Positions 1 through 64,000 of a DNA stretch of 64,000 nt are shown piece after piece (within the stretch, counting starts at the first letter, position 1; every line of letters starts with the position of its first letter). The DNA is taken from NCBI GenBank assembly GCA_030770535.1, contig JASVEC010000011.1, positions 1,054,001 to 1,118,000 on the forward strand, in the 5' to 3' direction. This stretch comes from Batkoa obscura (lineage: Eukaryota). A program made the position numbers and the translations under genes. The notes below the pieces were generated by a model, which searched no databases, was not told where the DNA came from, and worked only from the letters and a program-made list of their open reading frames with translations.

Positions 1-688
1 TCACTTTCGAACTGTTGATTTCTTATAGCTGGAGGATTAGGAGCATCGGCATGATATAGGTTCATAGCATCATTATTCCTTGCGGTATGTGATGTTTTGG
101 AAAATGTCTCTTTTATATCATTTTCAAATATATTAAAAGCTGCCTCTATAGTTTATCCTTGCTTATAACACCTTTCTGCAATGCTAGTTACTTCCTCTAT
201 CATATCCTTTGGTGAGCTGTATTTATATATTTTCCTGATAATTTTATATTATATTTTTTTTAAATTATTTAAATTATTTTTCAAATGTATTTTAGTATAT
301 AAATTTTATTATAGTGTTTAAATTGTTTTACTTCGTATCCCTTTATACAGTTTCTTATAGTTACAATGAATTCTTTACATTTAATTGATCTTATAATTTT
401 AATCAATTGATTGATTAAATCTATTATATCAGCTATAAATTTATACATTTATTCTCTTTAGTGTCAATATATTAAGTCTTATTTATAGGATTTAATTAAC
501 TATGATATGGCCTATTCAAAGAAAAATTTTATACACCAGAATGGACTATTTTAGCTTTTTACTTCCTTCCTAGTACTCTCTTATTACTCTGTTTCTATGT
601 CCTCTTCTCTTTTATTTCTATAAATAGATTACATCGGAGCTGATTGGCTCTTTTGTGATTTAAGAAAATCAAAACTACAAAATCATAT

Positions 689-786
689 GGGGATGTATTT
701 TTGTGTTTAAGAATTTTACTAACAATCTTTCCGCTTAAATAGCGCTTAAAAAATGGAAAAAGTGATGAAGCCAAAAAAACGTCCCC
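689..786 (+). mobile_element. ~100-bp MITE, copy 1
   Basis: Termini GGGGATGT...ACGTCCCC, flanked by ATAT on both sides (685-688, 787-790); internal sequence shared with 9 other copies. Confidence 0.9.
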
Positions 787-1954
787 ATATATATAAAATC
801 AACTTTATTATAAGATTAGAACAATAGACTAACATACTAGAATTATTAATATAATAGTATATTAACGCAACATTAAAAGCATTGGCGTGACCTTTTAAAG
901 AGATTACATATTTTTTGTAAAGCTTAGAAATTAATATTGCTCAATTTAAAATGATACGAAGTTCATATTAAATCTATAAGATAATTTAATCACAATCAAA
1001 TACTTATAAATATTATAAAAAGTTCTTTGATGAAAAAACTAGGACATCTATAAATGAGATATGAACGCTTATTAGAATCTCACTTCCTATCCTTTAATTT
1101 TGCTCAATATAGTATTTACGTCAACAAAGCACTTTTAATCCGCGCAGGCCTAAAGAATTTTTAAATAATCATCAGTCAAACTCTTTCAAACTATGCAAGT
1201 TCTCAATCCATCGATAGCAATCATCCTGCTTACACACTATTTTTATAGCTCAATTTATAGCGTATGGCATAAGTATACTTTATAATATTAAATAGCAAGC
1301 ATAATCAATCGCTGATTTACTTTGATAAATCCTACCTACATTTAATCGAGCACCTTTACTTTATGCAACATCCCAAAAGCTACTGAAAACTAATTAGTAC
1401 AATGAATGTTATATGTGTATCTAATATAGATTTGTTATAAAAAACTAAAAGTAATGAATCATTAATTTTTTCCACTTACAATTTTTTTCAAAGCTTATCT
1501 AACTTGTTTTTTATTCTAGTGAATTTTATTGACTATCCCTTAAATAATTACATTCAAAATATTCGTAAAGTTTATTTTAATAACTTAGTTTAAATAATAA
1601 AATCTATCATTGAAATTTTAGCCTTCTATTAATTTATTTTTGGCAATTAAAGGATGATGAAGGTGATTATTAACCTCATTTAGTATTCCGCATATAAGCA
1701 AGAATATTAAGCAAGGGATATAAGGTGGAAAATTCAAGCTAGAAATACGTTGTGTTATTGGTTCGATATGTTTAACTCTTCTAAATTATCTAAATTTGCG
1801 TAATTAGGGATAACCTTGTAACATGAACTGTATTAGTTACAAAGTAAAGTGGAGCTAACTTTATAGTTTAATAGAAATTATAATTTTTGACTAAAAGTAT
1901 AAATAAATCAATAAAAATGAACTGATGCTTTAAATATTCAACAAAAATAATAAA

Positions 1955-3919
1955 ATGTTAGTTAAATATTTACTCCCACTATGGTTATCCCTTTTAACTT
2001 CCATTTCCAGTGATACTCAAGATGATCAAGTATTTGAGAGCCTTTTGAAAAAAAAGAATGACTACCGTACAGCAGATAAAACTTACGATTATATTGTAGT
2101 AGGTGGTGGATCTGCTGGTGGTATGGCCGCAATACAGTTAGCAAAATATGGATTTAAAACTTTATTAATTGAAGCAGGACCAGAGCCAGAGATTACATAC
2201 AATATTACTATACCAGGATTTTCACCAAGAGCTTCTGAAGACGAAAAGATATCTTATGAATATTTTGTAAAACATTATCCAGAATCTACTAATTTAAGAC
2301 AAAATGTATTTTATCCAAGGGTTGGTGCGCTTGGTGGATGCTCCATGCATCATGCTCAGATTGCTGTTTATCCACAAAGTAGAGATTTTGAAATATTATA
2401 TCAATTGACCGGTAATCCGGTGTTCAAAGAAGTTAACTTTAGAAATAAATATTTTAAACCCATGGAAAAAAATCAATATCAATTATTAGTTAGTAATCCA
2501 GGTGATCATGGTTATAATGGCTGGTATCCCACTTCATATATTGAATATTTAAGATTAATATCACTTGATCCTTCTTTATTAAAGATGATTGCGTTTTTAG
2601 GTGGGAATGGCTCCTTTGATGTTAATGGTTATGATAAGAAGAATCGTACTCAACTAATGAGTGAAAAAGAGGGGTTGTTTTTTATCCCACATGCAGTCAA
2701 TAATATGAACCAAACTAGAATGAACTATATTTTACAACTACAAATGGCTCGTGCTTTTAATAGCTTAACTATACTTACTGATACTTTAGCTACCAAGCTT
2801 TTGTTTGATGAGAATAAAAAAGCTACTGGTGTTGAAGTTAGACATGGCAGCTACCTTTACAAGGCATCACCATTATATAAGCAGAGTAATTTTGAGAATT
2901 CTGTCAAAAACACCTTTTTCGCAACTAAAGAAATAATTGTATCTGCTGGTACCTTTAACACCCCGCAATTATTAATGTTATCTGGAATCGGAGATTCAGA
3001 TGAGCTTAAGAAGTTAAATATTGATATAATTTCCGATTTAAAAGGAGTAGGTAAAAACTTACAAGACAGGAATGAGATCCCATATATGTTAAAATTAAAC
3101 AGCGATTTAAACTTATTTAAGGAATGTAACTTCAAAGCAGATTATAAAAATGATCGTTGCTTCAGAGATTATATCAATTTTAAAACTGGTCCTTACACTG
3201 TGGGTTCAGGTATCAGTGCAGAGACTTATAAATCTTTACCAGGATTAAATGCTGCTGATACTTTTATTATCAATACTCCACTCTATTTTTATGGTTATTT
3301 TAAAGGATATTCTCAAGTAGCAGCTGATAATCCACGTTATTTTACAAGATTAGTATTAAAAGCGCGTACGCAATCTCAAGGGTATGTGAAGTTGAAATCA
3401 GCAGATCCAACAGATATACCTGATGTTAACTTATTAAAATTTAATATTGGGGGTAAAGAAGATCTTACTTCTCTAGTAAATACAATTGAATATTTGCGTA
3501 ATCAAACCAAAAAGAATTTAGGGGATACTTATGAAGAAGCATTTCCAGGAAAAGAAATAAAAACTAGAGATCAAATAGCTAAATGGATTACTGAAATCAC
3601 CTGGGGTCATCATGTTTGTTGTACAGCTAAAATTGGCCTAGATAATGATAAAATGGCTGTATTGGATAATAAATTTAGAGTACGTGGTGTCACTGGGTTA
3701 AGGGTCATGGATATGTCAGCGTTGCCTGAAATCCCTGGTTTCTTCCCTAATCTTTATATTCATACGTTGGGTACTTATATCGCTGATCAAATTTATGAAG
3801 AGTCTAAAGGTAAATCTAACGAGTTTAAACAACAACCAAGTGAAGAGTTGTTAAATTCTATTAACAAGAAAATGGATAGAAACTATATTGATATATCAAA
3901 CCCGGTTATTGATACTTAA
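1955..3919 (+). CDS. Secreted GMC (glucose-methanol-choline) FAD oxidoreductase, intronless
   Basis: Hydrophobic N-terminal signal; DYIVVGGGSAG FAD-binding motif; GTFNTPQLLMLSGIG, GVGKNLQD, WGHH and FRVRGVTGLRVMD GMC motifs. Confidence 0.93.
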   Translation: MLVKYLLPLWLSLLTSISSDTQDDQVFESLLKKKNDYRTADKTYDYIVVGGGSAGGMAAIQLAKYGFKTLLIEAGPEPEITYNITIPGFSPRASEDEKISYEYFVKHYPESTNLRQNVFYPRVGALGGCSMHHAQIAVYPQSRDFEILYQLTGNPVFKEVNFRNKYFKPMEKNQYQLLVSNPGDHGYNGWYPTSYIEYLRLISLDPSLLKMIAFLGGNGSFDVNGYDKKNRTQLMSEKEGLFFIPHAVNNMNQTRMNYILQLQMARAFNSLTILTDTLATKLLFDENKKATGVEVRHGSYLYKASPLYKQSNFENSVKNTFFATKEIIVSAGTFNTPQLLMLSGIGDSDELKKLNIDIISDLKGVGKNLQDRNEIPYMLKLNSDLNLFKECNFKADYKNDRCFRDYINFKTGPYTVGSGISAETYKSLPGLNAADTFIINTPLYFYGYFKGYSQVAADNPRYFTRLVLKARTQSQGYVKLKSADPTDIPDVNLLKFNIGGKEDLTSLVNTIEYLRNQTKKNLGDTYEEAFPGKEIKTRDQIAKWITEITWGHHVCCTAKIGLDNDKMAVLDNKFRVRGVTGLRVMDMSALPEIPGFFPNLYIHTLGTYIADQIYEESKGKSNEFKQQPSEELLNSINKKMDRNYIDISNPVIDT

Positions 3920-4106
3920 TATTTTAAGGTTCAGTAAAATCAACATATTCCATTGTTTAAAACATTGAATAAACAAACAGTTATATTATTCAATATAATA
4001 TAATTATTACTGTTTTAAGAACAAATTATTATAAAAGCTTATTAGACTCATCAATGATGTGCCCCTTTTTCTAATAAACAGATATTATTATTTCATACAT
4101 TTTAGG

Positions 4107-4169
4107 CTTACCTTCAAATACTTACCTTCAACTACTTACCTTTAAATACTTACCTTTTAAATTTACCTC
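4107..4169. repeat. 14-bp minisatellite (CTTACCTTYAAATA) x ~4.5
   Basis: Units start at 4107, 4121, 4135, 4149, with a partial unit at 4163. Confidence 0.85.
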
Positions 4170-4709
4170 GATATAGCTTTCACGGGGAAATCCTCTAAAA
4201 ATCTCTATAAATATAACAATAAAATTAATAAGTATATTTATATTAAAACTAAAAAGGGTCTAGACCTCCAGGTGGTTTATTATCAAAATTCTTTTTACTT
4301 CAGTTTTTTTAAATTCTTTTTCTTGCTATAATTGTGATATAATAAAAATTATGTATTAAACTAATAAAAATAGAGATTAATTTGTTTTTTACTATTAACT
4401 TTAAGTCTCATATTTAATGTTATTTAATTAAATGGAGAGGTGCGTCTATAAAAATAAAGGATAAATTATTATATGATAAAAATGCATCAACATTGTTATT
4501 GAAAATTAGTAAAAAAAATTAGCATTGATATTCAATAAATACCCAGACGCCAAAATAATATATTATAAAAACTTTAATTTACTCTTTAAGATTTTAATAA
4601 AATAATACCATTAATACAATTAAATTATATATATACAGCTTTTTTTGGAAGAATTACAAAAGATCCAATTACTAGCGTTTTTTATTTATTCTATATTTGA
4701 CCATCATAT

Positions 4710-4804
4710 GAGGATGTTTTTTTGGCTTCATCACTTTTTCCATTTTTTAAGCGCTATTTGAGCAGAAAGATTAGTAAAATTCTTAAACAAAAAAATACAT
4801 CCTG
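4710..4804 (-). mobile_element. MITE copy 2
   Basis: GAGGATGT...ACATCCTG with ATAT/ATAT flanks; reverse complement of copy 1. Confidence 0.88.
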
Positions 4805-5579
4805 ATATAGTTTCTTATTACAGTGAACTTTTTACATTTATTACTTAGTATTAAAATTCTAATCAGCCAATTATTTATAATATATTACTTATTAACTTAA
4901 CACACAATTTATTTAATATCAATGTCTTAAGCTTTATTGATATCACTTTATGTATTGTATGATGGGATTTATTTGAAATCTAATTAATCTTTATATTTTT
5001 CAATAGAAATATCTTCTAACTTGACCATTTGTAATCTCATTTCAATTTTAATGAACTTAACTAGCAGAAATTATGTCAAGTTCATATTAAACTAAAAATC
5101 AATTTTTTTCAATGAGTTAGATTCATGATATAAAGCAAGATAATAAGCTGATTTATTCAATAAGCATAATTGTATCTAATTTCTTATTATTGTATCGATA
5201 ATAAGCTATGAGTGTTTATATACTAATCATATGTTATTTTGTTAAAACTATTAATTACTTTGCATTTTATGTTTTAAGAAAATTGAATGTTTACATTTTA
5301 AACATTTAGAACAGAATCTTATAATAAAGTGCTTATTTTTTATTATAAATTTGTCATTATTAATGTTAATGTTTATTTTAATTTTATTGTTATTAAGATT
5401 ATATTAAAAATTGTTAAAATTGTTACTTCATTGATATTTAACAATCAAATCAAAATATAAATGAAAACATAATAATTTATCAAAAATATTATTTTATCTT
5501 TTTATCTCATAAGGTCCTAAAGATCAATCTCGTCTCATTACCAGAAATCTCAAAGCCCTTCATCACTGCATAGCCCCCT

Positions 5580-7034
5580 TTAATCTTTATACCTATTTAA
5601 AAACTCATCCTTAAAGCTTGATCCTTTAGCTAGCAAAATAAAACTTGGTGTTCCGTTCACAACTAAATAATTACTGGACGCCAACACCTTATTAAGTGTC
5701 AATCCCTTACCCACCTTAAACAACTTAGGTTTTGTTGCATTTGATGGGAAACTTTCAAAATAAACTTCAATATTTTCAATAGTATATTTAGGATTATTCT
5801 GATCATCCCAAGGTGCTGGTTGCTCAAACATAACTTCAAGGTGGTCTTTGAAGGTGTTGTTTTCATAATATTTTTCAATGAAATCACTTTCTTTGTATTC
5901 GGGATAAAGGAAAAACACTGGCCATATTAATTGTTGGGATTCGCGGTCATAAGTCACGGAATTGTCTGCTTTTAGATCAGGTTGGTAGAGTTTATCATTG
6001 GAATCAACAAAGCGGATGTTGGAGGCCTGAGAAGAGGGGTTAGTGTGTTGCTTTAAGTAATAAATAATGAAGGTTACTTTTAAAGCGTCTTGTAATTCCT
6101 TAATTCTTAAAGCTTCAGCTTCTTCTTTTTCTTTTTTGATTCTTTCTTTTTCATCCAATTTATTTTTCAATGTCATTATTTGTTCAAGTAACTTCTTTAA
6201 TGGGGCATTTTCTGGATCAATCTAAAAATATTAATTAATAAGCATATAAAACTTAAATAGCTTATTTTTTTTTTCTTACATTAAGTCCAAACTCACAACA
6301 ATCTTTAGCTTCATTAACTCTTTCTAAATAATATAATGCTTTTGCTGACCTATAACAAGCTTTAATATTTTTATTATCAATACCTAAGGCTTTCGAACAA
6401 TCAGTTAGTACCATACGGTAATTACCTATAAATAAAATTATCAATCATTATTTAATTTTCTCGTTTTCATTTTTATTGTTATTATTGATATTATCGTTAA
6501 TTTTTAAAAAAAAACTTACCCAACTCTAAGTTGACAGCTGCTCTATTGATATAACAAATCACATTTAATTGATCATCTTTACTATATTGGTCCAAAGCTT
6601 GAGTGAAATATTGGATAGCATCTTTATATGAGGCCTTTCCTTGGGCGAAGCACTCGTTTCCTAACTCTTTGAAGTTTTTGGCATTTTCTAAATAAAATAA
6701 TTACTCATTCAATCTTCATTTCATCAATTCATTTTTCAACAAAAAAATAAATTAAAAATAAAAATAAAAATAAAATCGAATTATTAATCTTATTTTTGGT
6801 TATCAACTTACCTTCTGGTGTGCCATCAAATTTCAATGTTTGTAAAGCAGCTAAAGCTACGTTCTCTTCTGCATCCTCAGGTAAATTTTTCATAAATAAA
6901 GGTACTGAATTCATTTCTTTATCTAAATTTTCACTACTAAACGCCCAACTGGGACGATTTGGTTTAGGTCCATTACCACTTTCAATGGAGTTGACTATGT
7001 TTTCTAATTCAAGGATTTTGTCCATGTTTTCCAT
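5580..7034 (-). CDS. CNS1: Hsp70/Hsp90 TPR co-chaperone Cns1/TTC4, multi-exon
   Basis: VPLFM...ALQTLKFDGTPE N-terminus, TPR segment (NRAAVNLELGNYR..LTDCSKAL), C-terminal wheel domain (LIWPVFFLYPEYKESDFI); GT-AG introns join the track ORFs. Confidence 0.9.
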
Positions 7035-7364
7035 TTTGTTGTTACTTTGATAAAAAGGTAAAGTTTAGAGTTCTAAGTTTATCCTTTTATTTTGCTAGTT
7101 TTTTTGCATAAAATTCAAGGCTTTGACAATAGAAGTTGTTTTATATAAAGGTAGTAAAATGTATAAGTGTTATTGTGTACTATAAAAATAAAGATAATTG
7201 GTATTGTAAATACAGTTTATTAGTTTTGATCATTTTAAAAATTACTCCAAATGAAAAAAAAACTATTAAATTTATTAAAAAAAAACTCCATTTAATAAAC
7301 TAATTCATTTTATCTACAAAAGACTATTTCCTTCCTTTCCTTTTCTTCCTTTCGATTCCTTTCC

Positions 7365-7763
7365 TTAGCTCATCAGCCACCCAAAAAATATAAGCGTTGC
7401 TACTGCCAATCCAATGAACAAATACCAATCCTGCCTTGTTCTCCTTTCAATAAAATTAATCAAAGTAGTGGAAAGTCCCAACGTATTAGCTGTATTTAAA
7501 GCTCTAGTCCTGGCTGATTTTAACATTTTTCGTTGTTCTTTTAAATCCAATAAACTGCTTTGTCCTTGTAAAATAAAATCATCAAGTGAATTTTCACTGT
7601 TTTGAAGAAAATGGTCTTCATCGATTTGGATATTGATGCTGTCATTGGGAACGTGATTGGAGAATAGTTCATTTCGGTTGCTGATGTGTTCGACATTAAG
7701 GTCCATTGTCCGTTGTCGACGTTGGTTTGTTTTTGGTTTATGTCGGTTACTAATGGGTTCCAT
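7365..7763 (-). CDS. Bos1/membrin (GOSR2)-like Qb-SNARE, N-terminally short
   Basis: SNARE motif LDDFILQG...LKEQRKMLK...ANTLGLSTTLINFIERR followed by a C-terminal TM anchor; only 132 aa. Confidence 0.8.
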   Translation of the reverse strand: MEPISNRHKPKTNQRRQRTMDLNVEHISNRNELFSNHVPNDSINIQIDEDHFLQNSENSLDDFILQGQSSLLDLKEQRKMLKSARTRALNTANTLGLSTTLINFIERRTRQDWYLFIGLAVATLIFFGWLMS

Positions 7764-7952
7764 TTTTACTTTTTATTTTATAAAGAGATAAAAAATAAGA
7801 AAGTTTTCAATTTTTAGTTGAGTTTTATATTTGCGTCAACAATACGTTTTCAATTTTAATTTATCAAAACTAACTTCCAGCATGGAAAAAATTTAAAAAT
7901 AAAATATACATAGCATCAAAAAAAAAACTCATATATTACATTAAATAAATAT

Positions 7953-10900
7953 TTATTTCAATTCTCTTAAATAAGCTAATAATCTTTTTTTATGAATAAC
8001 CCCAATAAATTTACCTAATTTTAAAATACAAATATATCTTACACCTAGCTTAATAAACATTTCTAACAATATATCAACAGAAGAGTTATGAGCTATTGTT
8101 ATTGGGGCTTGATCAACAAATTGAAATACTAATTCATCAATTTCATTTAAAGGTATAGAATTAGTATTAAAATTAATTATTAGACTATTATTAGGATATT
8201 TTTCTAAGTATAATATTAATATATTGTTATTTAAACATTATTATGTATTATTATTATTGTTATTACCTAAAACATGTTGTAAATCATTAAAATTTATATA
8301 ACCAATAAGAACGTCATCATCTACTATTGGAAACCCACCATCTGAGTAATTATAGTTTTCTATAATGAAAGAATATTAGTTAATATATATTTTATAACTT
8401 AATATTATATTTAATATTTAATATTTACGTATATCAATCAGCTTTAACTTTAAACTTTGTATAGTATTAACTTGATTACAATTGATAATAGGTAAGTTAC
8501 TATCCATTATATCTTTTAATTCATTTAAGTTTTGATAATGATTTCCTTTATGTAAATATGGATATTCATTTAATTCGATTAAATTATCATAAATACTATT
8601 ATGTACTAAAGCATCTCCGGTCCATTTACTTATCATTACAGCTAACATAATTGGCTAATATTAAATAATATTAAATAAGTAATTTTTATAAAATAAATAA
8701 TTTACTTACCAAACCATAAGATAATGAATTAGTTAATTCAAACATAATTACTACTAATGAAACTAGATAATAAATAGATAAATATTATATAAACTTATCA
8801 TAATAATATCCCAAAAAGCTTACCTGTCATTCTAGTAACCCCAGCTAATGCAGAAGCTGCCCCAACCATAGCATAAACACCTGGAGTAAAACAATTAGTA
8901 CCTATTTCACCACATACAGAAAATAAATAAAAGGTCGGATATATTCTATAATAAGAATTATTATTATTACTATTATTATTATTATATAAATTTACTGTTG
9001 AAATTGTTGTAACATTAAACCAATGATTCTACCAAAACAAGCACCAATGGCCATAGAAGGTATAAATACTCCAGCTGGTACCTAAAATTACGATAAAAAA
9101 GATCATGTTAAAATCATATACAATAGCAATAAATAAACTCACTTTCATCCCAAATGTAATTACCGTTAATAAAAACTTTTCAATTATAGCCAAACCTAAT
9201 AATTGAATTACCTGGTCATAATTGGATAATTGAGAACTAAAATAAAAAATTTATTAAATTAGCACACTTATTTATATTTTAATAAAAAACTTACAGACAT
9301 AGTCCATTATTCCCATCATTATTTGCTTTACATTCGGAAAACAAATCAGCCACTAGTTCTGTAGTAGATAGTCTAAAATTAGAACGCATTAAACTTAACC
9401 CTATAAAAAATCCAATACATCTTACCTAGTAAAAGGATTTATATAATTTAATACAGTAGTAATACAAACCACCGTTAAAACTTCATAAACCGGTGATTTG
9501 CCCCAATTAGAAGTTCTTCTTTTTTTATTCCATAAAATATTCAACTTACAAAATAAAGCTCCGTAAATGCCCTGAAGTTTTATAAAACATTATCAATAAA
9601 TAAACTTAAATTTACAAGAAACTTTTTTTTATCTCAACTTACCCCAAACACTCCTAATAATAAAAATGGCAACAATTCAAACGTCCACCAAGTGTTTTCA
9701 AACGTTACTTGAAACAATACAATTTTTCCTGTACCAAATGGATTAATTATCTATACAAATCAGATTAATTATCTATACAAATCAGATTATCAATAAGTCT
9801 CTCTATACACCTTTTCCCCACCCTTACTTACTTTCAACGTCATTGCTGCCACCATAGCACAAAGGAAACTCCTATAAAGTGTATGTATTGGAAAATAATA
9901 AGACACTTCTTCTAAGGAAAATAGGACCCCACCGATTGGGGCACCAAATGCTACCGCTACACCAGCAGCTGATGAAGCGGATAATATTTCCCTTTGCTTT
10001 GCTTCATTTAAATTATATTTTTCAAAAAAACGAGTGACAATGTTTCCTATACAACAAGAGATATGGACCAATGGACCTTCTTTACCGAGAGAGAGGCCGG
10101 AGCTTACAGAGAGAATCTAGAAGGGGGGGAGTTAATTTGATTAATTAATGATGGGATAGAGTGTGATAGATAATAAACGATAAAAACTTACTAAGCCTAT
10201 TGTTTTCACTGTCAATGTTTTAATCCCTAGAAAACCCCTAATAACAAAGCCACTTAAAATCGTTTTAACTTCTGGAATCCCTGACCCAGCAGCATAATAA
10301 CAAATTTTATCTTCTCCATCCTTTATTTTTTTCTTATAACCATTGTAGAAAACTAGACTTCCAGCACCAATAGCTAGAGTGACTGCAATAATGGAATACA
10401 CTAGGAAATCAAAGATTGGACCGAATGAGTTAACATCCCAATGAAAAAACTTGGACCACGTTTGAAATTCATAACAATTGAGATCTCCCTGTTTACCCTT
10501 GCCACCGCAACATTTGGCTTGATTTAAAAATAAATTGTTGATACATATACCTTCCTTCAATGAAGATAAACTTTCACTTAATAATACAATAATAGCAGCC
10601 ACAATACCACTGAGGATACCAATAATAGTAACTATCAATATGCCTTGAATTGAATCGTAAAGCTTTAGTAGAGCGCCACGAAGTCCAGGTGTTTTATTGA
10701 TAGCTCTTTGTCGCGTTTGGGATTTTATTAGATCGTGGATCCAATCTAAAGAGAATCAAAATAGTTAAATAATAAGTCAGCTAATTATTCATTACTTTGG
10801 TTATCTATCAGCTCGTTTGTTTTATTTATTTAAGTGTAAAAGTTTGATCAAATAAAAATAAAATTATTTATTACCTATACTACTATAATCCAAATACCAT

Positions 10901-11168
10901 TCTCTTAAACCATTATTTTCCGAAAGTAAAGTAGAAGTGGAGATAGAACGATCATAATCTGTAGATTTTCGGCGCAATAATGGACGACTTATGGGGGCTT
11001 GAAGACTGTAAAATAAAGAGTTAGTCGTTCGATTTTAACAATTTGATGGGATTCTAGGGAGAATCAATGGATTTTATATTACCTTTGATAACTAATTGAA
11101 TTGGCAGTTGAAGTGGAAGTCGAAGTGGGTTTTGATAATAGGTTAGTAGATTCTGTTTCTTCTAGCAT
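7953..11168 (-). CDS. CLC-family chloride/proton exchanger (Gef1/ClC-3-5-like) with C-terminal CBS region, many exons
   Basis: [29 protein letters not shown] and VVIMFELT motifs spread over GT-AG-separated exons. Confidence 0.93.
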
Positions 11169-11543
11169 TTAAAATTAGTGTTGTTATGTTAAACAAGTCA
11201 AGGATTGAAAAGTTTTCTATTCTTTCATTTTGTTTATGACTTAATTTTTTGGATATTTTTCAACTGTTTTTGTACAACGTTTTTTAGTGATGAATTGGAA
11301 TTTTTAGTAAATTAGTTAACACTAATAATAAATACTAAATTCTTTAGCAAGTATGATTATTTGATGTAAAATTAAAATAGGGATTCTTACTATATAAGGG
11401 ATATTTAGTCTAATAAATTCCAATATTGGAGCTTAAACTCAAAAATTCAATTTTTAAAAGTTGGCTTAAATTCCGTTTCAAATTTTTTATTTTATTTTAT
11501 TATAAAAGTTCTTTTGATTGTATTAAATAATATCAGTAATAGA

Positions 11544-13436
11544 ATGTATCAATGGCTACAGAATAATAGTAATTTAAATATCAATTTAAGTTTATCATCC
11601 AAAAAAAACAATGTAGAAAAAGATCGTGGTTATACATTAACTAATTTTAAGTAAGATTTTTAGAATAACATTACTATTCCCGCTATATTGGCTTAAAATT
11701 TTATTTTCAATAGGAAGCTATGTGATGATTTATTATGTCTAAATCCGGCCCGAGATAGTGAAACTTTGATTGAAGCGTTACGACTAATAACCGAAATGTT
11801 GATATGGAATGATCAAGAATTACTTGGTCATCAAACGGAGTTAACCCTGAATGATTCTTCTTTACCCAATTTTTTTGAATATTTTTTAGAACACAATTTA
11901 CATATTTACATGTGTTGGACACTTGGATTAGGGGATTTAAAGCCACATTCTGAAAACCCATTTTCTTGTTATACTTTTTCAACTACATTTCAAAGTGATA
12001 GAGAAAGGGATAGTCTTGCTACTCAAGCTTTAATTCACTTAAAAAGACAAGTGTTACAAAGTTTAAATATATTATTTGAAAGTATTAAAAATCAACAAAT
12101 GATTTATTATTTATTATCCAATAATTTTATCAATAGATTAGTTTGTAAACCTAATTTTAATAATGAAGAAATGGAAGAGTTATTGCCTTATTTTATTGCT
12201 TTATTAAAAGCATTGAGTTTTAAATTAAAATTAGAACAGGATAAAATGTTACCATTTTTTTATAACTCAGGACAAAAGGACCTTCCTATTTATAAAGAAG
12301 CTATTAAATACTTTGATCATTCAGATGCTATGGTAAGAGTGGCTATTAGAACTATTACATTAAACATAGCAAGTAGTAAGTTTTTATTGTTTTATTTTTA
12401 TTTATTGATTAGTTATTAATTATTAATTATTAATAGTAAAAAATCAAGAGATTACAAGTGCTATGTTACATCCTGATTTATCTGATTATTTTAATAAAGT
12501 AATAGATAAATTATTAATATTAAGTATTAAAATGGATCAATGTTTGGGCAATAATAATAATAATAAAGAAATGAGGTAATAATAAGTTATTTAATTAATT
12601 AATAATAAATTAATTTTATAGAATACGAAATAAAATCGATAAAAATCAATATTTAACGTATTTAAATGATTATTTAGAAGGAATTGATTATATTAGTGAT
12701 CTCATTCGATTGGGGGGCTATGAATTGAAAGATTATTTACGAAAATTAATAATTGAAACATTCTATTTTAATTTAATGTTGGAAAAAAAAATAAGAAAGA
12801 GTTTAAAATTATATTTATTAATTCAATTATTTTATATAATTCAAGATAAATTAATATTAAATTTATTATTATATTTATCATTTGATTTAAATATTGAGAA
12901 TTATAAAGAAGAGGAGGAAGAGAAGAAGAAGGACAAAATAATTGAAAAACATGCTTCATCACCAGAATCTATGAATACTATTACACCTAAATTATTTAAA
13001 AAGAATTGTAATCAATATAATAATCAAAATTCTCATCTTTGTGATGATTTCCACCTACCAGAAGAGCATGATTTATATTTTCAATATATAACTAATCAAA
13101 AGAAAACAGATATTTTTGATTGCGAATATTTAATTGAAGAAATTATAGACCAAACAATTTATCAAAGTATATTAAATGAATTAAATTTACTTCCACCAAA
13201 ACCAATTCGGAGAAATAGTTCAACTAGTTTATTTCAATGGGATAATTATTCACCTCAAGAAAATTCACTAAATAATAATATCAGTTTCAATAATCGAAAT
13301 TTTATTAATAATATTAACAATAATTCCTTTTTAAAAGAAATTCAATTTCAAGAGTTAAAAGTTAAACAACAAGAAAGTAATATTTTATTATATTTGATTT
13401 TTTGTTTAGTTATTTATAATAAAAAAGAAGGTAATA

Positions 13437-13480
<44 letters not shown>

Positions 13481-15235
13481 TATGGAATTGTATTAATTTT
13501 TTATTTTTATTTCTATATAGATTTTAAATTAGGTTGGTTAATAAGGTGCGGTTTATGTTCTGTTAGATATTTAAGAAAAAGATATTTAATGGTAATAATT
13601 AATTAATAATATAAATAATAGAATTATATAAATATTAATTAATTTTTTATTAAAATATAGAAATCCTTGACAAGTCCTATAAATTTAAAATTATTAGATA
13701 AAGACAAAGATAATGAAATCATTCAATATTGGTTAAATGAATCACAATCTACTATTAATTCATTGTCAAGCTCAGCTACTTCTTCACCTCCACCATCACC
13801 TACAATAAATGTTAAATCAAATGATAAAATGAATGTAAGTTAAAATAGAAATATTATATTTTATAATATAAGAATATAATAAGAATATAATATAAGAACA
13901 TAATAAGAACATAATAAGAATATGATACTTATTTATTTAATATTTAATATATTTAATATATTTAATATTAGGTTTGGTATCATAAAAAAACAATTTATAG
14001 TCTATTTCGAATTATAAGAAAACAAAATCGATTCCATATAATAACTGTTAAAATGGCAGCGGAATTATTATTAAATTTAAGTTATTTTCCAGGTACAGCA
14101 CCTTGTTTAGATATCAACTTAAAAAAAAAAATGGAGGTAAAATATCAATTATTAAGTTTAATTTAAAGAATACTTCATTAATACTTTTTTTATACATTTT
14201 TAATTTTAGAATGATATTAAAGAAATGAATTTTAAAATGCAACATTACTTATCTCATCCAAAATTTCCTATATTATTATTTTATTTTGAAATAGAGAACT
14301 TTATGGGTAAGTAAATAATATTAATTATATATAAATGATATTTAATTTATTTTTAATATTAAATTAGAATCCATGGATCAAATTCCAAAAAAGATATTAA
14401 GTTTACAAGCTATAACAATATTTTCTCCAAGTATTGATCCGGATACTCATTTAGATAATAAAATTGGTAATTTATATTAAATTTAATAATAAATAATAAA
14501 TAATAAATAATAAATAATAAATAATAAATAATAAATAATAAATAATAAATAATAACAATAATAATCTATTTTCTATAGCTCATTTAAGTCGAGTCATTCA
14601 GATGTATTTAATTTATCAAAAATTAAATCATTGGCTATTACGTAGTCAAGGAGCAATACCAAGTTGGCAAAAACAATTAAAACAATATAAATTAAATAAT
14701 CAATTAGAAAACAATACTATTGTTGGATTAGATAATTATTTAGCATTGTCAGTTAAAATATTAGATAATTTTGATTTAGATAAACAATATGCTATTTTAT
14801 TAAATGAAAATCAAACTCAATTTTTATTAGCTAATATGGATCGTAATGGGTTTTCAAAAGCTAAACAAGTTAAAATTATAATAGCAATTAATTTTATGGA
14901 AGTTGAGGTAAACTAATTTGCATATTTATTTATTTTTATTGTATTAAAATGTAATATTTAATTTTTTTTGTTTTATCTTTATCTAGTTTCAAAAAGTACC
15001 TGATTCGCCTGAACTTATTAAAGTAATTCATTTTGATTTTAAATATCAAAATTTAGGTCTTGGAACTATACCAAAATCACCTTCATTTCCAGAAGTTATT
15101 ATCAAACAAGAATTTATCCTAGAATTTTTAGATTTAATGGAATGTTTACATGCATTACAAAATTTAAATTTAGCTAAGAAAGAATATTTAAAGAAATGCA
15201 GAGAAAACACTAAAAGTGTATTGGGACTTAATTGA
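11544..15235 (+). CDS. CLEC16A/TT9/GOP-1-like FPL-domain protein, multi-exon
   Basis: IEALRLITEMLIWNDQ, FFEYFLE, QSLNILFE..YYLLSNN and MVRVAIRTITLNI match the FPL domain; about 10 GT-AG introns. C-terminal exons are less certain. Confidence 0.82.
14489..14553. repeat. Intronic heptamer microsatellite (TAAATAA)n
   Basis: About 9 consecutive units inside an intron of the CLEC16A-like gene. Confidence 0.85.
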
Positions 15236-15945
15236 TGTATTAATATAAGAAGGATAAGGATAAGGATAAGGATTTAAGGAAAGAATGTTTGTTAAAGGTT
15301 ATATGTTTTATGAGTATATCTTAGTTTTCGATTGTTTTTGTAAAAATAAAATATTACATAAATTTAATATAACTATTACTTACTAAATTGATAAAATAAG
15401 ATCAAAATGATGATTATTCAAGTATTATTAGCATTCATAAGTTACAATAAATGAAATTTCGACTTTTAACTTAAATTTTAGTTATATTGATAAATTTCAC
15501 ATAGTTAACTTTTTTCATTAAAACGATGTCATGTTTTCATTTTCAATTTATAAACTAAAAGATAAATGAAAAAATGTTTATTAATATACTAAATGATCTA
15601 TTATAATATTTAAATAAACAATAAATTATTATCTAATTAAAATAAATTATTAAATACTTAATTACTTAATTACAAAATGAAAACATTCATTCAGTTTATT
15701 CTTATCAACAAAACTTCGATGTTTAACAAACGTAACACTCAACTTACCAATTTAGATCAAAATTTCAATTTTTTAAAGTATTTTGAAAAAAAGTGAATTT
15801 TTAACTATTAAAAAGGTGACGAAACTCGAAATTATCAGATAATATTTAACTTGATTTAATTGGTTGCGTTTTAAACCCAATCCATAAAAATTCACTTCAA
15901 CTCCAGTTTAATAACTTTTAACAAATATAAAATCGAAAATAAAAA

Positions 15946-16895
15946 ATGAGTAAACTTCGCGTATTAGTTGGTGTTAAAAGAGTGATTGATTATGCAGTTA
16001 AGATTCGTGTGAATCCAGGAAAAACAGGTGTTGAAACAAATGGTGTGAAGCATAGTATGAATCCATTTGATGAAATAGCAGTTGAAGAAGCGGTACGTTT
16101 ACGTGAAAAATTAGGTAAAGAAAAGATAGCTGAAATTATTGCTGTTACCTGTGGTCCAAGTAAATCTCAAGAAACATTAAGAACTGCTTTAGCTATGGGA
16201 GCGGATCGTGCTATTCATGTGGAAGTTAGTGATAAAGAAGCTAGCGATTTACAACCTTTAGCAGTAGCTAAATTACTTAAAGCTGTTGTTGAAAAAGAAA
16301 ATATTGATTTAGCTATTTTGGGTAAACAAGCTATTGATGATGATTCTAATCAAACGGGTCAAATGTTAGCTGGATTTTTAAATTGGCCACAAGTAAATTT
16401 TTGTATAGAATCAAAGAACATTTTTTTATTTGTATTTAATTTTTAGGCTACTTTTGCTTCCAAGATAGATATCGCTGATAATGGTGGAATTTCAGTTAAA
16501 CGTGAAGTGGATGGAGGATTAGAAACGCTTGCTAGTAAATTACCTGCTGTTGTTACTACTGATTTACGGTAATTTTAATTTTATAAATGTATTAAATTTT
16601 ATATTCATTCCGATTTTTTAGTTTAAATGAACCACGTTACGCTTCTCTTCCTAACATTATGGTAATATCAGTTTTCAGAAGGAATGGGGAATGAGTGTGT
16701 TTGTTAACTTTACTTTTTTAGAAAGCCAAAAAGAAACCATTAGCCAAACTTACCCCAAGTGAACTTGGAGTTGATATTTCACCAAGACTTCAAGTATTGG
16801 AAGTGGTTGAGCCACCAAAGCGTCAAGGTGGTGGTAAGGTTGAATCCGTAGATGAGTTATTGGATAAACTTCGTAATGAAAAGAAGGTGATCTAA
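15946..16895 (+). CDS. ETFB: Electron transfer flavoprotein beta subunit
   Basis: [52 protein letters not shown]; 3 GT-AG introns. Confidence 0.96.
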
Positions 16896-17216
16896 AAATG
16901 GTATTTCTTTAATAAAATTGAAAGTTAAATTCCGATTATTAATTTTTAAATTTGTTTATTTCTGTTTATTTTGTGTTAATATGTATTATAATTGTTAAAT
17001 TATGCATGGCAAGTTATTATTAAATAAATTTTATTTTAGTATTTAAAAATTATATAATAACACTATAATTTTATATTATTTATATTCAATTTGGATGGAA
17101 ATAATGGGATTAAAATAATGCATTTATTCTATTTGTTTATAATATATGACTATAACTTGGATAAAAATTCAATACATTCTAGTTAAATTAATAAAAATAA
17201 ATAGTACATTCATAAT

Positions 17217-17314
17217 GGAGGCGTCCTTTTTGGTTTCATCATTTTTTCCATTTTTTAAGTACTATTTGAGTGGAAAGATTGTTATTAAAATTCTTAAACA
17301 AAAAGTACATCCCC
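17217..17314 (-). mobile_element. MITE copy 3
   Basis: GGAGGCGT...ACATCCCC; flanks TAAT/ATAT (imperfect TSD). Confidence 0.85.
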
Positions 17315-17432
17315 ATATGCTTGTGTCCCTATGAAACAAATAATAAATAAATTAAATTGAACTTTAAAAAAATCAATAAATGTAGAAGTATAGAGTTACT
17401 GTTAAATTTTAATAGGCAATAAACAAAAAAAT

Positions 17433-19443
17433 TTAAATCACATCCGAAGATGGGGATCCTTGAGGTGGTGTACCTGGTATAAAACTTGGGTCATTTTCAT
17501 CATCCCCAATTAATTGCCCTTTAAAAGTATCAATTTGATCGGGTACCCAATTCGAAGTTAATCTTTCCAGATTACTTTCAACTCCTTGTGAGTATGCTAG
17601 AGCACCTTGGGTATGACTTTCTTTCTCCTCACGAGGCGGAGTGTTGAAAGTACTTGAATTATCTTCACTTGAATCGATATTATAATTTTGCCTTCGTTCA
17701 GCTGAATAGCTATTCGTTGATAGTGTAGTTGCTGTCCTATTGCTATTTGCTAACACTGTAGTTGCTGTTCTATTGCTATTTGCTTGTAATGTAGTGGCTG
17801 TTCTGTAGCTATTTATCTGTACAGTACTGGCTGTTCTATGACTATTTGCTGGCACTGTAGTGGCTGTTCTTTGAGTATCTACTGGTATCGCAGTATTTAT
17901 TCTGTGACTACTTATTTCTGTCGTAGAAGTTGTTTTTCTTTTTTTCAAGCTTAACTTTTCACTCGTCCCTTGAGTTAAATCCTATAATATTAAAGTAAAA
18001 AATAAAATTATCAAAATTATTTACCGTCTGATAATTATGCTCTTGTTCAATGATATTTGGGAGATCTAAAGCTGAATCCAAACTAGAAGTTGGTTCATTT
18101 ATATGAGCCATACTACTACTTCTATTGTCAGCATCTAATAAAATTAAGTTAATGATACTTTTAAGACAATGAAACTTACGAATTTCCAAACCACTTAAGC
18201 TTCTTAAAAGAACATTTACATTGGAGTTCTGCGTTACATTCTCAGCTAAATCTCTTTTCGCAGATGCCTCTTGAGTTGCTGGTGTTGCAATAAAAGAATT
18301 GTTTAAATTACTATTATTCTGTGTATGGAATAACTTGATGTTTTGCTCGCCACTTGTACAAATTACAAAGCGTGCCTGAACCGTCCCTCTTAATTCTAAA
18401 TCAAAAAATATCGGTCTAATAATATGATTAGGTATTCTTTAACTATTATCATTTAGCTTACTCTCCGCCACATGTAAAATAGGCATTGATATCACATTCC
18501 ATTTCTTTAGCTAGAACTAAAACTGCCTATGAAATTAAATGAATGTTTTAAAATATCTGTGATCTTCTTACTTTAAACTCTTTAACATTCAGAGTTAAGT
18601 ACACATCCTTATCAACACTAAATCTATCTAAATCAGAGGGATGGATCGTTAAAATAGTATGTGGATGTTTTTTAATTTTTTCTATAAATATTAAAAATTC
18701 ATCAAAATCAACAAATCTCTTACTTAAATCGGTGATACTTCCCAATGCTTCATTGTGAAACGATTTGATTGAAAATGAGTCACTTGTACAAATAAGTGTA
18801 AATTCTTCTAATCGAATATCAAATTGAGCTAATAATGTTAATAAAAACTTTGAATTCATTCTCCAGCTGTAACAGTTGTTGGAACGTACAATATGCAATG
18901 TATCTACAGCTGAGTCTTGATAGGCTACCTTTATCTGTTGATAGACTAAGTTTGGATAAATAAACCTGATTTTCAATCTCAAACCTTCGGATTCTTCCCT
19001 GTTTTCAAAGTCGTTGATGCTGAATTCACATCTCTCTGCTTTGTCAGTACTTGACATGCTTAGTTTTACCACGTCTAATAAAGTCTAATTTTTAATTAAC
19101 TGTACAGATTTCAAATTTAATTACCTTTAAATCCACTTTGCAATTTACTTCTGAGTTCGTTCCCATTTTGATCTCATCAAAAAACCCACTCTTAAATAAT
19201 ATTTTACCATAGGATGAGCGACTACTATCCATCAATGAAAATAAAATCTACTCTTTATTAATTTTAAATGTTAAAATTAGTGCATTTCTACCTCATCTTT
19301 ATTCCCGGTGATAGATAGTGAATCCCCAAACTTCAAAAGACAGGATAATATTTTATAAAATTCTAAAAGGTATTTAGTTCATACAATAATTTTATTAGTG
19401 TTATTATACCTTTTAACGAAAACCCTGGGACAATAAAATCCAT
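17433..19443 (-). CDS. rad9: Rad9/Ddc1-type 9-1-1 checkpoint clamp subunit, multi-exon
   Basis: Spliced N-terminus MDFIVPGFSLK-EFYKILSCLLKFGDSL..MDSSRSSYGKILF..FFDE, LTLNVKEFK, and a disordered Ser/Thr-rich tail. Confidence 0.8.
17706..17870 (-). repeat. Coding 33-bp (11-aa) tandem repeat x5 in the Rad9 tail
   Basis: RTATTVPANSH / RTASTVQINSY / RTATTLQANSN / RTATTVLANSN / RTATTLSTNSY. Confidence 0.9.
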
Positions 19444-19543
19444 AACGATAAGTAATGACGATAAAAAACTTTAAAAGGCAAATTAGAACATTTTCATTTT
19501 ATGCAAAAAAGAAACCTAAATTTCAACTCAGTTTTTAATCCAA

Positions 19544-19843
19544 ATGCTTGAACTAAGCAGCCTATTTGATCGACGCGTTTATGGTTATTTAATTTTAATA
19601 ATCACCTATGTCATTTTCTTGGTCTATTCTTACGCTTTATTTTTTTCAAAGTGTATTGTTTTAGAACCACGGTATGAAGTAAGTTGATTTATTTACTTTG
19701 ATTACACTGAATTAACTGTTTAGGTTTTAACTTGGGTAGAGAAGAATGAGTACTATTTTTTAGCTTCGATACTGTTTCTACCAATGGGGCTATGGATTAT
19801 CTTCTGGAATTGGGCTGGTATGAAGTATTTTAGGCATAATTGA
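19544..19843 (+). CDS. PIGY: PIG-Y-family GPI-GlcNAc transferase subunit (84 aa, 2 exons; not in ORF track)
   Basis: Exons 19544-19678 and 19724-19843 give two TM segments and the family C-terminus NWAGMKYFRHN-stop. Confidence 0.85.
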
Positions 19844-20339
19844 TGGACGAATAGATACCAAAATAATTTGTTAATAATCGCTATTACTGTGACCCTAATT
19901 TATATAAATTTAGCTACTCGAATTAAATCTGATGAGCTAGTAATCTTTATTTAGAAACATTTATATCAAAGAGTTATTATTATGGCACTTAATTATTAAA
20001 TATGCAATGTTTTCATTTGCAACCTACACTCATCTACAAATTTTAATAATAAATAATTTAAATGTCATTATTTTAGATTCAAACAAACTTAGATTCATCG
20101 AATTAATATCCGTGCGACTAATATGTTAATAATGAAATCTATAGTAATATCTTTATAGATTACCCTTGTAATTTTTATTTGAAAAAAAAGAATTTAGATT
20201 TAAATCAAACACAGATTCCTTAAAGCCCTTATTTTAAAATGTTATAGCTAACTATTCCTTCTGTAAACCAACCGTCTATAAACAAGACAATTCAAATATA
20301 AACTTTTGGAAAGCTAAAGCAGCAAGTTTCAATACTTTA

Positions 20340-22173
20340 TTATTTCAAATGGAAAGTTAAAAGTAAATCTGGTAAACGATATTTATCCAAAATCAATAAG
20401 TCCATCAACAGTGGCAATGAGTCTCTATGAACAGTTGGCCTTGATTCTAAAAATACATTGTAGTTTTTCATCTCTTCAATTTTATTACTGCATCGTTTTA
20501 ACACAGAATAAAAGTCACCCTGAAACAAAATTGTTATATAAATCAACTAAGGTTATTATAAGCCTTACCTTTTCAATATGCAGCAACCCTTTTAATTCCT
20601 TGGATAAAGTATATTCTGCCAATGGTAATTTTATCTTTTCTTTTGCTTCAGCCTCAACGATATTGACGATTTTCTTTGAACGATCCTCTCGGATAAAATG
20701 TGGACGTTTTAATAAATTTTTGCATCCTTCACCTTGAGCAGTGCCCCAGTTTGTTCTATTTGTTTTGAATGATTTTATTACTTTATAACAACTATATTTA
20801 ATGTGCCTATTAGCTTTGTTAAATGCTAAAAAATAAATCACCCTTTCAAAATACCGTAATATTATAATACCTCTATTATTGAATTTAATCTTGAATTTTT
20901 TATTATTCTTTTTATTTGATTTTGCGAACGCTTTTTCAGTTGCAGCATTTGTCTCTTTATTTTTGATTTCAAGTGGGATTTCATTTATGTACCTCGTTAC
21001 CGCTTTACTACTTACACAATTTACTCCATTTATTTCATTCGAAATCATCTTTTCAGATTGACTATTCTTTAAATTTTTGTCATTAATTACATAATTCTTA
21101 TTTCTAGCTTTCTTATCAGCATTTCTTTTATTTGAAGCTGATATTATTTTATTGTATTTTTTCTGTTGTGATTCTAGTTCATAAATCTTTTCCTTTTGTC
21201 TGTTTAATTCTATTTCATGAGTCTCTTCTTGCTGCAACTGTAACTTCCAAATCTTTTGTTTTTGTAACTCCAATTCCTGAATCTTTTTATTTGATAGTTG
21301 GATTTCCAATACCTGATCATAATTGATAGTCCTTAGTAAATCCCCGTTTAATTTCTCTGATATCAACTCCCTTTCTAAACTTTCAAATTGAAATTCTTTA
21401 TCCATTGTTAAATTTAATTCCTCATTTAGCAATAAACCATCATTTTCTAGCTCATTAATATAACTCCTTTTTTTCTCGAGTTCTTTTTCTAATTGAATAA
21501 CCAATAATACCAGTTGATCTATTCTTTTTTCTTTTGAATGTAAATCCATTCTGAAATCCCCTCTCTCCTTTTTCAACCGAGCCTTTAAGTCATAAATCTG
21601 CTCATATAATTCCTTCTGAGAATCTTGCTCGACTCTTTCATTAACTAGTTGCATTGAATTAAGTTTTCTATCCTTCCTATTTTGTTTATTTATCAATACA
21701 AAATTTATATGCCCGCTACTACCATCATTTAACAAAATAGGAGCTTGACCTATTGAAGTATCTGAACTTTTATTAGCACTATTTATATCATTTCCAGGGT
21801 CATAATTATCATTTGAGTTAACAAAATTATTTAATATAACCGTTTTGAAATGTATTTGCTCGCTACACAGTGGGCATATACTTTGCTTCTTAACAGCTTT
21901 AATATACCTTTCGATGCTAAAAAAGTAGTCAATTAAAGTGTTGAAATTTACTTTGATTTACTTAGAATTTACCACTGATTATGAAACATATGACCACCTT
22001 TAAGAAATTAGTTGATTATAGTATTATTTAATAAACTGCTTACAATTAGTAACCACAATCTCTTTGCTTCTTATTCTATCCTGCCAATGATCAGATTCTT
22101 CATGTTGCTTCAATATATCCTCCTTTTTATACGTGTATCTTTGGAAGCTGTGTTGACAAAGAGTACAGCTCAT
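20340..22173 (-). CDS. RING-H2 plus coiled-coil protein (putative E3 ligase)
   Basis: Spliced N-terminus CTLC...CGHMFHNQC...CPLC joins the 20515-21735 coiled-coil ORF; the last exon ends at 20340. Confidence 0.75.
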
Positions 22174-22545
22174 TTGTATTTATTTAAAGATAAAACAAAG
22201 AAAGAATAAATGTCAAATTTTATGTCTTATTGGTAGAAGACAATTACGAAAATGCCTATAGCTTTATTACTTCTGCTTATTATTTGCCTTATTTGGATAA
22301 AACTCTTATCGTGATTATTTGGCTCATGAAATTTTGCAGTAAATCGCGATATCTTAACCGTTTAATTATAACTTATATGCTAATGTAATAAATGCCTATA
22401 TCTTATAGTATAAAGTGCTAGAAAGTTTTGAATACACTGTTAAAAAGATGAGAGTGCTATATAAATAAAAATAAGAGAAAACACTATTTCTAAAGTGTTC
22501 AAAATAGCTTTTAAAGTAACTCTTAATTATAATTTATAGCTTTAT

Positions 22546-23835
22546 TCAAAATAAATAAAAATTAGAAAAAGGAAGAATCTTTGAGAGTACGTCAATATCA
22601 GATCTATTGACAGCTAAATAATCAATTAGAAAAAGTGTAGAATAAGTCATAATGGTCAAATAAGTTTCATCAGTTATAGTTAATTGTCCATGTTTAAACT
22701 TCACTTGAGTAACATTAGGGAACAGCCTTAATGCATTAAACAGTACTTCAATACTTAAATAACACTCTTTAAATACTAATTTAGTGATAGAAGAGTTTAT
22801 TATATTACTTATCTCATTTTCACTATCAAAACAAGGCACTATTGTAGACTGATTTTCATCACTTTGATCACTATAAAAAACGATTGTTGAAACTGTTTTA
22901 AACTTTGTTAGTCTTAACATCACATCTTCTAGCTCATTGTTGAGCTTAATATACACTTTATTCAAATGAGACATTGAACTAACAGTTATACCATCAATTA
23001 ACTTTAAATCAATAAACCCCAAATTCTGGAACTTAAAATGATTTTCACTGCTAATGCAATCCAATATAGTTAACTTTTTAAATGGAACTTTTAATGTAAT
23101 CAAATTATTTAAATCACCAAAATATTGTAACCTAAACATTCTACTAAAATTTCCATCAAGTACAAGCTTCTTTAAATTAGTAAATGACTTGGTTTTATTA
23201 AAATTATATGGAATTACAAATCTAGTACATGCCAAATATAAGGCAGCTAGATTCTGGAAGTTTTTTTGTAGTATTTCCAAACCAAACAAATTGATGGCAA
23301 AGCCTTGAATCTTTAATTTCTTTAATCTATTAGGGTTGAGGTATTCAGTTACAATAGAAATGGGTATCAACCCATTTACTTTTAAATCAAACTCTTCCAC
23401 TTGGAATAAGATGCTAGCAAAATTCAAGATGGTAGCTTTATATTTTTCATCGATTACAAAGGTTAGTTTTTTTAAGGATTCAAAAGAAGCAGAATGAAAT
23501 ATTGTTCTTGAAAATGGATCATTTGAATTAAAATAAATAATGAAATTGGAGATATTAGTATATAAGTTCAAATCAAGCCCATGATTGCTCTTTATTATCA
23601 GCCTCTTTATTTTGTTTGGATACTCTTTTATTATCTTATTATGATCTTCCACTCGCTTTTTACTTGGTATATAGTTATAATGTAATGAGTTTCTAAATAG
23701 AATACCATCTATTATTTTATAGATTGTTTTGTTAAGAGTCATAAGGTTGGATAACTCATTTAGATCTATACATAAAAACATCTCTTCTAGTAAAACACCT
23801 GGTAAGTCATCTAGCTTTAGCTTGCTTTGATTCAT
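22546..23835 (-). CDS. F-box protein with LRR-like C-terminus, intronless
   Basis: LDDLPGVLLEEMFLCID..L..L..LNK F-box followed by LxxLxL repeats. Confidence 0.75.
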   Translation of the reverse strand: MNQSKLKLDDLPGVLLEEMFLCIDLNELSNLMTLNKTIYKIIDGILFRNSLHYNYIPSKKRVEDHNKIIKEYPNKIKRLIIKSNHGLDLNLYTNISNFIIYFNSNDPFSRTIFHSASFESLKKLTFVIDEKYKATILNFASILFQVEEFDLKVNGLIPISIVTEYLNPNRLKKLKIQGFAINLFGLEILQKNFQNLAALYLACTRFVIPYNFNKTKSFTNLKKLVLDGNFSRMFRLQYFGDLNNLITLKVPFKKLTILDCISSENHFKFQNLGFIDLKLIDGITVSSMSHLNKVYIKLNNELEDVMLRLTKFKTVSTIVFYSDQSDENQSTIVPCFDSENEISNIINSSITKLVFKECYLSIEVLFNALRLFPNVTQVKFKHGQLTITDETYLTIMTYSTLFLIDYLAVNRSDIDVLSKILPFSNFYLF

Positions 23836-24023
23836 GATAAAAAACGATTAGAAAAGTAAAAATATTTTTGAACTTTATGATTGTTTTTCTAGAATTTATA
23901 TTTACTGGTTTTATTGCTTAAATTCTCATTTCTTACATTTTCTAAAAAAGCTCAAATTAGCAAAATGAATTTAAAAAAGAGTATTTTTGAGTAAATCGTC
24001 ATCTTTTTAAGTTTTGATTAGAA

Positions 24024-24761
24024 ATGGTGTATTTATTAAGTATAATAAATCAAGAAGGGATTGAAAGATACAACAAATTATTTCAACCAGTAATTTTCAA
24101 AAAGGCCGAGGAGTATAATCAGTTCAAGGATACTTTGTTTGATATACTATCTAATAGAGAAGAATATGAAGTAAATCTAATGTAAAATTTAGTTTATTTT
24201 TATAAATATGAATAGGGTCCTATATTTGAATTTCATAATACTGAGAATACAATCGGTATGTATATAAATATATTAAAGGTGATACTTATTATATATAGTC
24301 TATAAGAAGTTTGCTTCATTATATTTTATGGCTTATATTAATCCTAAAGAAGTAAGAGCTTTTATTTACTTTACTCAATTATTTACCTTCATAGAATGAA
24401 TTCGAAGTATCAGATATTTTAAGCCATATAATGGGTATATTATTGTTATTTTTTAAGCTCAGTTTTAAATATAAATAGAGACCTTAAGCATTTCATTTGA
24501 AAGCTTTGTAAGGAAACTTTATTAAATTAACCATTTTTCGAGCTAACTTATGTTTTTAGTGCGAGTTAGATATATCCTTTTTTGAAAAATAATTTGTTAC
24601 ATAACCATAGCAAAAAGAATATTTCCTTAACCACTATATACATTATATATCACTTAGATAAGGTAAATTTAATTATTAGTGAGTTTTTCAATATCAATGG
24701 GGAAATTCAAGCAACGGATCCTATTCAAATACTAACTTCGATTGAACAATTTGAGGAGTAA
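24024..24761 (+). CDS. AP4S1: Adaptor protein complex sigma subunit, probably AP-4 sigma (7 exons; not in ORF track)
   Basis: Exons 24024-24170, 24216-24255, 24299-24351, 24395-24434, 24479-24507, 24560-24571 and 24642-24761 give an open ~146-aa longin protein with IVYKKFASLYF, ENE and CELDIIYHLDKV..I.E...NGEI. AP sigma is well supported; the AP-4 subtype is less certain. Confidence 0.8.
24572..24641 (+). other. U12-type (minor spliceosome) AT-AC intron
   Basis: 5' end ATATCCTTT, branch TTCCTTAAC at 24623-24631, 3' end TAC; removal restores CELD|IIYHLDKV in frame. Confidence 0.93.
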
Positions 24762-25349
24762 TACAAACCCAATTATTATTTTATAAGGTAGGGTTTTTTT
24801 AGTTTAAAGGTCGATATTATAAATATTGTTATTCGCTTATAATTTTTAATGTATAGTGGATTTGAAGTTGTTTTTTGTAAAACGTTAAACATTATATTTA
24901 TAGATTTAGTTAGAGAAATGTGGTTTGTTTTTCTGTGCCTTTTTTATCTAGCCCTACATTCAACTATATGTATTTATAAAACTTGTAATTATTTCGCTCT
25001 CATGAGTCAAGGAATTAAAAGTGGGGTTTAAGAATTTGTTAGATATCAATTTTTCACTTCGTACTAGCAAATTTTAAGCTTTCTACCTCATTAAGAGATA
25101 ATTGCTGTACTTTAACGTTTTTTCATATCATTAATATTTGTTTTCTAACCATTTGCTATAGTTTTATTCATTTAGTTATATTTGTTATTTTTAACTTTAA
25201 TACAGCTTGTTAATTAACTTTCAATTTGATTTATAGTAATCATGAAGTTTTCAAATATGCTACTATTTATTTTATTTTAGAATACATCTATTTATACTGT
25301 CGTTTAAAAAACAAGCATAAGAAGATATTTTTTATGCTAATAATTTTTA

Positions 25350-26760
25350 TTATATAGGTGAAGGATAAGAAAGGAATGAAGGATGTAAATTTGGCATTTC
25401 AATTTTTTAGTCCTCTTGGTACTCTTGCTTTTCATGCTCTTGATAACCATATACTTTTATCTAGTTTATCACTGGAAATTTTTTTGAAATTATTTTCAGA
25501 TTACTAAAGGACTCCCAGCTTAAATACTTACTAGATGTTTTGAGTAATAAAGGAGCAGTAGGCTTATAGTCAAAGTTTGTATCTATGCTTGTCAAATCAA
25601 AATTTCGAAGTTTAATTACTTCAAGGTTTGGGAATAAAGATATAAAAAAAAGAGTGTTCAGTCAGCACATGAATTTCATCAATTTCAATTTGTTTTATAA
25701 AGCCATATTTAAGCGAATCATGTTTCTTGTCATGAAAACCATTTGTATTTATATTAAACCCTTTCCATATACCACTATCACTGAGATCTAAGTACTTAAA
25801 ACAAAGGATTTGGATATTTGGTAGTAAAGAGATTGAGTTTAAAAATTCTTTCAATAAACATTCATCAAGTGTTTTTTCAATAGATAATAAACCAGAAAAA
25901 TAACATTTTAACCTACGTGAATCAAAATAGCCTAAAGCTATAATATTACTATCTTTGATTAATTTCATATTCTTACTTCCATTAACAAAATATACAATAT
26001 CATAAAAGCTGTTTGATAATTTTACACTATTAATTGTTTCAACTCTCCAAGATACTCAAAAATAGACAGATTAAAGCTTCCTTTGATTACTAATTCTAAA
26101 TCGGAATTGAAATTAACATCCGGACTACTTTTAAAAAAACTACCAATATATTTCGGTACCCTCAAATCTAATTGCTTTAGTTTTTTAACTCTGTTTTAAT
26201 ACTTAATAACCCATTGAAATTTAAATAATCGCTGGAATGCAATTTCAATAACTTTATTTTATTTGGGCTTAAGTATTTAGTTAAAATTATAATATCTATG
26301 TCACTTCCATAGACTTCCAATACCTCAAGTTGATTCAAATATTTACCAACAAATCTCAGCTCTTCTTTATCATCACATATGGTCATTTTTTTATATTTGG
26401 TAAATTAATTGGTATAATGTTACCTTCATGAATATATAAATTAAAAGTTGCAAACATAATGTTTGGACAAAAATTTAAATACTCAATCTCGTTCTGATTC
26501 TTTATATTTATTTGTTTCATCAATAATCCATTTCCTTTTATAAACTTATTTCAATAATTTTTATTTGTGTCTGATTTATAAAATTCACTGTAAACTGAAT
26601 AAGTCAAATTGTGTCTAATGGCGTTGTTTGTGATATCGAATGAATATTTATTTAGTAAACGTAGTTCAAACAGCTCATATGGATCCAAAAATTTGAATAT
26701 CTTTTCCAACAAAATATCTGGTAAATAGTAGAATCGGATTGAGATCTTAGTATACTTGTA
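25350..26760 (-). pseudogene. Disrupted F-box/LRR-like gene, similar in architecture to 22546-23835
   Basis: F-box LPDILLEKIFKFLD..EL..LRLLNK, in-frame TGA at 26551, then further stops/frameshifts splitting it into three track ORFs. Ends are approximate. Confidence 0.72.
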
Positions 26761-27741
26761 GTAAACATAAAAAACTATTTTTATTATTATTTTAACATTT
26801 TTAAAAAGCAAAATATAGTATTGCACAGAAATCAAGTTCTGATTGGCTGCTGGTAAGAAACAAAATTGTCAAAATTTACTTTGATAACGTCATAAAATAT
26901 AATCAATATTTGAACAAAAGTCACTAGCGCTACCATCTATGTCCGTAATGTGATAGATATTCATAGCAAATAGTTTATTGTTATTAGGAATATAAATAAA
27001 TTAAATTTGAAAGAAATCAAAAATTTTAATATACACTTGAATAGCTTACTAATACATAATAATATAACACAATAGATTTCTAAGTGGATTTTGCCATAAT
27101 CTTAAAATTTTTTTGAAAAATAGATATCTATTAACACTTATTAAAGTAAATTAGCTCTTTGCCTTTAAGTATATAAATGGTGATAATAGTAAGCTAGTAT
27201 TTCCTCTTTTGCTTTTCTAATCAACACAGTATTCTTATATTTGCTATTTGATATGGTATTGCTATAACTATTAAAAAAATCGGTTAAAATAATTTCCAAA
27301 ACAATTTAAATAAATAGAAATAAAGTATAATAAAGTAGAGATGAATGATAAAAGCTATTGTAACCATAAACAATATGGTAAAAAAATGCTGTTAATAGAA
27401 TAAAACATGTATCTTTAAGTTATATTTACACATAAGATTCCCTCTAATTAAAAATGCGTTTTATAAAAAACGTTGTTATAATTACTTTGAATGATATTTA
27501 AACACGAAGTTAAAAAGACTGTCACAGCTACTTTGCTTTTGTATACTTAAATGCAGGCTATCATTACTCATGTATCTAATTTCATTATATAAACTTTAAC
27601 TTTATTATAACCTTAAGCATCAGTCCAATTTATTTTATTTATCCTGAAGTATGTAAAAATATCAGATTTAAAGAAACTAACAAATATTAAATTAATATAG
27701 AAAACTCCACTAATATAAACCATATAACTCTAGCAATATAT

Positions 27742-27840
27742 GGGGATGTTTTTTTTGGTTTCATCACTTTTCCCATTTTTTAAGCGTTATTTGAGCGGAA
27801 AGATTGTTAGTAAAATTCCTAAACAAAAAAATACATCCCC
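27742..27840 (-). mobile_element. MITE copy 4 (close to consensus)
   Basis: GGGGATGT...ACATCCCC with ATAT/ATAT TSD. Confidence 0.92.
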
Positions 27841-29386
27841 ATATAGTATAATGAAAAACATTATAAGTACATGTCTTTACTCATAGTAAATCAAATGCTT
27901 AAAAACTATTTAAAGTACGGCTGACTTCTTTTGAAGTAAATCGTAACTTTATACGATTGATTCTGTGGTGACTAGATAATTACTTAAATTTATAGTGATT
28001 TTTATCATATGTATACTAATTGTAGATATCCGTTTACAACTGTTCTTTAATAACTTAAAATATTTACACTTAACGATAATTTGGCTTTTACTTTGACATT
28101 ATAAGTAGATCTGGATGCTTAATCAAACATCTTAAAATATGATATCCAATAATAATAGAAATTAAATAAGCTATTGCCCTTTCAATTCATTAAAATACTT
28201 ATTTTAATTACATAGAGAATACATTTTATAGAGTATTTTTACATCTCAAAACATTCTACATAAAGTGAAAGCTGACACTTCAAATATTTATTTACTATAC
28301 CTTTATAAGGGACTTTTAAGCTTAATTAAAACACCGAATGTTTTAAAATAAGCTTGCTAATGTCTGAGTTCAAATGATCTGACTTTAAAATATCAGCCTA
28401 ATATGCTATATTATTTCAACACTGTATATCTTTAATTAAGCTTTTAAGCGACACGAAAGCAAGCTCGATTATAAAAATATTTATTTATTAAAACAATCTT
28501 ATTATCCGTAACACATCTTCTAATATTAAATGTCCTTTGTAAAAAAATATAATGATTTTTACATTTTCATTAAAGTTTGAATGTGTTCTGATTTCAACAA
28601 TTTTATTAGACAGATAATTATGTAAAAACACTGAAAAGAAACACTGAGTTTATAAGCAATAGCTTAATTTTGTTACTTCACAACTATTTTTTCCCACTAA
28701 AAAAACTAGATTTTATCAATAATGGTGTTAAATGGCATGATTTTAGGTGTGTAAAAGTTGTAGTTGATTAAAAAAATTAAAACAGATTAAAAACATTTTC
28801 CAATTCCTTGAATTGGTATTAAATAATGTGGCTGTTTAATTACTTTTAAAATTAACACAAATCTTTCATTTAATAATGAATCTTTGTTTTAGTGGACTTT
28901 TAAAATTAATATTTACTTCGCCATACCTTCTTTTAGTTATATTTAATTATATAGTTTATGTTGAAACAAGGCTTTATCATCAATTTTAAAATATGGAATA
29001 AATAAATAAATTTAACATTAATTTTCAATTATAATTAAAGTTAATCTAAAATAGTGTACTCCTTAAATATATTAGACACTCCTAAATTACAACTTATTGT
29101 GTATAAAAAAGTTAAATAAATATTACTCACAACTAAATAATATAAAAAGTCAAACTTTACTTCAATTCTTTATAAATTTAATTTACCACATCTAAATCTT
29201 TTTCATCTAACTTTATGATTTTCAAACTTTGGGTGTTTATTTTTCAATTACTTTATATTTTGTTCAATCAATCTTTAAACATCAAATTAATCGTACCTCC
29301 TATATTCATTTACAAATTAGATAATACTTATATAAATACCCAAAATACTCAATACTCTCAATTAGACAATTCTTTCTTACTTTAAA

Positions 29387-30727
29387 ATGGTGCAAAGTAT
29401 TTTAATTCAAGATCAAGAGCCACCTCCATTAGTTGTAGTAGAAGGCTTTTTAGGCTCTAAAGACCGACGTTATTGGAACAACTTTCTAAAATGTCAATAT
29501 AAAATAAAAGATAATCTTGTGAGAAGGGTTCTGTTCGTAAGATTAGGCTCCTTATCTTCGGTACATGATAGATGCTGTGAATTATATTATCAACTTAAAG
29601 GCGGTACCGTTGATTTTGGTGAGGAGCATAGCTTACAAATGGGCCATAAAAGATATGGAAGAACTTATCCAGGTCTTTATCCAAAATGGTCTGAGAAATA
29701 TCCTTTACATATACTCGGTCATTCTTTAGGTGGTTTAACATGTGTTCGCTTTCAACATATGTTGGCTGACTGCTATTTTGATACAACCACAAATGAAAAT
29801 TGGATCAAATCCGTTACTACTTTTTCTACTCCACATAGGGGCTCTACTTTACCATATACAATTGGTGCTAATGAAATAAACCCTATTGATGTCAATCCAT
29901 TCTCAATTGGAGCTTTTCTTTATAGATTTGCATACATAATATCTTGGTTTGGGTTCCAAAACATTGACTTACAGCTAGACCATTGGGAATTATATAAATA
30001 TTCATTTTGGCAATTTTTGTATAATCTTATATTTAAATTTCAATTTGATAAAGGATTCGATAATGCCGCTTCCGATCTCACTTTAAGTTTTTGTGAAGAT
30101 TATAATCAAAAACATTCTAAAGAGTTTAAAAGTACTTATTATCGCTCATATTCCGCTTCCATGTCTTATAAAGTCAACCAATATTACTATCCCATTTTAA
30201 ACTGGAGTAGGCCATTTAGAACCATTTTATTTTCAATGATATTGGGTACTTATTCCTTCAAAGTAAAAGATAAAGTAGATGAAGAGTGGAGAGATAATGA
30301 TGGGGTTATACCTGTGATATCTCAATATCATCCAAAATCATGTAAAGATCAAAACTGTATCCACTTAAGGTATAAAAAAGCCGAAAAAATCTTATACCAA
30401 CCTTTATTTAACCAAATTCAACCTGGTATTTGGCATACAATTGAAATTGAAGATGCTTGTCATTTCAATGTTATTCGTTCTAAAAATAAAATATCCAAAG
30501 GACATCAAGTGTTATTGATGGATATTTGGGTGTATTTAAATCAAATTGATACAAATACTAAGATACAAAAGGTTAAAAAGATACCAAAAGAGCTTAAGGT
30601 ATCGTTTAGCACTTTTAATAACATTCATTTATTATCCCCTTTAAATTCTGGATTAAGTCCTGCTTTCTACTCTCCTTTACTTTCACCACTTGTTAATCCT
30701 ATTGTTTCGCCTATTTCTACATGTTAG
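29387..30727 (+). CDS. Alpha/beta-hydrolase lipase, intronless
   Basis: GHSLGG nucleophile elbow, TPHRGS, WRDNDGVIP, and SSVHDR..ELYYQLKGGTVDFGEEHS...GH.RYGRTYPG segment. Confidence 0.88.
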   Translation: MVQSILIQDQEPPPLVVVEGFLGSKDRRYWNNFLKCQYKIKDNLVRRVLFVRLGSLSSVHDRCCELYYQLKGGTVDFGEEHSLQMGHKRYGRTYPGLYPKWSEKYPLHILGHSLGGLTCVRFQHMLADCYFDTTTNENWIKSVTTFSTPHRGSTLPYTIGANEINPIDVNPFSIGAFLYRFAYIISWFGFQNIDLQLDHWELYKYSFWQFLYNLIFKFQFDKGFDNAASDLTLSFCEDYNQKHSKEFKSTYYRSYSASMSYKVNQYYYPILNWSRPFRTILFSMILGTYSFKVKDKVDEEWRDNDGVIPVISQYHPKSCKDQNCIHLRYKKAEKILYQPLFNQIQPGIWHTIEIEDACHFNVIRSKNKISKGHQVLLMDIWVYLNQIDTNTKIQKVKKIPKELKVSFSTFNNIHLLSPLNSGLSPAFYSPLLSPLVNPIVSPISTC

Positions 30728-31502
30728 CTTCATTTTTAGTTTTAGTTTTAGTTTTTTAAATAAATTGTACATTTTTGAATTTTATTGAATTTCAAATAAG
30801 TTGTCATGCTAGTAACGATATATGTTAGATATTCTTTATAAGTGTCTTAAAAATTTAATGTTAAGCTACAACTTAAAGAATATACTACTATTAAAAGTAA
30901 ATTTTGATATTTTAAAAGCTCAGTATAAATAAAGTTTAAAACAGTCGTCATTGCTAACGCTTTAATTATGATATTCAATTTAGACTATTTTTAGTTTAAC
31001 ACAAGGATCCAGAGCCTATAATTAAGTATTATTGCCCATATTTAAAATTTCAACTAAGAATTCTATTAACCCAAGTCCCTAATGCTGGTATTATCAATTT
31101 AACGTTGAGTTCTGCTTAATTATATTACATTATATTTGGCCTGATATTTTATTTACTATTAAAAGAGCTTGAGATTGAAAATATCAAACCATTTTTATAA
31201 TTGAATTGGAATATTGGAATATTTTTATTTTCTACTACTTATAAACGCCTATAGGCTTATATAATAATTTTATACATTGAATCTTAAGTATAGTACTTTC
31301 ATAAATGCATTAGTACTTTGAAAAGCTTTAACTTCATTATAAATCCCATTGTCTACAAAAGTTGATATTAATTCAATACTTAAATTATACTCCAAAAGCA
31401 ATATTATACAATATTAATCAATTTAAAATGCTACTTTCTATTAACATGAGTTATATTTATTTAACAAGAAACATATTTTAAACCTTGTCGAAACAAATGC
31501 TA

Positions 31503-32250
31503 TTAGTTTTTACTTTCGTTAGTATGATTATCCCCTTCACTTTCTTGAGATGTAGATTCTTCCATGACAAAATCTTCATACTGTGTCTTCTCCTTAAATG
31601 GCCTTTTGCCTAATAATTGTACCATATCTGAGCGATTCAATACTTCTTTTTCTAATAAAAGTTTTGCCACTTTTTCAATATCTGCCTTTTTATCTGTCAA
31701 CAATTTAGTAGTACGATCATAAGCTTCTTGGATCAAGTTACGAGCTTCAATGTCCATAAGTCTAGCAGTATCCTCTGAGTAAGGTTTTTGGAATTGTTGC
31801 CCATCATCTCCAGAGAAAGAAATTTGACCAACTCGAGGATTCATACCAAAGGAGCTTATTTGAGAATATGCAAGCTTAGTGACTTTTTGTAAATCATCTT
31901 GAGCTCCAGTAGTGATAGTGTTAAAGAAAATTTGTTCGGAAACTCTTCCACCTAAAGTCATACACATCCTGTCGAAAAGTTGCTCTCTTGTAAAGAGATA
32001 TTGATCTTTAGGTAAATATTGAGCATAGCCTAAGGCTCCAGCTCCACGTGGAATAATAGAAACTTTAAGTAATGGATCAGCATGTTGCAAATACCATCCA
32101 GAAACAGCATGGCCTGCTTCGTGATAAGCAACAGTTTTCTTCTCTTCTGGTGATAAAACTTTAGTCTTCTTTTCTAAACCAGCTATAACACGCTCAATAG
32201 CTTGCTCAAAGTGAGTTTCTTCTACTTCATCTTTCATATGTCTAGCGGCG

Positions 32251-32285
<35 letters not shown>

Positions 32286-33800
32286 AGCACCGGCGAAACC
32301 TGGGGTCAAGGCAGCCATCTTTTTAGCTACCGTTTCTTTGTTAAGACTAGTAACAATAGGACGAAGATGCACTTTGAAAATGGCGCTTCTTCCAATAATA
32401 TCTGGTCTATCAATTGAAATATGACGATCAAAACGACCTGGACGCATAAGAGCTGAATCTAATACATCAGGTCTATTTGTACCTGCTAAAACTACAACGT
32501 GAGAATCAGTACCAAAACCATCCATTTCAACTAATAATTGATTAAGTGTAGTTTCTCTTTCGTCATTACCGCCAAAACCGCTATTTTTACCAGCACGAGA
32601 TTTACCAATGGCATCAATTTCATCAACGAAAATAATACATGGTGCATTTTTTTTAGCTGTAGCAAATAAATCACGAACTCTTGAAGCACCAACACCGACG
32701 AACATTTCAACGAATTCAGATCCAGAAACACTGAGGAAGGGTACTCCGGCTTCACCAGCAGTAGCTTTAGCAAGTAAAGTTTTACCAGTTCCTGGAGGAC
32801 CAGATAAAATAGCGCCTCTTGGGATTTTAGCGCCTAATCTTTCATATGAACGCGGATCCTTTAAAAATTTAACAAATTCCATGATTTCTTCCTTAGCTTC
32901 ATCCATACCAGCAACATCCTTAAATTTCATTTTAATATCTGTTTCCTGGTTAAAAAGCTTAGCTTTGGACTTTCCGATTCCAAAGATACCTCCCTTGGAG
33001 CCTGTCCCTGCACGACGAGTCATCCATACAAGTAACCCTGCAATAAGTAAAGTTGGTGCAAGGTTCATAAATAATCCAAACATATTGACTTGGTCTTTAT
33101 AAACAACTGGGATGAATTGTTGTGGAGGTATCTCTAACTCTCTTTGAGCTTGCTCTAATTGACGTTCAAAGGCATCGATACTTCCGATATTAAACACAAT
33201 TTGTTGTGAGTTACCATTTGGATCAGAGTGAAGCTTAACTTTGACCATTTTTTTATTAATTACTTGAAGGCTATGAACAAGACCTTTTTCTAAGTAACTT
33301 GTGCGGAACTCTTGCCAACTAACTTCATGAACATTTGAACCAGATTTCAAATATTCGTAAGCAATCAATGAAGCAATTACCATTAAATAGGTACCTTGGG
33401 AGCTACCAAATTGGTTATTGTTGTTTTCGTTTGGAGATCCTTTATTGTCCTTTTGATTGCTATTTTCATTTTCTGATTTCTTGGTTTGTTTAGAACCAAA
33501 AAATTGCTCAAATCCTCTTGGAAATTGTTTAAAAATTTCGTCTTCCTCTAACTTATTTTCGTCCTTTTTATCTTCTTTTTTAACTTTTTCTTTTTCTTTT
33601 TCTTTTTCTTTTTCTTTCTCTTTTTCTTTGTCTTTTGAATCAGAGTATTGTCTTATCATGTGTTTATTCAATGGCTTGTACTTCATCATCTGGAGATTAG
33701 CCTTTGAATTCAAGTTGATTGAGTTTTTGGATGCTCTCAATATAGAGCTTGAGTTTAATATAGGCCCAGCCTTGGTTCTTAAAAGTGAAGCCAAAACCAT
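31503..33800 (-). CDS. Mitochondrial m-AAA protease subunit (Afg3/Yta12/AFG3L2 family), intronless
   Basis: Presequence-like N-terminus, two TM segments, Walker A GPPGTGKT, Walker B FVDEID, HEAGH M41 peptidase motif. Confidence 0.96.
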
Positions 33801-34308
33801 ATTAAAATACCTACTTATTTAAAATCAATAAAAGTTGTCAATAAGCTAAAGATATCATTTTATATTAATTGTAAAAATTCTTACTTAGTCTAAAATTTAA
33901 TATAATAAAAAATTTAATTCGTAATTTGATTCAAGCTTTATCTCATTTTTTACAATAATTTTGAACAGAATCGAATAAAAATTATGGTTTTAGAAGATTT
34001 TTACAGAACTTACTAGACAATTACGTAGTAGCTGGTGCAAATTTAAGCTTTAGGACTAAGTATTCACTAAAAATCAAAATTGAATTATTCCACGTAGAAA
34101 TAAAAATATCACTAATCGAACGTTGTCTATAAAATAATTAATATTCATTGTTATCTTTTTCATACATTTTTAAAGACTTGATAAAAGTATCAATCATATT
34201 ATATTAAATTTCTTCACTTTTAAAGCTTTGACTCTAATGGGTGATTTATCAGAAGGTATTCTAAAGTACAACTATGACCTAACAAACAATGAAATTACAA
34301 TTGCATAT

Positions 34309-34405
34309 GGGGGTATTTTTTTTGGTTTCATTATTTTTTCCATTTTTTAAGCGCTATTTGAGTGGAAAAATCGTTAGTAAAATTCTTACACAAAAATACA
34401 TCCCT
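34309..34405 (-). mobile_element. MITE copy 5
   Basis: GGGGGTAT...ACATCCCT with ATAT/ATAT TSD. Confidence 0.88.
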
Positions 34406-35912
34406 ATATTATCCTTGAAGATTTCTCAGCCTTCGATTATTTTTGGTAATAATTTATATCTGATTTTAAGATTACTTATACATATTGCTTAGTTAAAACT
34501 ACAAGCAATATACAATCATGTAAATTTCATAAATAAACTACTATAGCTCAATAGATATTTAAGTATAAACGGTACTTTATATCAATTTCTATAACATCAA
34601 ATCACTAGTGACTTCCCAATGGCAATTCATTTTGAATAATATAGCTTTACTCCATATTTATATCTTACTTAATTAAGTGTTGGCTTCTTTTAACTAAATA
34701 TGGGGTCTAGTTTATTTTTCTTAAATTGTTCCTTTAAATTCTCGAAAAAAAGTTGTAAGTTGTAAGTTTAAAAATAAACAGTAGATTTAATTAATCTAAA
34801 CATTAAGTCTTCTCAACATTGAATAAATCAACTTTATATTCATAAAACGAAATTTACTGTGTTCAGTAGACCATTGTGAGCTTTCTATAATCCTCAGGCT
34901 TAAAGGGAAAGGAAATGCAATCCCACAAAGGTCATAACGCTATAATAATTAAATCTATTTCTTTAGAATTAGCTTAGAGCTATCATCTTAAGGGTAGGAG
35001 CAGTGTTCAATACTGAAACATCTTCAACAGGTTAAAGGTGTTACCCAATTAATGAATTAAAGCAGATCTAAAACTATTTAAGGCAAATAAAAAACTCCTA
35101 GATACCTTTATTCCACTAGTGAAATATAATGAAACTTTAATAATAGTTAGTATTTGATATAGATAGTTAAAAACAAATTAAATGAAGTAATTTTACATAA
35201 ATAGATGAAAAATTTTAATATAAATCATCACCCTGATTTTCAAAGTTTTCTTATAAAAAATATAATGAAAATGTGCCCAATAAAATATAAAATAAATTAA
35301 TACAATACAATATTATAATATTTGTTGAAAAGATATTAAGTAACTTATCAATAAGATCATAAATACAAACCACATTTAAAGATTATTTTTATTTAATGAA
35401 GATATTGTCAATTCCTGTTCACTATTCAATTATTATAAAATTATAATAAAACTGACTGGCTACTGTTTGAAACCTTTGAGTATTATATTAAAAATAAAAC
35501 TAATAATAAACGATACACCTTATATCACGAAAAAATAAAGTAAAATACAAGATTACTAAACTAGGCATTATAAAGTATATTTAACTGCTTATAATCTTGA
35601 TATTTTATTGATTTACTAAAGTAACAAAAGAATGGGCGTAAATTTATAAAACTTTTTATTCCATATTTCATCCCTTATCCGTGATACATCAAGATTGGTG
35701 TACAAAAAAGTTGTAACTTATAAGCTTGATTGTATTAAAAGCTTTGTCTCATTAGCTTCATTTGAATGAGAGTACAAGAACTGATCCGATTCAACCAAAA
35801 GTGAGATAGGATATAATTAATAAAAGTGTGTGAAACAATACTTCAAATTGGAGATATAAAAAGATAATAGAAACTCCTTTAAGAAAATAAAAAAGCATTT
35901 TTGAAGAGAATC

Positions 35913-36404
35913 ATGAAATTCATTACTTTAGTCTCTGCATCTTTTCTCTCCGTTATTATCCAACAATGCTCTGGTGCTTACTATAACCAAGAGTTATCTA
36001 ACTACAAAGATTTTGTGGATTGGAAACTTAACAAAAACGAGTATAACAAGATTGTGAGTCCTAATGCTGTAGCAAGCGGGAAACACTCTCATCCAGAAGA
36101 AATCGGGAACCTCGATGAACAAAAAGGCATAGTAGATAATGATAAATTGATTCGTAGAGGTAGCGGAATTCCGTTCGGTGGTTATATTCCAGACGAGCTC
36201 CTTGAAACTTATCCTGAATTAATTGAGTATCTTAAAGAACAAGAGGGAGTGTCATACAATGATAAATTGGTTCGAAGAGGTAGTGGGATTCCGTATGGCG
36301 GTTATTTTTCGGATGAATATTTTGAAGCTCATCCAGAGGCATTAACAAAGGCTCGTTCTTGGATGATTTCTCCTGATTCGAAATTCACATATTTAAAAGA
36401 CTAA
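35913..36404 (+). CDS. Small secreted repeat protein with RR dibasic sites (Kex2-processed repeat protein-like)
   Basis: Signal peptide MKFITLVSASFLSVIIQQCSGA; two 40-aa repeats NDKL(I/V)RRGSGIP(F/Y)GGY..DE..E..PE. Confidence 0.8.
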   Translation: MKFITLVSASFLSVIIQQCSGAYYNQELSNYKDFVDWKLNKNEYNKIVSPNAVASGKHSHPEEIGNLDEQKGIVDNDKLIRRGSGIPFGGYIPDELLETYPELIEYLKEQEGVSYNDKLVRRGSGIPYGGYFSDEYFEAHPEALTKARSWMISPDSKFTYLKD

Positions 36405-36648
36405 TTTTTTAATAAAGTTATTGGCTTTTTTATTTAAATTAAGTCAGAAATTTAAAATTACATGATTGTATAACTATGGCGGCTTTTGTATTAGTAGTTC
36501 TATCATGTTTGATTATTCTTATATTATTTAAAATATTATTTAAAAAGGAATACATTATTTTTATGAATAATCTATGGAACTTAGATAACACTAACCTATG
36601 TTACTAAGCTTAATATATTAGACAAAATTACCAGATATTTTAACAGTT

Positions 36649-36745
36649 GGGAATGTTTTTTTTTATTTCATTACTTTTTCCATTTTTAGGCGTTGTTTGA
36701 GTGAAAAATTATTAGTAAAATTCTTAAACAAAAAAATACATCCCC
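36649..36745 (-). mobile_element. MITE copy 6
   Basis: GGGAATGT...ACATCCCC with AGTT/AGTT TSD. Confidence 0.9.
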
Positions 36746-37122
36746 AGTTATTAAAACTTGTTTATTTTTCAGTCTCGTAAAATAATAAAATGTGGTTTAA
36801 ACGTAGTAAATTTAATCCAAAGTTTTTATTTAGTGTATTAATATAAATTGTTATTTTATAGTTATTTAACGTGACTGTGTTTCATATAAATAAAAGTTTA
36901 ATGTTAACCACTTTGTGTCTACTAAACAATAATAAGCACAAATATACAATTTAAATATGTAGTATAGTTTAATTTTGAATTGTACAACTGGCTGATCCAA
37001 CTCCAAAAAGTGCACATTAAATAACAATTGCTTTAAAAAACTCTTACTAAATATATTAAAATAATTTTATTACTCTGAAAACAATTAAATTGAGCCCAAA
37101 ACCCCTTTGGGCCTTCTAGATA

Positions 37123-41947
<4,825 letters not shown>

Positions 41948-43242
41948 ATTATTCTTTTTATTCAAATATCAAGTGTATGATAAATAATTATCTATTCGAT
42001 TTTAACAAAACTGTTTCATTATTTGTTATCTTTTATAGCTTGTTCATTTAGTCTTGATGTGTAATCTAAGTTTAAAAACTATTGGCTATTTTCAAAATTG
42101 CGAAAACGATTAGTAATCGCTAATTGTAACTTAAGCATAGTTTACTAAATTTAGTAGCTATTACTCCTTATTTCTTAAAACTGACTTAATATCATTAATA
42201 TTTAATTCCGACTTCCTTACCACAGTTAATTGAATTATCAATTATTCAAGACTTCTCCACAAAGATTGCTATTCCATTTTTAACTCACATTAATCGATTC
42301 TAAAAGTATCAATAGAGCTTAAAACTCTGAACATTCAATATTATATGATAATAATTATTGCTAATTTTTATTAGCTTAAATAAATTCAACTTTTTAATAC
42401 CTGTTTAATTAGTTAGATTAAATAAATAATGTGTCAATTTATATAGATAAAAAAATTGTATTAATAAAACATGTAAGATAGTGGCAGACAATAGCTTATC
42501 TGGCATAAAAAACCTAATAAATTAATTTAAGCTTTATTAACTAATATTCCAAAATTTCATTATTCTCCATAAAAATTTAGTGTCCCGAGGATTATTTCGG
42601 GCCAACTTTTACAGATGAATTTACCAATAGATTTACTTTGGTACGTCTTATGTCGCAAATTTCTCACACCTACTGCACCATTTGCTCAACAAACTAACAA
42701 ATAAAATTCGCTAGTTTCTTTAATATAACAATTATTAACTGCTGTTATATAAAGCACTATTCCTTTTTATATTTAAATTTGCGATCGATTTATCTCATAA
42801 AACCATTATCACACAAAGTATGCTTCCCTTTTGTGAATAATATATTGCTCTTTTGCGCCTGAGTTTTTGCCTTAATTATCCCACAGTTTTTTATTGTTTC
42901 ATGTATAATCCATTACCTTTTATATGCAATATTATATATACTAGCTATATAGAACTTTTGCTATTTTAATTAAATGTTGAATAACACATAGGAATGTTTT
43001 CTATTAGATTTTCTGATCACTTGTCAAGCTTTAAATTTAAAAAAAAATTGAAGTCTTAAGCAAAGAAAGGTATGTATTTGTTCATTTATTATTTAAAAAT
43101 GTTTTTTTATTATACATTTACAAACGGATGGAGTGCAATATAAAATATTTCAATATATAATCTTTTATTTTGAAAGTTCATAAATTAATGTTTTTAATTT
43201 TTCATTTTTTTTCATTTTTTTTAACAAATGTAACAATAATAT

Positions 43243-43337
43243 AGGAGTGTTTTTCATGGCTTCATCGCTTTTTCCATGTTTTAAGCGTTATTTGAACGGA
43301 AAAATTGTAAAATTCTTAAACACAAAAATACATCCCC
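43243..43337 (-). mobile_element. MITE copy 7
   Basis: AGGAGTGT...ACATCCCC with ATAT/ATAT TSD. Confidence 0.87.
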
Positions 43338-43548
43338 ATATATAACTTTTAAATAGTAACAATAATACCAAGTAGAAAAAACTATTAGTTTAAATTTAAC
43401 TTATAGCATATTAAACCTTTTTTTATCCTTTTTTAAGTTTATTTATAATATTAAAAGCTAACTCTTATAAATTAAAATATACAAAAAGTTTTAAAAATAT
43501 AAATATTATTAATTATTGATTATAGCTATTAAAACAAAAAAAATAAAG

Positions 43549-43647
43549 GGGGGTATTTTTTATGGTTTCATCACTTTTTTCATTTTTTAAGCGCTATTTG
43601 ACTAGAAAGGTTATCAGTAAAATTCTTAAACTAAAAAATACATCCCC
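43549..43647 (-). mobile_element. MITE copy 8
   Basis: GGGGGTAT...ACATCCCC; flanks AAAG/AAAT (one mismatch). Confidence 0.87.
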
Positions 43648-44264
43648 AAATGCTATAAATTTATTTTAGTATTAATTAATTAAAAATTTAAATAAAAAAT
43701 AATTTATTAAACTATCTTACAAACTTGCTTTTATAATAAACTATTTACAAAAACTTTAATTGATTAGTTTTTATATAATACTAATTAACTAAAATTTTAA
43801 GAAATTACAAATAAAACTGGATAAAAAAACATTTTAGCATATTATTTCAGGATCAAGCAAGAAATTTTTTTATATAACGTTTGATAATTAATTTGCGATT
43901 TTTATTAAAAATCAAAATTAAATTAGATTTTAACTAGGCTTTTAAACTAATACTTTTTATTTATTTTTCAACATTTAAATTAACTTTAAAGTTTTAAGCT
44001 TAAACTGATTAATTTAATTAAATTAAAAGCTAAGCAGATTACTTTTTAAAATAAACTTGTTATTATAAAAATTGTGAAATATCGGTTCATTAACTTTATG
44101 ATTGATTATAACGTAATAATCAATTCAGAGTTCTTTATATAGATTTGCTGTGAGAATTGCTACCACTTGATTACGAAGAACTTATTGTCCATGTTTTAAT
44201 ATCCATACTTGGCAACTATAATAAGGAATAACTGCTATAATACTCCTTATATATAGCCACTCAG

Positions 44265-45153
44265 TTGGAGTATAAAAGAGATTCTTCAACATACTAACTC
44301 GAGGCTTTTTTAATTGAATTACTCCCTGATATCGTATTATTAATAAAGTCACTAAGTCTTTCTGACAATATCTTACATGGGTTTTACAGTAGTATCTTCT
44401 ATTCTATTTATTTTACATAGTTCATAGCCTATTGCATACTATTCTTATTAATTTAAGTCTATCTTAGTTATATAAATTAAAACCTTTTAACTTATAGCTA
44501 GTTAATCAACCAAAAACTGCTTTTAACTCCAACCATTGAGTATCAAATTTTCACACCATTAAAAATAATTTTATATTTATAAAAACATAGTTTAGTAGTT
44601 AAAATTAATAAATATTATGATATTATAATTAATATTTAAACTATTATTAAATTATCAAGCAAAAAAATATATTGAAAAAATAAATAAAGCTGCTTGTTGA
44701 ACTTTTATTAATGTTAAATTAAACTAATAAATATTGGCATTTATTCTAAAAAGTTATTTACTAGCTTATTGATATAAAAATATTATTAGTTATATAAAAA
44801 ATAAAAACAAATAAACAATTTTTTTTAAAATAATTATTAAAAAAAACTAGTAAAGGTATATTTTGTGAAAGTTGATACTCAATGGTTGGAGTTAAAAGCA
44901 GTTTTTGGTTGATTAACTAGCTATAAGTTAAAAGGTTTTAATTTATATAACTAAGATAGACTTAAATTAATAAGAATAGTATGCAATAGGCTATGAACTA
45001 TGTAAAATAAATAGAATAGAAGATACTACTGTAAAACCCATGTAAGATATTGTCAGAAAGACTTAGTGACTTTATTAATAATACGATATCAGGGAGTAAT
45101 TCAATTAAAAAAGCCTCGAGTTAGTATGTTGAAGAATCTCTTTTATACTCCAA
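44265..45153. repeat. Perfect 282-bp inverted repeat (44265-44546 / 44872-45153) with 325-bp AT-rich spacer
   Basis: Base-by-base comparison by eye found no mismatch; diverged homology continues outward to about 44071 and 45362. Confidence 0.95.
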
Positions 45154-45931
45154 TAAGTATGGATATCAAAACGAGTGGATATCATTCTTTGCAATATGAG
45201 GTTAGAAATCCTCACAGAAGATCAAAACAAGGAACTCTGTATTGATTATACCACATGGATCACGGTTAAATTGATTACAAGACTACAACTAGTTTTGTAA
45301 ACAAGTTCAATGATTATTATATTATAATTAATCCGAGAGCTGATAAACCAATATTTCACAATGGTTCTAAGTTAATAAATTGAGCTATTTTTAATTATTA
45401 GCATATTTAAAAAGTTTTAATAAAAATTCTAAGGATAAATCAACCTTTATCAATTATCTAAATGTTTAAAGTGTATGTTTAGATATTTAATACAATTATG
45501 TAGCAAACATTACAGTTCAAAAATATATTATACAGTGATTTATTTTTAATTTATTTTTATAAATATAACTTGTATTGATTTATAACTTTAATTTTATATT
45601 AAATTAATTAAAACTGTAAATTATTTAGCAAAACAATATTAAAATAAAAGTATGATATAAAAACAAAACTATAAAAATACAAAATAATCATGACTAAAAG
45701 TTATATAATTTACTATAAAAATAAATAAAATAAAATTAGTTAATTTTAAAAAATATCAAATTTTGCCTTAATATTAATTCATACTCTAATACTATTTTTG
45801 ATTTATTATATATTAAAGCATTTAAATATTTATATATAAATAGTATTTTTTATTTTTATTTTTGAAAGTTATATACAATATATAAGGATGTCTGAATTGA
45901 TTTCATTTTTTTATCTAATTTTTAAATATAT

Positions 45932-46031
45932 GGGGATGTATTTTTTTATCCAAGAATTTTACTAACAATTTTTCCGCTCAAACAGCGCTTAAAAAATAGA
46001 AAAAGTAATGAAACCAAAAAAAAACATCCTC
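45932..46031 (+). mobile_element. MITE copy 9
   Basis: GGGGATGT...ACATCCTC with ATAT/ATAT TSD. Confidence 0.9.
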
Positions 46032-46046
46032 ATATATTTTTAATAG

Positions 46047-47691
46047 GTAGAGAAACACTCTTTAGTACAAGGCAAGCTATAAAACAACATCAAGCAATTA
46101 ATACTGAAAATTTACTAGAAATAAAGAATTCCGTCACCAAAGAGTAACTAATTTATATAATTTATATAATTTGTATAAGCTAGTAATTAATAAATTAGAA
46201 AAAAATCACTACTCTTTCATTTTCAGAAAAAGTAATAGAAAGCATGAAAAATTCGGTTAAAAAGAATGTGGATAATCTTATAAATAAAGTGGATACCCTT
46301 TCAGCTCAAAGCCAGAAATTAGATCTTGGGCTTCACTTTCACTGCCTTGTCTTTGTAAGCTATCTTGAAAATAGTCAATAATTATAATAGTGTAACTGTT
46401 AGAATGTAATCGGAGGCCTGGCTTTTGGGAAATCATTTAGCATGTTATCAAATGGTAATCATCCAGTAATAGGATGGATCCAAGATGTATTTAAAAACAG
46501 TCTACTGGTAAACTGTTTCTTTATATACCATATAGAATTACTTATATCATTTCAGTTACTCATATTCCCATTTATGAGACATTATCAATTTTATAGCATT
46601 AAAAGCATATATAGGGTACCACTTTTAAAATTATTGCTCAGTTTCATTTAACCGATATTAGTTTCCCTATGAAGTAATAAGAGAAGCTAGAAATAATCCT
46701 ACTAAACCTACTATTTTAAGTGCTTTAATCCAAGCAACGGATCCGGACACTTGAAAAAAATTGAGTGAAAAAGATATAGCTGAGGAATCGATGCTATAAC
46801 TGTAATTATAGGGTGATGTTTTTTTTTGGTTTCATTATTTTTTCTATTTTTTAAGCGTTATTTGATCGGAAAGATTGCTAGTAAAATTCTTAAACACAAA
46901 AATACATCCCCATAGATCATTTGTATGTTTTCTTTTAAAATTAATTCTTTATAGCTCCGCTGGAACAGATACCACCTCCAATTTACTTACATGATAACTT
47001 GATATAGTTAAAAGCTTTGCAAAAACTAACTAACATAATAAGTTGTTTTATTTGCTATCTAATCATCCAGAAATATATCAAAATGTTAAAGAAGAGATAT
47101 TCATGATATTCCCAGATGAAAACTCGATTATTTACACTAAATGTAAATCAAAATACCATTATCCTAATTCTGTAATTTATGAAAGTTTAAGAATTTTACC
47201 AGTAGTTGGTGGCACCACGACAAGATCTGTGCCCAAAGGAGACAGAATCATTGATGGGTATTATATACCAGAGAACGTAACTAAAATAATAAATAAAAAT
47301 TCACAAGATAATATTATTTTAGGTCACAGTTGGAGTAAACATTAATACTTTATATAATTTACCATCGCAATGGAAGAATCCAAATCAATTTGATCCTCAA
47401 AGATGGTACTAAATGGAAAATTTTAAATTAATTCCAACTTCTCACCATTTATAATAGAACCCAGAGCTTATATTGGTAGGATGTAAGTATCACTTAATGA
47501 AACAAGATTATTATTTACTTTTAATAACTAGTTTGGCTTAGATGGAATTATATCTGGTTACTGCTAATTTGATAAGAAATTTTATTTTCAAAAGAGATAT
47601 TGGAAAGGATATTGGAAAGGATATTAAATGTAAATATTTTATAACTGCTCAACCTGTTAAATCTATTGAAGTTTTTATTATTAAACATTAG
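46047..47691 (+). pseudogene. Cytochrome P450 pseudogene
   Basis: GLAFGKSF, AGTDTT (I-helix), ESLR (ExxR), FDPQRW; several in-frame stops; heme motif decayed to PFIIEPRAYIG (Cys lost); no 5' exons found. Confidence 0.88.
46812..46911 (-). mobile_element. MITE copy 10, inside an intron of the P450 pseudogene
   Basis: GGTGATGT...ACATCCCC with ATAG/ATAG TSD, between donor GTAATT (46802) and the acceptor preceding AGTDTT. Confidence 0.9.
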
Positions 47692-48199
47692 TAGTGATTA
47701 GTAAATGCAGACAAACAAACTTTGGTTGAATATTTTAAATCATTCCTTCAAAAGGTTTGCTTTGAGTAGATACTAGCTTTTAAAGTTTGAATTTTTAAAG
47801 CAATAATAAAATTTCTTTCAAATATAATTTCTATTTACTATACTGCTTTTGAACATATGTATTAGATAGTTTATTAAATTAATGTACCAATTTAATATAT
47901 TGTTTTAATATTACTTATTTACACTCTTTCTTTTAAAATATTAGCTTTTATATTATTTTATAATATTAAAAATGTAAAAAGTACAGTAGCAGTACACATC
48001 GAGTCTAAATTCTTCATATTATTTTATTTATTTTCGTCTATTCTGAGATTTTTTAATTACCTTAATGATTAAAGACAATCTGTATTTTATAACATTGAAA
48101 AATAAAACTTTTAACATAATTAAATACAAGGATTATTAGCTTTAGAAATAAAAATATAAAATATAAATATTAAATGTAAATAAATGCTAAATCCAGGCT

Positions 48200-49927
48200 T
48201 TAAATATATTTTGTTTCGATATATTCAATAATATTAGTATTAATAGTAGCTATAGAATTAAATACCTCAATTTCACTTGACTGTTTCAAGTAGTTTAGCC
48301 CATTTTCAATTGCGGTGTCAAAGTTTATATTACTTTTTACTTTATATCGAATAAGAAAGATAGTACATTGAGTAATTATACTCAACCCAAAGCTAAACAT
48401 ATCAGCCCCTTTTAATCTCGTACCATAAATAATAGTTAAATGACATTCCATTAATATTTCCTTTAAGTACCCACTTCCATTTTCTGATGAAGACTGGGTT
48501 GAAAATTGATTAGTGTTTAGTTGTGTTGGATGATAAAATTTTAGAGATAACAAAAAAAGCTTCAGAAAATGGCAAATGAATAGTATGATGTTTCTATAAA
48601 CTTGGATTAGAGGATCCAAAGCTTTCAAGTATGGCATTATGCTTAACTGAGAAATTGCTACAAAGTAGTGTTCCTTTATACTTTTAATTTTGTTCATTAA
48701 AAGTATAGTCGTTTCTTTAGTTCTTGTATTTTCTTCATTGTACATTATATAACTTTCTTTTAGTAAGCGTATATGAAAGGCTATTAAACTTGAATCGCAG
48801 TAAAATGAACAAATTGTAACTTTACAATATACATCGAAACTCTCATCATCAACAGACATCAATCCTTTAATATTTTTAAGACTATTTCTAATATTGAAGT
48901 ATTCATATGGTAAATAAGCTGGTTTTTGAGGCATAGATAAATAAAACCCAGTTATTAATATGGTAAAGGTTTGAAGCATTGTTATACACGAATATAACAT
49001 GACCCTTTCTAGTAACATATATCGATGCGTATTTTTAGGACAATAGTCTAGGCCTAGTATATGGACTGCCTTTGCACAATATGCAAGATAATTTGTAAAT
49101 TTAGAATAAACTCAATTGATTAAATGCGAATAAAATAATAGTATAGAAATTGCTTGAATATTTTGTAGCATTGGCTTGGTTGAATGAGGTACACCGAAAT
49201 GAACTCTAAGTTTGCTTTTGAAATACCCAGTAAGGTAGTTAGTTGTCTCGTTTTTTTCCATATGACTTAAACCAACTAATAATATTGCTATTTTCAAAGG
49301 ATCTTTTTTTAAAGAAATATCAAAGTGAGATCTTATAAATACAGGAAATATTTTATTACTATATTCAAAAAAGCATTCATAAGCTTCACTTAATACAGAA
49401 TTTAAATTTGTTATCCTTCGAACCTCTAGTGTGTTATGTGGCCTTAATGTGCTTTGTATCTTTACAGCCGAAGCAAACTTTATACTTAAATCTAAAAATA
49501 CAGATTGGTTTTGATTTCGACTAAATAACGATGGATATTGGAATAAATTCATTAAATTATAGAAAGTTTTCTTATCTGGATAGCTCCTAAATAGTTCCAA
49601 TACTGTCTGATTTTGAAAAGACTTAATTGATCTAATCAGCTGTGAGCCATTTTCATGTGTATCTATAATCTCTACCTTTTCTTCTGTTTGTTTAGCTTTG
49701 TTGGTAACTTTCTTTTTTGTTGATCCTTTTAATTTAAATCTCGATATATTTTCTTCTATTCTAAGCAACTGTTTACTATATATATTCTTTGTTAAATAAG
49801 TACACACTACTTTCCTCTTTTCACAAGCTTGACAAATTGGTAACGCTCTATCACATTTACGATGAAGTTTTATACATCTATCGCATCTAATTGAGCTACG
49901 AGAAATAGTTTGTATGTCTGATTGCAT
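48200..49927 (-). pseudogene. Zn(II)2Cys6 transcription factor interrupted by one in-frame TGA (49112-49114)
   Basis: CDRCIKLHRKCDRALPICQACEKRKVVC zinc cluster; the 31 codons between the two track ORFs are open and in frame and contain AVHILGLD. Confidence 0.75.
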
Positions 49928-51567
49928 TAATATTAAGGAAACAAAAGAGATAGGTGAAAAAATTTAGAATGGACCTTAATATAATTTTATAAAATGTGAA
50001 CTTTCCAGGTTAATTGAAATAAAAACTTGAACAAATCAACTTATGTTTGCCTAGGTTTCCTTTTTTTGAGATCACTCATACTTTTTTAAATTATTTATGA
50101 ACCGTATTTTTTATATCACATTTTTTATTAAAAATTTTAATAAATATCACGGATTATTAATATTAATATTAATTATAAGAGGTAGTAGTAAAAGGTGGTT
50201 AATTGTTTTGAACCTTTGAGCTCAATAAATTCTTAATATTTACAAAAAAATACTAATAAGTAGAAAAATACCAAGATGCCATATCTAAATATAACGTCGA
50301 AAATAATCAACTTTAATGTTAATGCCAACTTTGATTTCTTGGATCAAGCATAAGACAAATCCTCCCTTAACCTTTTAATATAGCTTATTACCAAATGGTT
50401 TAATATCAATTCATAATTTGACCTTAATTATAAAATCCTTATCTACATTTAATATCAATAAAATGTTACTATAGCTGCAAAATTATCTGTAATTGTTCTA
50501 GATTTAAAATTGCGATTTCAAAAGGGATTCTTAACTTTAAGTAATATAAATATAATAGTTGTTTAAAATAAAGTTTATTTTTTTTATTTAAAATATGAAA
50601 TAATGTGTTTCTAAATTAATTACGTACCAATATTTTTATTATACAAACTAAGTTATAACTCATTAGTTATAAATAAATTACCTAGAAGGAGGTTACATCG
50701 TATTTATAAAACAGCTATATGATAAAAAAATACAAAAATTACTATAACGAAATATTAAAATTACTACAAGAACATTATAACACCCATATACAATGTTTTA
50801 TAGCTTTATTCCTACTAAGCATACTAAAAGGGCAGGGAAATGTCGATGTTAAACTGAAGAATGCTACTAAATGCTTTCTGAAGTTAATTTATTCCCAGTT
50901 AAAAGCTTTTAACTTTTAATCTTGTATTAATTTTAGTTAAATTGTGATAGCTATATGCAATAAATCCTATTACAACTCCATCCAGAATAAATATGACTGG
51001 TTTGTTAATTGGTTCTTAATAGATAAATTCCATTTATTTTGCATAGTTATATGATTTTTTTTTATTTTTTTTAACATCACTTTATATTGTTTATATTTTA
51101 GTGCATATATATGCTTTTGTCTTTATTTATTTATAGTTTTTATAGTTTTTATCAATATCATGTTACTACAATTATTCTTTATTTAAATGTAACAATATGA
51201 ACGTCATCAAACTAATTAGACTATTTTATAAAAATGATCTCTACTTTCAGTATTAGCAACTTTCTTTTAAAATCATTGCACTTTGTTTAGAAAATACTAG
51301 CTCAGCAATCTGCAAACCAATTGCTGATAAATTTTGAGATCATTTTCCAACTTACCAAACAATGAAATTATGCAAAGTAAAGAAGCAATAGCCAATTATA
51401 ATGAGCCAAATGGAAAATTTAAGCTACCAACAAATCGTACTAATTTAACGGTATTTAATTGGTTAAAAATGAAAAAATTAAGATTTGAGTATTTAAAAAT
51501 AAATAAATAAAGTTTAAAAAAAGCATTCTTTTATTAAAATTCATAATAAAAACCAAACTATAGCACC

Positions 51568-52596
51568 ATGAAGCTATTAGTATTCCTATTTGTTTTAGCC
51601 TCCGTATTAAGTTTATCCGTCCAAGCCTTTAAAAAAATTGTCAAGGTAAATTTTATTGACGAAGGTATCGAAGAAATTACACTTGATGTCAAAACCAAAG
51701 CTTATGAGTGCAAAGATACTTCTTATAAAGTGCTCAATGTCATACCTAACTTAGCTGATTCCCTTTATGAGAAATTTTTATCCGCTGAGACCCCAGTTGG
51801 AAAGGTAACTAAAGAATATACTGGCTATGCAACTAATTGGATCAATGAAAAATACAACTCAATGATACAAAATAACCAAGCAAACTTTGTAGTAAATGAT
51901 GAAGCCGTTAATGAAAAGGTACGTAAAAATGTAAAGAAAGTGGATGTTTTTGAATTGATTGAAAAAAGATTTCAAGAAATTATCGAACCTGTTTACCCTC
52001 ATTTATTAAAAGCATACAACAATTTTGATAAATATTATGAAATTGTCGTTGAAAACATTAGAAAAGGTATTAAGTTAGCTCAAAAATACATTGTTGCCGA
52101 ATACAATCAAATTGTAAAGAATTATAATAGTCATCCAATAGTCGCTAAGAATAAAGGATCCCAATTCCAATTTATTAATGTACTTAATAAGAATATCCAA
52201 GATATTAGAAAATGGTACCACAAAGCATTACCAGCAACTGTTCAAGTTGAAAACATAGTCTATCATAACCTTGATAACTTTCAAAAACGAGGTAGTAAAT
52301 TATATAATCAAGCTTATGAATCTGGATGTGATTACTTTAAAACAATTACCCAAAGCAATGGACTTAAAGCGGTTGAAATCGATAGTAAAAAAGAAACCAA
52401 AGCCCCAAGAAATACTGAAACCAAATATTTCAATTGCCGTTTAATTACTAAGTTCGGTACCAAAGTTGATCCTAAATCCACTGATATTCATGAAAAAGTA
52501 AAGGAGATTATCAAGAAGGATGTTTATTCGGAAGTTATTATGGGATATAAAATGAAAGATAAACAAAATAGAGTCTATCTTAAATTAGTGTGTTAA
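51568..52596 (+). CDS. Secreted protein of unknown function, intronless, predicted helical
   Basis: Signal peptide MKLLVFLFVLASVLSLSVQA; 342-aa ORF; no motif recognised. Confidence 0.75.
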   Translation: MKLLVFLFVLASVLSLSVQAFKKIVKVNFIDEGIEEITLDVKTKAYECKDTSYKVLNVIPNLADSLYEKFLSAETPVGKVTKEYTGYATNWINEKYNSMIQNNQANFVVNDEAVNEKVRKNVKKVDVFELIEKRFQEIIEPVYPHLLKAYNNFDKYYEIVVENIRKGIKLAQKYIVAEYNQIVKNYNSHPIVAKNKGSQFQFINVLNKNIQDIRKWYHKALPATVQVENIVYHNLDNFQKRGSKLYNQAYESGCDYFKTITQSNGLKAVEIDSKKETKAPRNTETKYFNCRLITKFGTKVDPKSTDIHEKVKEIIKKDVYSEVIMGYKMKDKQNRVYLKLVC

Positions 52597-52964
52597 TACG
52601 TAAATAATACTATCGCTCGCTTTTGCTGAAATAAAAATTTTGATATTATTATTTTGCTTTTTACTTATTTTTTGTCTTATAATTGTTATATGCGATGGAC
52701 TTTACATTGTTTTATTAATTTGTACAAGTTTTAACCTTGATTATCCATACTATATCTCATAACTTATTTTTGTTAAAATGTTTAAACTTTCATGCACTAT
52801 AATTTAAATTAAACAGAAGTCTTAAAGCTATTTACTGAGTTTACAGGATTTAACTTTAAATGACTCAAATATAAAATATAGCATGGATTAAACAATACAC
52901 TATTAGTAATCATCTTTATTCACTAAAAAAATGAAAAATTTAAAAAACAGTTAATAAAACACTC

Positions 52965-54206
52965 CTATTGTTGGAAATGGGGATGAATAACACCTTCTTC
53001 ATTATTATCATTTTGAAGGGGTTGATAACTAGCTTTCTTTTGTTGATACTTAAAATAATTATACCAAGCAATCCCAACAATAGAAATAATTAAACTAAAA
53101 AAAAATATTAGCTTAAATATTATATAATAGAAAATAAAGGATTTACCCAAAATAATTCAATAAACTTAATGTATCTTTAAATAATAATACTGAAATAGCG
53201 ATCATCATAACTTCTTTAGAGATACCAGTAATTGACATAGTTAATGTTGAAGTAAGTTGAATTAAACCAAACTCCGCTAAAGTCATTAAAAAAGCGATAA
53301 GACCACCAATGAGTACTAAAATCCAAGAGGGTAAATAAGTATGCGAGTTAGTAGCAAACATATGACTAGGTAAATTTAATATATCTTCAAAAAAGAGGGA
53401 ACAAATGAACATGAACACACTCATAACAGGTGCCACTTTATAAAGGGTAACAATAGGGTGGTCTAATCCAAGCTCACTATTTTGTAATAAAATTTGAGTT
53501 AAACACCATTTTATACCGGAACTTATTGAGCCAACTAAAATTAATATAAAGCCCAAAAAATTAAAGGTAGTGTTATTGATAGAAGCTAAAGCTACACCAA
53601 CACATATTAATACTATTATTAAGATTAATTGGACTCTCACTTTTTCTAACTTTAATATAAAAGAAAACAATAGCACCCAAATTGGTACTGTAGATTTTAT
53701 CACAGTATAAAAACTTAATGTTACAAACATTAATGCAGCATTACATGTACTGATTTCTAAACCTCCGGCAATGGCGCATGGAGCCTTGGATTAAAAATTA
53801 ACTTATAGAAAATAGAAAATAAAAAAGAGAGACAAACTTACCACTTTAAGCCAAAAATCTTTTTCAAAAAAAGAGACCACTCTTTTATCATTAAACTCGG
53901 TCGCTGTATTATGATAGTTTGGAAATTGACTTGGTTGTAGATAATTGATAAAAAAATAAGATAAAAAAAAGTGAAAACAAGCATGAAATGAAGAGGACAA
54001 TAATGGATATTTAAAATTATTATATTTTTCTCCAAATAATATCTTATTGATAGAGCTTAACCCTGCTGAACACGCAAACCAAGTTATTATACATAGCAGT
54101 ATTTTGATTGTGTTCAGGCTTAATCTAGAGGTTTTGAAATGGATTGTTATTATTATTGAATAAATTGATAGATGTATAGTTACTTGTTTTTTATGGTTTG
54201 ATACAT
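52965..54206 (-). CDS. TPT/SLC35C2-like nucleotide-sugar transporter, 4 exons
   Basis: WF..S.GLS.INK, FKYPL, SFYTVIKSTVPIWVL.F, SGIKW.LTQILL, TSTLTMSITGI.KE; multiple TM segments. Confidence 0.85.
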
Positions 54207-54551
54207 CCTTTTTAAATATCTAAAAAATAAATTAAACAATACAAAAATGAAAAATTTGAATATCTCAATAAATGTTAGTTGAAACTAAAATCTCGTTAAA
54301 ATAGTGTAGCTTTTTATTATCAACTGATAAATTAGTAAGGTTTCGACTTGAATTTTATTGGTTCCTTAAGGGAAAATGAAAGGAGTCTCAGTGTCATTAT
54401 TTAAAATTTTGCATTTTTTGCAATAATTTGATACTAACAAATTAAACTAATAAAACGCACCTACATCATCTTAAAAAAGAAAGCAAACTTCTAATTCGGA
54501 CAAATTCAATTCAATTTTTTAGTTCACAAATAAATTAAATATACTAATAAA

Positions 54552-56087
54552 ATGGAATATGAAGAAGTATTAACAAATCAACCTATAGTAATAGATAATG
54601 TAAGCTGCAATAATATTTAAAAAAAAGATTCAAATAATCAATACCAAATAAAAGGGTTCAGGTGTTATCAAGAGTGGTTTTGCTGGTGCAACCTCACCAA
54701 AATCGTATTTTCCATCAATGTAATTCATTATTAACCTTCGTTTCCACTTTTTTAATTAAAGAAATTAATCCATTCTTAGTGTAGGTCATCCTAAGCATAC
54801 AAGAGTGTTGGCAGGAGGAGTAGAAGGGGATACATTTATTGGTAAAAGAGCGGAAGAGCTTCGAGGTTTATTAAAATTGAGTTATCCAATTGAACATGGA
54901 ACTATCAATAATTGGGATGATATGGAAACTATTTGGAGACATTTATATAGTCAAGAGTTAGATGTTTCTTCAGAAGAGGTAACTATTTATGAGATAGAAA
55001 ATAGAGTTTTAATTAATATTCAACTTCTTTTTTAGCATCCCGTTTTGTTAACTGAAGCCCCATTTTCACCAACTCAAATGAGGGATAGAGCAGCTCAAAT
55101 TTTTTTTGAAACATTTAATGTACCTTCCTTTCTAACTTCGGTTCAAGCTATTTTAAGTTTGTAAGTTCCATTCTTATAATAAATAGAATTTTTGATTTAA
55201 TTTAACAACAGATATGCTTCCGGTCGTACCACAGGTATAGTATTAGATTGCGGTGATGGAGTAACTCATGCAGTACCGATTTATGAAGGTTTTTCTATGC
55301 CAAATGCAGTCAAAAGAGTGGATATTGCCGGAAGGTAAGTAAAAATTGAAGTCATCATATTATACAGCGACTAAAGAAAAATATAAATGTATAGAGATGT
55401 AACTGAATACCTTCAAGTATTATTACGTAAAGGAGGGTATAATTTTCATACCAGTGCCGAAAAAGAAATTGTTCGATTAATTAAAGAAAAAACATGTTAT
55501 GTTAGTTCTTCACCTAATAAAGAAGCTAAAGAAACAAGTGGTAAGGTTTCCGACTTTTTATTACCAGATGGACAGATTATTAAAGTAAGTGAATGATTTT
55601 ATTTTATTGAGATTTCAGAGTTGATGTATTAATTTATCTATTTTATAGCTAGGTTCTGAACGCTACAGAGCGGCTGAGATTTTATTTAATCCGGAAATTT
55701 ATGGATTAGAATATTCAGGATTACCACAAGTGATTGTGGATTCGATATCTAAAGTGGATTTAGATTTAAGAGCCGATCTTTATAAAAATATAGTATTATC
55801 AGGTGGTTCGACTTTATTTAAAGGTTTTGGTGAACGTATGCTCCAAGATATACGTAAATTAGCACCTAAAGATCTAAAAATTAAAATTACCGCTCCTCCT
55901 GAAAGAAAGTTTACTACTTGGATTGGTGGTTCCATTTTGGCCTCACTTTCTACCTTTAAAAAAGTAAGTTTTTTATAGCTATTATAAGCTGTGGGTGAAG
56001 TGTTAATGTTTTTTTAATTAGATGATGGTCACTATTGATGAATATCGTGAAGATCCACGAATCATTCATACTCGTTCTATTTGTTAG
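54552..56087 (+). CDS. ARP1: Actin-related protein 1 (centractin, dynactin), 8 exons
   Basis: [68 protein letters not shown]. Confidence 0.93.
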
Positions 56088-56449
56088 TAGTTATTTTTGC
56101 ACCATTGGAAGCTAGTTGGAACTATTTTTTTTATAAAAAATAAATGATATAAGTTTGTTGTTTATAAATAGTTTTTTTTTGAATAATATCAAATATCCTT
56201 ATATCTTTTTAAAGAATTTATTTAATAATGATATATAAATTATCCTTTTTTTTTCAATATTTAAAATTGAACTTTTTTTGAATTAGAAAGTATTAATAGT
56301 TAAATTAATAAATCAAATGGAAGATAATCAAAAACAAACAATCTTAAAAAAATATTCTAAAAATCCAGTTAAAAAATATTAGAATTGGTTATCAATCAAG
56401 AATTTATTAAATCCTAAACAAACTCTAAATCTTTCATCAATTCACTCAT

Positions 56450-56801
56450 TTATTTCTAGAAAAATTCATTAGCGAAAAACCCTCACCAAAAAAAATAAAA
56501 CTTACAGTGATCATCTTATACATTTTATAAGTAGCACCAACAGATCCAGCAGCGATCAAAGTGCAGAGAACTCCAAAGATAAGTTTATCGGAGCTACCTT
56601 TACGAAGATAAAGCAAAGAGTTGCTTGGTTTCTAAAGAATGAACAAATATTAGTTTGATTGATTTTGTTTATATTGTTATTGTTAGCATTGTTGTTGTTT
56701 TAATTTATGGCTTTTATGCTGGAGTAATGAATTTTAAGTCTTCTACTTACTTGGAAAAAAATTTGTTGTTGACGTATAGTATTTGGGTTATTAAAACTCA
56801 T
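56450..56801 (-). CDS. COX7: Cytochrome c oxidase subunit VIIa/Cox7-like (3 exons; not in ORF track)
   Basis: MSFNNPNTIRQQQIFFQ|KPSNSLLYLRKGSSDKLIFGVLCTLIAAGSVGATYKMYKMIT|K-stop resembles the COX7A pattern N...Q..FQ....LYL.G..D plus one TM. Confidence 0.78.
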
Positions 56802-57171
56802 CTTTTGAATTTGAAATATTGATGGAAAAAAAATCACTCAATTGAACTAACTGGTTACAATGGCACTCGGCTTAATTTTGAAGTTGGATCATTCAATTTC
56901 ATAATGGGAACTTGGAACGTAATAAAGTTCATTCTTTTTATTAGATCTCTAATTTTTATTAAAAAGAATATCAAAATAAAATAAAAATTGCAACCTCAAA
57001 AAAAAATAAAACGCAAAAACAGCAATATTATTACCAAAAAAAAGTAAATTTATTGAACTTTAGATTTTATATTTATATTTATATTTATATTTATATAAAA
57101 AAGAATAGTTTTCTCCGTAAAAAAATAGAACTTAGTAACCTATATACTTATAACTATACAAATTCGACTCA

Positions 57172-57469
57172 TTATTGATGAAAGGAGATGGATCTTGCTG
57201 ACATAGTATCCACTCGACTACGATGAATCATAAAGGCAGGAGTAATCCATTTACCACAAGAACATTGAGAACCTAGGATAAAAATTTTAAATTTTAAAAT
57301 TACAAATAATATTAGTTTTATTTACCTCTCCATGAATAAGTACCTAATTTAGTATGACATTTTGGACATTCAATTTTACCATCTATATGTCCTTCTTTAA
57401 TTCCTTCTATCCAATCCATGGGTTCAATAAAATAGGAAGAACAAGACTATAGATTATTATAAAATTATT

Positions 57470-57537
<68 letters not shown>

Positions 57538-58753
57538 TTACCTCTTCTTTTTTATAATTTGAAAACATGGGATCTCTTTTTCTATAATTAAAATCGGTTT
57601 GTCCACTACCTACTTCATGAGGTATTATATTTTCTGGATTGATTAAAGCTCTTCTATATTAATATTTATTTTGATATTAATATTCTAATTGTCATTTTAA
57701 TTGTTTTTACTTACCTACATCGTTTACACCTAATTTTTTGAATTGTATTACCTGGAAACATAGTACCATTCATTATTTGTTCAGGATCAATACCCAATAT
57801 CATATCTTTGGAAAAGCCTTGAGCTAATAGTTATAAAAATTATATTAATAAATCATAATAAAATGCATATAATATAATATAATATAATATAATATAAACA
57901 ATAATAATAACACAATATGAAATTATTCTACTTACAAATAAAATCACTACTCATTTTAGTAATTAAAAATCTTCTATAAAGTTCATTTTTAATATCAACT
58001 TCATAATTAATTTCATAATATAACTGTAATTGTTCTCTAAAGCCTGGATTAGGACTAAAAATGTTAATTCTTATTATAAATTTAATATTGAAACTTTTTC
58101 AACTTACTCAATAATACTTCGTGCTTTAGTTACTTGATTTAATGCTTCTTCAACAGACCAATTATGTTTTTTCATTAAATAAGCAATCACCACTGTTGCA
58201 CTACGTGATATTCCTGCCATACTATTAAATTATAAAATTAATTCTCCTATTCACTGATTTATAATACTATTAACTTACCAATGAACCAAAACGTTGCCAT
58301 TTTGTTTAATAGCTGTATCAATAAAATTATTCGTTTGATCAAAATATTGTAATAAATTTTCATTTTCTTCATCAAATACATTAATTTGTAATCGAATAAT
58401 CTAAATTGATTATAGATTTAATTATTATAATAAGTATAATATGCTCAAAGGAAGATAAGGTTGATTGGTCAATAACTTACCTTTTCAGTTAGATTACAGT
58501 TATTCATATTTTTACCAACAGTCAATATATGCGTGATATTTAGTGTTTCTAATAATTGAGGTTTTTGTAATGCATCATAACTATCATAATTGTATTTTTA
58601 TTATAAGCTGTTATTTATATTATTGATTACTTACCTTCCAAGATATAAATGTTCCTTGATTTGGTCACATAAAGAAATAGCTAATGTTTTTTCACTTACA
58701 TCTAAGTTTAATAACTTAGGAGGCTCAATTTTAATTTTATTTTCTAAAATCAT
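57172..58753 (-). CDS. YVH1: Dual-specificity phosphatase Yvh1/DUSP12, many exons
   Basis: Spliced HCMAGISRS catalytic loop, PNPGFREQL, and zinc-binding C-terminus (CSSYFIEPMDW, CPKC..KLG, CSCGKWITPAF). Confidence 0.92.
57470..57538. repeat. Intronic (TTTA)n microsatellite
   Basis: Long TTTA run inside a YVH1 intron. Confidence 0.85.
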
Positions 58754-59333
58754 ATTAAAATATCAATATATATCTTCACTTTGTAGTTTATTAATTCACT
58801 TACTCATTATTATCTTCTTATCTATAATTGAAATTTATGATAGTTTTTAAAAAAATTCTCAAGAAATATACTCTATTTTAAATTTCAATGCTGATTATTC
58901 GTTTTAAATTTAATGTGACTTGGATTTGGCTTATTTTCACGGCTATTTTTTCAAACTGGAATCAATTCATTCACTATTATACTATTATTATCTATTATGA
59001 ATAACTAATAATAGCAATAATAATAATAATAATAATAATAATGACATCTACTTCAATATTGAAATAATAATAGCTTACACCTTTATAATAAAATAATATA
59101 GCCAATTATCAATATAACAATATTCGATTACATTTCAAACAAATCTAAAACAAAATATAATATCAACAAATAAGACTTTATTATCACTTCAAAAAAAGAG
59201 TGGAGAGAAATTTAGACTCAAAAAAATTTCAAATCACTTGAAAAATTATCCATACAATTGCAATTTTCTACTAACTTCTTTTTTCAATATTTTCTTCCAA
59301 TTACAACAAATCATACCTTCATCTACAGTCAGT

Positions 59334-60487
59334 ATGGACCCCCATTCTTCCCATAATAGTAGTATCCCACCATCCACTCCATTGACTACTCATTTTTATC
59401 AACCGGATAATTATTCGAATCCAAGTAATTCAGCGTCTCAAGCAGAAAGGGAAAATTTAAAAACACTAAGTAATAAAAGGATAGCCACGTTTGCTCATTT
59501 ACATCGAGTACTCGAAGGAAAAAGTCATTACTTTAATACAGTAACTATATTAAAAGAAGAAATTTATTCGATTTATGATAATTCAAAATTAAGGAAAAGG
59601 TAAGTTTTGAGATGAAAAATAGAAAGAGAGTGAAAAGAATTAATGGATTCAATGAATACAAAAACTTTTTTGTAAATTTTAGAATTAATTTTATTATTAT
59701 TATTTAGATCCCTTCAATATTTTACTTTAGGTTCTAGTTTAGGACCTATTATTGATATCCATCATCCAATGGATTTTTCAAAAGCGCTAAGTAGTTTATT
59801 GGATGAATACGAAAGTTATATAACTAATGAAAACAGTAAAAATAAACGAAGACCCAATTTTTTTCGTAGTAGAACGAGTTCAGATGTTAATAATAATTCC
59901 ATGAACATTAATGAAAATTCTGAATTTATTAATCTAGATATTAAAAATGTGGTAAGTTATTAAATTTGAAATAATCAAAATTTTTAAATTAATTATTTGT
60001 TCTTTATTTTAGCCTTTTGAATTAGATTATTTACAAGTGTTTTATGCTTTATGCAATATAATTTGTGTAGTTTATCATAAAATTGTGGATAATATGAAAG
60101 TACCTGTTCCTTCTAGTTATATTGAAACAATGTATAAAGTAGATAATAAGTTCAAGGTAATTCTATTATAGTATTAATTTATATCTATTTCATACTATTC
60201 TATTTTTATACTGTTTATTTTATAATTATTTTTTATCTATTTTTTATTCATTAATTTTAATATTATTTTATTTAATATAGAAAATTATTCAAATTGTAAC
60301 TAAAGAATTAGATAATATTGTTAGAAATAGTATTAAAGAAGAATTGGGTATATTAGATCCTTTAATTTCTCAAAAAAACAATAATGTTTCATATCCATTT
60401 GAAGATTGGGAAGCTTTATCAATGGTAAGTTGAATTACTGTGCTATGTAAGACAGATGTATTAATGAAGTTTTAGGATTCAAAATAA
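59334..60487 (+). CDS. Hypothetical protein, probably conserved, 5 exons
   Basis: GT-AG splicing yields an open protein (KRIATFAHLHRV, YFTLGSSL, PFELDYLQVF..LC, KVDNKFKKII); function unknown. Confidence 0.7.
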
Positions 60488-60680
60488 GCGCTTTTATAGG
60501 GCGGAGTTTTTTTATTTAAATAAATGTCTTTTTTTTTCTATTATATATGTATATATGCTTGAAGTTTTTTTTACTATTCTTTATATTTAAAAAATTTCTT
60601 TTTTTAAATTCATAAAAAAAAAGGAGGAATTTTTATTCCTCATCTTTTTTTCATATTCAACTTTAATAAACAATAGAAAG

Positions 60681-61816
60681 ATGATTCAACACTCCAATGC
60701 ATCTCAAGAAAAATTAAAACAATTAAAAGAAAAACATAATCAATTATCAAACTTCGAAAATGTATTGAAAAACAATTTAATAGATTATAAAAATTATTTA
60801 GATTTAAGTAAGTTAATTTTGATTTTATTTCATCTCACTTTGTATAAAAGCAAGATATAAAAATAATTAAATGAAGATCGGTTAAGTTTTTAATTCTTAA
60901 ATTTCATTGAACTAACCCATTCAACTTTTATTTCTAGTTCAAAAAAGAGATTTAGCTAAAGTAAAACGAAGTCAAATAACGGATAAATTAGGAATTGAAA
61001 AAGAAATTCAACTATTAAAAAAAGAGTTAATCGAATTACAAGCCAAAAAACATATTAAAAATAAAGTAATTGAAAAGTAAGTTTGAATATTATTATTGGA
61101 ATTATTGTCTTTTTAAATTCATCCCAAGTATCTTAAAATATTCAAAATTATTGCTTTTCTATTGACCAAAAATAGAAGGGATTCAACTAGTTTGAACTAA
61201 AGCTGATTCTTTTTTTTTATTTAGTACCATTGTCCAAGTCGAATTATTAAAATCATATTATAAAGAAAATAAATCAGTTAATGGGATTGATGAATTAACT
61301 AAATTAGATCAAACAATTATGAAATTAGTGGATAAAATAGAAGATTTGGATGATAAAAATAAACAATCCTTTTTTTTGATTCAAGGTAACTTAATAAAAG
61401 ATAAGAACAAATATAAAAAGAAAGATATTTTATTTATAAAGATTTTGTTTACTGATTCGATTTTACTAGATCATCTTGAACAATTAAAAAAAGAAATTGA
61501 AAAACAAAGTCAAGCAAATCTATCTCAACAGTAAGTTGATGAATATCTTGCAACCAACTTAATATAACAAACTAATCTCACCTTTTAGTACTTCTCAAAA
61601 TCAAAAATCAATACAAAATTTAAATTTTTTAAATAAAGAAATTCGATTACTTCGCCAAATAATAACGGTAAATAATAAAATTTAAACAATAATTCAATTG
61701 ATTGATATAATTGTTTGTTTATATAAAATGTATAGGGGTTAGTCTTTACTAGTAAAATCGATTGGTATAATGATAAAGGAGTATATGAATTAATGATGGA
61801 AGAAGAAGAAGAGTAG
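60681..61816 (+). CDS. CENP-H/Fta3-like coiled-coil kinetochore protein, multi-exon
   Basis: Coiled-coil exons ending RLLRQIIT|GLVFTSKIDWYNDKGVYELMM, resembling the CENP-H C-terminal L..S.V.W..D motif. Confidence 0.62.
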
Positions 61817-61887
61817 GAGGGGAAGAAGAAGAGAGATACAGTGAGGAAATGTAAACCAGAAGAGAGTAATAGTAATATATAATGAAT

Positions 61888-62868
61888 CTATTTATTTAAA
61901 TAAAAACCATTAAAATCTAATTTGATAGCTAATGGAATAAAAAAATCATTGCCCCTTAAAATTGATAAAATTAAATTTTTAACTTCATTATCAAATTTTA
62001 TAGATAATCTTAATAATTTTTCTTTTACTTTAATATTTTTTAAACTATTATTATTATTATTATTATTATTATTATCTTGTTGATAAATTATTAAATTACA
62101 ATATTGTTGAATTAAATGAATTAATTTAATTAATATTAAACTAATATTTTTAATTTTAGATTCTGGTAATAAACAATAATTAATCATTGAAATTAATAAC
62201 ATTTCATGCTGTTGATTCATTTGATATAAATTTAGTTTATTGTTTAATAATATTTGTTGAATACTATTCCATTTCGACATAATAATTTCATAATAACAAA
62301 ACGATTGATAATGAATTAAAAACTGTACCATTTTAAATAAAGTTAAATGCTGAGTTGAATTAAATTCATTATTTTTTAAATTATATTTATTATTTATTAA
62401 TATTAAGTTGATTTGATTTTCAATTCGTTTTAGTTTGATTAAATAATTAAATATTTTTTGATATAATTTATCAATTTTGTTATTCATTAAAATACTTTGT
62501 ATTGAATTATTATTATTATTATGTTCTTCTTTATTATTATTATTTTCATTAAGGTGATATTGATATTCAATTATTAATTTATCCCACCACCAATTATTAT
62601 TACTCGTATTATTGTTACTATTATTATTATTTACTTCACTATTTGTATTTGTATTATTATTACTATTATTATTCTTAATATATATATTATTATTGTTTAT
62701 ATTTAATTCTTCATTAATACCTTCATAGTAATTCCAATTATTAATAAATTTAATCTTTAATTTCCCAATTAAATAATTTAAATTCGAATCTCTTAATGTT
62801 GTATCTAATTTCGTGTTTAAACTATTAATTAAATAGGTTTGATTCATGTTATTATTATAATAACTAAA

Positions 62869-62903
<35 letters not shown>

Positions 62904-64000
62904 AAATTGAATTAATTAAGTTTTTAATAAAATCTCCATTACCTAATAAATATAATTGATAATAATTAATAATTTCAGTTTCAATCTTTATCTTATTTTT
63001 TAAAAAATAATTAATTTCATTATTAATTAATTCTTCAATTATTATTAATTGTTGAATATTAATTACTTCTTCTAAATTATTACTCTTTAATATTCCATTT
63101 AACATTTCATTAAATCCTTCTCTTTCTTTATTTTTAATTAATTTTCGACTCTTTCCAATTATTAATATTTTTTCTGCTAATTCGATTGTTAAATAATTAG
63201 GGATTTCTATTTCTTTAATTAAATATTCCTTTTGTTGATGATCATAATAAATAAAATATTCATTATATGGATCATTATTAATTGTACCATATTTAATCCA
63301 TTCAACTATCATTTTATTATATGGTATAATACACTAAATATGAGATAAGTTATATTATATTAAATAATATTATATTATATTGTATTACCTTATAAATAAT
63401 TCTATTAATTAATGTTGTTAGTTGCAAATCCCCATGTTTAATAAATTGAAATAAAAAAGACAATATTTGATATGATTTTTTATATTGAATATTAATTAAT
63501 AAATTAAATAAAATATTTAATTTAATATTTACATCATTGAAAAATAATATCATTTGATTTAAACTAATCTTTTTTCCATTAACTAGCTCATTTTCAATAT
63601 TAGCAATGATACCATAATATTCTTTTAATTCATTATTAATAAATGAATATATACTTTGTAAGATTAACCCTTGATTCATATCATTATTCATATTACTATT
63701 ATTAATTATATTATATATAATTTTAAACTGATTTCCAATATCTATTAAATATTGAACTTTACTTTTACTATTTCTACTTAAGTTAATGTCATTATTAATT
63801 ATGTATATTTTTAAATTATGATCATATTGAATATATTTTCCATCAATACCTTGTAGTACATAGATTAAATCTTTAATTACTTCAACTTCATTGACGATTT
63901 CTAAAATAAAAATATATTAGTATTTTTTTTTAATAAAACAATATATTTTATTATTTGAATTATTTGAGTTATTTCTATTATTTCTATTATTTCTATTATT
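61888..64000 (-). CDS. Gamma-tubulin complex component, GCP3/Spc98-like (5' end beyond window)
   Basis: DLIYVLQGIDGKYI, GLILQS...EL.EYY..IA, LLGNGDF and C-terminal L..KLDFNGFY; poly-Asn insertions. Confidence 0.85.

Follow-up and report, generated by a model that had tools for sequence, protein, structure and literature searches.

A spliced AT-AC intron with U12-type signals behind a 12-nt micro-exon in a probable AP-4 sigma gene of the Entomophthorales fungus Batkoa obscura

A gene for a clathrin-adaptor sigma subunit, located in a 64,000-nt stretch of the Batkoa obscura genome (hereafter the window), contains an AT-AC intron, intron 6, which follows a micro-exon of 12 nt. The intron carries the signals of the U12 type, it is excised exactly, forms that retain it are frequent, its removal gives a full-length sigma subunit, and four intron positions of the gene are common with an AP-4 sigma gene. 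The explanation that we consider probable is that of a real spliced AT-AC intron which, together with the micro-exon, was likely inherited from an ancestral AP-4 sigma gene, and which is likely removed by a minor spliceosome kept by this Entomophthorales fungus. The features of the gene are collected in Table 1.

Table 1. Features of the sigma gene in the window. P0001 is the protein matched by the gene model, L037 is a complete AP-4 sigma gene on a metagenome contig, and X1 to X6 are the runs whose contigs were used.
Feature	Position	Strand	Remarks
Coding exon 1, ATG, codons 1-49	24024..24170	+	model matches P0001; joint 24170-24216 in X2
Intron 1, GT-AG, 45 nt, phase 0	24171..24215	+	aligns with L037 AP-4 sigma intron after codon 46
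Coding exon 2	24216..24255	+	contigs and gene model
Intron 2, GT-AG, 43 nt, phase 1	24256..24298	+	absent from L037; retained in some contigs
Coding exon 3	24299..24351	+	contigs and gene model
Intron 3, GT-AG, 43 nt, phase 0	24352..24394	+	aligns with L037 intron after codon 75
Coding exon 4	24395..24434	+	contigs and gene model
Intron 4, GT-AG, 44 nt, phase 1	24435..24478	+	absent from L037
Coding exon 5 (29 nt)	24479..24507	+	contigs and gene model
Intron 5, GT-AG, 52 nt, phase 0	24508..24559	+	aligns with L037 intron after codon 98 and human AP4S1 c.295 acceptor
Micro-exon, 12 nt, CELD, codons 105-108	24560..24571	+	contigs; found in 7 of 8 AP-4 sigma loci
Intron 6, U12-type AT-AC	24572..24641	+	70 nt, phase 0
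U12 5' splice site ATATCCTTT	24572..24580	+	consensus per PMC2846911
In-frame stop on intron 6 retention	24590..24592	+	114-aa product
U12 branch motif TTCCTTAAC	24623..24631	+	candidate branch A at 24629/24630; consensus per PMC2846911
Exon 7, last coding part, stop TAA 24759-24761, 26 nt 3'UTR	24642..24787	+	contiguous contigs X2, X5, X6
3'UTR intron, GT-AG, 116 nt	24788..24903	+	joints in X1, X4

Intron 6 agrees with the published description of U12-type introns at both ends. Its 5' splice site follows the consensus RTATCCTTT, and its branch motif follows the consensus UCCUUAAC, which is described as lying near the 3' end without a pyrimidine tract (PMC2846911); the same arrangement is seen here, where 10 nt (CACTATATAC) run from the end of TTCCTTAAC to the terminal AC. 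Directly 5' of the micro-exon there is an AG. A U2-type reading of the AT-AC ends is unlikely, because known U2-type AT-AC introns carry G at position +5 (PMC2831892) and intron 6 has C. The first-pass annotation of the window had described this 70-nt segment with its U12 5' site, branch motif and micro-exon, and had given CELD-ISFFEK-stop as the product of retention; all letters and coordinates of the segment match, and the retained frame does run into a TAA at the predicted place. The exact pattern of intron 6 occurs once in the window and in none of 100 shuffles. A looser, strict U12 scan also finds it once, and is matched by 7 of 200 composition-matched simulations with introns of at most 150 nt and by 17 of 200 with introns of up to 500 nt, while a relaxed U12 scan of the window gives no excess (20 seen, 18.4 expected). 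With simulations matching the strict scan at these rates, the motif alone is only moderately unlikely and therefore suggestive, short of proof.

The RNA evidence consists of contigs from six runs belonging to three studies, each covering part of the window. No run is recorded as RNA, and the contigs were treated as spliced RNA because they are joined across GT-AG introns. The AT-AC junction is exactly spliced in three of the six runs (X1, X2 and X6), representing two of the three studies. In the contigs of X1 and X2, position 24507 is joined to 24642 with the 12 letters of the micro-exon between them, and in X6 position 24434 is joined to 24642 via 41 letters, corresponding to exon 5 (29) and the micro-exon (12). 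X3, X4 and X5 include contigs that end two letters beyond the micro-exon, at the fork of the spliced and retained paths. The only other ends that the junction allows by sliding are TA..CA and AT..AT; neither GT-AG nor GC-AG can be reached, and therefore no GT-AG reading of intron 6 is possible. The in-frame joining across 24571^24642, which had been claimed from the letters, is thus directly visible in RNA contigs, and the broader claim of a U12-type AT-AC intron among GT-AG U2-type neighbours in an early-diverging fungus agrees with both the contigs and the signals.

The letters seen at the junction are those of a second allele, with one silent change in the micro-exon. In this allele the 5' site, the branch site and the 3' end of intron 6 are unchanged, and the five inter-allele differences within the intron, a small number, all lie between the signals. 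Over 24042-25056, X1, X3 and X4 contain two versions of the gene at once, several percent apart, one resembling the window and the other Neoconidiobolus thromboides FSU 785; these could reflect heterozygosity, a hybrid, a mixture in the sample or a gene duplicated recently. Five proteins of the window that are encoded by single exons have no letter-for-letter counterpart in the protein collection, so that the window probably represents a strain or haplotype other than the annotated FSU 785.

Intron 6 is retained, with intron 5 already removed, in contigs of four of the six runs (X1, X3, X4 and X5), and in X2 and X6 its contigs are spliced only. Retained and spliced contigs have comparable depths, contig depth being no measure of levels. 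Some contigs also retain U2 introns, namely intron 2 (X1 and X4), intron 5 (X1) and the 3'UTR intron (X1). From the premature stop to the 3'UTR junction the distance is 195 nt, and from the normal stop it is 26 nt, so that under the mammalian 50-nt rule for nonsense-mediated decay only the RNA retaining intron 6 would be degraded. These distances, under a rule taken from mammals, and the distribution of retained and spliced-only contigs among the runs would fit a regulated switch, an idea of the first-pass annotation, in which retention of intron 6 sets the amount of the adaptor subunit via the premature stop and decay. Such regulation is compatible with the explanation preferred here and would add to it, and minor-intron retention is known to vary by tissue in mouse (PMC6717393). 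We nevertheless regard it as improbable, as the depths give no levels, the conditions of the runs are not on record, U2 introns of the same gene are retained too, and minor-intron splicing in Rhizophagus did not follow proliferation (PMC10639083).

After splicing, seven coding exons encode a sigma subunit of 146 aa, which is identical at 143 of 146 residues to KAI9295672.1, a 'snare-like protein' of N. thromboides FSU 785 (Entomophthorales). P0001 matches PF01217 (Clat_adaptor_s) with an E of 2e-22 over residues 1-145, which is the whole protein, and the individual exons of the gene give weak Pfam matches. The Atlas model has a TM of 0.90 to the AP sigma cluster, which names the family and not the subfamily. 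A GT at 24663, considered as the donor of a 17-nt intron, was rejected by the frame and by contiguous contigs. The genes adjoining the sigma gene are unrelated fungal genes. Opposite-strand open reading frames lie on either side, at 22546-23835 (-) and about 25300-26700 (-); one has an F-box match and the other is F-box/leucine-rich-like, without a Pfam match. A longer contig, about 24902-25200, overlaps the 3'UTR and is possibly the transcript of a convergent minus-strand gene. Elsewhere in the window, an open reading frame at 35883-36404 (-) has a start like that of a signal peptide and a pair of similar KLxRRGSGIP repeats, and resembles a repeated secreted peptide precursor.

In our view the gene, which the first-pass annotation had not identified, is probably an AP-4 sigma (AP4S1-type) gene. 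Small home-made subfamily profiles score P0001 best with AP-4, by a margin of about 10 bits (92 bits, compared with 83 for AP-3, 82 for AP-1 and 67 for AP-2). With the same profiles KAJ9086549.1 (P0014), a protein of Entomophthora muscae, gives 66 bits for AP-4 and 46, 56 and 48 bits for AP-3, AP-1 and AP-2, respectively. A full-length homologue search with P0001 returned nothing beyond P0001 itself, and a profile built from three sequences found, in addition, a Synchytrium protein and a fragment of 62 aa. For the divergent sigmas of Synchytrium microbalum (P0008) and S. endobioticum (P0158), too, the AP-4 profile gives the top score (110 and 112 bits, the others reaching at most 90), which suggests a further retention of AP-4, in chytrids, as judged from sequence. 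The E. muscae protein resembles the family as far as the residue preceding CELD, where an unrelated tail of 11 residues takes over. This is the product expected of a predictor that misses a micro-exon and a minor intron; the E. muscae gene likely holds the same pair, unannotated. It had been anticipated in the first-pass annotation that predictors limited to GT-AG introns would miss or truncate this gene. The E. muscae model, which stops just short of the micro-exon, would bear this out, whereas the public N. thromboides model already has the junction.

A further pointer to the subfamily is the layout of exons and introns. Metagenome contigs were scanned for the codons of CELD followed by a U12 donor, which gave 41 loci. 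Eight of these encode an adaptor sigma, near-duplicates included (L035/L037 and L004/L016/L022), and all eight score best against AP-4. The 12-nt micro-exon is present in seven of the eight, the intron starts with GTATCCTTT in every one, and it ends in AG in all six that have a downstream exon. The remaining 33 loci are without an adaptor-sigma match and were taken as chance; two of them, L019 and L040, are similar to true loci, without a second exon. The AP-4 sigma contig L004:111-1198 has the U12 intron and no intron before CELD, and is either part-spliced RNA that retains the minor intron or a gene that has lost the upstream intron. In the complete gene L037, phase-0 introns follow codons 46, 75, 98 and 102, and all four match introns of the window gene in alignment column and phase; the uniform-chance figure for the three shared U2 intron positions is about 1e-6. 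Of the six coding introns of the window gene, the two that L037 does not have are both of phase 1. The intron positions of AP-1, AP-2 and AP-3 sigma genes were looked at indirectly. Judged by this layout, the gene is likely AP-4 sigma.

The same U12 intron could reside in a fast-evolving AP-3 (or AP-1) sigma gene, in which case the shared intron positions would be older than the divergence of the AP complexes or be coincidental. The best PDB match of P0001 in a single-sequence search is an AP-3 sigma (68.5 bits, with AP-4 sigma at 46), the top ranks of a representative search are mostly AP-3- and AP-1-like, and AP-4 has been reported absent in Conidiobolus coronatus (PMC4022609). Two subfamily trees, of 47 and 28 rows hand-picked from about 160 proteins, bear on this placement; the AP-4 name stands on cephalopod rows only, the other groups being labelled by sequence likeness, and the L037 row of the smaller tree has one extra residue. 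P0001 and P0014 pair in both trees (94/98 and 98/98) on a long branch, and the pair falls on the AP-4 side with support of 94/89 among 47 rows and 56/22 among 28 rows. In AU tests, none of the placements as sister to AP-3, AP-1 or AP-2 is rejected (p 0.42, 0.24 and 0.23, respectively). The AP-3 sigma clade, however, is recovered at 100/99 and 100/100 with P0001 outside it in both trees, and P0001 is also outside the AP-1 clade in the 28-row tree. None of the eight loci with a U12 donor after CELD is an AP-1, AP-2 or AP-3 gene, and the mouse/human minor-intron gene list of PMC6717393 contains no Ap1s, Ap2s or Ap3s gene. Further points speak against an AP-3 host: read-through models of AP-3 break near residues 24, 55 and 115, contigs run unspliced through the GT that follows the matching DK (24663), and the window protein, at 146 aa, does not have the longer tail seen in AP-3 sigma chains of 193 aa. 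An AP-3 or AP-1 host is therefore unlikely in our judgement.

Minor introns are on record for several early-diverging fungi. Basidiobolus meristosporus has 249 (PMC10639083) or 237 (PMC11347168 and its preprint) and Rhizophagus irregularis 205, and others are reported in Neocallimastix and Rhizopus (PMC10639083, PMC11347168, PMC2846911); U11, U12 and U6atac have been reported in zoopagomycote and mucoromycote fungi (PMC11347168). Our literature search found no paper stating a spliced U12-type intron in Entomophthorales. The survey tree of PMC10639083 takes in C. coronatus, E. muscae and Entomophaga maimaiga, whose survey values we have not read, and with three species of the order in that survey we do not claim a first record. 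The searches likewise gave nothing on U12-type introns in Conidiobolus, on a minor intron in AP3S1 or a U12 AT-AC intron in any adaptor sigma subunit, and, by topic, on AP4S1 together with the minor spliceosome. In the text covered by our searches, PMC4133162 (on Lichtheimia) has nothing on Entomophthorales, and the supplement of PMC11347168 does not mention Conidiobolus. Rfam gave no matches in the 64-kb window, so that no minor snRNA lies within it.

A relic U12-type intron, inefficiently removed by the major spliceosome after loss or partial loss of the minor one, would account for the frequent retention at depths comparable to those of spliced contigs, would suit a single strict U12 intron in 64 kb and has a counterpart in the major-spliceosome splicing of minor introns discussed in PMC11347168, but it is very unlikely in view of two signals of perfect consensus, inter-allele differences (few in number) confined to the stretch between them, the C at +5 (PMC2831892) and the minor snRNAs reported in zoopagomycote and mucoromycote fungi.

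We consider instead that this organism likely has a working U11/U12/U4atac/U6atac system, as the first-pass annotation had proposed. By established U12 biology (PMC2846911), U11 and U12 would recognise ATATCCTTT and TTCCTTAAC, and U6atac, U4atac and U5 would catalyse the removal of intron 6. The 12-nt exon has a U2 acceptor on its 5' side and a U12 donor on its 3' side, and therefore both spliceosomes would have to act on it. Retention would be the outcome of slow or leaky splicing, and the retained RNA would either give a truncated product without the last 38 residues or enter nonsense-mediated decay. The AT-AC intron of the window and the GT-AG form found elsewhere would be one intron with a changed subtype, and introns are known to switch between AT-AC and GT-AG (PMC2831892).

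The contigs show directly, at the RNA level, that a U12-type intron is spliced in Entomophthorales, a sister group of the minor-intron-rich Basidiobolus. Barlow 2014 (PMC4022609) reported AP-4 sigma in R. irregularis and Batrachochytrium and no AP-4 subunit in Entomophthoromycotina, represented by one genome (C. coronatus); we found no later paper on AP-4 in this group. If the AP-4 sigma identity is true, the loss of AP-4 that was reported for the lineage needs revision. A tentative extension is that Entomophthorales keep a divergent, working AP-4 complex which surveys have missed, that the micro-exon/U12 unit has been kept from fungi to humans, and that slow minor splicing limits the supply of AP-4 sigma. 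The E. muscae model suggests part of the reason why AP-4 would have been missed, namely that the micro-exon and AT-AC intron break models of the sigma gene, and the same difficulty of annotation may conceal the fungal genes of the AP-4 partners. In mouse, minor introns are listed for three of the four AP-4 subunit genes (sigma and also Ap4m1 and Ap4e1, for mu and epsilon; PMC6717393). More generally, where similarity searches misfile a protein, its intron positions can serve to place it. The acceptor of the micro-exon/U12 unit is mutated in human spastic paraplegia 52, and the unit, if our reading is true, is conserved from fungi to humans. At 70 nt, a fungal AP4S1-type unit would make a compact reporter for the sharing of a 12-nt exon by the major and minor spliceosomes and for subtype switching.

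The closest known counterpart is vertebrate AP4S1. The minor intron of mouse Ap4s1 has the context GAT|GTATCCTTT, the branch ATTTCCTTAATG and a length of 7,653 nt (PMC6717393); its donor thus follows a GAT codon as in the window, and its branch is near-identical to that of the window. In human AP4S1 a splice acceptor lies at c.295 (PMC12110826), which corresponds to S99 of SELD in the PDB chain, directly before SELD just as the window acceptor is directly before CELD. The human U12 intron is annotated at chr14:31549791-31562112 of hg19 (PMC6800510), and from the mouse context and the metagenome loci it would follow c.306; the searched passages of PMC12110826 hold no human exon-boundary entries for c.138, c.225, c.294 or c.306. 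The window intron differs in its AT-AC subtype from those of mouse and the eight metagenome loci, which are GT-AG, and in its length of 70 nt from the mammalian introns of 7.7-12.3 kb, and the window gene has two extra phase-1 introns. Dependence on the minor spliceosome has been reported for the human gene, whose U12 intron is more retained in cells of TALS patients (a rise from 0.017 to 0.086 in lymphoblastoid lines; PMC6800510), and for zebrafish ap4s1, whose minor intron (17:28704400-28704490) responds in one of two rnpc3 mutants (PMC11347168); for the window gene it is predicted. The AT-AC introns of sodium-channel genes have the same ends and are U2-type, with G at +5, whereas intron 6 has C at this position and a U12 branch motif. 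Among fungi, the signals are of the same class as those of other minor introns in early-diverging lineages, here in a fungus of Zoopagomycota grade, and the order, Entomophthorales, differs from those of Basidiobolus, Rhizophagus, Neocallimastix and Rhizopus. The gene would keep the AP-4 small subunit as R. irregularis and Batrachochytrium do; unlike theirs, its protein has diverged so far that by simple similarity it would be taken for AP-3.
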